Below are positions 1 to 64,000 of a stretch of 64,000 nucleotides of DNA, piece by piece. A program made the translations under genes and the position numbers. This stretch comes from an uncultured Candidatus Saccharibacteria bacterium. Lineage in GTDB: Bacteria > Patescibacteriota > UBA1384 > XYA2-FULL-43-10 > 1-14-0-10-43-13. The stretch spans positions 356,933 to 420,932 of the forward strand of contig CAZIYE010000001.1 of NCBI GenBank assembly GCA_964543385.1, written 5' to 3'. The stretch's first letter is position 1, and the number at the start of each line of letters is the position of its first letter. The notes beneath the pieces are model-generated. The model made no database searches and was not told the DNA's origin. It saw nothing but the letters and a program-made list of their open reading frames with translations.

Positions 1-441
1 TAAATCAAGTTTTTCAGCTAGCTCAATATTATCAAGCGGCTTGAAATCAAATTTATTTGGCTCTCCCCATTTTCTATTAGTGGTATTATCCTTATCAGAT
101 TCACCGTCGATAACATCAGAAGCAGGTGGATTTGGAATAGCCAACATTACTTTTTTGTATTCTAGATTAGCTTTTTCTAGTTCTGGTTTGAGTTCCTTAA
201 CTTTCTCAGAAATAGTACTTGCTTCCTTGATAGAATCAATCTTCTGCTGACCATGAAACATTGCGATCTCTTTGGAAAGCTTATTCAGCTCACTCTGATT
301 GTCCTCTAGCTTGGAAATAAGATCACGTCTTCGCTGATCAAGATTAATTGCATCATCAATCAGAGCAGGCTCAGCCCCTTTTCTGGCTATCCTTTTCTTA
401 ATATCATCGGCATTTTCTCTGATGTACTTTATGTCTAGCAT
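1..441 (-). CDS. serS: seryl-tRNA synthetase, N-terminal part (gene continues beyond window start)
   Basis: Minus-strand translation from ATG at 441 gives MLDIKYIRENADDIKKRIARKG...RKWGEPNKFDFKPLDNIELAEKLDL, the classic SerRS N-terminal coiled-coil arm and start of the catalytic core; no stop within the window. Confidence 0.75.
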   Translation of the reverse strand, partial: MLDIKYIRENADDIKKRIARKGAEPALIDDAINLDQRRRDLISKLEDNQSELNKLSKEIAMFHGQQKIDSIKEASTISEKVKELKPELEKANLEYKKVMLAIPNPPASDVIDGESDKDNTTNRKWGEPNKFDFKPLDNIELAEKLDL

Positions 442-445
442 GGCT

Positions 446-2365
446 TTACTTTATTAGTTTATATTTTCCAGTCAAATCGTCAACCTTTGTCTTTTCACCG
501 TATAATAATACTCCCAGAAATTCAACATCCAAAAAATCTTTTTTAAGTGTTTTTTCTTCTACTATCTTGTCATTTGTTGTCTCTATCATCTCCCGTGTAA
601 ATTCAAACACCTCAATTCCATCTATTTTTGCCTTTTCGATCAAATCTCTCATATCATGGATGGATTTTGCCTCTCTAATCATAATTGCATGTTGGATATT
701 GAGATTTATCTCTTTGCTATCCTTGGTCATAATCTTGTCTTGTTTAAAAAGCGAACAATCAACTCTTCCGGCAAATGAGGCATTTAGATGAGCAACTGTA
801 TTCATCTGCTGCCATCTATTTAATCTAGATGCTTTATTTAAAACCACTGTAGCAACTTTTGTCACCTTTTCTTTTCCGACTCTAGATCCTACATTTATTT
901 CTGGTTTCATTAATGGGAATATCTGGGCTTCTCTTGTTGGTTTATCGGCTAGAAATGAAAATAATCTTTCAGAAAAGCCAAAGCCAGTTGTTGGTGGCAT
1001 CCCGTATTCAAGCGCCTCCACAAATTCACGATCGTGCATTTGAGCTTCAGTATCTCCCGCCTCGCGCATTCGAGCCTGCTCTTGAAAACGCTCATTTTGG
1101 TCTATAGGATCATTGAGCTCCGAATAGCCATTGCCCATTTCCGAACCTGCTAGAATAACTTGATAGCGCTCTACTAGCCGAGGATCATCCTCTTTTCTTT
1201 TTGCTAATGGAGAGACTTCTACAGGATGGTTAATTAGGAAAGCCGGCCCTGCAATAGTTTTTCTAATTTGCTTCCACAAACTGTCAATTAAACGACCACG
1301 TTTATCGCTTTGATCAAATTTAACTTTTAACTCTGACAATTTGCCCTTGAGCTCTACTTCTGTAGCTTCCAAGACATTTATATTTAATTTTTCCTTTATC
1401 GTCTCCGTATAGTCTATTTTTGGCCACTTCCCAGCAAGATCAATTTCGAAATCATTGATTTTGAATTTCAAAGTACCAAAAGATTCCTTAGATATATGCT
1501 GATATAGTTCTTGGACTAATTGCATTGAATCCTCATAGTTCGCATAGGCCCAGTAAAATTCCATTTGTGAATAGTCTTGGAGGTGCTCTCGAGATATACC
1601 CTCATTTCGAAACTGACGGCCTATCTCAAAAGTTTTTTCATATCCGCCCACCATTAATCTCTTCTGCCAAAGCTCGCCCATTGATATCCTTAAATAAACA
1701 TCTATATCGAGAGCATTATGGTGTGTAACAAACGGCTCAGCATCAGCACCTCCGGCTGTATTTTCAAGTGCAGGTGTTTCCACTTCTAGAAAACCTTTTC
1801 CAACCAAAAAGTTTCGCGTAGCTTGCCAAAATTTAGCTTTTTTGTAGAAAAGTTCTTTTACATCTTTGTTTAGCAACAGATCGAGATACCTCTTACGAAG
1901 CTTCATTTCCTCATCCTTCAAACCATACCACTGTTCTGGCATTGGACGGATAGCTTTTGTTAGAATTTTTGTTTCATGAGCTTCTACGGATAATTCACCT
2001 GCCTTAGTTATGAAAACCGGACCCTTTGCTTCAACGAAATCACCTACATCCATTAATGAAACCAATTCAAAATCTTCTGGCCTCACAAGATCAGCGCGAA
2101 AAACAAGCTGGACCTTACCTGATTCGTCCTCCAAGTCAGCGAATATTAATTTGCCATGGCCCCTCTTAGCCATCAAACGGCCAGCCGCAGTAACTTCATT
2201 CTTACTAGAGATCAATTTATCTTTTTCTTCGCGAAGATAAGCAATGGTAATATTGCGACCAGACTTTGATGGGAAGGGGTTGACTCCCAATACTCTGATT
2301 TCTTCAAGTTTCCGTAAACGGTTATCTATCAGATCTTTTTCAGTTGTTCCAAGTTCCTGCGTCAT
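446..2365 (-). CDS. lysS: lysyl-tRNA synthetase (class II) with ~150-aa C-terminal extension
   Basis: 639-aa ORF. N-terminal anticodon-binding domain and class II core motifs (FRNEGIS..., GGxGxGxDRLxM-like end ...QIFPLMKP), followed by an extra unrecognised C-terminal domain. Confidence 0.9.
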   Translation of the reverse strand: MTQELGTTEKDLIDNRLRKLEEIRVLGVNPFPSKSGRNITIAYLREEKDKLISSKNEVTAAGRLMAKRGHGKLIFADLEDESGKVQLVFRADLVRPEDFELVSLMDVGDFVEAKGPVFITKAGELSVEAHETKILTKAIRPMPEQWYGLKDEEMKLRKRYLDLLLNKDVKELFYKKAKFWQATRNFLVGKGFLEVETPALENTAGGADAEPFVTHHNALDIDVYLRISMGELWQKRLMVGGYEKTFEIGRQFRNEGISREHLQDYSQMEFYWAYANYEDSMQLVQELYQHISKESFGTLKFKINDFEIDLAGKWPKIDYTETIKEKLNINVLEATEVELKGKLSELKVKFDQSDKRGRLIDSLWKQIRKTIAGPAFLINHPVEVSPLAKRKEDDPRLVERYQVILAGSEMGNGYSELNDPIDQNERFQEQARMREAGDTEAQMHDREFVEALEYGMPPTTGFGFSERLFSFLADKPTREAQIFPLMKPEINVGSRVGKEKVTKVATVVLNKASRLNRWQQMNTVAHLNASFAGRVDCSLFKQDKIMTKDSKEINLNIQHAIMIREAKSIHDMRDLIEKAKIDGIEVFEFTREMIETTNDKIVEEKTLKKDFLDVEFLGVLLYGEKTKVDDLTGKYKLIK

Positions 2366-2446
2366 AATTGTGTTTGTTAGCCAATTTAATATTGTTTTTA
2401 CTCGCTCTAATTACATCCTTTTTATATCATAAACCCCAACAATTTA

Positions 2447-2475
2447 AAACAAAAGCCCGGTTATCCAGGCTTTTG
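2447..2475 (-). terminator. intrinsic terminator downstream of greA
   Basis: Hairpin caaaagcc(c)gg-ttat-cc(a)ggcttttg, followed on the minus strand by GTTTTAAATT. Confidence 0.5.
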
Positions 2476-2501
2476 CATATGAGACAACGATATAGATATT
2501 A

Positions 2502-2954
2502 TTAATTTACACCCAATATTGTACAAACAGATATGCCAGCCGGAGTTTTGACTTTGACTGACTCTCCCTTTTTGTGACCGATCAAAGCGGAACCTATTGG
2601 AGAATCAATAGAAATACGTCCTGAAATTGGATCAGCTTCATCAGTACCAACAATTTGATATTTCATCTTTTCCCCGTCATCTTCAATCTCGACAGTGCAA
2701 CCAACTTGTATGACTTCGCTTTTGCAGTTAGCTTTGATAATCTGGGCATTTTTAATTTTTTGCTCAGTCTCTTGCTCCTTGCCCATCAAGAAAGCTTGCT
2801 CGTTTTTGGCCTCATGGTATTCTGCATTTTCAGAAAGATCACCCATTTCGCGTGCTTCTTTAATCTTAAGGCTTACTTCCTTAAGCTTTATTTTAATCTC
2901 AACTAATTGTTTTTTGAGTTTCTCGAGCCCATCGGCGGTAATGTAGTTGCTCAT
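2502..2954 (-). CDS. greA: transcription elongation factor GreA
   Basis: 150 aa; N-terminal coiled coil and C-terminal FKBP-like domain (…SENAEYHEAKNEQAF…, …VKVKTPAG…). Confidence 0.9.
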   Translation of the reverse strand: MSNYITADGLEKLKKQLVEIKIKLKEVSLKIKEAREMGDLSENAEYHEAKNEQAFLMGKEQETEQKIKNAQIIKANCKSEVIQVGCTVEIEDDGEKMKYQIVGTDEADPISGRISIDSPIGSALIGHKKGESVKVKTPAGISVCTILGVN

Positions 2955-3094
2955 CTTTTACCTTCCTTAGAAAAAATTAAACACGGCTTATAGACGTGTG
3001 TTTCATTCCCTTAATTGCTTACTGTTTTCGCCCAAATCTTCTCAAATTTTGAGATATTTGTCAATAATTACTCAACCAAAAGCAGATTGAGCTT

Positions 3095-5056
3095 CTATTT
3101 TCGGGAAAAATAATAGCTCAATATATCCTTAGCTATAGGTGTAGCGATGGCAAAGCTTCCGCCGCCACCATCAACCAAGACTATTACAGCAATCTCTGGA
3201 TTTTCATAAGGAGCATAGCATTCAAACCATGCATGAGTTTTTTTGTTATTTAAAAACTGCGCTGTACCGGTTTTACCAGCTAGAGTTACCGGTAAATCAT
3301 TAAGATTATGAGCCGAACCAGACGGTTCTGTAATAGCCATTCTCATCCCCTTTGCAACTATTTCCAGAATATCCGGTCTAATAAAATTTTCACTCTCTAC
3401 TCTAGGACCAAATTCCTTGATGACTTTGCCATCAGTCGCAACGATCTTTTTTACTAATTGCGGCTGTAACAGCTTACCTTTATTTGCTATCGCAGCAGTC
3501 ACCCTCAACATTTGCAATGGAGTCACTAGAAGGTCACCTTGGCCTATAGAAACATGATAAGTATCACCAATGTACCAAGGCTCTTTCATAACTTTCTTCT
3601 TCCAAGGCGGATTGGGCAATAGGCCACTCGATTCTCCTGGTAGATCAATACCAGATGGCTGTCCAAGGCCAAATTTTTGCCAATATTCGTTAATTTTATC
3701 AATGCCTATACCTTTGACTCTGTCATAGCCACCGCCAATAGCATAAAAGAAAATATTATTAGATTCTGCAATTGCTCGCGTAACATCAGTTACTCCGTGA
3801 TCCCTATTGTCAGGAAAGATATAATCGCCAATTCTGATATCCGGCGGAGTGTCAAAAGACGTATTTTTCGTGATTACTCCCTCTTGAAGACCAGCTGATG
3901 CAAGAATTATCTTAGAAATTGATCCTGGGGGGTACACGCCTTTAATAGCCCTATTAAACATTGGACGGTTTTTATCTTCAATTAATTTCTTGTAATCATC
4001 ATTGGAAATTCCGGTGGCAAATAGATTATTATCATAGTCAGGAAATGAGACTAGTGATAAAACTCCACCGGTGTTAACGTCCATAACAATTGCCGTACCT
4101 CCACTCACCTCTGATCCAATCAAACGTGTAGCATTATCTATCCCTGCTCTGAGTATCTCCCCAACTTTTTGTTGCAAATCGAAATCAAGATTCAGCACTA
4201 TATCGTTTCCAGGAACAGGCTCTTTGTTTTCCTCTTTAACTAAAACTTTGACCGTGTTACCCTTCGAGTCAACCTCTATCTGTTCAACCCCATTTATACC
4301 CTTAAGAAACTTCTCATACTCATATTCCAAACCCGTTTTCCCGGTCTTGTCAGAGGGGTAATAGCCTGGAGTTTTTTTCATATCTTCTTCGGAAACTATC
4401 CCCGTATAGCCAAGTATATGAGCAAGACCATTGCCAATCTGGTACTCGCGGATCGGGGTCTTGGCTACAAAAATGCCAGGTATACCAGCGATATTCTCCT
4501 CTAACAAAAGCGCATCTTCATGAGAAATATTATTTTTGATTTCTACTCTATCGAGAGATAATAAACGATTTCTCTGCTCCCCGATTGTACCATTGCCTTG
4601 AATTGTTATTCTTAATTCATCAACCGATATCCCAGAAATTTCTGAGACTTTCTTATATACATTTTCTCTATCATCTCTATTCTTCGGTAAATCTGATGGA
4701 TAAACAGCTAGCGCAAATGATGGCCTATTCCTTGCCAGCCAATACCCATTTTTATCGCTGATTAGGCCCCTAGTAGATTCAAGAATCCTCGGCCTTATTC
4801 GATTACCCTCCGCAAGAATCTGATTAGCCTCACCTTCGAAAACTTGCAGAACAAATAATTTAAATATTAATACGCAAAAAATAAAAACTATTAAAACTTT
4901 TAAACTAAAATATGAGTGAGATGTAGTCTTGCTCTCAATCTTTCCGATAGGATCTATTGCTGTGTCTCCATAAGAATAGTTAAGATAGCCTTGCTTTTCA
5001 ACACGGCGCTTTCGACGGTCTCCGGCCAATTTTGAAAAGTTACCAAAAATATCCAT
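3095..5056 (-). CDS. mrdA: penicillin-binding protein 2 (elongasome transpeptidase)
   Basis: 653 aa; N-terminal TM anchor, SxxK (GSISK) and KTG (LAGKTGTAQ) motifs; adjacent to mreBCD. Confidence 0.8.
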   Translation of the reverse strand: MDIFGNFSKLAGDRRKRRVEKQGYLNYSYGDTAIDPIGKIESKTTSHSYFSLKVLIVFIFCVLIFKLFVLQVFEGEANQILAEGNRIRPRILESTRGLISDKNGYWLARNRPSFALAVYPSDLPKNRDDRENVYKKVSEISGISVDELRITIQGNGTIGEQRNRLLSLDRVEIKNNISHEDALLLEENIAGIPGIFVAKTPIREYQIGNGLAHILGYTGIVSEEDMKKTPGYYPSDKTGKTGLEYEYEKFLKGINGVEQIEVDSKGNTVKVLVKEENKEPVPGNDIVLNLDFDLQQKVGEILRAGIDNATRLIGSEVSGGTAIVMDVNTGGVLSLVSFPDYDNNLFATGISNDDYKKLIEDKNRPMFNRAIKGVYPPGSISKIILASAGLQEGVITKNTSFDTPPDIRIGDYIFPDNRDHGVTDVTRAIAESNNIFFYAIGGGYDRVKGIGIDKINEYWQKFGLGQPSGIDLPGESSGLLPNPPWKKKVMKEPWYIGDTYHVSIGQGDLLVTPLQMLRVTAAIANKGKLLQPQLVKKIVATDGKVIKEFGPRVESENFIRPDILEIVAKGMRMAITEPSGSAHNLNDLPVTLAGKTGTAQFLNNKKTHAWFECYAPYENPEIAVIVLVDGGGGSFAIATPIAKDILSYYFSRK

Positions 5057-5553
5057 TATATTTTTATTTCGAAAGATTTAAATCTTTTCCTTATCTTGAG
5101 ATAAAAGTAATATACGATAACTCCTACCATTGTATTAATAAAAACGAACCATGAAAAAGTTAGAAGTCCCTCATTATTCCAAGCTTTACTATAAATTAAT
5201 AATACCCCTTCAAAAATAAAGGTCGCGACCAGAAAGTACAGAGGAGATACAATTAGACTAGGCTCTGGTAAGTAGTATTTTCTGATGTAGCTAATAGCAG
5301 CTGGGATAAGAAAAAAATTAACCATAATTGGAAATAGAGGCAATGAAGAAAAGATGGAGAAGAAAAGAACCAAAGAAAGAGAAACGATTATGTAATCCTT
5401 TTTTGTTTTATCCACAAGAGTGAATATTATCATAAAAATAAATGACGTCAGTATAGTCGCACCGTAAACACCTAAAAAACTAAAAAAAGAAATATCCATG
5501 AAGGACAGAACGAAAGATAAAACTATCAAAAATAAATATTTTATATAAATCAT
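5056..5553 (-). CDS. mreD: rod shape-determining protein MreD (polytopic membrane protein)
   Basis: 165 aa, very hydrophobic with ~5 TM segments; position directly after mreC with a 4-nt overlap. Confidence 0.55.
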   Translation of the reverse strand: MIYIKYLFLIVLSFVLSFMDISFFSFLGVYGATILTSFIFMIIFTLVDKTKKDYIIVSLSLVLFFSIFSSLPLFPIMVNFFLIPAAISYIRKYYLPEPSLIVSPLYFLVATFIFEGVLLIYSKAWNNEGLLTFSWFVFINTMVGVIVYYFYLKIRKRFKSFEIKI

Positions 5554-6335
5554 TTTTTCTCGATAAACACTAATTCCAAGATAGATAAATCTATAATAGG
5601 CTCAACCCCAACGCTTTTAAAGATCCCGGAGGAATTTGACTGTATAGCACCAGCTTTACCAATTAAAATGCCTGCCTTCATTTTGCCGCCCAACCCAGAA
5701 GTGACTATATATTCCCCTACTTTGTAATCAGTATCAGATACTATATTTTCCATAAATAATCCATTTATTCCACCTTTCAATATTCCCTTTGCCCGACAGT
5801 CCTGGAGAGCAACCTGAATAATTGAATCCTTACTTGTTATCAATACTACTTTCGAATGAGTGTCCGAAACCTCTCTTATCTGACCAACTAAAACACCATT
5901 GTAAATAACTGCAGCTCCCTCTACTATGTCGTCCGCCTTCCCCTTGTCAACAATAAAATAATCCAGGAAAGAAGTAGGCTCACGCTCAATAATTTTGGCC
6001 GGAATTAAAGTTCCTTTCTCATTCTGATCCATAAAACCTAGCTCTTTCTTCAGGAGACGGTTTTCTATCTCTAACTCATTGATCCGACTTTTATCTACCT
6101 GAAGACCAATTATTTTGTCGGTAAGGACATTATTTTGATTTTTTAAATCAGATATATGGAATACAAATGAGATTTTTCTTCTCAGAGATTTTCCGAGACT
6201 GGAAAAGACATCCAGTCCGCCATCGGTCACATCGTAAGCTTCTGATCTAACAGAACTTTTGAATGATGGAGAAAAGCCGATCATTATTATCAAAGCGGCT
6301 ATTAGAAAAACAAAAAAGAAAAAGGCTCTTTTCAT
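5550..6335 (-). CDS. mreC: rod shape-determining protein MreC
   Basis: 261 aa; signal-anchor, coiled coil (…NELEIENRLLKKELGF…) then beta domain; follows mreB. Confidence 0.75.
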   Translation of the reverse strand: MKRAFFFFVFLIAALIIMIGFSPSFKSSVRSEAYDVTDGGLDVFSSLGKSLRRKISFVFHISDLKNQNNVLTDKIIGLQVDKSRINELEIENRLLKKELGFMDQNEKGTLIPAKIIEREPTSFLDYFIVDKGKADDIVEGAAVIYNGVLVGQIREVSDTHSKVVLITSKDSIIQVALQDCRAKGILKGGINGLFMENIVSDTDYKVGEYIVTSGLGGKMKAGILIGKAGAIQSNSSGIFKSVGVEPIIDLSILELVFIEKK

Positions 6336-6337
6336 GA

Positions 6338-7390
6338 TTATCTCTTAAATTCTTTTGGCAATAACACATTTGAAAGTAAATCAAGATCTTCCAATACCAT
6401 TCCGGCTCCCCTTACAACTGCTGTTAACGGATCATCAGCGATATGCACTTGTGTTTGAGTTTCGATAGCAATACGACGGTCAAGTCCTCGAAGTAATGCT
6501 CCACCACCTGATAAAACTATACCCCTGTCCATAATATCAGCAAGCAATTCTGGCGGAGTCTCTTCCATTGTGACCCTTATACTCTCCAAAATCTGATTAA
6601 GAGATTTTCTGGTCGCTTCACGAATTTGAGTATCATTGACTATAATTTCCTTTGGCAATCCAGAAACAAGATCCCTGCCTCTCATGGGGGCTTCGAGTTT
6701 CTCTTTCATTTCGATAGCAGACCCTACTTTAATTTTAATCTCCTCTGCTGTTCTTTCACCTAAAAGGAGGTTGAATTTGTCTCTGGCATATTGGATTATA
6801 TCTTCATTTAGCTCATCGCCAGCAATGCGTAGCGATCTAGAAGCCACTACTCCCCCAAGAGATATAACAGCTACCTCTGTAGTACCACCACCAATATCAA
6901 CAATCATACTGCCAGAAGCGTCCTGTATGGGCAATCTTGCACCAATTGCCGCGGCAATTGGCTCCTCTATCAAAAAAACCTCACGCGCACCGGCATTGAT
7001 TGCTCCCTCTTCGACAGCTCTTCTCTCTACTTCCGTCACGCTATGCGGAATTCCGATCACTACTCTGGGCCTAGGAATTAATGTAAATCTTTCTCTATGT
7101 ATTCTATCAAAGAAATATTTAAGCATCTGTTCAGTAATCTCAAAGTCCGAAATTACACCGTCAACAAGCGGTCTTACGGCTACTATATGCGCAGGAGTTC
7201 TACCTACCATTCTTTTAGCCTCTTCACCAACAGCCAAAATCTCCTTTGTCCGTTTATTTATCGCCACGACAGAAGGCTCCTTAATCACAATACCCTGGCC
7301 CTTAAGGTATACGAGCGTATTTGCAGTTCCAAGATCGATACCAATATCTTGCGAAAAACGATTTAAAATTTTACTGAAAGGATTTATCAC
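6338..7390 (-). CDS. mreB: actin-like rod shape protein MreB
   Basis: 350 aa; DIGTANT…, …DIGGGTTEVAV… actin-fold ATPase motifs. Confidence 0.9.
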   Translation of the reverse strand: MINPFSKILNRFSQDIGIDLGTANTLVYLKGQGIVIKEPSVVAINKRTKEILAVGEEAKRMVGRTPAHIVAVRPLVDGVISDFEITEQMLKYFFDRIHRERFTLIPRPRVVIGIPHSVTEVERRAVEEGAINAGAREVFLIEEPIAAAIGARLPIQDASGSMIVDIGGGTTEVAVISLGGVVASRSLRIAGDELNEDIIQYARDKFNLLLGERTAEEIKIKVGSAIEMKEKLEAPMRGRDLVSGLPKEIIVNDTQIREATRKSLNQILESIRVTMEETPPELLADIMDRGIVLSGGGALLRGLDRRIAIETQTQVHIADDPLTAVVRGAGMVLEDLDLLSNVLLPKEFKR

Positions 7391-7540
7391 AATAAGAGAT
7401 CCAAATTATATACTAACAAAAAACACCGATATTTTGGAAATGAACTACTGTTAGCTTCATCTCCAAATGTTCAGATTCATTTTTAGTCTAATTCAAATAA
7501 GCCTTATGGTCAAGCAGAGAACAACACCTCTTTTCAAAAA

Positions 7541-8509
7541 TTACATATAATTGTAGACATTTCTCTGATGTTCTGCAGAGTTGACAGCCGGATGAATCTT
7601 GCCATCAGTCCCATATAAGAAGAAAAAGTATTCACTAGGAGTTGGTGACAATGTTGCTTTAATACTGGCAATACCGGGATTGCAGATAGGTCCAATTGGC
7701 AAACCCTTCACCTGATAGGTATTATAACCAGAAATTACACTGGTGAATTCTGATGTTTTTGCCGACTTCCAGAAAGAGTACTCTTTCTGATCATCGACAC
7801 TAAGCTTGGCAAAATTATTTGTGTCTCGACCATATTCAACAGTTGGATCAGACTGTAATTTCATTCCTATTTTGATCCTGTTCTTATATATACCAGCGAT
7901 TAGGGCGCGGTCGGTATCATTAGCTGCTTCACGCTCAACTATCGAAGCGATGATCAGGTCGTCATCAGATAGGTTTAATCCATTGGTACGTTTCGAAAAA
8001 TCGTCAAACATCATTTTCACGATAGCCGATGCAGTCATCTTTGGTTCGAAATAGTAAGTGTCAGGAAAAAGCTTACCTTCGTAGGACTTTGCCGCGATTA
8101 GAAATTCGTTGTAATCAACAATTTTGTTCGCCTCAAGCTTGGCACCAATCTGTTCAGTCCTCCAGCCCTCTGGGATAGTAATTTTAACAACCTTAGTATT
8201 ACCAGAATCGATTATATTGATGATGTCCGACATTGAAGCATTAGCCGGTATTTCATAAAAACCAACTTTTGTTCTTTTGTTAAATATTTTGATTGCATAG
8301 ACATAAAGACTCTTATTTTTTATAAGGTTCTTTGTATACAGCAAGCTTGCCAAGTCTTTGCTAGTTTTGCCCTTTTCAATCTGAATAAGTGTATTTTCCC
8401 TAATGTCTCCGTTGGCTTTCGTATATTCTTTTTCAGCAAGAAATAACAATGACGCGATCGCCACAAAGACACAGAACAAAACAGCAAATATTATGTAAAT
8501 TACTTTCAT
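7541..8509 (-). CDS. mltG: endolytic murein transglycosylase MltG (YceG family)
   Basis: 322 aa; N-terminal TM anchor, YceG-like domain (…IPEGWRTEQIGAKLEA…, …KTYEGKLFPDTYYF…). Confidence 0.8.
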   Translation of the reverse strand: MKVIYIIFAVLFCVFVAIASLLFLAEKEYTKANGDIRENTLIQIEKGKTSKDLASLLYTKNLIKNKSLYVYAIKIFNKRTKVGFYEIPANASMSDIINIIDSGNTKVVKITIPEGWRTEQIGAKLEANKIVDYNEFLIAAKSYEGKLFPDTYYFEPKMTASAIVKMMFDDFSKRTNGLNLSDDDLIIASIVEREAANDTDRALIAGIYKNRIKIGMKLQSDPTVEYGRDTNNFAKLSVDDQKEYSFWKSAKTSEFTSVISGYNTYQVKGLPIGPICNPGIASIKATLSPTPSEYFFFLYGTDGKIHPAVNSAEHQRNVYNYM

Positions 8510-8961
8510 GAACTAATATCCGGTTTTATATATTGATCATTCTTCGAATGTTCAAGAAAACGTTCAAGGATGATTATTGCTGCCATCTCATCCACTTCGC
8601 CACTTTTTCTCTGCACTTTCTTATCATTAGAGATAAATAGGTTCTGTGCCTCTGATGAAGAAAAATTTTCTTCTTGAAAATAGATTGCTAGACTTGTGCT
8701 CCGTGAAAGTTCATCTGCAAATTTTCTGATCCTGCTATCCAATGTCCCGGCTTCTCCCTGAGATCTAGTTGGCAAACCAATTATTATGCCCGAATAATTT
8801 TCCTGTTCAACGATCTTTTTAATCTCTTCTAAAACAAAGGCATCTCCTTTGCTGGCGTCGATAACACCTAATCCCTTCGGGAAAATAGCACCCGAAGCTA
8901 AGCCAACTCTTTTCGTGCCGTAATCTATAGATAGATATTTATTGTATATTTTGTCTTCCAT
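8506..8961 (-). CDS. ruvX: Holliday-junction resolvase-like RNase YqgF/RuvX
   Basis: 151 aa; …LSIDYGTKRVGLASG… RNase H-like motif; 4-nt overlap with mltG. Confidence 0.8.
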   Translation of the reverse strand: MEDKIYNKYLSIDYGTKRVGLASGAIFPKGLGVIDASKGDAFVLEEIKKIVEQENYSGIIIGLPTRSQGEAGTLDSRIRKFADELSRSTSLAIYFQEENFSSSEAQNLFISNDKKVQRKSGEVDEMAAIIILERFLEHSKNDQYIKPDISS

Positions 8962-9038
8962 ATATAACTATTATATCATTTTGAGGGTCATCAAAAAAGA
9001 TCATCCTCCCTCTTGTCCTAAGAAATTGATGTTAGACC

Positions 9039-10829
9039 TTATTTATTATAATCAAACTCAACACTTATTTTATCCGCAATCATTGGGGTTCTTTGCCAGA
9101 AGTTCGGCAAGATATTTATAGAAGAAGAATCTACGCCGTCAACTGAACTTAGATATGATTTGGCTGCTTTTACATCTTTATTTTTAATATTGCTCTTAAC
9201 CATATCAACGTCGATCTTCTTGCCAACCTTACCAGTGAAAACAGCCTCTAGCTCCATTTCCCCGTTATCGATATTACTTGTCTTAACCTTATAAACGATA
9301 TTACTCTTTTCAGGATTGATAATCATTTCGTTAACATCTATCTTGCCTTCTATTCCCTTTGTGACTGTCTTCTTAATATCATCCTCCAGAAAACCCAGAA
9401 CAAAGAATTTGATTTTCATTTTAAAATCAAAGCTATCTGATTCATCGTCAACCTTTTTAGAAGCATCTTGCGAAACAGTCTCCGAGCTTATTTGACCTTC
9501 TAGAATCTTCAAATTACTTTCTGTAGCCTTGGCGGCTAATTCTTTCTTAGCCAATTCAAGTAGCTCAGCCTTTATATCAGCTTCCGCTTTTGTTAAGTCT
9601 TCCTCTGTTACAATTTTAACTTCTTTGTTAGTGCCACCAGTAAAAGCAGCTTTGCTCTCTGCAAAAACCTTAGTACTAACAAAACCTGCAACATCAAACT
9701 TTCTGGCTGAAAGATTGAAAGTATCACCAGATTTGTCAGCCACAACCTCAACATCAATAGTGCCAGCAGTAGTTTTAAGAACTGGAATATTATTTTCTAT
9801 CGCTGCAGTCGCCTTTGCAACTGGAACTATAACTTCGGCTTGTAAGATAAATTCTTTTGAATCACTAACTATTTTAGTGCCTTTTGCTAGTTTGATAGAA
9901 CTTTGAAAATTATAAAGGTTAGATATCGTGACAGTGCCTTTTGCCTTTTCCCCTACATTTTTTTTACCAGTAGAAGCAACTGTCTTGGTAGATTCCTTTT
10001 CCAAGTCCACAATTTTTCCAGGAGCTGCCAATGTCTCATTGGCAGATTTTATATCCCGGCCTACAAGCACACTGACTTTTTCGTCTATGTCTCTGGTCTT
10101 TAAAATTACTGTTGCTTTTGCACTAGGCAAGAAATAAACTCCGGAACCGATGATCACTACAAACAAAGCTGCGACAATTATAGCAAATAAGATTCTCCTC
10201 GAACCCTCTGTCTTGATATGTTTCTTCTTTATTATTGGATCCTGGTTATCTTGCTTCATGTAGGCTTTATCATTATTTATATATTGATCTTTATCATCAT
10301 AATTTTCCTCACTGTCTATTTCAACTTGTTGATCAATTTCGTCCTCGTAGTGCTCTATGCTTCTTTTCTTGAATTGAGGCTCTTCTTCATTATCATCTTC
10401 TACAGAATCATCAACATTTGTTTCCTCCACCCCTTCGTCAGAATCAACTTTGGCATTTAGATTAGCCAGAGAATAACGTTTGTAGGCATTGACCTTCAGG
10501 CCCATATCGCTATTAGAATTATCTTGACCTGATTTTAGTTCTTCGGCCACCGGCTTTATATGGGCCTTCTCTGCTTCAGCAACATTCGAAAAAACACTGA
10601 TTTTCAATTGATTGGCTAAATTCGCAGTAATTTTATCAGCAGAGACCAATGCTGTCGCTTTGCCATGAGTCTTAGCACTACGCATAAGCAACTTAAGATT
10701 GATGATACTCTGACCGATAGTTCCGCCACGAGGAACAACCAAAATGACAACCTCATTCTGGCTTTTCCTTATCTTATCAATGACAGAGGTTATTTCCTCA
10801 TCTGCTTCTAAATATATAATGTCGTTCAT
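9039..10829 (-). CDS. hypothetical membrane protein (cytoplasmic N-domain, acidic linker, one TM, long extracytoplasmic tail)
   Basis: 596 aa; Asp/Glu-rich linker, single TM (ILFAIIVAALFVVIIGSGVYF), Lys/Thr-rich repeat-like C-terminal region; sits where ftsZ would normally follow ftsA. Confidence 0.5.
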   Translation of the reverse strand: MNDIIYLEADEEITSVIDKIRKSQNEVVILVVPRGGTIGQSIINLKLLMRSAKTHGKATALVSADKITANLANQLKISVFSNVAEAEKAHIKPVAEELKSGQDNSNSDMGLKVNAYKRYSLANLNAKVDSDEGVEETNVDDSVEDDNEEEPQFKKRSIEHYEDEIDQQVEIDSEENYDDKDQYINNDKAYMKQDNQDPIIKKKHIKTEGSRRILFAIIVAALFVVIIGSGVYFLPSAKATVILKTRDIDEKVSVLVGRDIKSANETLAAPGKIVDLEKESTKTVASTGKKNVGEKAKGTVTISNLYNFQSSIKLAKGTKIVSDSKEFILQAEVIVPVAKATAAIENNIPVLKTTAGTIDVEVVADKSGDTFNLSARKFDVAGFVSTKVFAESKAAFTGGTNKEVKIVTEEDLTKAEADIKAELLELAKKELAAKATESNLKILEGQISSETVSQDASKKVDDESDSFDFKMKIKFFVLGFLEDDIKKTVTKGIEGKIDVNEMIINPEKSNIVYKVKTSNIDNGEMELEAVFTGKVGKKIDVDMVKSNIKNKDVKAAKSYLSSVDGVDSSSINILPNFWQRTPMIADKISVEFDYNK

Positions 10830-10880
10830 AGTATGGTTATAAAGTGACCAGTTATTTCTTCTATATTCCCCTATCTACCC

Positions 10881-12131
10881 TTAGCTTCTCAATCCTTCTG
10901 TAATTCTTTCAACCAGCCCATCTACCACACCCTCTTCTCCGGCGAGATCAATTGCTAAATTTGCAAGAGCCATTGGAGTAATATCTTGAGAACCAGTCAA
11001 CTTGCCCGTCTCGTCCTTTATAGAGATAAGTTGCTTTGGTTTTATAAAGTCAACTTTCGGCTGTTTTGCAAAAGGCAATCTTTTCACCCAGCTCTTTTTC
11101 TCTAAATACTCCTGAATATCTGGCAATAATGAACCGCCCCCACAAAGCAAAATCTTTGATGGCAAAAGCTCGATATTTGCAAAGTCTTCTAAAGCTAATT
11201 CTACACCCGCTAGCCAAACTTCACAATCATTTTCTATTGCTTTCTTTATCTTCGCATATATTTCAGAATCAGTCGGTATTTTTCCTGCTGAATAGTCAAT
11301 CTTCAGTTTCTCTGCCTCTGCAAATGTCTTATCAAAGGCATCAGCAATCGATTTAGTGAAAACACGTCCGCCGATAGCAAACATCTTAGTGCCCTCGACT
11401 CCGCCGCCTCGAACAACAGCAATATCAGTGGTACCTCCACCAATATCAATAAAGATTGAGGAAAATTCTGCTGAATCCTCAAGCCCGACACACCTAGCCA
11501 CCGCATACGGTTCAGCGGCGATAGAGAGCAGATCTAGTCCGAGCTCTTCGGCTATCGTCTGTAGGGCACCAAGATGAACAATAGGAGCAAAGGCATTGAA
11601 AATACCTACCTGGATATCTCTTCCCTGAAAACCAACAGGATTGGTCACCTTGTAGCCATCTATTCGAACATCAACAACTGCAGAGTTAACGAGTTTAACA
11701 TCAAGCTCAGCCTGACCAGTCTCCCAAGCGAGCTCGCTCCGAGTCTTCTCAAATGCCCTGCTTTGGACCTGTTCTATAATTTCTCTCAATTCTTTGACTG
11801 TAATTTTTTCTTTGGGTTTTTCTCGTGTGTAATGGACTGTTGTAGTGGCTCCCTTTACCAATTCTCCGGCAATTCCAATAACACATTGCTTTGGCGAAAC
11901 CTGAGCTACCTCGAAGGCATCTTCAAGCGCCTCATTGCAATTTTTTATGACTCCATAAATGTCGGTAACCCTTCCTCCTTGCATATCAGAAAGCTGCTGT
12001 TTCTTCTTCGAAGTGCCAACAACGTAAGCTACGTCACTCTCTATACGAAAAATAAGTACTTTGACATACTCAGTACCTATATCGAGTGATATAGCATAAT
12101 TTTTTCTACTTTTCTTCGCAAATAGTCCCAC
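10881..12131 (-). CDS. ftsA: cell division protein FtsA
   Basis: 416 aa; actin-like ATPase motifs (…ISLDIGTEYVK…, …IDIGGGTTDIAVV…); GTG start with GAGGGG SD; TATAAT -10 on the minus strand at ~12158-12163. Confidence 0.85.
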   Translation of the reverse strand: MGLFAKKSRKNYAISLDIGTEYVKVLIFRIESDVAYVVGTSKKKQQLSDMQGGRVTDIYGVIKNCNEALEDAFEVAQVSPKQCVIGIAGELVKGATTTVHYTREKPKEKITVKELREIIEQVQSRAFEKTRSELAWETGQAELDVKLVNSAVVDVRIDGYKVTNPVGFQGRDIQVGIFNAFAPIVHLGALQTIAEELGLDLLSIAAEPYAVARCVGLEDSAEFSSIFIDIGGGTTDIAVVRGGGVEGTKMFAIGGRVFTKSIADAFDKTFAEAEKLKIDYSAGKIPTDSEIYAKIKKAIENDCEVWLAGVELALEDFANIELLPSKILLCGGGSLLPDIQEYLEKKSWVKRLPFAKQPKVDFIKPKQLISIKDETGKLTGSQDITPMALANLAIDLAGEEGVVDGLVERITEGLRS

Positions 12132-12180
12132 AAAAACCCCTCATTTTAAGGTATAGATATATTATAACAAAAATTTCGTT

Positions 12181-12223
12181 AAATAAAACAACTGAGTCGG
12201 TCCGCACAATGGCGAACCGACTC
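12181..12223 (-). terminator. intrinsic terminator of the pyrF-pyrE island operon
   Basis: Minus strand: hairpin gagtcggt-tcgccattgtgcgg-accgactc followed by AGTTGTTTTATTT. Confidence 0.6.
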
Positions 12224-12261
12224 GAGTTTGTCCGTATAGGACTATCACCCCCCTTCGATAT

Positions 12262-13011
12262 TTACGCAGCGTTCATGGCCGCTTCCAGAATATCCCATTC
12301 CAGTTTGGGATGGCGCACAACCTGACCGGCAGCAATCAGCGCTGCGACCGTCGGATCATCCTGATGATATTCTTCTGTCGGCCGGAAAATGTCGCATAGT
12401 ATGGGAATCGGCGGTTTGCCGGGCCGACAAAATTCGTGTGTTTCCGGCCACGCCCGATCAACAGCGCAGATCACATATTGGACGATTCCGCCACCCTCTT
12501 CGATGAGATCTGCCATCTTACCGGTGCTTTTGCCATTATTGAAAACGTCTTCTCCGATGGCATAGCGTTTACCGGGGATAATTGGGTGACGACCTGCTTT
12601 GAACATCGAGGCTTTACGGGTGCTCTCCGTTTCCAGCGCAGTCACTATTTCATCCGGAAACCCGTATTCAATCTGGTCGTAGCCACGGTGCCAGCAGATA
12701 TGCGCGATCGCCTCTGAGAGAGTGAGACCGCCCATTGGTGAACCGTAGATCACCTCAGGAAATCCGTTCGCGTGCAGCAGGCCGAACATCATCTCGGCAA
12801 ACTGTACATTATCCGCCGTCCCTTCGACCATAGCGTAATTGTAGTACGCCGCGCCAACCCAGTGATGGATTTCATCATATTTGGCCGAATACTGTACCAA
12901 CGGCCCAACGATTTTACCATCAGGGGTTGACTTCGATTGATAGGACCCGCGGCGTTGCCGCATAAGCAGCAGCAAGCGATCTTGCTCCTGCTGATTTGGT
13001 GAATATAACAC
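12262..13011 (-). CDS. pyrE: orotate phosphoribosyltransferase-like type I PRTase (high-GC island)
   Basis: PRPP-binding motif GKRYAIGEDVFNNGKSTG aligned with the flexible-loop region (…TESTRKASMFKAG…), as in OPRTases. Likely start is GTG at 13011, preceded by AGGAGG and placed 7 nt after the pyrF TAG stop (translational coupling). The longest ORF in the track (to 13101) overlaps pyrF. Confidence 0.6.
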   Translation of the reverse strand: MLYSPNQQEQDRLLLLMRQRRGSYQSKSTPDGKIVGPLVQYSAKYDEIHHWVGAAYYNYAMVEGTADNVQFAEMMFGLLHANGFPEVIYGSPMGGLTLSEAIAHICWHRGYDQIEYGFPDEIVTALETESTRKASMFKAGRHPIIPGKRYAIGEDVFNNGKSTGKMADLIEEGGGIVQYVICAVDRAWPETHEFCRPGKPPIPILCDIFRPTEEYHQDDPTVAALIAAGQVVRHPKLEWDILEAAMNAA

Positions 13012-13024
13012 GATATCGCCTCCT

Positions 13025-13852
13025 CTAGGCGGCTTCTCTGGCCGCCAGACCTTCTTCGATCTCACGCACAGCGCGCGCCACAACACCAGCGATGTCACCA
13101 TCGGCCGGCTTGGTCAGCGGACGCCCCATTACCAGGAAGTCGGAGCCATCGGCGATTGCGATTGCAGGGGTGACGACCTGCTTCTGGTCCTGAACATCTC
13201 CATCGGCGAAGCGGATGCCCGGCGTCACGACCAGGAAATCCCGACCGCAAGCGGCCTTGATCGCCTTGACATGCTGAGCCGAGGCTACAACACCATCGAG
13301 ACCCGCTTCCTTAGCGAGAAGCGCAAGCTGTACTACTACATACTGCACGGCTGCTTTCTCGTTTTCGAAATTGATCCCGTCGGGGCTCTTGTTCATAAGC
13401 CCGAGCTGAAAGAGGTTCGCGTAGTCGAGGCTCGTCAACACAGTGACGCCGATGACGAGTGGCCGCATTGAGAGGCCAAGCGCCACGGCTTCGGCTTCGG
13501 CGGCTTCACGTGCCGCTTTCATCGCCTCAAGCCCGGAAAGACAGTGCATGTTGATCATGTGCACGCCCAGACGGACAAGAGACTTGACCGCGCCCACCAC
13601 CGTGTTCGGAATGTCGGAAAGCTTACCGTCAAGGAAGACGGCCCCACCGATCTCGATAATGTGGCGAATGACTGAGGAGAACTCGCCGGTCATAATGAGT
13701 TCCAGGCCAACCTTAAAGAACTTGACGCCCTTCGCGGCCATCTGGTCCACCATGGCGATTGCCTTTGCCGGCGAATCGAAGTCCAACGGGATGATGATCA
13801 TCCCTGCTACGCTTGCGCATAGCTGAAGCAACCATTGACGTGTTGTCTTCAC
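13025..13852 (-). CDS. pyrF: orotidine-5'-phosphate decarboxylase (high-GC island)
   Basis: OMPDC signature VFLDGKLSDIPNTV (…D-x-K-x2-D-I-P-N-T…); GTG start with GGAGAAGGAGAAGG SD; strongly G+C-rich compared with flanking genes. Confidence 0.75.
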   Translation of the reverse strand: MKTTRQWLLQLCASVAGMIIIPLDFDSPAKAIAMVDQMAAKGVKFFKVGLELIMTGEFSSVIRHIIEIGGAVFLDGKLSDIPNTVVGAVKSLVRLGVHMINMHCLSGLEAMKAAREAAEAEAVALGLSMRPLVIGVTVLTSLDYANLFQLGLMNKSPDGINFENEKAAVQYVVVQLALLAKEAGLDGVVASAQHVKAIKAACGRDFLVVTPGIRFADGDVQDQKQVVTPAIAIADGSDFLVMGRPLTKPADGDIAGVVARAVREIEEGLAAREAA

Positions 13853-14040
13853 TTAGATTACCTTCTCCTTCTCCATATCATTAGATACGGAACACAGCCC
13901 CGATCGAGTCGGGGTCAAGTTGTCGTTCGGTTGTTAACCGATATGGTACAAAAAAAGCTCCGCTATCTTCGAATCATAGCCAAGCCCTCTTATGGTAGTA
14001 ATATAGAGAAAAACTATATGGAAAGCAACAAATATGGTCC

Positions 14041-14075
14041 TATTAATGCGAAAGCGGTCCCCATACGGGGACCGC
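14041..14075. terminator. hairpin terminator downstream of cdsA, weakly bidirectional
   Basis: Perfect hairpin gcggtcccc-atac-ggggaccgc; minus strand is followed by TTTCGCATT. Confidence 0.45.
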
Positions 14076-14083
14076 TCTGCTAA

Positions 14084-14938
14084 TTAACCGACCAGGCTAA
14101 GGATGATATATGCAATTGGCGCTGCATATATCATACTATCGAGCCTGTCGAGTATCCCTCCATGACCGGGGAGAAGGTCACCGGAATCCTTTTTCTTGAA
14201 ATTCCTTTTCAAAAAAGATTCAACCAGGTCTCCGACCTGACCGAGGAGTCCGATAACTGGCCCAAGAAGGACCAGAAACGGGTTATGGAGAGTCATAGCG
14301 AATGCAATTGCAAATGCCAGTGCTGCCACAAAGCCAGCAACCGAACCACCGATGGTCTTCCCCGCGCTGACATCTGGGCAGAGCTTGGCGCTCTTTATCC
14401 GGCTACCGATCAGGTAAGCCGTAATGTCTATTGCCCAAATCGTAACCAGGAATACTAACAGTAGCACAGGCCCCTTGGACAAACTCAATCCCCCGATTTC
14501 AACATGTCCTGGAATAGACCTGATAGCGACTAAGAAGCTTGGCAGCACACTGACATAGACCGCAAACCTGAGAAGGTTCGTAGGTTCTAGGTAGAACTTT
14601 CTATCGAGAAGTTCTGATCCTAGAAAAATGACAGTGAACACAGCAAGCATACAGAGTGGCGCAGACCACAGACTATCAGCCAAAGCAACAGTGCTTAGCA
14701 TGAAAGTGGCGACAGCCATGAAAATCCATGGCAACTTTACAATTCCTTTTACTTCCATCAAGTCACAGTATTCGCTCGCCATGATGGCGATCAAAACAGC
14801 AACAATAATGGAGAATAACAGGTCGTTGCAAAAAAAGATGGCAACAACTGCTAGGGGTATCCCAATCACAGTTACTACCAATCTTTGCAGGAATTTTTTC
14901 ATATCCCTACCCCCGAAACAGCGTGCCACCCTGGTCAC
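14084..14938 (-). CDS. cdsA: phosphatidate cytidylyltransferase
   Basis: CdsA signature …KRNFKKKDSGDLLPGHGGILDRLDSMIY…; probable true start at 14902 (MKKFLQRL…). Confidence 0.85.
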   Translation of the reverse strand: MTRVARCFGGRDMKKFLQRLVVTVIGIPLAVVAIFFCNDLLFSIIVAVLIAIMASEYCDLMEVKGIVKLPWIFMAVATFMLSTVALADSLWSAPLCMLAVFTVIFLGSELLDRKFYLEPTNLLRFAVYVSVLPSFLVAIRSIPGHVEIGGLSLSKGPVLLLVFLVTIWAIDITAYLIGSRIKSAKLCPDVSAGKTIGGSVAGFVAALAFAIAFAMTLHNPFLVLLGPVIGLLGQVGDLVESFLKRNFKKKDSGDLLPGHGGILDRLDSMIYAAPIAYIILSLVG

Positions 14939-14967
14939 GTCTTATGTTTGGTCGTCGTATTTAGCGA

Positions 14968-15020
14968 CCCATAATAATACAAATAAATGGCACTATTGTC
15001 AAGACAATATGCCATTTATT
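14968..15020 (-). terminator. intrinsic terminator downstream of alaS
   Basis: Nested palindrome AAATAAATGGCA-cTATTGTC-aag-GACAATAt-GCCATTTATT, followed on the minus strand by GTATTATTATG. Confidence 0.5.
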
Positions 15021-15044
15021 ACAGAACCATCTATAGTTAAAATA

Positions 15045-16808
15045 TTATTTGAGAACAGCCTTTATTCGTCGAACACCAGAGGAAGAACTCTCTTCTTTTT
15101 GTATTTCAAAATGACCTAGCTCTCCAGTACGACTGGCATGAGGCCCACCACAAATTTCCTTTGAAAATTCACCAATAGTATATACTTTTACTTTTTCACC
15201 ATATTTTGAATCAAATACGCCCATCGCTCCCTGCGCTTTAGCCTCGTCCACACTCATTTCTGTCATATCGATAGATAAATTTTTCTGGATTTGCTCATTG
15301 ACCAAATCCTCCACTTGCTTGATCTGTTCAGGAGTCATCTTCTCCGGATGCGAAAAATCAAACCTCAATCGATCAGGTGTAATATTAGAACCTTTTTGAT
15401 AAACATGATCTCCTAAAACTTTTCGAAGTGCTGCGAGCATCAGATGAGCTGCCGTATGGAGTCTCTTCGTCTCTTCACCAGCATCAGCAAGTCCACCTTT
15501 AAACATACCAGAAGAGGCGGTACGAGATTTTTCTTGATGATCCTTATAAAAAATATTGAATTTATCTATAGCATCATCAGCCAATAACACTTTCCTGACA
15601 TTTAATTCTTCAACAGAAATTTCTAATGGGATACCTCTTGATTGATATAGATCAAAAAGTTCATGGCCGTCTACTTTAACACCATTTTTCTCAAAATGCT
15701 TTTGATAAGAGTTGATTTCGATCAGTCCGGCGATAAGAGTTTTTCTGAATTTGTTCTCCTCTTTTTCAATTTCAGAAAGAATAGTTTCCTTATTGAAGTT
15801 ATACACCCCTTCATAAATCTCAAAGACCTTCTCAGCAATTTTGGTTGTGAAATTTTCACTAATTGCAAGCTGATGGCCTTTAACAATCGCCCGACGAATT
15901 AACCTTCTTAAGACATATCCCCTGTCTTTATTAGATGGTACCACTCCATCATTTATCATAAATGTAGCAGCCTTTAGATGGTCTGCAATAATACGAAAAT
16001 CTTTCTCATTTTCAGAATATTTTTTGCCAGAAATTTGCTCAATTTCTTTTAAAATTAGTTCAAAAAGGTCAGTTTCAAAGACATTATCTCGTCCATCAAG
16101 GTATGACAATATTCTCTCTAATCCACCACCAAAATCAACATTCTTTTGAGTTAAAAGTTCGAATTTGCCATCCTCTGCTTTGTTGTACTCCATAAAAACA
16201 TCGTTGCAAATTTCCACCCAATTTTTGTCTTTTGGATCATATTTTTGAGGTGCTACTCCCCCACCAGTCCAAACAAACATCTCAGTATCAGGGCCACATG
16301 GTCCGGTTACTCCCGCCGGCCCCCACCAGTTATCTTCATAGCCAAGAAAAGCGATTCTTTTCTCCGGGATTCCCAAAGCTTTCCAAATGGCAGCAGACTC
16401 ATTATCTTTTGGGATGCCACTCGATGGATCACCCTCGAAACAGGTAACTGCCAAATTTTTAGGATCAATTTTCAATACCTTGGTTAGAAATTCAAATATG
16501 TATTCTATAGCGTCTTTTTTGAAGTAATCACCAAGCGACCAATATCCAAGCATCTCAAAGAAGGTGCAATGAGTCTTGTCGCCAACTTCATCAATATCGC
16601 CGGTCCTGATACATTTCTGAACATTAGTAAGCCTTTTACCGGCAGGGTGCTTTTCACCTATTAAATATGGCACCAGTGGGTGCATACCAGCAGTTGTAAA
16701 TAAGACTGTGGGATCATTTTCTGGCACCAAAGAAGCAGAAGGAAGCACAAAGTGCCCCTTCTCTTTAAAAAACCCAATAAATTTATTTCTTAACTCTCTT
16801 GAATCCAT
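15045..16808 (-). CDS. alaS: alanyl-tRNA synthetase, short form (catalytic plus editing-motif region, no C-Ala domain)
   Basis: 587 aa; N-terminal …FKEKGHFVLPSASLVPENDPTVLFTTAGM…; HxxxH (HTAAHLM) and CGGPH editing/zinc motifs near the C-terminus. Confidence 0.85.
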   Translation of the reverse strand: MDSRELRNKFIGFFKEKGHFVLPSASLVPENDPTVLFTTAGMHPLVPYLIGEKHPAGKRLTNVQKCIRTGDIDEVGDKTHCTFFEMLGYWSLGDYFKKDAIEYIFEFLTKVLKIDPKNLAVTCFEGDPSSGIPKDNESAAIWKALGIPEKRIAFLGYEDNWWGPAGVTGPCGPDTEMFVWTGGGVAPQKYDPKDKNWVEICNDVFMEYNKAEDGKFELLTQKNVDFGGGLERILSYLDGRDNVFETDLFELILKEIEQISGKKYSENEKDFRIIADHLKAATFMINDGVVPSNKDRGYVLRRLIRRAIVKGHQLAISENFTTKIAEKVFEIYEGVYNFNKETILSEIEKEENKFRKTLIAGLIEINSYQKHFEKNGVKVDGHELFDLYQSRGIPLEISVEELNVRKVLLADDAIDKFNIFYKDHQEKSRTASSGMFKGGLADAGEETKRLHTAAHLMLAALRKVLGDHVYQKGSNITPDRLRFDFSHPEKMTPEQIKQVEDLVNEQIQKNLSIDMTEMSVDEAKAQGAMGVFDSKYGEKVKVYTIGEFSKEICGGPHASRTGELGHFEIQKEESSSSGVRRIKAVLK

Positions 16809-16835
16809 AACCGTTCTAAAATTAATAAACCATTA

Positions 16836-17501
16836 CTAGAAATTAAACACGTTGCCAAAGATTCTTGACCAAACAAAACCTCTGATTTTAGCCTCTTCTT
16901 CCTCTGGCGCAGCCTGTTTTAGCTCGACAGCTTCAAAAATACCAAGTTCTCGAGGATACATTGTTCTGTAAACATTTTGATAATTAATTACTTTCTTCAC
17001 GTAGTTTACAGTTTCTCCTTTTGAATTACTATTAATAATCTTGTCAAAGATATTCCGTCTAATCCAACTATCAGCAGTCCCGGTTCCAGCATTATAGCCT
17101 ACCAGTGCTTGCTCAACAGAACCATTGTATTTCCTCAAGAGGTCACGCAAATGAGCAGCACCAAATTCTACTGAAGTTTCTGCATCAAAAATATCATAAT
17201 TTGGCCATCTGCCAGTCTCCTTTGCCATTGTTGCAGCAGTTCCTGGCATAAATTGCATCAATCCCCTTGCCCCCATCGGAGAAACAGCTTTGGGGTTGAA
17301 TCGGCTTTCCTGAAAAATCACTGCCGCTACCAATGCTGGGTCAACATCATATTTGTCAGAATATGTACGGATATAATCTTCGTACTTCAAAGGATAAACC
17401 TCATCTGCAAACATCTTAGGTAAATAAAAATATAAGGCTAGTGCCCCCAAAACACAAAGAGAAATAGCCAAATATGCTTTAATTTTCTTCTTTTTCAACA
17501 T
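16836..17501 (-). CDS. lytic transglycosylase (SLT domain) with N-terminal TM anchor
   Basis: …IFQESRFNPKAVSPMGARGLMQFMPGTA… SLT catalytic motif. Confidence 0.75.
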   Translation of the reverse strand: MLKKKKIKAYLAISLCVLGALALYFYLPKMFADEVYPLKYEDYIRTYSDKYDVDPALVAAVIFQESRFNPKAVSPMGARGLMQFMPGTAATMAKETGRWPNYDIFDAETSVEFGAAHLRDLLRKYNGSVEQALVGYNAGTGTADSWIRRNIFDKIINSNSKGETVNYVKKVINYQNVYRTMYPRELGIFEAVELKQAAPEEEEAKIRGFVWSRIFGNVFNF

Positions 17502-17572
17502 AGGTATGGCCCTTTTTTATTTGTCTAATAATAACACAGGACAAATGATATGAGAAGTTATCGCCTAGCGAC

Positions 17573-18478
17573 TTACATCCAGCTTCTCTTTCTAAAATAG
17601 AAAAGCATAGTAATACTGATAAAAACAAGGAAACCAAAAATTATTTCGGTTGAGAATCGGCTTTCAGCAAATGGCAATCCAGAAACATTCATTCCATAGA
17701 AACCAGTAATCACTGTCAAAGGAAGCATTATTACCGAAATAATCGTTAGAATCTTCATGACTTCATTCAAACGTTGAGTTAGGAGAGACTCGTTTGTACG
17801 CTGCAACACATCTACAACTTCCTTATTACTGTCTAGAAGTTCCCAAATTCTATCAATCTTATCGGCGATATCTTCATAATAAAATTCCAGGTCTTCGGCA
17901 ATGAATTTTGTCTTAATCGCCTCTAAATCCTCAATAAAATATCGCTGTGGTCGAATAACTCTTCGAAAATTGATAATGTCCTGAGCAATAATCGAAAGTT
18001 CTTCCAACGTATTCCTGGATTGGTCGACATAAAGTTCATCTTCTACACGATCAAGGTTAAATCCTATTTTCTCTAGCATTGGAAAACAATAATTAAATGA
18101 GGTATTCAATATCTCATAAAGCAAATAGGCCGGTGACGAATATTTTAGTTGACCAGTATTTTTTGAAATTTCTGCAAAGTACCTATTAAGTGGTTTAAGA
18201 TCACCATTGTGGAGAGTAATTACATAGTTCTTACCCAAAAAAACGTTTAGTTCTAGTGCGACAGTCCTCCTTGAAACCTTCAAATATCGCGGAAGATGGA
18301 AAACCATAAAAAGATAACTTTCATAATCATCAATCTTCGGCTGCTGTATACTTAAACGGCAATCTTCGATAGCTAAATGGTGAAATTTATATTTTTCTTC
18401 CAAAAAATCTAGATCTGTATTGGTAGGATCAACGATATTTATCCAAGAGAAATTTTTGAATTTTACTTCCTGACGCAT
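17573..18478 (-). CDS. corA: Mg2+/Co2+ transporter CorA
   Basis: 301 aa; YGMNV (GMN) signature and two C-terminal TM helices. Confidence 0.85.
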   Translation of the reverse strand: MRQEVKFKNFSWINIVDPTNTDLDFLEEKYKFHHLAIEDCRLSIQQPKIDDYESYLFMVFHLPRYLKVSRRTVALELNVFLGKNYVITLHNGDLKPLNRYFAEISKNTGQLKYSSPAYLLYEILNTSFNYCFPMLEKIGFNLDRVEDELYVDQSRNTLEELSIIAQDIINFRRVIRPQRYFIEDLEAIKTKFIAEDLEFYYEDIADKIDRIWELLDSNKEVVDVLQRTNESLLTQRLNEVMKILTIISVIMLPLTVITGFYGMNVSGLPFAESRFSTEIIFGFLVFISITMLFYFRKRSWM

Positions 18479-18625
18479 AATTTCCCTATCTATATTAAAT
18501 TGTTTACAGCTTCAATGAATATGCCATATAAATCATATAATGACAAACAAATACTGTCAAAGCAAGAGCCATTTTATGAATTATGGCAAAGAATTAATAG
18601 CTTTTTTACCATCAAATAAGCTAGA

Positions 18626-18655
18626 TTTACAAGAGAAATATTATTGGGCTATAAT
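18626..18655 (+). promoter_or_regulatory. sigma70-like promoter for the FtsX/ABC operon
   Basis: TTTACA, 18-nt spacer, TATAAT; about 35 nt upstream of AAGGGAG-N6-ATG. Confidence 0.45.
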
Positions 18656-18688
18656 ATTGTTTGTTTAATAAAAGCTAAGGGAGCAAAT

Positions 18689-19855
18689 ATGGATATATTG
18701 AAAAATGTATTTAAGCGAAAAATGCGTGCCTTTTTGACAATTTTCGGTATTGTGATCGGCATCCTGGCTCTTGTCATGATGGGTTCTATTGCTGAAAAAT
18801 TAACTCTATTAGTTGATGGTGGGACAAAATATTATTCAGATAAAGTCACTGTTTCGGAAGCCTCAAACGCTATAACAGGCTTTGGGACAAACCCTCTGTC
18901 TATCGACAAGATCGCTGACCTCGAAAAGGTTGATGGCGTTGCTAGGGCCAGTTCTGGTATAGCCATGATGCTCGACGAAGAGATGAGCTCGGTAAATATG
19001 GGCGTTCCTCCAAATATTCAAGGCACAGATTTTCGAGACGAAGGCTTTGAGAGTTTTAAGATTTTTTACTCATCCGGTAGAGCATTAGCACCCGATGATA
19101 ACGGTAAAGTTGTTGTCGGCTCTGACCTAGTAAAGAAGTTAAGCGCAAAAGTTGGGAACAAGGTAAAAATTCGCGGAAAATATTTTGAGGTCGTAGGAAT
19201 TATGGAAAAAACCCTGACTGCTCCTGATTCGGCAGTTATGATGACCCTTTTAGACTCGCAAGATCTTTATGCAAAAACCCTGCCAGAAGCTATCAGAACA
19301 CAGGTAGATATAAAAAAACTTGTTACTTCTATAGTCGTATTTCCTAAAAAAGATGTGAACCCTGACGAACTTGCTAAAAAAATTAATGCTGAGGTAAAAG
19401 GAGTAAAAGCAACCGGGCCAGCAGATTTCCAAAGGGATATCGCCGAGCCGATGAAACCATTCAAGGCAATCATCTTTGGTGTTGCATTAATTTCCTTAAT
19501 TGTTGGCGGACTCTCAATTATCAACACTATGACTATGTCTGTGTCTGAAAGAACTCGAGAAGTGGGAATCCGCAAAGCTATAGGTGCATCAGAAGGAAGC
19601 ATCATCAAACAATTCCTCCTAGAGTCAGCATTTATTGGTTTTCTTGGAGGCATTATTGGCTTAGGATTAGGATATCTTCTGACTATTTTATTGAACAAAG
19701 CAGGTGCTGACAATAACATGGCCATATTTCTGCTTACACCAAGACTAGCTATCGGATCGATTTCCTTTTCTCTATTCTTGGGGATTTTTTCAGGTATTTA
19801 TCCAGCATGGTATGCTTCTAGACTAGATCCGATTAAGGCATTAAGATACGAGTAG
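18689..19855 (+). CDS. FtsX-family ABC transporter permease (MacB/LolE-like)
   Basis: N-terminal TM, large periplasmic domain, C-terminal 3-TM FtsX domain; ATG at 18689 with AAGGGAG SD (track ORF starts upstream at 18644). Confidence 0.75.
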   Translation: MDILKNVFKRKMRAFLTIFGIVIGILALVMMGSIAEKLTLLVDGGTKYYSDKVTVSEASNAITGFGTNPLSIDKIADLEKVDGVARASSGIAMMLDEEMSSVNMGVPPNIQGTDFRDEGFESFKIFYSSGRALAPDDNGKVVVGSDLVKKLSAKVGNKVKIRGKYFEVVGIMEKTLTAPDSAVMMTLLDSQDLYAKTLPEAIRTQVDIKKLVTSIVVFPKKDVNPDELAKKINAEVKGVKATGPADFQRDIAEPMKPFKAIIFGVALISLIVGGLSIINTMTMSVSERTREVGIRKAIGASEGSIIKQFLLESAFIGFLGGIIGLGLGYLLTILLNKAGADNNMAIFLLTPRLAIGSISFSLFLGIFSGIYPAWYASRLDPIKALRYE

Positions 19856-19865
19856 AGGAATAACA

Positions 19866-20531
19866 ATGATAAAAGTAAAAAATATTTCAAAAAGATACCA
19901 ACTCGGCAAAGATAATTTTGTCGACGCATTACGAGGTGCTTCACTCGAAATTAGTGAAGGGGAAATGGTTGCAATAATGGGCCCTTCCGGCTCAGGTAAG
20001 TCGACGATGATGCATCTCATCGGCTGTCTAGACCATCCAACCAGTGGAGAATTATACTTAAATGACAAAAGATTAGATAACCTCAATAGACATGAGCTCA
20101 CAAAGGTTAGAAGCCAGGAAATAGGTTTCATCTTCCAGGGATTTAATTTAATTCCAACACTTACAGCTCTTGAAAATGTTTCTCTTGCAGCTGAGTATGC
20201 TGGAAACACCAAAGCTAAGGCCATTTCTCTAGCCGAAGAAGCGTTAGACAAGGTTGGTTTGAAGAATAGAGCAAAACATCTACCGAGTGAATTATCAGGT
20301 GGACAGCAACAAAGAGTTGCCATCGCTAGAGCCTTGGTCAACAAACCAAAAGTGATACTTGGAGACGAACCAACTGGTGATTTAGATACCGCCAGCTCTG
20401 AAGAAATTATAAATATGATGAGAAAAGTAAATAAAGAGACTAAAACAACTTTTATTTTGGTCACACACAATCCCGATGTTGCAAAATTTTGTGATCGCAC
20501 AGTCAATATGAAAGATGGTAAAATAGTTTAG
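19866..20531 (+). CDS. ABC transporter ATP-binding protein (MacB/LolD-like)
   Basis: Walker A GPSGSGKST, signature LSGGQQQRVAIARAL, Walker B ILGDEPTGDLD. Confidence 0.85.
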   Translation: MIKVKNISKRYQLGKDNFVDALRGASLEISEGEMVAIMGPSGSGKSTMMHLIGCLDHPTSGELYLNDKRLDNLNRHELTKVRSQEIGFIFQGFNLIPTLTALENVSLAAEYAGNTKAKAISLAEEALDKVGLKNRAKHLPSELSGGQQQRVAIARALVNKPKVILGDEPTGDLDTASSEEIINMMRKVNKETKTTFILVTHNPDVAKFCDRTVNMKDGKIV

Positions 20532-20636
20532 TTTACAAAAAATATATAGAACTGATACTAGAAGACGCACGCATATATTGTACATATGGGTATAAAAATG
20601 TTATAAAAAAGCAACTGCCCCAAGAGGAGATTAATC

Positions 20637-20939
20637 ATGAACAGATTGGCCAGATTCTTTTTCCGCCTGTTCGTTCCGGAAAGCAAAGCTTTCAAGAGCT
20701 TTCTACAAACAGTGTCAAACCGTCGATGCCGTCGAGAGATGGCAAAACGCTATCGTCCCAAGCCAGTCACACCTGGAATTATTACCATCATCAGGGAGTC
20801 ATGGCACCTTATGCTAGGGGCAAGTGATTGCCCCAAATGTGAAGGCGTTATGATCCCTCAAATCTTCTTTTCCAGCCCTGAAGACACGACGGGCACAAAA
20901 GGAGGTGAGGTATGCTCCAGATGTCAGCTAAAGCGCTGA
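20637..20939 (+). CDS. small basic zinc-ribbon protein (CPKC…CSRC)
   Basis: 100 aa; GAGGAG SD; two CxxC pairs 24 residues apart; G+C visibly higher than neighbours. Confidence 0.5.
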   Translation: MNRLARFFFRLFVPESKAFKSFLQTVSNRRCRREMAKRYRPKPVTPGIITIIRESWHLMLGASDCPKCEGVMIPQIFFSSPEDTTGTKGGEVCSRCQLKR

Positions 20940-21024
20940 TGACGGCAGTAATGGCAAGTTCCGGTAGTGTATGTTGTTTCGACAATGTGCGCTACCACCC
21001 ATTCACTTTTAAACATATACAAAA

Positions 21025-21055
21025 TAAAAAAGCTCCATTTCTGGAGCTTTTTTAT
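21025..21055. terminator. bidirectional intrinsic terminator
   Basis: AAAAAAGCTCCA-tttc-TGGAGCTTTTTT between convergent genes. Confidence 0.7.
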
Positions 21056-21072
21056 TTATCAGTGCAGAATAA

Positions 21073-21408
21073 TTATCTGTTGAAAGATCGTCCGCCACCA
21101 AAACCGCCATTACCACCGCCACGGTTGAAACCGTCACGTTTTTCTTGTGGTCTAGCAAGGTTGACGAAGATTTGTCTGCCTTCGATTTCTTTACCGTTCA
21201 TCTCTTTGATAGCAATCTCTGCCATCTCATCAGTTTCAAGGGTAACGAATCCAAAGCCTTTTGATCTACCATCATTGAATTTATCAGTGATGACTTTTGC
21301 TTCGACAACTACAACGCCTTCAATTTCGCTGAACATGCTAAGAAGCATTTCATCATCGACTTTGTAAGCTAAGTTGCTAACAAAAAGTTTGTTTTTTTCG
21401 TTTTGCAT
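21073..21408 (-). CDS. RRM-type RNA-binding protein with Gly-rich tail
   Basis: RNP-2 LFVSNL and RNP-1 KGFGFVTL; C-terminal RGGGNGGFGGGR. Confidence 0.8.
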   Translation of the reverse strand: MQNEKNKLFVSNLAYKVDDEMLLSMFSEIEGVVVVEAKVITDKFNDGRSKGFGFVTLETDEMAEIAIKEMNGKEIEGRQIFVNLARPQEKRDGFNRGGGNGGFGGGRSFNR

Positions 21409-21708
21409 TTTGTCCTTTTGGGATCTATTTAAAAATCGACCTTTTAGTTTTTCCCCGGCCGATTCATTTAGTACATGATACTTAAATTCAGTTGGCGAGT
21501 AATTTAACTTGGGTTAACAATACCATATTGAATAACATAAGTCAATGTCAAAGCAAGAAACTACTGTTTAAAATAAATATTTACCGCAAGATCTGCTGGC
21601 TACAATTACTCTAGACCTATCTATCTGACATATTTAAGAGTAACGTTGATAATTGGGCACAAATTCTAGTCTAGTAATAGCCCCTCTAACCGAAAGCAGA
21701 ACCTTAAA

Positions 21709-22905
21709 ATGAATATATTATTTATTTCCCCTAGTTCTCCGCGAGAAAGCATTGGCGGAGTTGAGCGATATATCAATAATCTAATTGATTATTGCAAAAA
21801 CCAACCAGAAATTAATACCAACATTCTCCTGCCGACATATGGTAAAGAATATGTTGAGGGAGATAATAATGTCACTCTGTACTTTAATAATGATATTGCA
21901 CTCGCCCCTAACATATCATCAGTGGAGGTTTCTGGTAAAGCTCGCTCTTTTGCAAATGCCGTTGAGAAGATCATCTTAGATAAGAAAGTTGATATTATTT
22001 GCGCTGAGAATTTCCAAATCGGTCTTTCGCCAGCGTATAGCATCTTGCTCAATATGATCTCCGAGATTCATAAGATACCTTTAGTTCTAAGGCTTCACTC
22101 CTTTGCAACCACCGATTTACAAAGAGAGCTTATCAACCAATTAATGTGGCAAAGGATTAGTTGTGTCAGCATCAGCGTTGCCGGAGACTGTTTTACTAAA
22201 GGTGCCGATATTCATACCCTCTCCACCGAATATCTTGGCGTGAACACAAAAGATTTTAATGACAAAAAACAAGTCAGGAAAATTAAGGATGAATTATCGC
22301 TAAATAACAAAAACAAGATTATATTAACAGCATGCCGAATTATTGATGAAAAAAATAATATACTGGCAGAAAAAGGAGTCATAAATCTTATTGAATCATT
22401 TTCAAAGATTTTACCTCGATATCCCGATCTCAAATTGTTAATTGCCGTTGGTAAACCACCCGAAAGCCTGAAGAATGAATTCAACGTTGCTCTAGAAATG
22501 TTAGCGGGGTATATACAGATTCACAACGTATCAGAGCAAACCATCATTAAAATATTCAGTTTAGAAGAAATGCCCGATGTTTACCGCGGCTCAGATATAT
22601 TTGTCTTGGCATCAGAAAACGAGACTTTCGGCCAAGTTTTTATAGAATCTATGGCGTGCGGCCTACCTGTCATCGGCACAAAAGTCGGTGGAATTCCAGA
22701 GATTATAAGCGATTCCTATAATGGTTATTTGGTTCCACCAGGAGATGCTAGCATATTGGCACAGAAGATAGAAGCAATGCTCAATAATCACTCAATAAGA
22801 GAAAGCTTTATAAAAGCTGGCAAGAAAACTATCCAAGAAAAATTTACCCTCGAAAAACAGTTTGGGAGTTTTATAGAAATGCTAAAGGGAATGATTCAAA
22901 AATAG
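21709..22905 (+). CDS. glycosyltransferase family 4 (GT-B)
   Basis: 398 aa; C-terminal …ETFGQVFIESMACGLPVIGTKVGGIPEII… GT4 motif. Confidence 0.8.
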   Translation: MNILFISPSSPRESIGGVERYINNLIDYCKNQPEINTNILLPTYGKEYVEGDNNVTLYFNNDIALAPNISSVEVSGKARSFANAVEKIILDKKVDIICAENFQIGLSPAYSILLNMISEIHKIPLVLRLHSFATTDLQRELINQLMWQRISCVSISVAGDCFTKGADIHTLSTEYLGVNTKDFNDKKQVRKIKDELSLNNKNKIILTACRIIDEKNNILAEKGVINLIESFSKILPRYPDLKLLIAVGKPPESLKNEFNVALEMLAGYIQIHNVSEQTIIKIFSLEEMPDVYRGSDIFVLASENETFGQVFIESMACGLPVIGTKVGGIPEIISDSYNGYLVPPGDASILAQKIEAMLNNHSIRESFIKAGKKTIQEKFTLEKQFGSFIEMLKGMIQK

Positions 22906-22931
22906 TTAACAGAAAATTGTACTATATACAT

Positions 22932-22964
22932 AAAAAAAGATCGATAATAATCGATCTTTTTTTA
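22932..22964. terminator. bidirectional intrinsic terminator
   Basis: AAAAAAA-GATCGAT-aata-ATCGATC-TTTTTTT. Confidence 0.65.
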
Positions 22965-23050
22965 TGGTACCCGAGGCCGGACTCGAACCGGCACGCTGTT
23001 TAGAGCAAAGGATTTTAAGTCCTTCGTGTCTACCATTCCACCACTCGGGC
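22965..23050 (-). tRNA. tRNA-Leu(TAA)
   Basis: Cloverleaf GCCCGAG…ACTTAAAAT anticodon loop…long variable arm…GGTTCGAGTCC…CTCGGGTACCA; CCA encoded. Confidence 0.85.
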
Positions 23051-23057
23051 ATATCAG

Positions 23058-24017
23058 TTACACAACTCGCCAACCGTTTCCATCAATCTCTAGCTTCCCT
23101 TCGATTGTAAAGCCAGAGGCTTTTTTATGACCACCACCACCTAGCAATTTTGCTAATTGAGCAAGATCAATATTATCACAATCAGTGCGTAAACTGCCTT
23201 TGATTTTAGCATCTTTGGTCTCATAAAGCAACAAAGCGGCCTTCGATTCTGGTGCAGAGTTTAGAAGGTTTACAAGCCCAGATACGTCATCATCGTTAGC
23301 ACCACAATCCTGTAAATCACTTTGGGTAACTACTGAAATTGATATACCTAAATCCTTGTTTAATATCATCCTATTTAAAGCAATCCCCCAAAGTTTAAAA
23401 ACGGAAACAGGTTTATGGATAGAGATATTTTCCGAAATTTTTTGTAGTTTGGCTCCTCTTTTGAGTAAGTCAGCCGCAATACCTAAGACAGTTTCCGTTG
23501 TATTTGAATGACGAAAACCACCAGTATCGTAAAAAATCCCTGTCAAAAGAGCCGTGGCCGCTGATGGAGTAATCTCGTGGTTTAGGCCAACTAGAATATT
23601 GTAGATTAACTCTGATGTGGAAGAGACATCCTCATTGGAATAATTTACATCTGCGATCTTCCAAAGATCATTTTTGGGATGATGGTCGATATTTATTACC
23701 GGGACGCCATTTCCCATAGCTAATGTTATCTCCTCGACAAAACCTGTCCTTCGGAAATCACCATTGTCCAGGAGAATAATCGCCTCAAATTCTTTTCGAG
23801 GAAAAGTATTTTCTATAAGAAGAGAATCGTTTAAATAATGTAGAATCGCTGGGGCTGCATCCCTGCAGACGAGATGAACATCCTTCTTTTTCGTCTTTAG
23901 TACCTCAGCAAGACTAAGCATAGAACCGATAGCATCGCCGTCTGGCTCAATATGGCAAACCAAAAGAAAGCTTGCTTTGTCCTCCAACAGTTTCTTTAGT
24001 TTATTGAAAGAGCCCAT
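23058..24017 (-). CDS. nrnA: DHH-family oligoribonuclease/pAp phosphatase
   Basis: …HIEPDGDAIGS…, …INIDHHPKND… DHH motifs and DHHA1-like C-terminus. Confidence 0.8.
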   Translation of the reverse strand: MGSFNKLKKLLEDKASFLLVCHIEPDGDAIGSMLSLAEVLKTKKKDVHLVCRDAAPAILHYLNDSLLIENTFPRKEFEAIILLDNGDFRRTGFVEEITLAMGNGVPVINIDHHPKNDLWKIADVNYSNEDVSSTSELIYNILVGLNHEITPSAATALLTGIFYDTGGFRHSNTTETVLGIAADLLKRGAKLQKISENISIHKPVSVFKLWGIALNRMILNKDLGISISVVTQSDLQDCGANDDDVSGLVNLLNSAPESKAALLLYETKDAKIKGSLRTDCDNIDLAQLAKLLGGGGHKKASGFTIEGKLEIDGNGWRVV

Positions 24018-24078
24018 TTAAGAAAATCCCGGGTTTAGAAGATGAAAAAACCGAATAATTATATGTCTTTTCTGGTCA

Positions 24079-24582
24079 CTATTGGTTTTTCAGAATGATG
24101 ATCTGTCTTTCTTCTTCTGGTAGATCTGATTTCCTAATCTTTAAAATATCAATCTCATTATCTGTTATTCCCTCGCTCTTCTTAAACTCAGCGATATCAC
24201 TATAAAGCATCGGGATAACGACTCGAGGATCTATTTTTGAAACCAATTTTAGAGCTACCTTCAAGTCGATAGTGTCCATTTCTCCAAGTGGAAGAAATAG
24301 AATATCAACATCCCCTATCTGTTTGATTTCTTCTTCTGAAAGTTCATGTTTAATGTGACCAAGATGACACAAATTCACCTCCTCAACTCTAGCCACATAG
24401 ATGGTATTATCTTGATCAGCAATACCGTTTAAGATAACACCACCCTTCTCATATTCTCCAGGTCCTGGAAAAGTGAAATTATTTATGGTGACTTTATCAG
24501 CCAATATGACATCGAGATCTTTTGATTTTATCTCAAAATAATCTTTGCCCTTATATTTGATCTGCATATTTCCTCCGCACAA
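24079..24582 (-). CDS. hypothetical protein (possible truncated metal-dependent hydrolase fold)
   Basis: 167 aa; …CHLGHIKHELSEEE…DILFLPLGE…; no confident family assignment. Confidence 0.35.
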   Translation of the reverse strand: MCGGNMQIKYKGKDYFEIKSKDLDVILADKVTINNFTFPGPGEYEKGGVILNGIADQDNTIYVARVEEVNLCHLGHIKHELSEEEIKQIGDVDILFLPLGEMDTIDLKVALKLVSKIDPRVVIPMLYSDIAEFKKSEGITDNEIDILKIRKSDLPEEERQIIILKNQ

Positions 24583-24653
24583 TTTAATTTCTTTAGCCAG
24601 CTTGTTTTGCCCTGTACGCCCTTAGTTCAATGGAACAAAACAATATAGAATAA

Positions 24654-25919
24654 TTATTCTGTGATCTCTTCAACCTTTTTTGTCTTTTTGACTTTTTTTC
24701 CGTCTAGGCTCGCCTTAGCCGAGACTGACGGTTTCTCTACGGCAATTGCTTCGGTTTTCTCTTCAACAACTTCAGCCTCTTCTTTTGCTTTTGTCTTGGT
24801 CTTTTCAGTTTTTCCATCAACTTTCATCGATAGACCAAGTCTATGATTTTCAGCCTCTATAGAAATAATTTGGAATTTATATTTCTTTCCGAGTTCAACA
24901 ATTTGTCCTGGATCAACGATTCTGTCTGAGGACAATTCTGAGATATGGACCAAGCCATCGATATCCTCATCTAGGGATACAAAGGCGCCAAATGGTGTAA
25001 TCTTAGTTACTTCACCTTCGACAACATCGCTAACTTTGTATTTAGAAGCTGCCTTGACCCAAGGATCTGGTAAAAGTCTTTTTACTGAAAGCGAAACACG
25101 ACCATCATCAACTGAAATTATCATTGTTTCGACTTCATCACCAACTTTGAAAAGCTTGTGTAGATCATTTACTCTTGTCCATGAAATCTCAGAAATATGT
25201 GCTAAAGCTTCAATTTCTGGATCGATTGAGACAAATAGACCAAAATCTACTATGCCGGTAATCTTACCTTTGACCCTGTCGCCAACTTTGAATTTATCAA
25301 TCTTTGTCTTGACTTCCTGAGCCTTAACAGCTTTTTCAGAGAAGATGAGTTTGTTAGTATCTTTTTCACAATTTATAACTTTTACTGCAATTTCCTGACC
25401 AATAAATCTTCGTAATCTGTTTAAAATTTCATCTTTATCACCGCCAGAAACACGTGGATAGTGAGCTGGAGCTAACTGCGAAACAGGCAAGAATCCGAGG
25501 ATTCCTCCGACATCAGCAATCAAGCCGCCCTTATTTGCATCAGTAACTTTGATAGAAACAGGTTCGCCAGTTTTATAACCATTCTCCATTTCAAGCCAGA
25601 ATTTTTCTCTGTCAGCACGTTTCATCGAGAGAACGACGTTACCGTCCTCGTCCTCCATAGCAACGACTGTTGCCATGATTTGGTCACCCTTCTTTAAGCC
25701 AGTTTTCGAAGTAATTTCTTTTTCTGGAATAAAACCAAGGGACTGTCCGGCTACATCAACCCAGATTCTGTTACCACTGACGGCTAGAATTGTTGCGTCA
25801 ATCATTTCTCCTTCAGCAAAAGGCAACAGTCTATCACCTAATTCATCAATAAGCTGCTCCATGGATTCTGCTGCTGGGGCATTTTTCTTTTCTTCTACAA
25901 TCTCTTTCTCTTCTGTCAT
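24654..25919 (-). CDS. rpsA: 30S ribosomal protein S1 (short, 4 S1 domains)
   Basis: 421 aa with repeated S1/OB folds (…GDQIMATVV…, …GDRVKGKITGI…, …GDEVETMIISV…), Lys/Glu-rich C-terminal tail. Confidence 0.85.
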   Translation of the reverse strand: MTEEKEIVEEKKNAPAAESMEQLIDELGDRLLPFAEGEMIDATILAVSGNRIWVDVAGQSLGFIPEKEITSKTGLKKGDQIMATVVAMEDEDGNVVLSMKRADREKFWLEMENGYKTGEPVSIKVTDANKGGLIADVGGILGFLPVSQLAPAHYPRVSGGDKDEILNRLRRFIGQEIAVKVINCEKDTNKLIFSEKAVKAQEVKTKIDKFKVGDRVKGKITGIVDFGLFVSIDPEIEALAHISEISWTRVNDLHKLFKVGDEVETMIISVDDGRVSLSVKRLLPDPWVKAASKYKVSDVVEGEVTKITPFGAFVSLDEDIDGLVHISELSSDRIVDPGQIVELGKKYKFQIISIEAENHRLGLSMKVDGKTEKTKTKAKEEAEVVEEKTEAIAVEKPSVSAKASLDGKKVKKTKKVEEITE

Positions 25920-26036
25920 TTTACATTTTCCTTTCTAATCCTCTGATCTCGTCTGAGATAGAGGGGGGTCATCCAGTTCTGCTGGATGTTTACCCTGTGA
26001 AATGTCGCCAATCGCCTTGGCCAATATTTCACAGGG
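25920..26036 (-). promoter_or_regulatory. structured 5' leader of rpsA (three hairpins)
   Basis: Minus strand: 11-bp stem ccctgtgaaat/atttcacaggg with 22-nt loop (25994-26036), hairpin catccag-cagaa-ctggatg (25970-25988), hairpin cctct(g)atctc-gtct-gagatagagg (25940-25964), then AAAGGA SD. Confidence 0.35.
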
Positions 26037-26060
26037 CGAACTATTGTTAATTAATAAATA

Positions 26061-26468
26061 TTATCTTTTCTTTTTTGCCTTTGATTTCGGTAAATATTTG
26101 TCAAATCTCGAGTTAGTCTCTTGCTCCTTCTGATAAACCGGTAAAAGCCTTGTTGTATTCATTGCAAGTGTAATAAGCCATGCAATAAATGTTGTTATAA
26201 CCAAAATCAGAAAAAATCTTGATGCAAGCCATGGCAATTGTTCATATCTTGCCCCCAGATGCACCATTCCCAGAAACCCAGTTAATATAGAAGGCGTTAT
26301 GTACCCCTTCCATATCTTTACATGATCTTTTCTGATGAATATCCAAAGTGTGATTCCTATCAAAATAAGCAAACAAAAGGAAATCATCAGAGGAATATAA
26401 AAATCAGATTGAACCGGTGGTACGGAGCTGAAGATAAATTCTTTTGTTAAAAACTGTGTTGTGTTCAT
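26061..26468 (-). CDS. hypothetical membrane protein (4 TM)
   Basis: 135 aa, hydrophobic; basic C-terminus (KSKAKKKR). Confidence 0.45.
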   Translation of the reverse strand: MNTTQFLTKEFIFSSVPPVQSDFYIPLMISFCLLILIGITLWIFIRKDHVKIWKGYITPSILTGFLGMVHLGARYEQLPWLASRFFLILVITTFIAWLITLAMNTTRLLPVYQKEQETNSRFDKYLPKSKAKKKR

Positions 26469-26481
26469 AATTTACTTTCTT

Positions 26482-26569
26482 TGGTGGGCAGAACAGGACT
26501 TGAACCTGCACGGGATTGCTCCCACTACCACCTCAAGGTAGCGTGTATACCAATTTCACCACCTGCCCC
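26482..26569 (-). tRNA. tRNA-Leu(GAG)
   Basis: GGGGCAGGTGGTGAAATTGG…anticodon loop TTGAGGT…long variable arm…GGTTCAAGTCC…GCCCACCA. Confidence 0.85.
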
Positions 26570-26576
26570 TATTTTA

Positions 26577-26653
26577 TGGTGCGCGCTGAGGGACTTGAAC
26601 CCCCGACATCCTCGGTGTAAACGAGGCGCTCTAGCCAACTGAGCTAAGCGCGC
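26577..26653 (-). tRNA. tRNA-Val(TAC)
   Basis: GCGCGCTTAGCTCAGTTGGCTAGAGC…loop TTTACAC…GGTTCAAGTCCC…GCGCGCACCA. Confidence 0.85.
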
Positions 26654-26779
26654 ATGATACAAAAAAACGGGCACCAACCCGAATAATACTCTTTAACAAT
26701 ATTCAAGATGGTTTAATAATTTAAGTAACTAATACAGACTATAACAAATATCTCTCAAAATGTCAAAACAGAAAAACGT

Positions 26780-26864
26780 TGGTGCCGAAGGCGGGATTTG
26801 AACCCGCAATCCGTGAGGAACACGGTTCTGAACCGTGCGCGTATGCCAATTCCGCCACTCCGGC
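26780..26864 (-). tRNA. tRNA-Leu(CAG)
   Basis: GCCGGAGTGGCGGAATTGG…loop TTCAGAA…long variable arm…GGTTCAAATCCCGCC…TTCGGCACCA. Confidence 0.85.
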
Positions 26865-26892
26865 ATTTTCCGATTCCCTTCCCCTTTTCACT

Positions 26893-28404
26893 TTATCTTT
26901 TTACCCTTTTTTCCTTTATATACCATTTCGAGATATTGTCATACCTGGAATAAGGTTGTGCACCTAAAACAGTGCCAATGCCTTTGATATTATCCTTGGC
27001 CCCAAAATTATAACTTATTGGGTCATAAAGTTGTATCAAATATTCTTTAGTAACCAGATCAAAGAATTCATCATATTTTTTATTCCTAGCCGCAACATCA
27101 GTTACCATTCTTGCATCCTCTAATAGAATATCAGAATTCTTATCAGACCAGCCTGCAAAGTTTTGGTCATTTAGCTGACTAGAATGCCAAAAAGGATACG
27201 GATCACGATCATAAGCGAAATCAAATCCATAGAGCAGTAAATCATAGTTCTTGGCTGCTAAAATATCCTGAAGCTTAACAGCACTGAAATAGAAAACTTC
27301 TAGTTGAATATTTTGGCTCACAAAATTTTTCTTTATTTCCTCTGCTTTATCGCGCTGAAGCGGAGAGTCAAGAGTTGTGAGACCAATACTGATGGCTGTA
27401 TCAAATTTTTGACCTTCAAGTATTTTCTGGCGTACAGCTTTATCTTTTAATTTATCGCTTCTTGAATTAAAAATTAAACCCAACCTACGCGACGATCTAA
27501 AATCATATTTATTTCCGATTGATGATGCCTCCCCGAAAAGACCATCTATCTTGTCATCATCTGTGAAGGCATTTTCAGCATTGCCCCTTTGGGGATAAAT
27601 CTTTATACGTAAATCTTCGATAAATACCTTGCTACCAAAATAATTATTGTTGCGTTTCAATCTTATTTCTGTAATCTTGTCAGCTTTCTTCAATACTTTA
27701 ACGAATTCAAAAGCCCCTGAACCAACTGGCTTTCTGGAAAAATCACTGCTCGATACAGCAGCTGGGAGTATGCCAAAGTTACAGTTATATATAAATGGTC
27801 CGTAAGCACTCGGTAACTCCATTAGAATAGTATACTGATCTATCACGCTGATCTGAGTATCCACCCATCTTTTATTCAATGGACTTTTCAATTCTGAGGC
27901 CTTAATAGAATCGATAGTATAAGCAACATCTTGAGCAGTGAATTGTAAATCATTAACAAATTTTACATCCTGCCTTAGATAAAAAGTATATTTTTTACCA
28001 TCAGGAGAAATCTCATATCTTTCGGCAAGTTCCGGCATGATATTGCCATCAGCAGATATTCGTATAAGACTAGAAAACATTAGGCTAGAAAGACTTTTCT
28101 CAGCATCAGTTTGAGCCAATATCGGATTTAAATATTTTATTTCTCCCAATACTGCCTCAGTGTACTGCCCCCCAACCGCTGGCTCTATGACAGTCCAACC
28201 TAAATACGATCTGTAAAACTTGAACCCCAAGAGGGATATAGAAACAAAAAGGAGCGTAAACATTAAATATCGCTCCTTTTTTGCCATCAAACCATAGCTC
28301 GTACTAATATTTTTCAATATACTGAATAAAAGTGAAAAAGGTTTCTTTAGAAACCCAAAAAAATTACTATCCCTCCAAGAGGAAATTTTAAATTTATACT
28401 TCAT
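26893..28404 (-). CDS. ABC transporter substrate-binding protein, family 5 (oligopeptide/nickel type), solitary
   Basis: 503 aa; SBP_bac_5-like core (…YTFYLRQDVKFVNDLQFTAQDVAYTI…); probable start at internal MAKKERYLMFTLLFVSI (signal anchor). No permease gene adjacent. Confidence 0.7.
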   Translation of the reverse strand: MKYKFKISSWRDSNFFGFLKKPFSLLFSILKNISTSYGLMAKKERYLMFTLLFVSISLLGFKFYRSYLGWTVIEPAVGGQYTEAVLGEIKYLNPILAQTDAEKSLSSLMFSSLIRISADGNIMPELAERYEISPDGKKYTFYLRQDVKFVNDLQFTAQDVAYTIDSIKASELKSPLNKRWVDTQISVIDQYTILMELPSAYGPFIYNCNFGILPAAVSSSDFSRKPVGSGAFEFVKVLKKADKITEIRLKRNNNYFGSKVFIEDLRIKIYPQRGNAENAFTDDDKIDGLFGEASSIGNKYDFRSSRRLGLIFNSRSDKLKDKAVRQKILEGQKFDTAISIGLTTLDSPLQRDKAEEIKKNFVSQNIQLEVFYFSAVKLQDILAAKNYDLLLYGFDFAYDRDPYPFWHSSQLNDQNFAGWSDKNSDILLEDARMVTDVAARNKKYDEFFDLVTKEYLIQLYDPISYNFGAKDNIKGIGTVLGAQPYSRYDNISKWYIKEKRVKR

Positions 28405-28407
28405 AAT

Positions 28408-28626
28408 TTAAGCAAAGAATACAGAGAAGAGGGCAATGGTACAGAACAAAACAGCAACTACTATAGTAGCGTAAAATAAGAACTTTTCGACCCCGCGACG
28501 TGAACGGTAGACATTTCCCTCTCCTCCAAAAGCCATACCTAAACCCGAACCGCGTTGTTGCAGCAATACTAAAACGATTAGCAATACTGCAAAAATAATT
28601 TGTAAAATTTTAAATGTGTCAATCAT
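28408..28626 (-). CDS. secG: preprotein translocase subunit SecG
   Basis: MIDTFKILQIIFAVLLIVLVLLQQRGSGLGMAFGG… typical SecG. The track ORF extends to 28794 but that would overlap tRNA-Trp, so start is taken at 28626. Confidence 0.7.
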   Translation of the reverse strand: MIDTFKILQIIFAVLLIVLVLLQQRGSGLGMAFGGEGNVYRSRRGVEKFLFYATIVVAVLFCTIALFSVFFA

Positions 28627-28633
28627 AATTTTT

Positions 28634-28708
28634 TGGAGCGGGTAACGGGAGTCGAACCCGTATTTCGTCCTTGGCAAGGACGCATAATAGCCGCTATACG
28701 ATACCCGC
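28634..28708 (-). tRNA. tRNA-Trp(CCA)
   Basis: GCGGGTATCGTATAGCGG…loop TGCCAAG…GGTTCGACTCCCG…CCCGCTCCA. Confidence 0.85.
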
Positions 28709-28799
28709 AAATATTTAACTTTACAATGACCAATTCTAAAACAATTTCTCAAGAAATTCAATCCTTGAAGAAAAATGAACCTAACAATAACCAATTTCT

Positions 28800-28873
28800 T
28801 GGAGGCCTGGTCGGGAATCGGACCCGACTACGCGGTTTTGCAGACCGCTGCCTAACCTCTCGGCCACCAGGCC
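28800..28873 (-). tRNA. tRNA-Cys(GCA)
   Basis: GGCCTGGTGGCCGAGAGG…loop CTGCAAA…GGGTCCGATTCCCG…CAGGCCTCCA. Confidence 0.85.
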
Positions 28874-28954
28874 AAAAACTTCAAGCTTCGTTTAAGTTCA
28901 AGGCAAACCTTTAATAGAAATGGCCTGCCATGAATCCAGCTTCGCTGTGGTTCA

Positions 28955-29029
<75 letters not shown>

Positions 29030-29166
29030 GTAAACACAACATATTTAATATAAAACTTCAAATATAGTAGCATAGATTCACTATCCAGTAAAGACTGTTA
29101 CGAATAGCATTGCGAAATTACTAATAATAAAGTAATTTATAAATTACTAAGAGAATAAGGAGATTT

Positions 29167-29499
29167 ATGTCGAAGAAAAAGAACAAAAAGTTTAAGAAAT
29201 CATCTACAGCCAGTCAGCCAAGCATATCGATGCCAAGAGAAAGCACTCCCGAAAAACAACCTTCCACTTTGCAAGCGCATACCCAGATCTCCAATACTAC
29301 CCTAAAAAACAATGATCCTTATGCAATTAGCATATTAAATGAGAAATATTTGCACGTCCGCAAAGATGTTAATAAACTTCTGATTGTTCTATTGATATTG
29401 GCTATCGTTCTGATGGGAATCTACTTTATTGGTTTAAAAACAAATATTCTCACAGTTGTTGGTGATTGGCTCTACAAGATCGGCAACTTCGCAATCTAG
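29167..29499 (+). CDS. hypothetical small membrane protein (Lys/Ser-rich N-terminus, one C-terminal TM)
   Basis: 110 aa; AAGGAG SD 6 nt upstream of ATG. Confidence 0.5.
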   Translation: MSKKKNKKFKKSSTASQPSISMPRESTPEKQPSTLQAHTQISNTTLKNNDPYAISILNEKYLHVRKDVNKLLIVLLILAIVLMGIYFIGLKTNILTVVGDWLYKIGNFAI

Positions 29500-29505
29500 A
29501 CCCTA

Positions 29506-31044
29506 TTAATAAGTTTTTTCCTTTGGCCTATATTGCAATGCCTCTGCAATATGGCTAGTTTTAATCGTATCCGCACCCTCTAGGTCAGCTATAGTTCGAG
29601 CTAATTTTAACAGCCTGTGATAAACTCTGGCCGATAATTTCATCGATTCAACTGCTTGAGCGATTAATTTTTTAGCATCTTCCTCGAGTCGACAAAATCC
29701 TTTTATTTCCTTTGAGCTCATCTCTGAATTTGATTTCATTTTAAGACAGCTGAATCTAGCAATCTGTCTTTTTCTAGCTTCTTCGACTCTTGCTTTTACT
29801 TTGTCCGATTCCTCAGCAAAACAATCCTCCGACAGCTTCTCATATTTAACTCTAGGAACTTCAATATGAATATCTATTCTGTCTAGTATGGGCCCTGATA
29901 TTTTTTTCTGATAACGGATAATTTGAGTGGGCGTGCAAATACACCGTTTTTCTGGATCGGACATATAGCCACAGGGACAAGGATTCTGAGCAGCTACCAA
30001 AAGAAACTCAGCTGGAAAAGTAACACTGCCGGTCGCCCTAGATACCGTGACAATACCATCTTCCAAAGGCTGGCGAAGTGCTTCCAGAACATCCCTTTGA
30101 AACTCCGGAAATTCATCTAGAAACAGTATACCTCGATGGGAGAGTGATATCTCGCCAGGCCTAGGCCAAGACCCTCCTCCTACTATTGCAACACTCGAAG
30201 TTGTATGATGCGGAGAACGAAAAGGTCTGACCAGCGACGGCGCTTTACCGCGATTTAAAAGGCCAGCAACCGAGTATATCTTCATAACATCAAGAATTTC
30301 TTCTTCATCCATTGATGGTAAAATTGAAGGCATACTTCTAGCCAGGAGAGTCTTGCCCGACCCTGGGGGACCTGAAAGCAGAATATTGTGACCTCCAGCT
30401 GCCGCAATTTCTAACGCTCTTTTTGCCTGTTCTTGTCCGGCGATATATTTAAAATCAAATTCGCTGTTTCTCCCCCCTTGCACTTTCCCCTCTCTACTTT
30501 CTGCCTTATAAGCCATAATAATCTCTTCGCCCCTCAAATGCCTAACCAACTGTTTAAGGGATTTAACTGGTATTATCTCTATCCCTCTTACCAGCGCCGC
30601 CTCAGCTACATTCACTTCAGGCAAGAAAATACGTTTTAGACCCTTTTCGGCTGCAAACATCGCTACCGGCAACACCCCATTTACGTGACGAAGCTTTCCA
30701 TCTAGAGAAAGTTCCCCCAAAAATACTGATTCTTTATACTCGGTGATCATTTCTATCTGTTCATCTGCCAATAAAATTCCTACTGCCATCGGCAAATCAA
30801 ATGAAGGTCCCTCTTTTTTGACATCAGCTGGGGCCAAATTTATAGTCAGACGATGTTGAGGAAAAAATATCCCCGAATTCTTAATAGCAGCTCTGGTTCT
30901 CTCCTTGCTTTCATCAATTGATTTATCGGGCAATCCGACTATGGTAAAAGATGGCAACCCTGCCCCTATATCTACTTCTACCTCAACCAAATAAGAGTCC
31001 AGCCCCACAGTGGCAGCACTAAAAATTTTGGCGATTTTGTCCAA
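29506..31044 (-). CDS. yifB: Mg-chelatase-like AAA+ ATPase YifB/ComM
   Basis: 512 aa; Walker A ILLSGPPGSGKTLLA; Lon-like N-domain; C-terminal ChlI-type region. Confidence 0.85.
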   Translation of the reverse strand: MDKIAKIFSAATVGLDSYLVEVEVDIGAGLPSFTIVGLPDKSIDESKERTRAAIKNSGIFFPQHRLTINLAPADVKKEGPSFDLPMAVGILLADEQIEMITEYKESVFLGELSLDGKLRHVNGVLPVAMFAAEKGLKRIFLPEVNVAEAALVRGIEIIPVKSLKQLVRHLRGEEIIMAYKAESREGKVQGGRNSEFDFKYIAGQEQAKRALEIAAAGGHNILLSGPPGSGKTLLARSMPSILPSMDEEEILDVMKIYSVAGLLNRGKAPSLVRPFRSPHHTTSSVAIVGGGSWPRPGEISLSHRGILFLDEFPEFQRDVLEALRQPLEDGIVTVSRATGSVTFPAEFLLVAAQNPCPCGYMSDPEKRCICTPTQIIRYQKKISGPILDRIDIHIEVPRVKYEKLSEDCFAEESDKVKARVEEARKRQIARFSCLKMKSNSEMSSKEIKGFCRLEEDAKKLIAQAVESMKLSARVYHRLLKLARTIADLEGADTIKTSHIAEALQYRPKEKTY

Positions 31045-31062
31045 GAAACCCCCTCCGCTTAT

Positions 31063-31467
31063 TTAGACTTCTTTTATCCTATCCCAATCGGCATAGAACT
31101 TTTTGATCTCCAGATCAGGAAAATGATTCTCAACTATCTTTGCTGCCTGAATCAATTTATCAATATGAAATTCTTTCTCATCGTTATTGTGAAATCGCTC
31201 ACTACCACCATAAGCACCACAATCAACATGGTCGATAAGCCACACTTCTTTGATTCCATGAAGCCTGACCGAAGTTTCGACTACCTTGAAAAATGAATCC
31301 CGATCCTCCTCATTGGCGAGAATCGCTTTGCTTGATCCTACACCAGTTCTAAAATCGAATACTCCACCGGTTTGCCTAGTCAACCAGTCAACTGTTTTTT
31401 TGATAAATCTACCATCAATACACGCACAGGCCAGGACATCCCACTTCTCGATTCTTTGTATATGCAT
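31063..31467 (-). CDS. minimal beta-carbonic-anhydrase-like protein
   Basis: 134 aa; CxDxR (ACIDGR) and HxxCG (DHVDCGA) motifs with the ~65-aa spacing seen in beta-CAs, but shorter than typical enzymes. Confidence 0.45.
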   Translation of the reverse strand: MHIQRIEKWDVLACACIDGRFIKKTVDWLTRQTGGVFDFRTGVGSSKAILANEEDRDSFFKVVETSVRLHGIKEVWLIDHVDCGAYGGSERFHNNDEKEFHIDKLIQAAKIVENHFPDLEIKKFYADWDRIKEV

Positions 31468-31482
31468 AGTTTTTTAGAATAA

Positions 31483-31498
31483 ATTATCAATTGATAAT
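31483..31498. repeat. 16-bp perfect palindrome ATTATCAATTGATAAT
   Basis: Read directly from sequence; lies 16 nt upstream of the start codon of 31063..31467 and ~70 nt from the edge of the GC-rich segment. Confidence 0.6.
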
Positions 31499-31570
31499 AA
31501 TTCTACCACAAAGCCCATTTTGTTCAACAATAATATAGACTAAGCCAACATTTTTAGTAAACCAGAAAAA

Positions 31571-32077
31571 TTAATATTTGATTAGATTTCTCTGGTTTCC
31601 TGCCGAACACATCCTGTGTCGGCCGGAGATTTTCCCCAGACTCGTTGTCCGAAAGTCTGGTTTGGTTTTCTTGTCCATTGTCGTCGGATAGACCGTATAT
31701 ATCCAATAATAGGTTTTTCCGACTTTTCGAATTTCACTACCAGTAACTCGGCAGGCATTCGCTCCCCAGTAGTCGACAAGGAGTTGCGAATACTCCACGA
31801 TCAACTGAGCTTGAGTATGATCATCGTTATCAGGGATAAGGACATCCGCTCCATACTGGAGAGCGATAATCTTAGCCTTAGGCAAACGAATGATGCCACC
31901 GGCCAAGCGACTGACCGCCTCCTCACGAGACATAACTGCCAGGCTGACCTGACGGTCTGCTTTCTTGTGGAGGGAAACACGATGCCAGATAAACAAGCTG
32001 GCAAGCAATGTGAACCACACAAGACAGAGGATGAGAGACCATTTGAAACTCAATTTCACGGTGAGTACCCCTTTCAA
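31571..32077 (-). CDS. hypothetical membrane-anchored protein (GC-rich cassette)
   Basis: 168 aa; TTG (or GTG 7 codons in) start with GAGGAA/AAGGGG SD; N-terminal TM LILCLVWFTLLASLFIW; no recognised domain; G+C clearly above flanking DNA. Confidence 0.4.
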   Translation of the reverse strand: MKGVLTVKLSFKWSLILCLVWFTLLASLFIWHRVSLHKKADRQVSLAVMSREEAVSRLAGGIIRLPKAKIIALQYGADVLIPDNDDHTQAQLIVEYSQLLVDYWGANACRVTGSEIRKVGKTYYWIYTVYPTTMDKKTKPDFRTTSLGKISGRHRMCSAGNQRNLIKY

Positions 32078-32168
32078 AGTGCATTCCTCGGAGGAACGTT
32101 ATTGTTTTTTACCAGAAAAATGACTGATTTTCAATCAGATCAACACAAAGTAAGACAAAAATAGAAAT

Positions 32169-32197
32169 TTGAAATTAAACAAAATATTATTTATAAT
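32169..32197 (+). promoter_or_regulatory. near-consensus sigma70 promoter (TTGAAA-17-TATAAT)
   Basis: Exact -35/-10 hexamers with 17-nt spacing; drives the structured RNA at 32204-32357. Confidence 0.5.
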
Positions 32198-32203
32198 CTT
32201 TAG

Positions 32204-32357
32204 CAAGCTGAGCAGTCCGCCAATAAACCATGACTAGAAAAGCACTCCTATATCTTGCGAAAGCAAGTGCGGACTGAGGTTCATTTAAATGTGGTTTTTA
32301 AGCCGATGCTTGCGTACCGTGCGGTATCCTCTTCTGGATTGCCGCACCGTTTTTGTT
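32204..32357 (+). ncRNA. candidate ~150-nt structured small RNA / leader element ending in an intrinsic terminator
   Basis: 8-bp helix cagtccgc(32213-20)/gcggactg(32269-76); GNRA hairpin cttgc-GAAA-gcaag (32254-67); terminator gtgcgg(t)atcc-tcttct-ggat(tg)ccgcac + TTTTTGTT (32319-32357). No ORF with an SD. Confidence 0.4.
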
Positions 32358-32407
32358 ATATGGCAAAAATGTGAATCCGCTATTACCATATTTATATTTT
32401 ACCGTCA

Positions 32408-32713
32408 ATGATATATATACTTGACGCTCCAATTTGTGTAATGTTAATTTATTGTCAAGGTAATAAAGCCCTACTTATTTTTATGAAAAAAACCTTACTC
32501 TTTTCCTTTTCGCTGATTGGTCAGATCGGCTTCTCAGTAGCAATCCCCTTACTAGTATTGGGACTTTTGGGTCGCTATCTGGATAAGATAGCTAGCACAT
32601 CTCCCTATCTCTTTCTGCTAGGGCTAGCCTTGGCTACTGTATTTATTTATTTTTATTTAAGACAGCTAGTCAAAAAATCGATAAAAGAGTTCGATAAATT
32701 AAACAAAGAGTAG
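32408..32713 (+). CDS. ATP synthase protein I/AtpZ-like small membrane protein
   Basis: 2-TM hydrophobic protein immediately upstream of atpB; probable start ATG at 32483 (MKKTLLFSF…). Confidence 0.5.
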   Translation: MIYILDAPICVMLIYCQGNKALLIFMKKTLLFSFSLIGQIGFSVAIPLLVLGLLGRYLDKIASTSPYLFLLGLALATVFIYFYLRQLVKKSIKEFDKLNKE

Positions 32714-33466
32714 ATGGAAATTTCCCTTGCCGCAGAAAAAATAGCTCACATAGGAGAAATGCCAATCACCAATTCAATGGTGACTAGTTGGATTGGCTCA
32801 ATTATTTTAATTGTTTTCGCGCTCGTAGCTACCAGAAAGATGAAAATGGTTCCAACTGGTGTACAAAATGTTTTCGAGTTTGCTATTGAATCACTCTACA
32901 ATATGGCAAACAGCGTTATCGATAATGAAAAAGCCACCAGAAAATACTTTCCCCTGGTAGCAACAATATTTCTTTTTATCATTTGTAATAATTGGCTTGG
33001 CCTGCTTCCTGGCGTCGGCACTATAGGAATACATGAAGTGATACATGGCAAAGAAGTCCTAGTGCCGCTTTTCCGCTCAGGCAACGCTGATCTAAATATG
33101 ACGCTGGCTTTGGCTATCATTACCGTACTGGCTATTCAAATTTTCGGCATTGCAGCTATTGGTGTATTCAAATACGGCAAAAAATTCATTAATTTCTCAA
33201 ATCCAATTAACTTTGTTGTCGGTATTCTAGAATTAATTGGTGAAGTTTCTAGAATTATCTCTTTCTCCTTTCGTCTTTTCGGCAACGTATTCGCTGGTGA
33301 GGTTTTATTAACTGTTATCGCATTCATCGTACCTTTTATTGCCCCACTACCTTTTTACGGCCTAGAGATTTTTGTCGGCTTCATCCAGGCTCTTGTTTTC
33401 ACAATGCTTACTTTAGTATTCATCAAATCAGCTATTACTGATCATGAAGCAGAACATGCACATTAG
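32714..33466 (+). CDS. atpB: F0 ATP synthase subunit a
   Basis: 250 aa, 5-6 TM, conserved …SFSFRLFGNVFAGE… (essential Arg region). Confidence 0.85.
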   Translation: MEISLAAEKIAHIGEMPITNSMVTSWIGSIILIVFALVATRKMKMVPTGVQNVFEFAIESLYNMANSVIDNEKATRKYFPLVATIFLFIICNNWLGLLPGVGTIGIHEVIHGKEVLVPLFRSGNADLNMTLALAIITVLAIQIFGIAAIGVFKYGKKFINFSNPINFVVGILELIGEVSRIISFSFRLFGNVFAGEVLLTVIAFIVPFIAPLPFYGLEIFVGFIQALVFTMLTLVFIKSAITDHEAEHAH

Positions 33467-33481
33467 AAATTAATAATATAA

Positions 33482-33733
<252 letters not shown>

Positions 33734-33813
33734 TAGAACGTAGATTGGTAGAATGTAGACTGGTTTTAGCCTTTCTACCTTCTACTTTCCACTTTCTACA
33801 TTAAGGAGAAACA

Positions 33814-34296
33814 ATGGAATCACTTGGAATAGATTTAAAACTTTTAATCGCACAGGCTATAAACTTTATTATCGTCATGCTTTTACTTTGGAAATTTGCT
33901 TACACACCTATTCTAAAAATGTTAAATGATCGCAAAGACAAGATTGCCAAAGGATTGGATGATGCTTCTGCCGCAGCTAAGAGTCTTCAGAAGGCAAAAG
34001 GCGAAAGTGATAAGATCCAAGAGAAAGCTTTCTCTGATGCAAATGAAATAATAAAAAACGCCAAAGAGGCAGCAAATGCCGAGGCCCTGCTTATATTGGA
34101 CAAAGCGAATAGCCAGGCAGATAGAATTATAAAATCAGCAAAAGAAGAAGCTTCTTCACTGAAAGACAAGACAATGGCTAGCGCCAAGAAGGAAATTTCC
34201 GACGTTGTTATCATGGCTTTAGACAAAATTGTAAATGATGAATTAACAAAAGAGCAAAAGGTAAAATTAACCAGCAAAGCAATTGCCGAATTATAA
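33814..34296 (+). CDS. atpF: F0 ATP synthase subunit b
   Basis: 160 aa; N-terminal TM then long Ala/Lys/Glu-rich helix. Confidence 0.75.
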   Translation: MESLGIDLKLLIAQAINFIIVMLLLWKFAYTPILKMLNDRKDKIAKGLDDASAAAKSLQKAKGESDKIQEKAFSDANEIIKNAKEAANAEALLILDKANSQADRIIKSAKEEASSLKDKTMASAKKEISDVVIMALDKIVNDELTKEQKVKLTSKAIAEL

Positions 34297-34349
34297 TGAT
34301 CATTAATTGTTTATTTGTATATTAGTCTAATTAGTAATCTGTTATTCCC

Positions 34350-34745
34350 ATGAAGATAAAGCCTCAACAATATGCTCAAATGCTCATTGAGAGCGTCACT
34401 GAAAAGTCCGATCTAAAAAAGATTGCTGCTTCCCTGTGGCATTCCCTCCAGAAAAACAAGCAATACCGAGACCTACCAAAAATATTGGAGTTAATCGATG
34501 AGGAATTCGCTAAGAAAAATAAGCTTACTCTAGCAAAAGTTTATTCTGAGGATAGATTGAGTGAAACCGAAATCGAAAATATCCGAAAAAAACTAGAGTT
34601 AGAAAATTCCAATATTCAATATTCAATATTCAATATTCAAAAAAAGAATCTGGTTGGCGGGATCACAGTCAAAATTGAAGATAAAATCATAGACTTGAGT
34701 GTTACAGATAGAATTAACAAATTAAAACAACAATTGAACAACTAA
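34350..34745 (+). CDS. atpH: F1 ATP synthase subunit delta (OSCP), short form
   Basis: 131 aa, position between atpF and atpA; C-terminal …IIDLSVTDRINKLKQQL… OSCP-like. Confidence 0.6.
   Translation: MKIKPQQYAQMLIESVTEKSDLKKIAASLWHSLQKNKQYRDLPKILELIDEEFAKKNKLTLAKVYSEDRLSETEIENIRKKLELENSNIQYSIFNIQKKNLVGGITVKIEDKIIDLSVTDRINKLKQQLNN
34611..34638 (+). repeat. (AATATTC)x4 perfect tandem heptamer inside atpH
   Basis: Read directly: aatattcaatattcaatattcaatattc; encodes …NIQYSIFNIQ…. Confidence 0.9.
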
Positions 34746-34763
34746 TAATATCTTTGGAATAAC

Positions 34764-36311
34764 ATGAGTACAAACATCATCGAGGAATTGAAAAAAGAAA
34801 TTTTGGATTTTGATGCCAAAGCGAAAAGTGATACTTTTGGGGAAATAGCCGAGATTGGCGACGGTATTGCTAAAATTTATGGACTCAAGGAGGCAAAATC
34901 AGGAGAACTTCTCAATATCGAAACAAAAGATGGCATAGTCACCGCTATGGCCTTGAATCTTGAGGAAGCATCTATCGGTGCTATCGTCTTGGGTAATTAT
35001 AAAAATATAATGGCCGGAGACAAAGTAAAGTGCACAGGTGAAATTGCTAAAGTTGATGTTTCAGAGGACATCATCGGACGAGTTGTAAATCCTTTAGGAT
35101 TTCCTATCGATGACAAGGGTAAAATCAAAGCAGATAAATCAATGCCTATCGAAAAAGTTGCTCCTGGCGTTATTACCAGACAATCAGTTTCCGTGCCTCT
35201 TCAAACTGGCTTAAAGGCTATTGATGCCTTGATCCCTATTGGCCGAGGGCAGCGCGAGCTTATTATTGGTGATCGTGGGACCGGCAAAACAGCTATCGCG
35301 ATTGACACTATCATCAATCAAAAAGACCTGCCAAAAGAAAAACGACCTATTTGTATTTATGTTGCTATTGGACAGAAGAAATCTAAAGTTGCCCGCATCA
35401 TGGCAAAATTAGAAGAGGTCGGGGCGATGGAATATACAATCATCGTCTTGGCCGGCGCCTCTGACCCTGCCTCACTTTCATATATTGCACCGTATACTGG
35501 CTGCGCTATTGGCGAATATTTTATGGAAAAAGGCATGGATGTTCTCATCGTTTTTGATGACCTAACCAAACAAGCTTGGGCCTATAGACAGGTATCCCTC
35601 CTTCTTCGCCGACCCCCTGGACGCGAAGCTTATCCTGGCGACGTCTTTTATCTCCATTCTAGATTACTAGAAAGATCAGCCAGATTAAATAAAGACTTTG
35701 GTGGCGGTTCGATGACCGCTCTTCCAATTATCGAAACTCAAGCTGGTGATGTCTCTGCCTATATTCCAACAAATGTAATTTCTATCACTGACGGTCAAAT
35801 CTTCCTAGAATCAGATCTCTTCTACCAGGGCATCAGGCCAGCTCTAAACATCGGCATCTCCGTTTCTCGTGTTGGTGGCGCTGCCCAGATCAAAGCAATG
35901 AAAAAAGTAGCGGGTAAACTAAAGCTTATGATGGCTCAATATCGTGAGCTTGCCGCTTTTGCCCAATTTGCCTCCGATCTTGATGCCGAAACAAAGAAAA
36001 CTATCGAACGCGGCAAGAGAATCACAGAGGTTATGAAACAACCACAATACATGCCGATGCCCGTGGAGGAGCAGGTAGTAATATTATACGCCGTCAACAA
36101 TGGTTACCTTGACAACTATGAGGTTTCAAAAATTGTTGATATTGAGAAAGAGATCCTAACTAAGGCGAAGACAGGTATTAAAGATATCCTCACAAATATC
36201 CGAGAGACAGGCGAACTTTCCGACAAAGACGAGAGAAAACTTCAGGAGTTTCTTGAGAAAAATACAAAAACGGTAGAGGCAGAGATAAAGGTTCAAGAAG
36301 AAATAAAATAA
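34764..36311 (+). CDS. atpA: F1 ATP synthase subunit alpha
   Basis: 515 aa; Walker [12 protein letters not shown]; …[42 protein letters not shown]…. Confidence 0.95.
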
Positions 36312-36327
36312 ACATCGAATAAAGAAA

Positions 36328-37239
36328 ATGGCTTCAACACAAGAATTCAGACGCCGAATCAAATCGGTCAATAATACAAAACAAATTACCAAAGCAATGG
36401 AAATGATCGCCTCTATTAAGATGCAAAAGGCAACTCGTTTTGCTGCAATGGCTAGAAGCTACACCCAAAACGCTTGGAATATGCTTTTAAAGCTTGCAAC
36501 AATTGTACTGCCAGAGGCACATCCCCTATTGAATCCAAGAGAAGTAAGGAGAACAGCGGTAGTCTTATTGACTTCAGATCGTGGACTTTGTGGTTCATAT
36601 AATTCGGAAGTACTGAAAAAATTTGTTGCATTCGAAAAGGAACAATGCGCCTGCAATCAAAAAAGTTGCGGTGAATTTGTAGGAAATTGTGATGTAATTA
36701 CTATCGGTAAAAAGGGCGCGGAATTCACCAAAAGATATAAAACAGGCAAACTAATCGCTGAATTCCCCGGCTTCGAAAATAATATTCAGGCAGAAGATGT
36801 TATGCCTATCTCCAAAATGACAAGCGATGAATACCTAGCCGGCAAATATGACCGAGTAGTAGTTATTTACTCTCATTTTGAATCATCACTAAAACAAATA
36901 CCGGTCGTCAAACAGATTTTACCTATATCAAACGACCATATTGATAAACCAGAAATATGGACACAAACCGATGAGGCTGAGACCGAATACAAATTTGAGC
37001 CAAGCCCAGATGACGTTCTAGAAGGAATACTTAAGCAATTTCTGAGAGTTCAAATATACGGCGCAATCCTAGAGGCCAATGCCTCAGAACATTCTGCCCG
37101 TATGGTAGCAATGAAAAATGCTACTGACAGCGCTGGTGATCTGATAGATGAGCTCAAACTGGTATACAACGCTGTCCGCCAAGGCTCAATCACTCGTGAA
37201 ATTGCTGAGATATCTGGCGCAGCGGAAGCAATGAAGTAG
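36328..37239 (+). CDS. atpG: F1 ATP synthase subunit gamma
   Basis: 303 aa; N-terminal …RRRIKSVNNTKQITKAMEMIASIKMQKA… and C-terminal …NATDSAGDLIDELKLVYNAVRQGSITREIAEI…. Confidence 0.85.
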   Translation: MASTQEFRRRIKSVNNTKQITKAMEMIASIKMQKATRFAAMARSYTQNAWNMLLKLATIVLPEAHPLLNPREVRRTAVVLLTSDRGLCGSYNSEVLKKFVAFEKEQCACNQKSCGEFVGNCDVITIGKKGAEFTKRYKTGKLIAEFPGFENNIQAEDVMPISKMTSDEYLAGKYDRVVVIYSHFESSLKQIPVVKQILPISNDHIDKPEIWTQTDEAETEYKFEPSPDDVLEGILKQFLRVQIYGAILEANASEHSARMVAMKNATDSAGDLIDELKLVYNAVRQGSITREIAEISGAAEAMK

Positions 37240-37447
37240 CACATTTAAAAAAACCAGGCCGCCACTTACTTGATTTCGGCGGCAGCCTGGAGATGGGAAG
37301 GCGGGACCATTCCTCGTCTTCATCGGAGACGAACTCGTGTTCGTCGCTACGGCCGAGGGGCCGTGTCTGTTGCCCTTGCTTCGGGCAATCGGCGGTATCC
37401 ATGCAGGAGCACGGACACAGATCATCATCGCGGCCACAGTCGGCCAT
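37190..37447 (-). CDS. hypothetical Cys-rich small protein (GC-rich cassette antisense between atpG and atpD)
   Basis: AAGGGGG SD 8 nt upstream of ATG at 37447; MADCGRDDDLCPCSCMDTADCPKQ… then acidic stretch; ORF reads through the terminator hairpin into antisense atpG, so its true 3' end is uncertain. Could instead be a non-coding RNA. Confidence 0.3.
   Translation of the reverse strand: MADCGRDDDLCPCSCMDTADCPKQGQQTRPLGRSDEHEFVSDEDEEWSRLPISRLPPKSSKWRPGFFKCATSLLPLRQISQQFHE
37246..37290 (-). terminator. intrinsic terminator on minus strand just after atpG stop
   Basis: Minus strand: ccaggctgccgcc-gaaatcaagtaagt-ggcggcctgg followed by TTTTTTTT. Confidence 0.6.
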
Positions 37448-37471
37448 AGTGGTGTCCCCCTTTTCGAAACG

Positions 37472-37500
37472 TTGTCCGGAAACCGGATGGGAGATACAAT
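37472..37500 (+). promoter_or_regulatory. near-consensus sigma70 promoter restarting transcription before atpD (TTGTCC-17-TACAAT)
   Basis: Hexamers and spacing read directly; followed by AAGGAG SD and the atpD ATG at 37536. Confidence 0.5.
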
Positions 37501-37535
37501 AAAATAAATTAGTTAATATGTCAATAAGGAGATAG

Positions 37536-38900
<1,365 letters not shown>

Positions 38901-38904
38901 GAAT

Positions 38905-38950
38905 CCCATCCAAAGTGTATCGGCCGAAACCGATCGACCCTAAGGATGGG
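38905..38950. other. nested hairpin immediately after atpD stop
   Basis: cccatcc-…atcgg-ccgaaa-ccgat…-ggatggg; on the minus strand it follows the stop of the small membrane ORF and precedes TTCCTATTTTCC. Confidence 0.4.
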
Positions 38951-38976
38951 CGGAATTGTATGGCTGTTCCCCTTCA

Positions 38977-39186
38977 TTACTTCTTCTTTGGCCCTTTTGG
39001 CGGAACCGAAGGAAGATGTATCTTCGAGAAGCATCCAAGCCGTGCCATGATGATGATAACCATCACTATTACGGCTACTGCCGGAGTAATTGCGCAGGCA
39101 AGTCCCATCTTTAGATAGATCAAGATAGCCTCCGCTATCGCGGCCATGCCAAGCGTAATCAGCAAGTCTCTGAGAATCGGATCCAT
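38977..39186 (-). CDS. hypothetical 69-aa two-TM membrane peptide (GC-rich cassette antisense between atpD and atpC)
   Basis: GGGGGGTGA SD 6 nt upstream of ATG at 39186; MDPILRDLLITLGMAAIAEAILIYLKMGLACAITPAVAVIVMVIIIMA… basic C-terminus PKGPKKK. Confidence 0.4.
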   Translation of the reverse strand: MDPILRDLLITLGMAAIAEAILIYLKMGLACAITPAVAVIVMVIIIMARLGCFSKIHLPSVPPKGPKKK

Positions 39187-39231
39187 GGTTTCACCCCCCA
39201 TTCGTTTCCAGTAAAGTAGTGTCAACCTTGC

Positions 39232-39684
39232 TTGTTTTATATCATTAATAAATTAGCATTTCAAATGAAAACAAATTTCAACTTAAAAATCATCGCCCCT
39301 GATGGCGTCAAATATGAGGAAGAGGCCACCGAAATTAGCCTTCCGACTCCAGATGGCTATATTACCATCCTGCCAAATCATATGCCTCTAATAGCACTAT
39401 TAAAGCCAGGCGAGATTATCATCAAGAACGGTTCGAAAATCCATGAGCTAGCAACCGAGGGCGGTATTGTAGAAATCTCGAATAACCTAGTTAAAATCTT
39501 GGCTGATACAGCTGAAGAGGTCAATAATCTTAACGAACTAAGAATTATTGAGGCCAAAAAAGCCGCCGAAGAGAGATTAAAAAATGCCAAGGATGATGTT
39601 GAGTTTGCCGATGCAGCCGCTCATTTAGAAAAACAATTAGCAAAGCTAAGTATCCTTAACAAACGCAGAAAAAAATACCGCTAA
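39232..39684 (+). CDS. atpC: F1 ATP synthase subunit epsilon
   Basis: N-terminal beta-sandwich (…LKIIAPDGVKYEEEATEISLPTPDGYITILPNHMP…) plus C-terminal helices; likely true start ATG at 39265. Confidence 0.8.
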   Translation: MFYIINKLAFQMKTNFNLKIIAPDGVKYEEEATEISLPTPDGYITILPNHMPLIALLKPGEIIIKNGSKIHELATEGGIVEISNNLVKILADTAEEVNNLNELRIIEAKKAAEERLKNAKDDVEFADAAAHLEKQLAKLSILNKRRKKYR

Positions 39685-40002
39685 CTAATCTCTTCTGTCT
39701 TTGCCTTTGTTCGGGATTAAAAACCGAATTATTGCAGCAATTATATACGCAATAACCGCGTAAATGACTATGGCAATTAATGTTGTGATCTCGAAAACAA
39801 AACCGCCTTCTACCACAGGAGAAGGAAAAATGCCTATGAATGGATAAAGTAGAGGCGAAGTCACATCATAAATCCAGTCAGCAAAAGGTGCGGCTAGATT
39901 AGCGCCAAACAATCTTAATAGAAACCTAACCAACAACAATAAGATCGCTATTCCGAAAACAAGATTAACAATAAAAATTAAAATTCTTGATATTGTATTC
40001 AT
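39685..40002 (-). CDS. YggT/Ycf19-family small membrane protein
   Basis: 105 aa; …FGANLAAPFADWIYDVTSPLLYPF… matches YggT core. Confidence 0.55.
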   Translation of the reverse strand: MNTISRILIFIVNLVFGIAILLLLVRFLLRLFGANLAAPFADWIYDVTSPLLYPFIGIFPSPVVEGGFVFEITTLIAIVIYAVIAYIIAAIIRFLIPNKGKDRRD

Positions 40003-40077
40003 AAGATAATCTTATGAGTGATCAAACAAGAAATATATATAATAATTTCTAGCTATTTAGAAATGATTAAAAATGTC

Positions 40078-40671
40078 TTATGATTGTCTCGCCCGAAGTC
40101 TTTCTTGGGCAGCTAAAAGATGGTTTTTTTTCGCCTCTAAATAGGCAACCATGCCTTTTCTTCGTGATTCATGAATTGAATCTGGATGACTCAAAGTGAA
40201 TTCAATAGATTCAAGATTTTTTTTGATATAGTCGTTAACTGGACCAGGAGGAATAGACTCCTCAAATTTATCAAGAAACGCGCCGTAAGAACGTTCAATT
40301 TTTTTAAACGCTTGTGGTTGTGCTTCTGGAATACCAATATTACGTTGTTCAGCTTCTAAAGCCTCACTAAAATCTTTGCTAGCGGCACCAACTCCTTCAA
40401 TCAGATCTTTTACTCGAGGATCATTTACTTTATCTGGTTCACCAAAAAACTCAGTGACCATTCTGCTTGGACTTACTCCAACATCCCACATACTAGTTCT
40501 TTCACCCGAGGCCTCACGGGGATAACTCAGCATCCTTCTTGCCTCTGTCCAGTCCTCACCATTTACGGCCTCCTGAAACTCCGAGAACGTGCCTCTCTCA
40601 ACAACCTGGGCCAGAAAAGGATTATCAACTCCTTTTGGCCGTTCTTCAATCCCATTTTCTTCTTCTATCAT
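40078..40671 (-). CDS. hypothetical acidic soluble protein
   Basis: 197 aa, no TM, no recognised motif; G+C somewhat above neighbours. Confidence 0.45.
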   Translation of the reverse strand: MIEEENGIEERPKGVDNPFLAQVVERGTFSEFQEAVNGEDWTEARRMLSYPREASGERTSMWDVGVSPSRMVTEFFGEPDKVNDPRVKDLIEGVGAASKDFSEALEAEQRNIGIPEAQPQAFKKIERSYGAFLDKFEESIPPGPVNDYIKKNLESIEFTLSHPDSIHESRRKGMVAYLEAKKNHLLAAQERLRARQS

Positions 40672-40701
40672 TGAATCCTCCCATTTTAATGTAGTTTTAT
40701 T

Positions 40702-42477
40702 CTACTTTACTGTCACACTCTTTGCCAGATTTCTTGGTTTATCAGGATCAAGATTCTTCTCAAGTGCAATATAGTATGCAAGGATCTGACCGTATAAGAT
40801 TGCGGAGATTCCAGTGTAAATTCCGCTATCAGCCGCAGGAAGGTAGGTATCGAAAACAGTATTATTCTCAAAAGAAATTCCAATAACATCGGCTCCACGA
40901 GCCTTTACCTCCATCGCATTGGAGATAATCTCTTTCTCCGACCCATCCTTCGCCACGAAGACCAAAACAGGTACTCCTGTCTCTATGAGAGCAATTGGAC
41001 CATGTTTTAAATCTCCTCCGGCATAACCCTCTGCATGGATGTAAGAAACTTCTTTTATCTTAAGACAGGCTTCCAATGAAGTTGGGTAATTTATTCCCCT
41101 ACCAATAGCATAAATATTTGGCACGCTTGATAATTTTTTAGCAACATTTTTTATTTTCAAAAGGCTCTTTTTGTCTAGAATATTCTCAATGTCACTTTTT
41201 AACTCGCGAAGCACTTTTTTGCCGTCTCCGATGTTATCGCTGAGCGCAAAAGAGAGCATTGTAAACATCCCAAGCTGAGAAACATAGGCTTTTGTAGATA
41301 GAACACAGATCTCCGGTCCTGCTTTGGTGATTATCGAATAGTCAGCTACCCTCATCAGAGTCGATCCCATCACATTTACTAGTGCTAATATCTTAGCTCC
41401 ACCTGCTTTGGCAATTTTTACTGCCTCCAAAACATCAGCCGTTTCACCACTTTGAGAAACAGTGATTATCAAATCATTTTTATTAACAAACTGAGCAAAA
41501 TATGGGAACTCTGCTGCTGATATAGGCCTCAAATTTATTCCATTATTTTTTGCAAAAATATAACTACCATACATAGCTGCATGAAGAGCCGTACCGCAAG
41601 CTACAACGTAGATAGTCCTTGCTTTTCTTATCATCGCAATTGCCTGGTCAAGATCAGCCGAAGCTGTTGCAATCGTTTTTTCGAGAACCATTGGCTGCTC
41701 GCTCATTTCCTTGATCATAAAATTCGGAAATCCGCCCTTCTCTGCTTCGTCGAACGTCCATTCTATCTTCGTGACTTTCTTTACTACTTTTTTCCCAGTT
41801 TGAACATCAAAAATCTCGTAACCACTAGAATCAGCCGCTACCATTTCCATATCATCAAGGAATATAACCTTGTCCGTATATTTTAAGAAAGCAGGTACAT
41901 CTGAGGCTAAAAAGTTCTCCTTTTCGCCGATACCAAATACCAAAGGACTACCCTTTCGAGCGCCAATCATTACATTACTATCCTGATCTATAATTGCTAA
42001 TGCATAATTTCCTTCAAGATAGCCTAGAACACTTTTTACTGCATCACTCAGGGTTTTGCCCTTATCCAACTCAAGTTCTATGGCATGTGGCACTACCTCT
42101 GTATCGGTTTGAGACAGGAATTGAATGCCTTTTGCCTCAAGATCACGACGCAACTCCTGATAATTCTCGATAATTCCATTATGAACGACTGCTATCCTCT
42201 TGCTCTTAGAAAAATGTGGATGGGAATTTATCTCTGTGACTCCCCCATGAGTTGCCCAACGGGTATGGCCGATGGCAATGCCACTAGAAAAATTGGGTAA
42301 TTCCTTTTTGAGATCAAAGGAACCGATCTTGCCTACCTGTTTATGAATGTCGAGCTTATCTCCTTTTTTTATTGCAATCCCCCAGGAGTCATAACCACGA
42401 TACTCGAGTTTTTTGAGCCCTTCAAAAACTATATTTGCACCATCTTGCTTACCAATGTAACCAACAATTCCACACAT
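40702..42477 (-). CDS. glmS: glutamine--fructose-6-phosphate aminotransferase
   Basis: 591 aa; N-terminal MCGIVGYIG Ntn nucleophile; two SIS domains; C-terminal …KSVTVK-like end. Confidence 0.9.
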   Translation of the reverse strand: MCGIVGYIGKQDGANIVFEGLKKLEYRGYDSWGIAIKKGDKLDIHKQVGKIGSFDLKKELPNFSSGIAIGHTRWATHGGVTEINSHPHFSKSKRIAVVHNGIIENYQELRRDLEAKGIQFLSQTDTEVVPHAIELELDKGKTLSDAVKSVLGYLEGNYALAIIDQDSNVMIGARKGSPLVFGIGEKENFLASDVPAFLKYTDKVIFLDDMEMVAADSSGYEIFDVQTGKKVVKKVTKIEWTFDEAEKGGFPNFMIKEMSEQPMVLEKTIATASADLDQAIAMIRKARTIYVVACGTALHAAMYGSYIFAKNNGINLRPISAAEFPYFAQFVNKNDLIITVSQSGETADVLEAVKIAKAGGAKILALVNVMGSTLMRVADYSIITKAGPEICVLSTKAYVSQLGMFTMLSFALSDNIGDGKKVLRELKSDIENILDKKSLLKIKNVAKKLSSVPNIYAIGRGINYPTSLEACLKIKEVSYIHAEGYAGGDLKHGPIALIETGVPVLVFVAKDGSEKEIISNAMEVKARGADVIGISFENNTVFDTYLPAADSGIYTGISAILYGQILAYYIALEKNLDPDKPRNLAKSVTVK

Positions 42478-42597
42478 AGTTACCTCCGGTTAATATGCAT
42501 TATTCTATCAATATAGTCTTTAATAGAAAAGCGGATAATACAAAATACTAGAGATATGAAAATCTCCGTGTTTTGATCCGTGCAAAAATTGTTGCGC

Positions 42598-44088
42598 CTA
42601 ATGAGTATTGCTGTCTATTTCGCTCTGAGGTGGTATTTTGGAGATTATCTGCTGTTGGCTCTTATCAATATTTGTCCTTGTAAAAGGAAAAGTTATCGTG
42701 AATTGGCTGCCAGAATTTTCCATACTATCGACAAAAATCTCCCCCCTCATCTTTTCGACCATTTCTTTAGTTATCCAAAGCCCTAGTCCAGTACCAGGGA
42801 TATCTCTGGTGGCATCTGTTTTGATCCTGTAGAATTTTGTAAATAAATTTTTCCGCGATTCTGGAGACATTCCGACACCAGTATCTTTTATAATTGTTTT
42901 TATCCTGTCTTTATCAATGACATGGTAAATATTCACGCTACCAGAAAGCGTATACTTTATTGCGTTACCTATTATATTTGTCAATACTTCTCGCAATCGG
43001 TTTTGGTCTGCAGAAATCTCGATATCATTCATCGGCTCATACTTCAACTCTAGGTTCTTTTCTTGGGCCTGAATGGAAAGATTATCGACTACCTCGCCAA
43101 CAAATTTACTCATATTTAGAGGTTCAAACTCAAATTGCAAACGACCTTGTTCTAGCCGCGAAACATTAAGTAGATCATTTACAAGATCATTTAGACGTGA
43201 AGCCTGTTTGTCAACAATACCAATATTCGCCCTTGCTTTCTCGTCAATTGAACCGCCGACACCATCTACAATATTTGAAAGATACCCCCTGATTGCGGCT
43301 ATTGGAGTCTTCAGTTCATGTGAAGCGATTGAAATAAAATCATCCTTCATTTGGTCTACTTCCTGAAGCTTTCTGACAAGCATTGCCCTTTCGAAGAAAC
43401 GAAAATGATTTATCAACAAAAGCAAAATAATTATTATTGTAGCGATTAATACAATAAACGAACGTTCAAATGACTCCTGAACCAATTCGTCGATACTCTT
43501 CAATGACACTTTTGTGTCAATCAAACCCAACTTATTTTCCCCATTTGCTACTAAGTTAGTCACAGACCACACTCGCATAGAAGAATTTGAACTATCGGCA
43601 TAGCTACCTAGGATAGCTACAGGCTTATTTTCTTTCCAAGCAATATCCGACTGATAACCTTCTGCGACCGTGTCTATCTTTTCCTTACTTGTGCTAGCCA
43701 AAACAACAAAGTTTTCTCCGTCTCTTGTTAGGATAGAGACCTCCATAACATCTTTAGCATTGACCTTAATCTTCTCCAGCTTAGTCTGTGCTAATGTTTT
43801 ATTAGAAAAAATTTCCGAATCAGCAACACTGGCGAATATTTCGTTCGCCAATACTGCTTTCTCGTGCAGCTCATTATCCATATTTTGCTTAGCAGATTGC
43901 CAAATCCAAAAAATATTTCCAACTAACAACGTCGGAATTAGGACAACGAGAAGGATAGAATACACGAGCTCAAACTTACTATTCGCCTTTTGACTCAGAA
44001 TCGGTTTCATCCGCCTCCACATATCTAAATTTACGCAAACCGAAAAACAAAATTGCCAGAACTGCCAAACCAACAACGATAGTAACAT
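42598..44088 (-). CDS. sensor histidine kinase (orphan, no response regulator adjacent)
   Basis: H-box SIASHELKTPIAAIRGY; N, G1, G2 boxes (…NAIKYT…, …DTGVGM…, …GTGLGLWI…); real start probably internal because the track ORF overlaps the upstream gene. Confidence 0.75.
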   Translation of the reverse strand: MLLSLLVWQFWQFCFSVCVNLDMWRRMKPILSQKANSKFELVYSILLVVLIPTLLVGNIFWIWQSAKQNMDNELHEKAVLANEIFASVADSEIFSNKTLAQTKLEKIKVNAKDVMEVSILTRDGENFVVLASTSKEKIDTVAEGYQSDIAWKENKPVAILGSYADSSNSSMRVWSVTNLVANGENKLGLIDTKVSLKSIDELVQESFERSFIVLIATIIIILLLLINHFRFFERAMLVRKLQEVDQMKDDFISIASHELKTPIAAIRGYLSNIVDGVGGSIDEKARANIGIVDKQASRLNDLVNDLLNVSRLEQGRLQFEFEPLNMSKFVGEVVDNLSIQAQEKNLELKYEPMNDIEISADQNRLREVLTNIIGNAIKYTLSGSVNIYHVIDKDRIKTIIKDTGVGMSPESRKNLFTKFYRIKTDATRDIPGTGLGLWITKEMVEKMRGEIFVDSMENSGSQFTITFPFTRTNIDKSQQQIISKIPPQSEIDSNTH

Positions 44089-45187
44089 AAACTATATAGT
44101 TTTTTATCATTCCGTAGAATGGATCATCTAAAACTATACCTTTGTTACCAGGGATATCCAACATTGACGAAGCAGCTCGAGCCTTTGAAATAAAGAAGCT
44201 TTTTGCTTCAGTGCGTAGAATCTCTTTAGTTTGAGGGTCCTCAATCAACACGTAGCTCTCATGTTTCCCAGTATCAAGTGGTCTATCGAGTATGTATTGC
44301 CAATTGCCATTTTCGTCTGCCTTGACCGACACGACTATCGGATCGCTAAAAATATATAGATATATTATAGAATTTGGCTTAGCTTTACCAGAAAAAGAAA
44401 TTGCATCTTTTTTATTCGTACTATTAGCTGTATCAGCCGAGGACAACTCAATATTTTTGACACTTTCTATGGTAACCATCGCTTGGTTATCAGACCTCAT
44501 AACATTCGTGGACTTAATCTGCTCAATACTTTTGACGAACTTTTCGGGTAAGATCGTTGAATCAACAGCAACTTGACTGGAAGCTATTTGATCAGCATTA
44601 GGGCTTGAACTACTAGCTTGGTCACCAGATGTAGTTATGGGCGCCTCTGATTGTTGTATTGAGGGCTGCTTATAACCAGTCGGCTTTGGGTCTATAATAT
44701 TGGATCCTGTTTTCGAAGCTATCGATGTATCAGTGGATAATCCAGTTGAGGTCTGTGAAACCGGAGTCTTTATAACATAGCTAACCATGTTGGATTGGCC
44801 AAAAACACTAGTTCCAGCATCAGCTACGGCGTAAGAGGTGTAATTACCCGGTGTGAAATTAGTGGTTGGCAACACAAGAAACCATGTTCCATCCGACATT
44901 CTAATGGGAATATTAATTCTTGTCTCACCATTATCACTCCTGCTATAAATAGTAACTGCCGTTAAGCCTAGAGGTGTTACTTTCATACTAATTCTACTGT
45001 CTTCAACCGAAATAGCCAGAATTGGTTTTGGCAAATTGGCATTCGCTAATGGAATAATTGCTGGATTATTGCTTCCGACTGTTTGATCAATTAGGGCATT
45101 GGCCAAAGTACGATTAGCAACAAAAAAACCAGCTACCATCAAAAATAATATCGATAGCAAACCGAGCGCAAAATAGACCTTTTTCAT
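43979..45187 (-). CDS. hypothetical cell-surface protein (N-terminal signal anchor, Ser/Thr-rich middle, C-terminal TM anchor)
   Basis: 402 aa; TM at both ends, acidic cytoplasmic tail. Confidence 0.5.
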   Translation of the reverse strand: MKKVYFALGLLSILFLMVAGFFVANRTLANALIDQTVGSNNPAIIPLANANLPKPILAISVEDSRISMKVTPLGLTAVTIYSRSDNGETRINIPIRMSDGTWFLVLPTTNFTPGNYTSYAVADAGTSVFGQSNMVSYVIKTPVSQTSTGLSTDTSIASKTGSNIIDPKPTGYKQPSIQQSEAPITTSGDQASSSSPNADQIASSQVAVDSTILPEKFVKSIEQIKSTNVMRSDNQAMVTIESVKNIELSSADTANSTNKKDAISFSGKAKPNSIIYLYIFSDPIVVSVKADENGNWQYILDRPLDTGKHESYVLIEDPQTKEILRTEAKSFFISKARAASSMLDIPGNKGIVLDDPFYGMIKNYIVYVTIVVGLAVLAILFFGLRKFRYVEADETDSESKGE

Positions 45188-45207
45188 CCCCTCCTGTTCT
45201 TTTTCTT

Positions 45208-46110
45208 TTAGTGTTCAAGATACATTTTAACAAATCTTTTTACTTCTGGGAAATCACCTAGCCAATTTATCTCCGGAAAACGTTTAAACCATGTGATTTG
45301 ACGACGAGCGAATTGATGAATTTTGTATTTAAGTTGCTGCTTCATTGCTTCTTGCGATTTATCAGTACTATCATCAGCCAAATACTGTGTTATTTCTCGA
45401 TATTCCAATCCTAAGTTTATCAACCATTCCTTACTCACACCTCGCTCCAAAAGTCCTGTAACCTCTTCTAGCATTCCAGCTTCAAACCTTTCATCAACCC
45501 GACGATCAATTCTTTCGTGAAGTTCTTTTCTATAAACCTCTATACCAATTTGAAGAACTTCAAAGTCAGGTTTTTTCTTGATTGGTTCTAGCCCTTCTTG
45601 AGCTAATTCAATAGCACGTATCAAGCGGTGATTATTTTTTTTATCAACCATTTCAAGCTTATCAGGATCAATTTCATACAAAATTTTGCACAATTCGTCA
45701 GCAGATTTATTTTCAAGATCTTTTCTTAAGAAATTTATTTTTTGTTTCTTGTCTTTTGTTTTTTGTAAATAAAATCCTTCTACTAATCCCTGAATATACA
45801 ACCCTGTTCCTCCCACAATTATTGGTAGCTTTCCTCGATCACAAATATCATCTATTTTAGCTCTAGCCAAAGGCAAATAATCAAACAATGTCATCTTTTC
45901 TTCTGGTTCAACAATGTCAATCATATGGTATTTGACACCATCATATTCCGATAGATCTTTCCCTGTGCCTAAATCAAGCCCACAATAAACTTGGCGAGAG
46001 TCCGCAGAAATTATTTCTCCATCAAATTCCTTTGCTAATCTAACGCCAACAGTAGTTTTTCCGGATGCTGTTGGCCCGACAATGGCTACTACCTTCTTTC
46101 GATTGGTCAT
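45208..46110 (-). CDS. miaA: tRNA dimethylallyltransferase
   Basis: 300 aa; P-loop GPTASGKT; …DSRQVYCGLDLGTGK…. Confidence 0.9.
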   Translation of the reverse strand: MTNRKKVVAIVGPTASGKTTVGVRLAKEFDGEIISADSRQVYCGLDLGTGKDLSEYDGVKYHMIDIVEPEEKMTLFDYLPLARAKIDDICDRGKLPIIVGGTGLYIQGLVEGFYLQKTKDKKQKINFLRKDLENKSADELCKILYEIDPDKLEMVDKKNNHRLIRAIELAQEGLEPIKKKPDFEVLQIGIEVYRKELHERIDRRVDERFEAGMLEEVTGLLERGVSKEWLINLGLEYREITQYLADDSTDKSQEAMKQQLKYKIHQFARRQITWFKRFPEINWLGDFPEVKRFVKMYLEH

Positions 46111-46222
46111 CTCTTAATGTTCCTGCTTGATTTATTTGATCATTTGCTTATATAATTTATCTATAATAGTTACTCGCTTGGAGGGATTTTACCAAATTTT
46201 GGATAAAAAATCTATTTTGCTT

Positions 46223-46930
46223 ATGATCAGCATTGATAAACTTACAAAAAAATACGAAGGACAGACCATTGTCGATAATATTAGCCTAAAGATTAACAAA
46301 GGCTCTATCTTCGGTTTTTTGGGCCCAAATGGCGCCGGCAAAACCACTACAGTCAAAATGATCGTAGGTCTTTCTTGCCCGTCCAGTGGGAAAATTGAAT
46401 TGGATAGCAAAAAAATAAATCTTGGGCAAATTGGCTATATGCCGGAAGATCCTTATTTTTATGATCGCTTAACAGCTGCAGAGTTTCTCAATTTTGTTAA
46501 AAGTCTTTTTCCTAATCAAAAAACAACATTAAAAACAAAGGAATGTCTAGAAATGGTTGGGCTAGAAAAATCAGGAAACAAACAAATATATAATTTTTCA
46601 AAAGGCATGAAACAGCGCCTAGGACTCGCCCAAGCAATTATTAATGACCCGGAATATCTTTTCCTAGATGAGCCTCTCGATGGACTTGACCCGATCGGAA
46701 GATTGGAGTTCAAAAAAATAATCTTGAGTTTAAAGAAACAGGGCAAAACAATATTTTTTAATTCTCATGTTCTTTCCGACGTCGAAGAAATCTGTGATGC
46801 AATAGGAATACTAAACCATGGCAAATTAATCTACTCAGGATCTATCAAAGATTTTTCCGGCAAAGAATCGCTAGAAAAAAAGTTCGTTGAGATAATAACC
46901 AAACAGACAATTTCGCAGAACAATGAATAA
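46223..46930 (+). CDS. ABC transporter ATP-binding protein (ABC-2 type)
   Basis: Walker A GPNGAGKTT; signature FSKGMKQRLGLAQAI; Walker B LFLDEP. Track ORF starts at 46127; ATG at 46223 fits the conserved N-terminus. Confidence 0.8.
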   Translation: MISIDKLTKKYEGQTIVDNISLKINKGSIFGFLGPNGAGKTTTVKMIVGLSCPSSGKIELDSKKINLGQIGYMPEDPYFYDRLTAAEFLNFVKSLFPNQKTTLKTKECLEMVGLEKSGNKQIYNFSKGMKQRLGLAQAIINDPEYLFLDEPLDGLDPIGRLEFKKIILSLKKQGKTIFFNSHVLSDVEEICDAIGILNHGKLIYSGSIKDFSGKESLEKKFVEIITKQTISQNNE

Positions 46931-47420
46931 AAAAATAAAATTAAAAATTGGTGTCATTATAGAAGATGACAATGGCAGGATTTTCCTTCAAAAAGAAAAG
47001 TTCTCTAGGAATCTAGTTCATAAATGGAATATTATTACCGGCAGTTTCGAAGAAAAAGACAATTGCATGCCAGATACAGCGATTAGAGAATGCAAGGAAG
47101 AGGCCAATCTTGATATCAAATTGACAGGAATATTTCAGGTATTAACTATCAACAAATCTGGTGGCTATAAGATATATGTAATTTTTACAGCTAAACCCTT
47201 AAGTGGCCACGCGTTGTCACACCAGTCACTCCAAGAAAAGTTTGGAGAGAGCATAATCGAACAAAAGTGGTTTACAAAAGAAGAGATCGCAAACATAAAT
47301 AAGAGCGATTTTGTGACAAGTTCTTTAGCCGCAACAATCAGCCAATATGCTTCGAGCGACCATGCCACGATAATGCCTCTCCTCAACTTACAACATTTTG
47401 AGGGGGAGTGTTACAATTAG
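46923..47420 (+). CDS. NUDIX hydrolase
   Basis: Nudix box GSFEEKDNCMPDTAIRECKEEANL; 8-nt overlap with upstream ABC gene. Confidence 0.75.
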   Translation: MNKKIKLKIGVIIEDDNGRIFLQKEKFSRNLVHKWNIITGSFEEKDNCMPDTAIRECKEEANLDIKLTGIFQVLTINKSGGYKIYVIFTAKPLSGHALSHQSLQEKFGESIIEQKWFTKEEIANINKSDFVTSSLAATISQYASSDHATIMPLLNLQHFEGECYN

Positions 47421-47453
47421 AATCGTAATATTTATCAGTTTATACACCAATTT

Positions 47454-48218
47454 ATGAATAACATCATTTCTATCGCTAAAAATACCTTTAAAGAAACTGT
47501 CCGAGATAGGATTCTTTATGGCATAGTGGCATTTGCTCTGCTTTTTCTGGTTTCGACGATATTTATCAGCTCGCTTTCCCTTGGGGAAGATATCAAGGTA
47601 ACAAAAGACCTTGGTCTAGCAGGGATCTACATATTTAGTATTATAATTACTATTTTCTTAGGATCTTCTCTCATTCATAAAGAACTAGAGAAGAGAACTA
47701 TCTATATTGTCCTTTCTAAACCTGTCTCTTCTCTAGAATTTATTCTAGGTAAATTTCTAGGCTTATTCACTAGTATAAACCTTAACCTTTTGCTAATGAC
47801 AATTGCATACCTTGCATTAGTAGCTTACAAAGGCGGAGGTTTCGATTATATGTCCCTTTTCTCTATACTTCTTCTGATGTTTGAACTTGCGATTTTTGTA
47901 GCCCTAACTCTCCTCTTCTCTGTATTTACAACTCCACTTGCAAGCATGATATATTCGATGATAATTCTCTATGCTGGACACTCACTATCAATGCTGACAA
48001 AAACAGCTGAAAAATCTGGAAATTTATTTGCAAAAACTTTATCTTACGCGGCATATTACGGATTTCCCAATCTTGAGAAATTCAACATTCGCAATTCTGT
48101 TGTGTACGGCATGACTCCAGATGCGAGTCAGATCATATTTCCTATTTTATATTCAACTATCCTTATCACAATTTTGCTATGGCTAGCTACCATAGCAATT
48201 AAGAAACAAGATCTATAA
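47454..48218 (+). CDS. ABC-2 family transporter permease
   Basis: 254 aa, 6 TM. Confidence 0.65.
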   Translation: MNNIISIAKNTFKETVRDRILYGIVAFALLFLVSTIFISSLSLGEDIKVTKDLGLAGIYIFSIIITIFLGSSLIHKELEKRTIYIVLSKPVSSLEFILGKFLGLFTSINLNLLLMTIAYLALVAYKGGGFDYMSLFSILLLMFELAIFVALTLLFSVFTTPLASMIYSMIILYAGHSLSMLTKTAEKSGNLFAKTLSYAAYYGFPNLEKFNIRNSVVYGMTPDASQIIFPILYSTILITILLWLATIAIKKQDL

Positions 48219-48219
48219 A

Positions 48220-49014
48220 ATGGCCAAAAGAATATATTTAACAGCTGTTTTTTCATTACTCGCCGCAGGATTATTCACAACCCAATACTTTTTTGATCAG
48301 AATAAAAAAAGGCAAATTCCGATAGAACCAATCGTTTTGAGCTCAGAAATCATTAAGATTGTAGATCTGGGTTTACACAATGCAGCAGCCGATTTTGCCT
48401 GGTTGTCAGCAATTCAGTATTTTGGTGGACCATCAAAAAGTAATTACGAAAAAATAGATGATTATTTATATCTCGCTTCAGATTTAGATCCCAAATTTGC
48501 ATATCCCTATGCATTTAGTTCGATAGTGCTACCATCAGTCAACCAGACAGACAAAGCTATTGAATTGGCAAAGAAGGGCATTGCCGAGGCTACACCAGAT
48601 TGGCGCATCCCCTATTTTTTAGCAACCACCTATCATATAGATAAAGAAGATAGCAAAAATGCATCCTATTATTTTGATCTTGCCGCTCATACAAAAGGGG
48701 CGCCAGAGGGAGCAAGGAAAGTTGCTGCAACATATGGATCACGTCCAGACATTAGAGACCAAACAAAACAAATTTGGCTTGGTATATATGAAAGTTCAAA
48801 TGATGAGATAGTAAAAGAAAGAGCCAAGAATTATATTATCCATTTCGAAATACTTTCTTTTCTAGAAGAAGCAGCCAGACAATACAAAAAGCAATTCCAG
48901 AAATTCCCAGTAACACCCGAGGAAATGATCCCGTCAATTCTTAAAAATGTTCCTAACGATCCTTTAGGTCTGCAGATCAAATTCGACGAAAACGGTCGGG
49001 CAGTGATAAAATAA
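48220..49014 (+). CDS. hypothetical exported/membrane-anchored protein
   Basis: 264 aa; N-terminal TM, no recognised domain; 2 nt after the permease stop. Confidence 0.45.
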   Translation: MAKRIYLTAVFSLLAAGLFTTQYFFDQNKKRQIPIEPIVLSSEIIKIVDLGLHNAAADFAWLSAIQYFGGPSKSNYEKIDDYLYLASDLDPKFAYPYAFSSIVLPSVNQTDKAIELAKKGIAEATPDWRIPYFLATTYHIDKEDSKNASYYFDLAAHTKGAPEGARKVAATYGSRPDIRDQTKQIWLGIYESSNDEIVKERAKNYIIHFEILSFLEEAARQYKKQFQKFPVTPEEMIPSILKNVPNDPLGLQIKFDENGRAVIK

Positions 49015-49052
49015 GAGAATAAAAATTATACTAGAAAGTAGAGGTTCAAAGA

Positions 49053-50795
49053 ATGCATAAAGGAGAATCTATATCAAAAATTATTTTCTCGGTTATTGCT
49101 ACATTATTTTTTATTTATCCAACATCTATACAAGCGCGTGATACTTCTAAAATTACCGATTGGTATATAAAGGATTTCAAAAGTAAAATTATCGTCAACA
49201 GAGATTCCAGCCTCGATATTACGGAAGAAATTACCGCTGATTGTGGAAATTTGCCTGATAAACACGGAATCTTTAGAAGCCTCCCGGCCTATTACCAGAG
49301 AACAATGAATGAAGAGGTGAAAACACCTATTAAACTTTTAGGTATAACTGGATCTGAAGGACAGTCAATTGAATATTCGACAATAAAAAATAACAATTCT
49401 ATCACCTGGAAAATCGGTGACACAAATAAAACAGTTACCGGTGAAAATACCTATATCATCAGATATAAAGTAAAAAATACTATTCGTTTTGCAGACAGCG
49501 GGGACTTCGATGAACTTTATTGGAACTTAAATGGCAATTTCTGGCAGATTGAGACCGATAAGTTCATCGGCACTATAAAATTTCCCCAAGAAATAACAAA
49601 AGACAATACAACTATTTCCTCTTATTCTGGTAAAACGGGTATAAACAGCAATAATCTTGCATCTTATTCATGGATCGATAAAAATACTCTACAAGTTACC
49701 TCCAAGACAATTCTAAAAGCAGGAGAAGGCATAACCGCTTCAATCACATTCCCCAAAAATATTATCTCGCCCTACACACCTCCGTTTATGGAAAAATACG
49801 GCTTCTTCATCTTTTTACTTTTTCCACTTTTGGTTTTCGTCTTCGCATTTCGATATTGGTCAAAATATGGCAAAGATCCTAGGCTAGACAATCCAGAAAT
49901 GGCTCAATACGATCCACCTGAGAAGATGACACCTCTTGAAATCGGTATGATAATCTCAAACGGCAGATTTGACGCCAAATTCGTCTCTGCTTGCATCGTC
50001 GACTTAGCCGTCAGGAAATTTATCGTCATCGAAGAAGTAACCAAGAAAGGGATGTTTGGCAAAAAAGATTTCCTCCTTCGCCGGCTCAATGACCAAGAAA
50101 CCAATTTAACAGAGGCAGAGAAAGAATTAATGACAGATTTATTCGTCGGCGAAAAAGCAGTCAGAATATCTGATCTGCAGAACAAATTCTACTTGAGTCT
50201 GCCTAAAATCTCTAAAAAGGTTATGGATAAATTTTACTCAGAAGCCATCTTTGATCAAAAAGCCCAATCAAAGATGACAACTTTACTTGTGATTGGATTT
50301 ATTCTCCTGGCAATTGGTGGATATATCGCCTCCTTCAATCTGATACTTGGAATAAATATAATGCTAGGCGCTATTATAACGATCATTTTCGGTATCCTCA
50401 TGCCCAGACGTACCGAAAAGGGCGCCGATCTCCTCTGGAAAGCCCAGGGCTTTCGACTATTTATCAAGATGACTGAGAAATATCGCCAAGAGTTCAATGA
50501 GAAGGAAAACATTTTCGAAAAATTCCTGCCCTACGCCATGGTCTTCGGACTTGTCTCGGTCTGGGTCAACAATATGAAAAAGATTTATGGCGAACAATAC
50601 TTCGCGACCTACCACCCCTACTGGTACACCGGCCATACCTTTGCCAATTTCGACGCCAACAAATTCAATTCAATGATCTCAGATCTCTCAAACAACATGG
50701 CAACAACAATGGCATCAAATCCCTCATCCTCAGGCAGTGGTGGTGGTGGCTTCTCCGGTGGCGGAGGGGGCGGAGGGGGCGGTGGCGGTTGGTAA
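49053..50795 (+). CDS. DUF2207-family membrane protein with C-terminal poly-Gly tail
   Basis: Signal peptide, N-terminal DUF2207-like domain (…SLDITEEITADCGNLPDKHGIFRSLP…), 3 TM, tail SSGSGGGGFSGGGGGGGGGGGW. Confidence 0.6.
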   Translation: MHKGESISKIIFSVIATLFFIYPTSIQARDTSKITDWYIKDFKSKIIVNRDSSLDITEEITADCGNLPDKHGIFRSLPAYYQRTMNEEVKTPIKLLGITGSEGQSIEYSTIKNNNSITWKIGDTNKTVTGENTYIIRYKVKNTIRFADSGDFDELYWNLNGNFWQIETDKFIGTIKFPQEITKDNTTISSYSGKTGINSNNLASYSWIDKNTLQVTSKTILKAGEGITASITFPKNIISPYTPPFMEKYGFFIFLLFPLLVFVFAFRYWSKYGKDPRLDNPEMAQYDPPEKMTPLEIGMIISNGRFDAKFVSACIVDLAVRKFIVIEEVTKKGMFGKKDFLLRRLNDQETNLTEAEKELMTDLFVGEKAVRISDLQNKFYLSLPKISKKVMDKFYSEAIFDQKAQSKMTTLLVIGFILLAIGGYIASFNLILGINIMLGAIITIIFGILMPRRTEKGADLLWKAQGFRLFIKMTEKYRQEFNEKENIFEKFLPYAMVFGLVSVWVNNMKKIYGEQYFATYHPYWYTGHTFANFDANKFNSMISDLSNNMATTMASNPSSSGSGGGGFSGGGGGGGGGGGW

Positions 50796-50808
50796 AATAT
50801 TTATAACG

Positions 50809-50846
50809 AAAAAAGGCAGACGGAAAGACCATCTGCCTTTTTTTAA
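50809..50846. terminator. bidirectional intrinsic terminator
   Basis: AAAAAGGCAGA-cggaaagacca-TCTGCCTTTTTTT. Confidence 0.65.
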
Positions 50847-50855
50847 TAGAAAATC

Positions 50856-51203
50856 TTATGCTTGAGAAACGACAGACTCAGAATATTTTGAATCATCGAA
50901 AGCAATTATTGGATAGCCAATAAAACTAAACAATCCGAGAAAAAAGAAACCGAAGGCAGCGCTCTTGCCGAACCGCTTTGCCAGCTCAATTGCGATGATA
51001 AATGCTATCACGATATTGACAATTGGCACTAACAATAGGATGAACCACCAGACAGGTTTGTTAACAATCTGCAATTGAACGATAATATTGTAGATTGGTA
51101 TAATACTTGCCCAACCAGCCTTCCCTGCTTTTAAAAACATTTTCCACAGTGACACAATCATTAACACACCCACTAATATCCCTACCCACATCGAACCGTC
51201 CAT
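50856..51203 (-). CDS. small membrane protein (…KAGKAGWASIIPIYNIIVQLQIVNKPVWW… family)
   Basis: 115 aa, 3 TM; conserved-looking KAG…GW…IP.YN motif seen in a widespread uncharacterised small-membrane-protein family. Confidence 0.45.
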   Translation of the reverse strand: MDGSMWVGILVGVLMIVSLWKMFLKAGKAGWASIIPIYNIIVQLQIVNKPVWWFILLLVPIVNIVIAFIIAIELAKRFGKSAAFGFFFLGLFSFIGYPIIAFDDSKYSESVVSQA

Positions 51204-51233
51204 AATCCTCCATTTTACTAATTATATATAAAA

Positions 51234-51437
51234 TTATTCTTTATTTGGAAAACTGAAACGAGCTATTTTTTCTGCAAATATAATTAGTAATGCACCTAAA
51301 ATTAAAGCAACTACTCCATATAGAGGCTTCGCCCAGATATAGAGCACCCAAGAAAGTCCGACTAGCAATACACCACCTATGTAATTTCGTATTTTATCAA
51401 TTTTGTAGGCAATGTTATCAGACTTTTTACTTTTCAT
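51234..51437 (-). CDS. hypothetical 67-aa two-TM peptide
   Basis: Hydrophobic hairpin; weak evidence only. Confidence 0.3.
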   Translation of the reverse strand: MKSKKSDNIAYKIDKIRNYIGGVLLVGLSWVLYIWAKPLYGVVALILGALLIIFAEKIARFSFPNKE

Positions 51438-51485
51438 TTTTCCTTTACTGAATTAAATATTAATAATAAACGAATAATAATAGAT

Positions 51486-52076
51486 CTATCCCCTTGTCCG
51501 CTCAAACAAAGCGATTACCACTCCAGAAAAAGCAATCAGGGTCTTTTCTTCTTCTGACAAATCCCTCAGATTATCTATTCCAAAATTGCTTTCAAAAAAT
51601 GATCTCTTCTTAGTTACCCTAGCTACATCCTGTCCATCATTATCAATTATCTTAAATTTAGGGTTAAGGAAAAGCCCACAAAATATGCCAACAAGTGGTA
51701 TTTCGCCTACTAATGCATCAACAAACTTTATTATTGGATTCTCTTCAATAATTTTATATTTAACATTACCATCAATAATAATCTCCCATTGACCCTTAAT
51801 CAGAGATTTCCATCCTGAGCGCTTCAAAGATACAATTGCCCTACCATTGCTGTCAGATATATCTAGCCGTGGTGAAAAATCGATTATCCTATCTGCATTG
51901 ATCTGATAGAGCTCTTTTCCCTTTTGACGATTATTATAAATAATAATTTTTTCCTTAAGCTTCCAATATTGCTTATAGATATAAAACAACTCTTTACCAT
52001 CTTTGTCAGAAAGATAAACTTGGGGAACAAAAGCCAATATTTTAAATTTTAGATTCAATGGGAATTCCATAAACAC
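51486..52076 (-). CDS. hypothetical protein, possibly LURP-one-related/tubby-like fold
   Basis: 196 aa; repeated beta-strand pattern (…DKDGKELFYIYKQYWKLKEKIIIYNN…GRAIVSLKRSGWKSLIKGQWEIII…). Confidence 0.35.
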   Translation of the reverse strand: MFMEFPLNLKFKILAFVPQVYLSDKDGKELFYIYKQYWKLKEKIIIYNNRQKGKELYQINADRIIDFSPRLDISDSNGRAIVSLKRSGWKSLIKGQWEIIIDGNVKYKIIEENPIIKFVDALVGEIPLVGIFCGLFLNPKFKIIDNDGQDVARVTKKRSFFESNFGIDNLRDLSEEEKTLIAFSGVVIALFERTRG

Positions 52077-52161
52077 CTTTTTTTATTTATTAAATTATTA
52101 TAGCAATTTACCATTATAGCTTACAAATAAAAAATACTATCTTGCGATAGCATCCTTTATT

Positions 52162-52245
52162 TGGTGCCCGGGAGAGGACTCGAACCTCCACGGCTTGCGC
52201 CACCAGTTCCTAAGACTGGCGTGTATACCATTTCACCACCCGGGC
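52162..52245 (-). tRNA. tRNA-Leu(TAG)
   Basis: GCCCGGGTGGTGAAATGG…loop CTTAGGA…long variable arm…GGTTCGAGTCCTC…CCGGGCACCA. Confidence 0.85.
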
Positions 52246-52371
52246 AATGACAGGATTATATTATAAATTCCCTGTTTTTTCAAGACGAAACCACTCGCCT
52301 ATCTTAACCATTGCCTAAATAATCTATTTTCGGTATCATGATGCAGATCATTAATAAAACAAAAAACAACT

Positions 52372-53301
52372 ATGGATTTTGGATCAATAATAATTGTAGT
52401 ACTAGGCTTGTGTCTCTTCGAGGTTGTCTCGAGCATAGATAACGCAATAATAAATGCCGAAGTACTATCAACGATGCAAGAAAAATATCGGAAATGGTTC
52501 CTTCTTTGGGGTATTATTTTTGCCGTCTTTCTTATCAGAGGCTTGCTCCCATGGATGATAGTTTGGTTTGCAACCCCTAGTCTTGGTTTCATTGGTTCCC
52601 TCACTGCAACATTTAGCAGCGACCCGAAAGTATTACATTCTATAGAAATGTCAGCTCCTATTTTGCTTGCCGGAGGTGGAACATTCCTAGTATTCTTATT
52701 TTTCCATTGGCTTTTTCTTGAGAGCAAAAACTTTGGTATTATTGGCGAAAAATTTTTCTATTCAAACGGCGTCTGGTTTTATGCCGTAGTTTCAATAATT
52801 TTAAGTGCTATAGTCTGCCTTGCGCTGCAGATGAATCCCCTGATGGCGTTTGGTGCGGTTATAGGGTCGACTGCCTTCTTCATCACTCACGGTTTCAAGC
52901 AAAATGCTGAGCAAAGTGAGCAAAAAATAATGAAAAGCGGCATGTCAGATATTAGCAAAATTCTGTACTTAGAGGTTATAGATGCAACATTTTCAATTGA
53001 CGGCGTTTTGGGCGCTTTTGCTTTCACCCTCTCTGTGCCTCTAATTCTAATTGGTAATGGAATCGGTGCTATAGTCGTAAGACAGCTGACCATGGGCAAC
53101 ATTCATAGAATAAAGAAATACGTTTTCCTAAAAAATGGTGCAATGTACTCAATATTATTCCTCGGAAGCATCATGCTTCTCGATAGTTTTGGTGTACACA
53201 TAGCCAGCTGGGTATCGCCAGTCATCACATTTGGAGTAGTTGGATTCTTTTTCTTAAAATCCAAAAGACACTTGGATAAAAATGGCTGTTTGGCCGTCTA
53301 G
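52372..53301 (+). CDS. DUF475/TerC-related integral membrane protein
   Basis: 309 aa, ~8 TM; …SIDNAIINAEVL… and …SIDGVLGAFAFT… twin motifs. Confidence 0.6.
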   Translation: MDFGSIIIVVLGLCLFEVVSSIDNAIINAEVLSTMQEKYRKWFLLWGIIFAVFLIRGLLPWMIVWFATPSLGFIGSLTATFSSDPKVLHSIEMSAPILLAGGGTFLVFLFFHWLFLESKNFGIIGEKFFYSNGVWFYAVVSIILSAIVCLALQMNPLMAFGAVIGSTAFFITHGFKQNAEQSEQKIMKSGMSDISKILYLEVIDATFSIDGVLGAFAFTLSVPLILIGNGIGAIVVRQLTMGNIHRIKKYVFLKNGAMYSILFLGSIMLLDSFGVHIASWVSPVITFGVVGFFFLKSKRHLDKNGCLAV

Positions 53302-53407
53302 CTTACTTTTTGGATTTTACGGCCGGATAAGATAATTATTGCAATATCAAAACAAAGCAGTTAAAATATACTTAACTAAAATATAAATATCTCAAAAGGA
53401 GGGATAT

Positions 53408-54037
53408 ATGGACTTTGGATGGAATAAACCTGCCAGTCAGGATCAAAATAATAGTACTCAAGTTACAACAGATGATGCAAAAACTCCAGTAGTTGATGAT
53501 ACACCAGCTGCTACTCCTGCAGCAACGCCAGCTTCTTCGTGGGATTTACCTGGAGATAATAATAAACAAGACACTCAAGGCGGGATGACTTCCTCGGAGG
53601 AAGACTTAGACTTTTCGGCTAGTAAATCAGATGATTCTTTTGGCAACGATTTCACGGTCAACCCATCTACTAATACGAAGCAGGTGGAGGATAATATACC
53701 AGAGGAAAAAGACGAAAAAGAAGCCTCCCCAGAAGATGATCAAGCAGAGACACCTTCTATAGAAAAGACTGAAGAGGACCAAATAGAAGCGGTAAAAACA
53801 GAGATAGAGGAAAAATCAGAACCGACAGAAGATGATATTCAAAATGCGGCCCCAACAAATGGCGGCAAATCTCTGACAGAGTTGGAGAATGATATATTGG
53901 GTCAAAAAAACAAAGTTGATAAAGATTTGGCTGATCTGCAAACAAAAGCTACCAAGCTCGAGGAGCTTCTCTCAAAGATTAGAAAAATGCAAGATGAGGA
54001 AAAGAATCTTATACAAGAAATATCAAGCGCCCTATAG
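53408..54037 (+). CDS. hypothetical acidic low-complexity protein with C-terminal coiled coil
   Basis: 209 aa; AAGGAGGG SD; Asp/Glu/Thr/Pro-rich; C-terminal …LADLQTKATKLEELLSKIRKMQDEEKNLIQEI…. Confidence 0.5.
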   Translation: MDFGWNKPASQDQNNSTQVTTDDAKTPVVDDTPAATPAATPASSWDLPGDNNKQDTQGGMTSSEEDLDFSASKSDDSFGNDFTVNPSTNTKQVEDNIPEEKDEKEASPEDDQAETPSIEKTEEDQIEAVKTEIEEKSEPTEDDIQNAAPTNGGKSLTELENDILGQKNKVDKDLADLQTKATKLEELLSKIRKMQDEEKNLIQEISSAL

Positions 54038-54051
54038 TAAGTTGTTTCTAT

Positions 54052-54080
54052 AAAAAAGAGCTGATCATCAGCTCTTTTTT
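54052..54080. terminator. bidirectional intrinsic terminator
   Basis: AAAAAAGAGCTGATCATCAGCTCTTTTTT. Confidence 0.65.
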
Positions 54081-54612
54081 ATATCGTTATTAGGTCCTTG
54101 ATTTTATTGAAAATTAAATTACCTATCCCTTTTACCTCCTTGACCTGATCTATGGTTTTAAACCCGCTATGACTTTGACGATATTCAACGATCTTTTTAG
54201 CATATGCCGGACCGATACCGGGCAGCGTATCAAGTTCCCCTTCAGACGCAGTATTGATATTTATTTTACCAGGGATTTGTTTTACCACAGCTTTATGGGA
54301 TTCTGGAGTAAAGTTGGTTATGCCCGCTACTTTTCCGCCATCATCACTAGATGATGATACCTCCTTACTTTCAGAAATAAGCTTCTCAACTTCAACCGGC
54401 AAAGCAGACAAGTCTTCCTTTCTATCTTGCTCTAGAACAAAGAGCCTATTCTCGGCCAGACTCACTCTTTTTTTGATTTCAGGCATTAAGTAGTTTTCTC
54501 GCCAAAGTAAGAAAATCGAACTAGCTATAATTATGCAAAGTAATAATGAGCCAATCAAATACTTATAATGTTCCACTATTGCACTAAAGTTATTAATTTT
54601 GGAATTTTCCAT
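54079..54612 (-). CDS. comEA: competence protein ComEA (HhH DNA-binding)
   Basis: N-terminal TM; C-terminal …NINTASEGELDTLPGIGPAYAKKIVEYRQ…FKTIDQVKEVKGIG…. Confidence 0.7.
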   Translation of the reverse strand: MENSKINNFSAIVEHYKYLIGSLLLCIIIASSIFLLWRENYLMPEIKKRVSLAENRLFVLEQDRKEDLSALPVEVEKLISESKEVSSSSDDGGKVAGITNFTPESHKAVVKQIPGKININTASEGELDTLPGIGPAYAKKIVEYRQSHSGFKTIDQVKEVKGIGNLIFNKIKDLITI

Positions 54613-54635
54613 TTAAATAAAGTTTTATCTAGCTC

Positions 54636-56684
54636 TTATTCTAAGTGTTTATTTATCAAATATTGCTGGATTTTTTCTAAAAGTATAGGATAATTACTTA
54701 TTCTTGGCGCAATTTCCTTAGCTGCCTCCGAAGCTTCTAGAACCAATATTCTATCAGAGATAGAAGCCATTTTAAGGTCAAGCATACCGGACTGCTCTAG
54801 GCCAAAGATTGCCCCTGGACCACGCATCTCCAAATCAACTTCAGCCAGTTGAAATCCATCTGATATTTCTTCAAGACTTTTTAGACGCTCTAACGCCTTT
54901 TCACTCTTTGTATTAGAGAAAAGAAAACAAAATGATTGATAACTGCTTCTGCCTACTCTGCCACGAAACTGATGTATCTGAGCCAAGCCAAATCTTTCAG
55001 CATCTTCTACTATCATAACTGAAGCATTTGGGATATCCACGCCGACCTCAATGACCGACGTGCTGACCAAAATGTCGGTCTTGCAATCAGAAAAATCCTC
55101 CATAACACTCTCCTTTTCCTTGGATTTCATCTTGCCATGTAACATGCTAATTTTGAATTCTGGAAAAATGTTCTTTAATTTTTCGAACTCTACCTTAACA
55201 GATTTCTGCTCCTCTTCCCATAACTCGCTCTTGACAATTACCAATTCTGACTTGTCTTCTATCAGCGGACAAACAACAAACACCTGCCTTCCAGTTTTTA
55301 TCTGTTTACCAATAAAGTCATATGCCTTTTCGCGGTTCCATGATTCAACAAAACGAGTCTTTATCTCTCTTCTATCCGTTGGCTTATCCCGAATAATAGA
55401 GACATCAAGATCTCCAAATAGTGCCAAATGGAGAGTTCGCGGAATAGGCGTCGCGGTCATGCTAAGAAAATGAGGTCTCATTTCAACTGATTGTTCATTG
55501 GATATCGAAAGTTGCTGCAAAGACTGCCTTTGTCTGACTCCAAAACGATGTTGTTCATCAACTATTACTAATCCTAGGTTATCAATTTTGTCTAAATTTA
55601 ATAATGCGTGAGTTCCTATAAGAATCGGCGCGCTATGATTTTCCTTCTTCGAAGACGTAACAACCCCGATATTTTCATCACTAAATAATTTTTTAAAAAC
55701 TTCATAATGTTGATTTGCTAGAATTTCAGTCGGAGCCATTAATATTGTTTTATAACCAGCTTTCTTCACGACAGATGCTGCGATCGCTGCCACTATCGTT
55801 TTACCACTGCCGACATCGCCGTTTAACAAACGGTTCATCGGCATTGCCATCTCTAAATCTTGCACGATTTGCCAAAGTGCCTTCTTTTGATCTCCTGTCA
55901 GTTGAAATGGCAGATTGCCAATAAAATCTTTTAAATCATCAAGACTAACTAAAACTGGCGGCGCCTTCTTTTCCGCAATCTCCAGTTTGGCAATATTAGC
56001 CTTTAATGAAATGGCAAATAGCTCATCAAAGGCTAAACGTCTCCGTGCCTCCTGAAGTCTCGAAGCGCTGTTTGGTTCGTGAATGTTGGAAATTGCTTCT
56101 TGAATTGAGATTAATTTATGCTTATCTAGCACTTCTTTCGGCAACCATTCAGAGATTTCTTCTGTGTATTGTTTTACTTTTGAATAAACCTTCGCAATGA
56201 AAAAGCTGGTCATCCCGGCTGTTTCGGAATAAACTGGAACAATTTTAGCTGAGTTTGATCTTGTTGGTGACTCCATCGTGTACAATTTAGAGAAGCTATC
56301 AAATTTTACCGGCCCGTTCAGAGTCAGTTTACTACCGTTTCCTAGCATCTTGGCCAAATATGGCTGGTTAAACCATATTACTTTTAGCGATCCGGTATCA
56401 TCAGCAACAACCGCTTCTGTGACTGTAAAACCTCTTCTGCGCGTCTTTTTATTAGCGATACCCAAAAGAGTCCCTTTTATCGTAAATACTTCCTTATTTT
56501 GGTTCTGACCAACTTTGTTACCTAGATCATTAATCTGAGTTACTGTTGTATAATCCTCATACTTTCTTGGAAAATAAAAAAACAGGTCATGAGGACATTC
56601 AAGACCTAATTTCTTCAATTTCAAAAAACTCTTCTCACCGATACCAAGCGCTTCTATATCTATAAATTTTTTATACAAATTCAT
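54636..56684 (-). CDS. recG: ATP-dependent DNA helicase RecG
   Basis: 682 aa; wedge domain plus SF2 helicase motifs (GDVGSGKT, DEQHRFGV, …QLRGRVGR…). Confidence 0.9.
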   Translation of the reverse strand: MNLYKKFIDIEALGIGEKSFLKLKKLGLECPHDLFFYFPRKYEDYTTVTQINDLGNKVGQNQNKEVFTIKGTLLGIANKKTRRRGFTVTEAVVADDTGSLKVIWFNQPYLAKMLGNGSKLTLNGPVKFDSFSKLYTMESPTRSNSAKIVPVYSETAGMTSFFIAKVYSKVKQYTEEISEWLPKEVLDKHKLISIQEAISNIHEPNSASRLQEARRRLAFDELFAISLKANIAKLEIAEKKAPPVLVSLDDLKDFIGNLPFQLTGDQKKALWQIVQDLEMAMPMNRLLNGDVGSGKTIVAAIAASVVKKAGYKTILMAPTEILANQHYEVFKKLFSDENIGVVTSSKKENHSAPILIGTHALLNLDKIDNLGLVIVDEQHRFGVRQRQSLQQLSISNEQSVEMRPHFLSMTATPIPRTLHLALFGDLDVSIIRDKPTDRREIKTRFVESWNREKAYDFIGKQIKTGRQVFVVCPLIEDKSELVIVKSELWEEEQKSVKVEFEKLKNIFPEFKISMLHGKMKSKEKESVMEDFSDCKTDILVSTSVIEVGVDIPNASVMIVEDAERFGLAQIHQFRGRVGRSSYQSFCFLFSNTKSEKALERLKSLEEISDGFQLAEVDLEMRGPGAIFGLEQSGMLDLKMASISDRILVLEASEAAKEIAPRISNYPILLEKIQQYLINKHLE

Positions 56685-56702
56685 TAGCCAGAAAATTGAT
56701 AG

Positions 56703-56912
56703 TTATCTTTTCATCGTTATTGATGCAGATGCTACCATTATAACTCCCAAAACAAGAAAAGCACCACCAATCCATAACAGAATACGGAATATGTCTGCAC
56801 TTGGATCGACGTAAGTACTGTCAGCACCAACGCTACCAACACCCAACGATGTTGCGACAGCAATAATACCGAACAGAAAAGCGAAGAAACCAAACGTAAA
56901 TACTTTTTTCAT
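56703..56912 (-). CDS. hypothetical 69-aa two-TM peptide downstream of macB-like gene
   Basis: MKKVFTFGFFAFLFGIIAVA… signal-like TM, second TM near C-terminus. Confidence 0.4.
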   Translation of the reverse strand: MKKVFTFGFFAFLFGIIAVATSLGVGSVGADSTYVDPSADIFRILLWIGGAFLVLGVIMVASASITMKR

Positions 56913-56921
56913 AATTTTCTC

Positions 56922-58874
56922 CTATTCATATCTTAAGGCTTCTAACGGCGATAATTTGGCTGCTCTTCTTGCGGGGTATAAGCCAGCCAAAAGCGAAACT
57001 AATACAGTTAAGACTACCATCTCGATGGCGAAAAAGGTAGGGGTTATAAATATTTGCATTGATCCCGGAATGTCGCTCATTTTCATCAATAGATTTACTA
57101 TGAAATTTACAAATTCTCCAAAGAAATAAGTAGAAAGAACTCCGGCAAGTGAACCATAAAGCCCAAACATAATCACTTCATATTCAAAAATACGTTTTAT
57201 ATCGATATTTGTTGCTCCGATAGCCTTCATTATTCCAACTTCGTGTGTTCTCTCCAGCAGAGATATAGTCATGATGTTTACTATACCAATAAGTGCAACT
57301 ATCAAGGCGACACCACCAATTACTCCAAGAACAATTTGCATGATAAGAAATACTTTGTCAACTTGCTTTATAAGATCAATAACTGAAGATGTTGTAAAAC
57401 CAGCTCTTTCGATATTATCCCTGACTGATTCAACCTTAGATCGATCTGACGCTTTAACCTTGACGCTATTATATTTGCCTACTCCTGTTATTTTTTTCGC
57501 CGATTCCAGAGATATGATAGCCGTACTTAGTAATTCATCACCATAAACACCAACAATTTTTTCATCCAATTCAACACTTTTTAGATCAGATATTTTACCA
57601 GATTCCTCCGAGACAACAAGCATTGTTAATTTGATGTTCTTACCTACTGCAGTTGAAGGATCTTTTATATCAAAATTCTTTAAAAGACCTTTAGATACTA
57701 CCACTCCTGACTTGTCAGTAAATTTACTACCAGAGATTAAAATAACTCCTTCAAACTCTAGCGCATTAGGAGCAATCCCCTGCACAATTATCTGAGAGTT
57801 AGAGCTGTCTATGTTCGCCTTAGAGGCAACAGTTACAGATGGACTTACAATAGCAACATTTGATATTTTTTTAAGTTTATCTACTGCTTTATCATCAAGG
57901 TTTTCTATCGAATTCTTGCTCAAAGATACATTAATAGTCACCAATGCATCGAGAGAAGCCAGCTGGCTTGAAGTTATTTTCTGAAGACCAACCCCAAGAG
58001 AAACCAACGTAACTATTGATCCGACGCCCATTGCAACACCAAGAGTTGTTAAAAAACTCCTCAGTTTATTGCTAAAAAAATGAATTCTAGAAAAACGAAG
58101 GGTTTCTAGAATCTTCATTGATCCTTTTTTATTGGAAACATAGTATTTAGGAGTCTTGCTGTCTTCAGAATAGGAGGTGCTTTTATTATTACTATCAACC
58201 CTTACCATCTCGCCATCACGCATATATAATATTCTGTCGCCAAATTTAAGAAAATCAGGATTATGAGTGACTAGAACAATCGTCCTACCCCACTTCTTAT
58301 TGATCTTGCATATTAGATCCATTATCTCATTCCCTGTCGGTATATCTAGATTTCCAGTAGGTTCGTCAATCAGGAGAATCCCTGGATTTGCCGACAATGA
58401 TCTAGCAATTGCAATTCGTTGTTGTTGCCCTCCGGACATCTCCGAGGGCCTATGGTCTGCTCTATCACCAAGTCCAACAACAGCAAGAAGCTCTTCTGCT
58501 CTGGCATGAGCCTCTTTTCTATTAACTCCAGACAAGATCAAAGGCATTGCTACATTGTCTCGCGCAGAAAGTGTCGGAACAAGATTAAATTGCTGAAATA
58601 CCATACCGACCCTAGTTCGGCGATATTCAGATAACTTGTTCTCTTTTAGATCAAATATATTAGTCCCCTTATAGAGAACTTTACCCAATGAAGGATAATC
58701 CAAACCGCCCAGAAGACTTAAAAGTGTGCTCTTGCCACAACCAGATGGCCCAAAAACAACCACAAATTCACCAGCATTTATGTCAAAAGTAGCACCTTTA
58801 AGTGCCTGTACCTCGTTTTCTCCAACGAAAAACGACTTCTGTAGATTATCAACTCTGATTACAGGCTCTTTCAT
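56922..58874 (-). CDS. MacB-type fused ABC ATPase-FtsX permease
   Basis: 650 aa; Walker A GPSGCGKST, LSGGQQQRIAIARSL, ILLIDEPTGNLD, followed by 4-TM FtsX domain. Confidence 0.8.
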   Translation of the reverse strand: MKEPVIRVDNLQKSFFVGENEVQALKGATFDINAGEFVVVFGPSGCGKSTLLSLLGGLDYPSLGKVLYKGTNIFDLKENKLSEYRRTRVGMVFQQFNLVPTLSARDNVAMPLILSGVNRKEAHARAEELLAVVGLGDRADHRPSEMSGGQQQRIAIARSLSANPGILLIDEPTGNLDIPTGNEIMDLICKINKKWGRTIVLVTHNPDFLKFGDRILYMRDGEMVRVDSNNKSTSYSEDSKTPKYYVSNKKGSMKILETLRFSRIHFFSNKLRSFLTTLGVAMGVGSIVTLVSLGVGLQKITSSQLASLDALVTINVSLSKNSIENLDDKAVDKLKKISNVAIVSPSVTVASKANIDSSNSQIIVQGIAPNALEFEGVILISGSKFTDKSGVVVSKGLLKNFDIKDPSTAVGKNIKLTMLVVSEESGKISDLKSVELDEKIVGVYGDELLSTAIISLESAKKITGVGKYNSVKVKASDRSKVESVRDNIERAGFTTSSVIDLIKQVDKVFLIMQIVLGVIGGVALIVALIGIVNIMTISLLERTHEVGIMKAIGATNIDIKRIFEYEVIMFGLYGSLAGVLSTYFFGEFVNFIVNLLMKMSDIPGSMQIFITPTFFAIEMVVLTVLVSLLAGLYPARRAAKLSPLEALRYE

Positions 58875-59143
58875 CTTTTCTCTATCTCTTCCTCTAATTC
58901 CTCTACCTCGCGCTCCACCTCCAACAACTTAGTCATTGACTCAAACGCAGTGATAGTTAGCAACACGGTGATCACAGAAATTGTAATGAATACTCCTGCT
59001 ACGATTGCCTTCTTTTGAAATGAAGATTCTGGATAATAGAAGAATAGTACGATGCCCAATACTAGTAAAAAGATAGCGACGATTATCCCAACCAACAAGA
59101 GTAGATAAGAACCCATTTTGATCAATTTTTTGTTGTTTGCCAT
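58871..59143 (-). CDS. hypothetical 90-aa membrane protein translationally coupled to macB-like gene
   Basis: 2 TM then Glu-rich coiled-coil tail (…LEVEREVEELEEEIEKR); 4-nt overlap ATGA with downstream gene. Confidence 0.4.
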   Translation of the reverse strand: MANNKKLIKMGSYLLLLVGIIVAIFLLVLGIVLFFYYPESSFQKKAIVAGVFITISVITVLLTITAFESMTKLLEVEREVEELEEEIEKR

Positions 59144-59318
59144 TTTAAAAATTTAGATTAGATAATAGCCAAAAAGGTGCCAACGACAAATCATTGCACA
59201 CATAAGAATATAAAGCCTAGTACAGTCATACCCCTCGCTTTCCACAGTATTTATAGCTTGATCCAAGCTACCGTTTATCTATAAATAAATTATAACAATT
59301 GGAAAGCAATTATACAAA

Positions 59319-60473
59319 CTAATCAACTCTGTCGATTATGCCGCCGCCGACAACTTCATCGCCATGATAGAAGACAGCACTTTGCCCGGGAGTGACGGCT
59401 CTTTGTGATACATCCAGAATGACCTTGAACTTTCCTTCCTGAATCTCATTGATTTGGCAGGTGACCTCTCTGGCCTTATACCGAATTCTAACCTTTAAAT
59501 CTCCATAGTCTGATCTGGGACCAGTCCAATATGTATTTACAATTTCAAACTCTTTTTTATATAGATCTTCATCAGCGCCGACAATTAGCTCATTTTTGCG
59601 TAAATCAAATCCAATAGCATAAAGAGGCTTCTTATTTTCACCTTTATTCATAATTTTTAATTCTTGATTGACATCCTTACGTTGGCCGATTGTGTAGTTA
59701 ACCAACCCGTTATGAATACCTACTGTAAAACCACTCTTGTCAACAATTTTACCGGATTTAAAATATGACTCGTCTAGATGTCTTTTTAGAAATTCACGAT
59801 AATCATTCCCTGCTACAAAACAAATTTCTTGGCTATCTTTTTTCTTATAAGTAAGCAGACCTTCTTTCTCTGCAATTGCCCTAGTGTCTTCCTTGCTCAT
59901 TTCTGAAAGTGGAAATACAACTTTAGAGAGTTTATCCTGACCAAGCTGATACAGAAAATAAGATTGATCCTTAGCTTTATCAAAGCCCTTAGAGAGATGA
60001 TAAAATTCTTCATCATCTTGGGTTATTTTTGCATAATGTCCAGTCGCAAGCTTATCGCATCCAACTTTTTCCGCAAAATCTAAAAGCCATCCAAACTTTA
60101 TTTTTTGATTGCATAGAATGCATGGATTTGGGGTTCTTAGGTTTTTATATTCATCAATAAAATAATCAACGATCTCTTTTTTAAACACCTTCCGAGCGTC
60201 TACTACATAAAACGTTATTCCTAATTGAGTAGCAACTTTGCGTGCATCCATCAAGGCTCGTTCATCGCAGCAAGCATTCTCCGATGTACCGCAAGGATCG
60301 TGCCAAAGCTTCATAAAAAAGCCGACAACATCATATCCTTGTTGTTTTAGAAGCAACGCTGAAACAGAGGAATCAACTCCTCCGGACATGCCCACCGCAA
60401 CTTTTATTTTCGATTTGTCCAATATAATTCCATTCTGATATAGAACTTGATGATACCCTTGATCTGTTACCAA
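59319..60473 (-). CDS. mnmA: tRNA-specific 2-thiouridylase
   Basis: PP-loop …KIKVAVGMSGGVDSSV…; …CNQKIKFGWLLDFA…; TTG start in track, true start possibly slightly downstream. Confidence 0.85.
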   Translation of the reverse strand: MVTDQGYHQVLYQNGIILDKSKIKVAVGMSGGVDSSVSALLLKQQGYDVVGFFMKLWHDPCGTSENACCDERALMDARKVATQLGITFYVVDARKVFKKEIVDYFIDEYKNLRTPNPCILCNQKIKFGWLLDFAEKVGCDKLATGHYAKITQDDEEFYHLSKGFDKAKDQSYFLYQLGQDKLSKVVFPLSEMSKEDTRAIAEKEGLLTYKKKDSQEICFVAGNDYREFLKRHLDESYFKSGKIVDKSGFTVGIHNGLVNYTIGQRKDVNQELKIMNKGENKKPLYAIGFDLRKNELIVGADEDLYKKEFEIVNTYWTGPRSDYGDLKVRIRYKAREVTCQINEIQEGKFKVILDVSQRAVTPGQSAVFYHGDEVVGGGIIDRVD

Positions 60474-60487
60474 ATAAATGGTATAAA
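60459..60487 (+). promoter_or_regulatory. sigma70-like promoter (TTGATC-17-TATAAA) for the Cys-rich peptide gene
   Basis: Hexamers and 17-nt spacer read directly; overlaps the mnmA start region on the opposite strand. Confidence 0.35.
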
Positions 60488-60502
60488 TATGCTTATCATT
60501 TT

Positions 60503-60528
60503 CGATATCCTAACGGATATCGTTTTTG
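60503..60528 (+). promoter_or_regulatory. leader hairpin plus U-tract (attenuator-like) between the promoter and the SD
   Basis: Perfect 8-bp palindrome cgatatcc-taac-ggatatcg followed by TTTTTGG. Confidence 0.4.
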
Positions 60529-60554
60529 GTAAAACCCCTATTGGAGGATGTTCG

Positions 60555-60722
60555 ATGATTAACCCCTGCCTGCGCGCCCAATTGCGGCGCGACGTCGCCC
60601 GTCGCTGGAAGGCGACCACGGAAGCACTCCGTAACTCTGAATGCCAGAACTGCGTTCTCGCAGACAGCGGATCGTGCGCTCCGGCCAACTGTCCGGGCCA
60701 TCAGGCCCAATCGCGGCACTAG
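60555..60722 (+). CDS. 55-aa Cys-rich peptide (GC-rich cassette)
   Basis: GGAGG SD 7 nt upstream of ATG; MINPCLRAQLRRDVARRWKATTEALRNSECQNCVLADSGSCAPANCPGHQAQSRH (CxxC-x7-C-x4-C at the C-terminus; basic N-terminus). Confidence 0.45.
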   Translation: MINPCLRAQLRRDVARRWKATTEALRNSECQNCVLADSGSCAPANCPGHQAQSRH

Positions 60723-60734
60723 CCGCACTGCGTC

Positions 60735-60770
60735 CCGCCACTCCCCTCAAAGGAGTGGCGGTTCTTTTTA
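60735..60770 (+). terminator. strong intrinsic terminator of the peptide gene, abutting the folD stop
   Basis: ccgccactcc-cctcaaa-ggagtggcgg followed by TTCTTTTTA. Confidence 0.7.
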
Positions 60771-61610
60771 TCCAACAACATTTTTAAACAACATTGCAAT
60801 AGTTACTGGTCCTATCCCACCAGGGACAGGAGTATAATAACGTGACTTTTCGTAAGCTTCTGGATCAATATCGCCAATAAAATCACCATTTTCCTCTGCC
60901 GTTCCAGCGTCGATTAGAACAACGCCGTCTTTGACCATATTTTCTTTTATTAATTTTGGGCTACCCGTAGCAGAAATTATAATGTCAGCATCCTTGATTG
61001 TTTCTACAAGATCATTCTTGCCTTTGTTGACCACCCTTAGATCAGCTTCTTTAAAATCCTCAATCAGACATTTCTGAAGTGGTGAGCCGACAAGAAAACC
61101 AAGACCTACTTGAGCAATCTTAGTTTTTTCATTTATTCTGGCTCCAGAACGTTTTATAGCTTCAAGAATTGCTAAAACGACCGGCGGTTTAAATTTAGAG
61201 TCCAACCCTGCACAGAAGCGAAGACCGTCAATGTCCTTGTCAGGACTGATTTTTGCAATCAGCTTTTCTCGGCTGAAAACTTTAGGAAGAGGAATTTGGA
61301 TCATAATACCATCAGTCTCTGGATCATTATTCAAATAGTTTATAGCTTCAATAATTTCTTCCTCTGAATCCTTCTCACCAAATGTATATAGGCAAAACTG
61401 GATACCAGTTTTCTCAGCCATTTTCTTTTTTAGCTCAACATACTGACGACAAATAGGATTATCTCCAATCAAAAAAACAGCCATTGTTGGCTTTCTCTTC
61501 ATCGTTACTATTTTATTTGCAAGATCACTCAAGATTTCGTCTCGGATCTTTTTACCATCAAAATAATTTTCCATACGAACTATATTAGCAGAAAACACTC
61601 GACTTGTCAT
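60768..61610 (-). CDS. folD: bifunctional methylene-THF dehydrogenase/cyclohydrolase
   Basis: …DGKKIRDEILSDL…; …GDNPICRQYVELKKK…; …VVNKGKNDLVETIKDADIIISATGSPKLI…; probable true start ATG at 61574. Confidence 0.85.
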   Translation of the reverse strand: MTSRVFSANIVRMENYFDGKKIRDEILSDLANKIVTMKRKPTMAVFLIGDNPICRQYVELKKKMAEKTGIQFCLYTFGEKDSEEEIIEAINYLNNDPETDGIMIQIPLPKVFSREKLIAKISPDKDIDGLRFCAGLDSKFKPPVVLAILEAIKRSGARINEKTKIAQVGLGFLVGSPLQKCLIEDFKEADLRVVNKGKNDLVETIKDADIIISATGSPKLIKENMVKDGVVLIDAGTAEENGDFIGDIDPEAYEKSRYYTPVPGGIGPVTIAMLFKNVVG

Positions 61611-61622
61611 CAGTATTAGCAG

Positions 61623-62015
61623 CTATTTATTTTTCTTGCCTTCATAATCAGCGATAGCCTTTTGCAGAGCTTCAGCCGAAAGAATCGAACAGTGATATTT
61701 TTGTTTCGGCAAAATACCAAGAGCTTTATTGATGTCATCTCTAGTCATTTTCTTGACTTCCTTAATAGTCGCTCCTTTAGCAAGCTCTGTCATCATACTC
61801 GAAGCAGCAATAGCTGCTGCACAACCAAGCGTCTTGAACTTAACATCCTCGATATAATCAATGCCGGCCTCATTCTTGGCTACCTTAATATAAACATGCA
61901 TAATATCACCACACTTCATATTTCCAACTTGACCGACACCATCAGCATTCTCAATCTCCCCCACATTGCGTGGATTATAGAAATGATCTAATGCTTCTTT
62001 TGTATACTCTTCCAT
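61623..62015 (-). CDS. iscU: Fe-S cluster scaffold IscU/NifU-like
   Basis: …GNMKCGDIMHVYIKV…, …FKTLGCAAAIAASSMMTE… (three conserved Cys). Confidence 0.8.
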   Translation of the reverse strand: MEEYTKEALDHFYNPRNVGEIENADGVGQVGNMKCGDIMHVYIKVAKNEAGIDYIEDVKFKTLGCAAAIAASSMMTELAKGATIKEVKKMTRDDINKALGILPKQKYHCSILSAEALQKAIADYEGKKNK

Positions 62016-62037
62016 ATATATCCTTGAATTATAGCCT

Positions 62038-63261
62038 CTACTTAAATGGGCTCATCTTTCTTAATTTATCAATAATTCCTGGCAAAACTTCAATAACTTT
62101 ATCAACTTCCTCATCGGTTGTATAACGACTTAGAGAAAATCTGATTGAACCATGTGCCTTCTCTGGCACAATACCCATAGCCGATAAGACATGACTAGGA
62201 TCTAATGATCTTGAAGTACAGGCAGACCCTGATGAAACAGCAATCCCTAAGAAATCCAGATTCAACACGATGGCCTCTCCCTCAGCATTTATAAAACTGA
62301 AATTTACAATATGAGGTGCATGCCTCTCTTTGCTACCGTTGAATATTATATCGGGTATAGATTTTTCCAGAGAAGTAACTAATTTATCTCTAAGCTTTAT
62401 AAGCCTTTTTGCTTCATGGCTAAACTTTAGCTCTGGCAGACCATTATTGATCAAATTATCAGACTCAGATCTCTCTTTAAGGATAAGATCAAGCGCTTTT
62501 GAAAAACCTGCTATTCCAGAAATGTTCTCCGTTCCTGCTCTTTTGCGTAGTTCCTGACTGCCACCAGTGATTTGAGATTTTATTTTAATATTATTTCGAA
62601 GATACAAAGCACCGATCCCCTTCGGTCCATGAAGTTTGTGAGCCGTGAATGTTAGCAAATCGACTTTCAAATACTCAGGTGAAATCTCAAAAAATTCTGC
62701 AGCTTGGACAGCATCAGTATGAAAATAGATCCGACTCTCTTCGTCACGATTTATATTTTCTTTTTCAAGCATGAGACCAATCTCCCTGATAGGAGAAATT
62801 ACGCCGGTCTCATTATTAACATAGATTATTGAAACTAACGTTGTATTGTCTTTTATAGCTTCTCGGACTGAATCAGCTGAAATAATCCCATTATTATCAG
62901 GTTTGATATAAGTAGCTTCGACTTTACCCTCTTTTTCAAGATCTTGTATTGTATGAAGCACAGCATGATGCTCGACCGCACTTGTAATGATATGGGCTTT
63001 CTTTCCACTTTCCACTATTCCCCTGATCGCTAGATTATCTGATTCGGATCCACCAGAAGTAAAAATTATCTCCTCAGGCTCACAGCCGGCAAAGAAGCTA
63101 ACGAATCGGCGCCCATCATCTATTATTTTCCTCGCCTCCTGACCGACAGAATGAATTGATGAAGGATTGCCAAAATATTTCGAATTTACATCGTTTATTG
63201 TCTGAACCACCTCTTTTGCGACTTGAGTCGTCGCAGCGTTGTCTAAATATATTCTATCCAT
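62038..63261 (-). CDS. iscS: cysteine desulfurase IscS/NifS
   Basis: 407 aa; PLP lysine TFTAHKLHGPKGIGALY; active-site …SSGSACTS…. Confidence 0.9.
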   Translation of the reverse strand: MDRIYLDNAATTQVAKEVVQTINDVNSKYFGNPSSIHSVGQEARKIIDDGRRFVSFFAGCEPEEIIFTSGGSESDNLAIRGIVESGKKAHIITSAVEHHAVLHTIQDLEKEGKVEATYIKPDNNGIISADSVREAIKDNTTLVSIIYVNNETGVISPIREIGLMLEKENINRDEESRIYFHTDAVQAAEFFEISPEYLKVDLLTFTAHKLHGPKGIGALYLRNNIKIKSQITGGSQELRKRAGTENISGIAGFSKALDLILKERSESDNLINNGLPELKFSHEAKRLIKLRDKLVTSLEKSIPDIIFNGSKERHAPHIVNFSFINAEGEAIVLNLDFLGIAVSSGSACTSRSLDPSHVLSAMGIVPEKAHGSIRFSLSRYTTDEEVDKVIEVLPGIIDKLRKMSPFK

Positions 63262-63284
63262 AAAAACTCTATGATTTAATCAAC

Positions 63285-63494
63285 CTACTCATTAATCTTT
63301 TTAGCTATTTTTCTTAAATCCTGCAAACAGGCTTTGCAGCCAGAACCAGAGATTAAATTTTCAAATTCCTCTTTTGAAACGAGATAAGCAACCGACTTTG
63401 AATACCTATTAACTTCATAAATTTCCCCTGCTTCAACTTCCTTAATAATTTTCGAAAGGTGATTTTGTAATTCGTTTGTAGTAATTTTTTTCAT
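63285..63494 (-). CDS. Phd/YefM-fold small DNA-binding protein with C-terminal CxxC, in IscR-like position upstream of iscS
   Basis: MKKITTNELQNHLSKIIKEVEAGEIYEVNRYSKSVAYLVSKEEFENL… matches the Phd/YefM antitoxin N-domain; tail …SGSGCKACLQDLRK…; no toxin gene follows, and iscS starts 23 nt downstream. Confidence 0.55.
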   Translation of the reverse strand: MKKITTNELQNHLSKIIKEVEAGEIYEVNRYSKSVAYLVSKEEFENLISGSGCKACLQDLRKIAKKINE

Positions 63495-63510
63495 ATATGT
63501 TTATGGTTAT

Positions 63511-63557
63511 GTAATATAACAAGTAATATAACAAGTAATATAACAAGTAATATAACA
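63511..63557. repeat. 12-nt tandem repeat GTAATATAACAA x3.9
   Basis: Read directly; begins 17 nt upstream of the Phd/YefM-like gene start. On the minus strand it is TTGTTATATTAC x4 and contains -35-like TTGTTA hexamers. Confidence 0.9.
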
Positions 63558-63602
63558 TTTAAGGAATTGCCTGTCAATTAGTAAACATAAAACGAAAACG
63601 AG

Positions 63603-63630
63603 CCCTGGTACATCATGTACACAGGGCCCG
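63603..63630 (-). terminator. intrinsic terminator of the truncated high-GC gene
   Basis: Minus strand: ccctgtgtaca-tga-tgtac(c)aggg followed by CTCGTTTTCGTTTTATG. Confidence 0.6.
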
Positions 63631-63661
63631 CTCGGATTTTTGACCTGAGCGCGAACGCCCG

Positions 63662-64000
63662 GGTCATCTCCCACTTCCTTTGTTCAGCTCCACCAGCGGT
63701 CCGATGACCACCTTCTGGAGCATGATCCTACGATTCTCGGGGTTCCGCAGCCTCCAGCTGTCTCCTCCCAGGAATCGGCGCTGCTCAGCAGCAGACAGCC
63801 CCTTCCAGCGTGGATCCTTCGCCTGAGCGGCGATCTCAGCATCGCTGTTTGGGACGCCGCACTCGAGTAGCACCTTGTTCTCGATCGTGTTATAACCACC
63901 GAGAACATCGAAGGTCTTTGCTAAAGTGCAGTTGACTGGCTTGCCGAACCGTTTCCGGCCATAGCCCTGATCAAGCAGAACATTCTCGATCAGTCCGGCC
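63662..64000 (-). CDS. C-terminal part of a high-GC gene of unknown function (continues beyond window end)
   Basis: Open frame from the window edge: …AGLIENVLLDQGYGRKRFGKPVNCTLAKTFDVLGGYNTIENKVLLECGVPNSDAEIAAQAKDPRWKGLSAAEQRRFLGGDSWRLRNPENRRIMLQKVVIGPLVELNKGSGR*; strongly G+C-rich. Confidence 0.4.

Follow-up and report, generated by a model that had tools for sequence, protein, structure and literature searches.

A Phd/YefM-fold protein with an invariant CxxC tail precedes iscS-iscU in Patescibacteria and is a candidate regulator of the isc operon

IscR, an autoregulator of the Rrf2 family that bears Cys, is encoded by the first gene of iscRSUA and exerts feedback on the supply of clusters (PMC4618611, PMC6599224). 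SufR is an Fe-S-responsive repressor that heads the suf operon in cyanobacteria and mycobacteria (PMC6034842). Among the antitoxins, the operators of YefM are pairs of sites over the -10 whose centres lie 12 bp apart (PMC1802561). Two YefM dimers occupy adjacent major grooves, and the contacts are made via alpha1-turn-alpha2 and the beta2-beta3 wing (PMC7544224). The literature search linking YefM/Phd or 'prevent-host-death' to iscS, cysteine desulfurase, Berkelbacteria or IscR returned nothing relevant, and no prior description of an antitoxin-fold isc regulator was found in the literature or databases searched.

The window, which is the whole 64-kb stretch of DNA that was analysed, comes from an uncultivated organism. 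It carries a small gene and an isc gene cluster on the same strand:
63285..63494, minus strand: gene for a 69-aa Phd/YefM-fold protein with a C-terminal CxxC helix, putative isc operon repressor
62038..63261, minus strand: iscS/nifS-type cysteine desulfurase (Pfam Aminotran_5, 8e-74; NCBIfam best match NifS/IscS)
61623..62015, minus strand: iscU/nifU-type Fe-S scaffold (Pfam NifU_N, 5e-45; NCBIfam NifU_clost/IscU)
60768..61610, minus strand: folD, third gene of the conserved cluster (Pfam THF_DHG_CYH and THF_DHG_CYH_C; synteny in most related loci)
59319..60473, minus strand: mnmA (tRNA 2-thiouridylase), a sulfur client of the desulfurase (Pfam tRNA_Me_trans; synteny)

The first-pass annotation had read the small ORF as a Phd/YefM-domain protein of 69 aa, and this ORF is real. 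The protein matched Pfam PF02604 PhdYeFM_antitox with 38.9 bits over residues 1-49 (gathering cut-off 29.8) and TIGR01552 phd_fam with 35 bits (cut-off 20.8). Pfam and NCBIfam returned Phd/YefM only, and no Rrf2 winged-helix domain. The AF2 model of the monomer (pLDDT 81.6) showed the order beta1-alpha1-alpha2-beta2-beta3-alpha3 followed by a helix at residues 51-68. The top Foldseek matches to this model were P1 Phd, VapB46-N, YefM and RelB (probability 0.9-1.0). The best of them were P1 Phd structures, including the operator-DNA complexes 4zm0/4zm2, with 33-37% identity and an rmsd of 1.4-2.2. The protein has the Phd/YefM fold. By sequence, too, P1 Phd is the nearest relative with a solved structure (E = 2e-5, residues 1-47), and no sequence similarity to Phd was found beyond residue 47. 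The residues conserved in the family (T6, N7, L9, Q10, S14, K15, R30, Y31 and S32; alignment A1) map to the DNA-contacting alpha1-turn-alpha2 and beta2-beta3 elements of YefM. In the databases, all entries of the family are named 'prevent-host-death/antitoxin'.

Like Phd of the phage P1 pair Phd-Doc, the 69-aa protein would be a small dimeric DNA-binding domain encoded by the first gene of a presumed autoregulated operon. Unlike in P1, the next gene is iscS, and neither Doc nor another toxin lies downstream. The small ORF ends with its stop codon at 63285 and iscS begins with its ATG at 63261, so the 23-nt gap on the same strand reported at first reading was confirmed; iscU, folD and mnmA follow. 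The co-transcription of mnmA is uncertain because a GC-rich gap of 294 nt precedes it. Between the small gene and iscS, a consensus scan showed nothing that resembles a promoter or a terminator. The promoter scan of the window gave one strong promoter for the operon, located upstream of the small gene.

The gene order is conserved far beyond the window. A homologue followed by a same-strand cysteine desulfurase and then an IscU/NifU scaffold was found in 77/77 assessable loci, which belong to Berkelbacteria, Howlettbacteria, WS5 and other Patescibacteria; in all 77 the position of first gene in the Fe-S operon is kept. The homologue preceded iscS on the same strand in 20/20 GTDB species loci. 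The metagenome scan, run with alignment A3, gave the same order in 52/52 assessable loci of the 37-54%-identical subfamily. All five loci of still more distant subfamilies, from Howlettbacteria, WS5 and other Patescibacteria, share it. In 72/77 loci, iscS is the gene that directly follows. A small non-toxin gene (MazG/PRA-PH-like or 23S-rRNA-IVS protein) stands before iscS in three of the 77, one each in WS5, Howlettbacteria and the Berkelbacteria locus L005, and in two (L007 and L055) iscS is preceded by a gap of 150-220 nt, which may hold a short ORF. A stop/start overlap with iscS was estimated in 29/64 loci, with the iscS start inferred from tblastn. The identity of the homologues to the window protein tracks that of IscS (r = 0.78; means 53% vs 52%). 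Also in this respect the family differs from P1 Phd: it is vertically inherited and diverges as fast as a housekeeping enzyme does. The linkage of the small gene to iscS-iscU is obligate. In some lineages the operon also contains inserted sulfur genes, rhodanese among them.

The C-terminal tail of the protein reads ...SGSGCKACLQD... and contains the CxxC noted in the first-pass annotation:
63327..63338, minus strand: codons of the CxxC, C53-K-A-C56; the predicted C-terminal helix (residues 51-68) has this motif in its first turn

C53 and C56 are the only two Cys of the protein. Both are invariant in the alignments A1 (53 clusters), A2 (21 divergent sequences) and A4. Across the subfamilies at 26-52% identity, the only invariant columns are R-Y-C-C, that is, the RY pair and the CxxC, and no other invariant cluster ligand was found across the subfamilies aligned. 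Where an antitoxin has a poorly conserved toxin-specific tail, such as the Doc-binding tail of Phd, all subfamilies here have a dissimilar, conserved helix with the invariant CxxC. The CxxC tail probably stands in for the toxin-binding tail and senses Fe-S, sulfur or redox status. The first-pass annotation had also likened the CxxC to the Cys ligands of IscR, and this likeness is an analogy. The 69-aa protein shares with IscR the first-gene position in an Fe-S assembly operon and the same presumed logic. Unlike IscR, it has an unrelated fold (PF02604, not Rrf2/wHTH), a different operator and two Cys per chain, against three Cys plus one His/Asp ligands per subunit of the IscR type (three Cys plus His in IscR itself). 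The protein is an analogue of IscR, not a homologue. SufR is likewise another unrelated fold recruited at the head of an assembly operon, but its fold differs from the present one and it regulates SUF, not ISC/NIF-like genes. The four-Cys site of SufR lies within one chain. In Nfu-type CxxC proteins and Aft2-type CDC regulators, two subunits that contribute two Cys each can hold a [4Fe-4S] or [2Fe-2S] cluster between them; these proteins have no sequence or fold relation to the 69-aa protein, and the parallel is a mechanistic analogy.

The promoter region of the small gene in the window contains the following elements:
63572..63577, minus strand: -35 hexamer TTGACA (promoter scan)
63549..63557, minus strand: extended -10 TGtTATATT, inside repeat unit 1 (promoter scan)
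63511..63558, minus strand: four 12-bp units, putative operator, ATGTTATATTAC followed by three copies of TTGTTATATTAC (Tandem Repeats Finder)
63558-63547, 63546-63535, 63534-63523 and 63522-63511, minus strand: positions of the four units

Tandem Repeats Finder reported the array at 63511..63557 with a period of 12, 3.9 copies, 100% matches and a score of 94, which is the top-scoring tandem repeat of the 64-kb window. The chance expectation of its run of 35 period-12 matches is about 1.5e-14 in the window. The fourfold array described at first reading is real, and one detail needed correction: copy 1 is ATGTTATATTAC and does not begin with TTG, so the array consists of three perfect TTGTTATATTAC and one unit with a first-base difference (47/48 nt). 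Every unit contains the near-palindrome GTTATATTAC. The array ends 16 nt before the ATG. TTGACA, a 17-nt spacer and TGtTATATT match 11/12 consensus positions with an extended -10. Copies 2-4 overlie the leader and the predicted transcription start (~63542), which is located within unit 2. Because every unit has TGnTAnnnT, each resembles an extended -10. A PWM built from the other loci scored 11.7 at +12, +24 and +36 in this array. Elsewhere in the window the repeat 10-mer has a single intragenic chance match (24439), and a tRNA promoter also has TGTTATAGT.

A 12-bp-phased motif is conserved on the promoters of the family. The related promoters carry GTTAYAT-type units, mostly two copies exactly 12 bp apart, which sit over the spacer/-10 or the -10/+1 region. 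Upstream of the homologue, TTGAC[AT] followed 14-17 nt on by TGnTAnnnT was found in 17/20 GTDB species loci. In 10/18 loci the -10 unit is accompanied by a second unit at a distance of exactly +/-12 nt, against a background of 7e-4 per position; in most loci the second unit stands either 3-5 nt past the -35 or downstream of the -10. A strict unit pair occurs in the promoter region of 40/75 loci and a relaxed pair in 50/66 non-redundant loci. The lag-12 autocorrelation was 0.48 vs 0.26-0.38 at other lags and 0.29-0.33 in controls (window excluded). Outside the promoter regions, five strict pairs were found in ~0.9 Mb of related loci, all of them intragenic chance matches, and the search of the window and these ~0.9 Mb for further operator copies as regulon members gave intragenic chance matches only. 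In divergent lineages, GTTAY half-sites form inverted repeats over the -10. Only a single unit was found in 11/69 non-redundant promoters by our criterion, and the canonical -35/-10 arrangement is absent in the stretch examined at loci L005, L010, L018 and L084. Part of the GTTAYAT motif conservation is the extended -10 element itself. The comparison of protein residues with operators gave no informative co-variation: neither the GTTAY core nor the N-E-L/RYS residues change from locus to locus, which amounts to co-conservation.

The operator-like character proposed for the repeats thus holds family-wide for two 12-bp-spaced GTTAYAT-type units over the promoter, whereas four perfect copies are a feature of this strain. 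Its closest relatives have two, and the larger array of the window represents a recent 2-to-4 expansion of an ancestral two-unit operator. As in YefM of YefM-YoeB (E. coli and S. aureus), the units lie 12 bp apart over the spacer/-10/+1 region. Unlike in YefM, the core is of the GTTAYAT type instead of TGTACA, and in Berkelbacteria the repeats are direct. A YoeB co-repressor is missing here, and the CxxC tail has no YefM counterpart.

We consider it rather likely that the 69-aa protein has been domesticated as a Phd/YefM-fold transcription factor and acts as a dedicated autorepressor of the isc operon (iscS-iscU-folD, perhaps mnmA). The co-option of an antitoxin fold as an Fe-S operon regulator, already suggested in the first-pass annotation, is supported by the linkage, the invariant CxxC and the operator-like repeats. 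We infer the DNA binding by the protein, the nature of its cofactor and the direction of regulation as follows. Each GTTAYAT-type 12-bp unit would be bound by one dimer, with the dimers placed in adjacent major grooves, in a mode like that of YefM on GTAC-N8-GTAC. Since the units overlap the spacer/-10 or -10/+1 region, the bound protein would block RNA polymerase. The C-terminal tail, which would no longer bind a toxin, is predicted to be a short helix starting with the invariant CxxC. Two tails of a dimer, or the tails of neighbouring dimers, could supply four cysteines, which would most likely be the ligands of a bridging Fe-S cluster that IscS/IscU deliver. As co-repressor instead of a toxin, this cluster would provide negative feedback on the Fe-S supply.

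Some observations stand against the autorepressor. Its conserved motif is partly the extended -10, as the tRNA promoter of the window also suggests; the single-unit promoters and the four loci that lack a canonical -35/-10 do not follow the rule; and the estimated stop/start overlap would equally fit a stoichiometric partner of IscS that is not a regulator. With two Cys per chain, a cluster would need an inter-subunit site. We speculate, tentatively, that the protein represents a new class of Fe-S-sensing transcription factor on the Phd/YefM fold, with a cluster bridging CxxC tails as co-repressor, and that it is the isc regulator of Berkelbacteria, Howlettbacteria, WS5 and related Patescibacteria. 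Such a class would show 'conditional cooperativity' without a toxin, through the CxxC tails of one dimer or of neighbouring dimers on 12-bp-spaced sites.

The same autorepressor might use its CxxC without an Fe-S cluster, either as a dimer-bridging Zn site of structural or regulatory function or as a disulfide/persulfide thiol switch that senses oxidants or the sulfane sulfur made by IscS. This is unlikely in our judgement. It agrees with the two Cys per chain, with the lack of another invariant ligand across subfamilies and with the CxxC in the first helix turn of the AF2 model. Precedents are the two-Cys persulfide or redox sensors and Zn-binding antitoxins such as MqsA. CxxC pairs from two subunits do bridge clusters in Nfu-type proteins, which speaks for a cluster. 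Given the exclusive linkage to Fe-S assembly, the simplest signal for feedback is also cluster occupancy, as it is for IscR and SufR (PMC4618611, PMC6034842).

The protein could also be an accessory factor of Fe-S or sulfur trafficking, not a regulator. The Phd fold would then be a dimer scaffold only, the CxxC tail would accept persulfide or a nascent cluster or dock on IscS/IscU in the style of an antitoxin tail, and the promoter repeats would be bound by something else. Redox- or sulfur-active CxxC motifs are located at a helix N-terminus, as is the CxxC in the AF2 model. The gene lies in the operon, the estimated overlap with the iscS start would suggest translational coupling, and the sulfur genes inserted in some lineages fit the same role. 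We regard this reading as quite improbable, because the conserved residues of the N-domain lie on the DNA-contacting elements of YefM and because a repeated motif with YefM-like 12-bp phasing lies on the gene's own promoter in most loci. No other conserved DNA-binding gene was found in the neighbourhood of the related loci. The accessory and regulatory roles are compatible, and IscS or IscU could be the co-repressor.

It is very improbable that the repeats are mere promoter architecture or slippage, that is, reiterated extended -10s or the sites of another factor (e.g. of the Fur family) unrelated to the small protein. Each unit does carry an extended -10-like TGnTAnnnT, the four perfect copies are confined to one strain and TGTTATAGT occurs at another window promoter. 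However, in most loci the second unit stands 3-5 nt after the -35 or past the -10, a position in which it cannot be the -10 of that promoter. Independent lineages share the exact 12-nt phasing, ~0.9 Mb is otherwise essentially free of such pairs, and the units, as read from the sequences, are not 7-1-7 palindromes of the Fur/PerR type.

The first-pass annotation had stated that no toxin gene follows the small gene, and had advised a search for Doc/YoeB/RelE-type partners. No adjacent cognate toxin gene (Doc, YoeB, RelE/ParE or VapC) was found. The neighbours of the homologues encode TatD, EamA, CsoR-like, GIY-YIG and rRNA-IVS proteins and unknowns, with no toxin family among them, upstream neighbours included. 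The 20 small ORFs of the window contain neither a toxin family nor Rrf2, and tblastn with IscR, CymR, Doc and YoeB queries gave no match in the window, which is ~10% of the ~671-kb genome. The partner search thus came out negative for the window and for the neighbours of the related loci. The view that the gene is an orphan or decaying antitoxin, a TA remnant before iscS whose toxin was lost or lies elsewhere and whose repeats are an old autoregulatory operator, is close to refuted: the Pfam and NCBIfam matches and all database names of the family point to antitoxins and the toxin check in this genome covers 64 kb only, but the view fails on the retention of the gene upstream of iscS-iscU in 77/77 loci of several lineages, a divergence rate equal to that of IscS, a tail that is conserved instead of variable, and the absence of any toxin family in the neighbours or window.

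If the autorepressor reading is true, the locus is a clear case of a TA component domesticated for housekeeping regulation, in which a cysteine sensor has taken the place of the toxin-binding tail. It would bear on the re-use of antitoxin allostery, in which ordering of the tail raises DNA affinity. It would also name the missing regulator of Fe-S assembly, in the role filled by IscR or SufR elsewhere, for several candidate-phyla lineages in which such regulation is almost unknown. Several hundred database entries named 'antitoxin' or 'prevent-host-death protein' would need correcting. The system is small (69 aa and an operator of 24-48 bp) and directly testable in vitro and in E. coli.

The flank upstream of the promoter is GC-rich. 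Rfam at gathering thresholds detected only tRNAs in the whole window, with nothing in the leader or the GC-rich islands. One further element was read from the sequence:
63588..63629, minus strand: imperfect hairpin GCCCTGTGTACAT-G-ATGTACCAGGGC, then TCGTTTTCGTTTT; it probably terminates the GC-rich gene upstream

This hairpin, which would shield the operon from upstream transcription, went unflagged in the consensus scan. In L079/L080 the 93%-identical homologue has the same hairpin and T-run on its upstream side. An assembly chimera was considered as the origin of the GC-rich flank and was rejected, since the hairpin is common to these loci and a homologous gene occupies the same place in L003.

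The small gene stands at the head of the isc operon and encodes a 69-residue protein with a Phd/YefM fold and a C-terminal CxxC (C53/C56). The operon and its promoter region comprise the following features.

63511..63557: tandem array (Tandem Repeats Finder: period 12, 3.9 copies, 100% match)
TTGACA 63577-63572, 17 nt, TGtTATATT 63557-63549, minus strand: promoter, best site of the region, 11/12 consensus positions
63285..63494, minus strand: small gene, ORF of 69 residues (MKKITTNELQNHLSKIIKEVEAGEIYEVNRYSKSVAYLVSKEEFENLISGSGCKACLQDLRKIAKKINE)
62038..63261, minus strand: iscS, starting 23 nt past the small-gene stop codon
61623..62015, minus strand: iscU, downstream of iscS
60768..61610, minus strand: folD, downstream of iscU
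59319..60473, minus strand: mnmA, after folD across a 294-nt gap

The first-pass annotation had described a Phd/YefM-fold ORF with CxxC, a repeat-bearing promoter and iscS 23 nt downstream, and this observation was confirmed. The small protein matched Pfam PF02604 PhdYeFM_antitox over residues 1-49 (38.9 bits; curated threshold 29.8) and also exceeded the curated threshold of NCBIfam TIGR01552. The window operon has a single strong promoter without internal signals; in a promoter/terminator scan, the stretch from the small gene to iscS held nothing resembling either signal.

Among 5.8 billion proteins searched, 53 clusters matched, about 69 residues long and 61-100% identical; where a source was named, it was Candidatus Berkelbacteria. 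C53 and C56 were invariant in the alignment of these clusters, as were K2, L9, Q10, S14, V20, G23, R30, Y31, S32, A36, D59 and R61. When 1.84 billion representatives were searched exhaustively with a profile, just 84 matched at E <= 1e-3, and RYS...CxxC was present again in the more distant of them. R, Y, C and C were the sole invariant columns among 21 sequences sharing 26-52% identity, and a third sequence set showed the same invariance. Profile searches with the divergent and third sets yielded 382 and 238 further clusters, bearing the names Berkelbacteria, Howlettbacteria, candidate division WS5 and "Patescibacteria group" and all labelled antitoxin, prevent-host-death protein or hypothetical protein. 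No description of the subfamily was found in the literature searched or among Pfam and NCBIfam models.

In the scan of one genome per GTDB species, iscS and iscU came after the homologue on its own strand in 20/20 loci, with folD and mnmA next in most. A metagenome scan with a query subfamily just 37-54% identical to the window protein gave 54 loci, and in all 52 that extended far enough iscS lay directly downstream, followed by iscU. The homologue also opened the operon in 5/5 loci of more divergent subfamilies, where an Aminotran_5 desulfurase and a NifU_N scaffold follow it; one MazG/PRA-PH-like gene intervenes before the desulfurase in the WS5 and Howlettbacteria loci. The desulfurase-scaffold linkage totals 77/77 assessable loci, and the small-gene stop codon overlaps the iscS start in 29/64 non-redundant loci (estimated from alignment coordinates). 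The small protein and IscS diverge in step, their identities to the window copies being correlated (r = 0.78; means 53% and 52%), which indicates that the small gene is co-inherited vertically under purifying selection and is not a mobile toxin-antitoxin gene. Genes inserted in or beside the operon in other loci are listed here.

L084 3719-4084 and L085 3518-3865 (WS5 and Howlettbacteria loci): MazG/PRA-PH-like NTP pyrophosphohydrolase gene, between the CxxC-protein gene and the desulfurase
L088 (another lineage) 4936-6302: SfLAP-like and rhodanese genes, between desulfurase and scaffold
L005 (Berkelbacteria) 4232-4582 and L021 2741-3103: 23S-rRNA-intervening-sequence (four-helix-bundle) protein genes, beside the operon

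The rRNA-IVS protein genes appear mobile in these genomes, and that of L005 lies between the small gene and iscS.

No toxin gene follows the small gene, as the first-pass annotation had stated, and neither a toxin nor an Rrf2 regulator was found among 20 small ORFs within the 64-kb window. A tblastn of the window with IscR, CymR, Doc and YoeB queries likewise gave neither. Upstream neighbours differ among the related loci (TatD, EamA, CsoR-like repressor, GIY-YIG, rRNA-IVS protein and unknowns), and no toxin family was among them.

The array at 63511..63557 is the top-scoring tandem repeat of the window, with a chance expectation of about 1e-14 by our own calculation. It had been described as a perfect fourfold repeat; on the coding strand three identical TTGTTATATTAC copies bear this out, while the first copy, ATGTTATATTAC, differs at one base. 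Unit 1 contains the extended -10, and units 2-4 span the predicted start site and the leader. The copy number is not independently confirmed by L001 (Logan assembly SRR12261224_57323; same strain, independent short reads), because that assembly breaks within the array, at its position 1.

A TTGAC[AT]-N14-17-TGnTAnnnT promoter precedes the gene in 17/20 species loci and in the window. A weight matrix derived from the -10 12-mer (ATGTTAYMTTAS), used leave-one-out, found a second copy exactly +12 or -12 nt away on the same strand in 10/18 loci, where the background is 7e-4 per position. The divergent-subfamily consensus is TTGACA-N3-5-GTTATATA-NN-ATGTTATAT(T/A), with one unit in the spacer and another over the -10. 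A strict pair (two GTTATAT units spaced by 12 nt, each with <=1 mismatch, within the 260 nt ahead of the gene) occurred in 40/75 loci, and the remaining ~0.9 Mb held five on both strands, all intragenic; a relaxed pair occurred in 50/66 non-redundant loci. In an independent test of the period that the window suggests, run without the window on 38 non-redundant loci, the 48 nt that follow the -35 were most self-similar at lag 12 (0.48, versus 0.26-0.38 at other lags and 0.29-0.33 in the control region). Howlettbacteria-type and other divergent loci carry the same GTTAY cores as inverted repeats over the -10, for example TGTTACCCTA-N5-7-TAGGGTAACA and AGTTATACTA-N4-TAGTATAACT. Because the near-palindrome GTTATATTAC is present in every window unit, a symmetric dimer would see little difference between direct and inverted repeats.

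The comparison of copy numbers suggested by the first-pass annotation gave two phased units in 56 of 69 non-redundant promoters, one in 11, three in one and four only in the window. The repeats are an enlarged form of an operator-like element that is conserved. The window array is a recent 2-to-4 expansion by slippage or duplication, since two units occupy the same position in its three closest relatives, whose proteins are 93%, 93% and 80% identical.

YefM-YoeB operators are pairs of TGTACA palindromes that overlie the -10 with a centre-to-centre spacing of 12 bp (PMC1802561), and the units at small-gene promoters have the same phasing. The S. aureus crystal structure places two YefM dimers in adjacent major grooves on GTAC-N8-GTAC. 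[quoted passage not shown] The near-invariant T6, N7, L9, Q10, S14 and K15, and R30, Y31 and S32, of the small protein fall on these DNA-contact elements. Fe-S assembly operons commonly begin with the gene for their own cluster-sensing repressor, as with IscR and SufR (PMC4618611, PMC6599224, PMC6034842). The small protein, unlike IscR, has neither an Rrf2 domain nor the three-Cys-plus-His ligand set. Because of these comparisons, it is a member of the Phd/YefM fold family and not a functional antitoxin by the criteria that define one, and it is an analogue of IscR, not a homologue.

The AlphaFold2 model of the monomer, computed from the family alignment (pLDDT 81.6), showed the order beta1, alpha1, alpha2, beta2, beta3, alpha3 (41-49) and a C-terminal helix (51-68). 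The best solved-structure matches were all phage P1 Phd, including the operator-DNA complexes 4zm0 and 4zm2 (33-37% identity, rmsd 1.4-2.2 over the N-domain), followed by VapB46-N, RelB and YefM. The sequence match to Phd is limited to residues 1-47, and the tail is new. CxxC occupies the first turn of the C-terminal helix directly after alpha3; as the alpha3 helices of YefM cross at the dimer interface, the two chains of a dimer may be close at the CxxC.

The proposal that an antitoxin-fold protein was co-opted as an Fe-S operon regulator is supported by strong comparative evidence, of which the genomic context is the decisive part. The analysis showed the fold, the lack of a toxin in the window and among the neighbours, the invariant CxxC, the obligate operon linkage and the conserved 12-bp-phased promoter units. 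We infer that dimers of the small protein would bind the units and occlude RNA polymerase, and that four cysteines of one dimer, or of adjacent dimers, would ligate an Fe-S cluster assembled by IscS/IscU. With its cluster in place the protein would bind DNA better, giving negative feedback, with the cluster in the role that the toxin has for Phd and YefM. In the window strain, the extra two units would provide further binding sites past the start, which may tighten repression or have no effect. Alternatively, the CxxC may bind Zn or act as a thiol/persulfide switch, the tail may dock on IscS or IscU, or the protein may mainly be an assembly accessory factor. An orphan antitoxin, the other reading offered at first, is essentially excluded by the complete operon linkage and the IscS-tracking divergence.

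Leaders of 80-170 nt separate promoter and start codon in loci L002-L021 (e.g. L011, L012, L014, L017) and are full of short low-complexity repeats that vary by lineage (ATAAGC, CACAGAA, TAAAGT, AATAAC...). L008 and L019, each at ~3920-4000, carry a short stretch similar to the gene's 5' end (ATGAAA.A.ATTAATGT.AATGA..., MK.INVNEL...) about 80 nt upstream of the real start, which looks like a decayed partial duplication. Further features of the window are as follows.

26737-26771, minus strand: promoter of a tRNA-Val/tRNA-Leu cluster, TTGACA-N14-TGTTATAGT
about 63629-63588, minus strand: hairpin and T-run, end of the upstream gene
63664-64000, minus strand: 3' end of a GC-rich gene that extends beyond the window edge
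60555-60722, plus strand: 55-aa GC-rich ORF with five Cys (MINPCLRAQLRRDVARRWKATTEALRNSECQNCVLADSGSCAPANCPGHQAQSRH), antisense, between folD and mnmA
60735-60761, plus strand: strong hairpin terminator of the 55-aa ORF

The tRNA promoter is relevant as a motif control and means that TGT-TAnnnT extended -10 elements also occur outside the isc promoter in this genome. The 63664-64000 product had no Pfam or NCBIfam match and shares 36% identity with the C-terminus of a 375-aa membrane protein. The gene of that protein likewise lies just upstream of the small-gene homologue in locus L003, so an assembly chimera was rejected for this flank. The 55-aa ORF has GGAGG 6 nt ahead of its ATG; it showed no family match, is absent from the gene calls of the protein collection and was found only in the same strain (L001). 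Islands of 54-57% GC stand out from the 39% GC of the window at 12192-13835, 14217-14475, 37209-37508, 60503-60831 and 63589-63971. The largest holds two minus-strand ORFs (12262-13101 and 13025-13852), which look like acquired genes.
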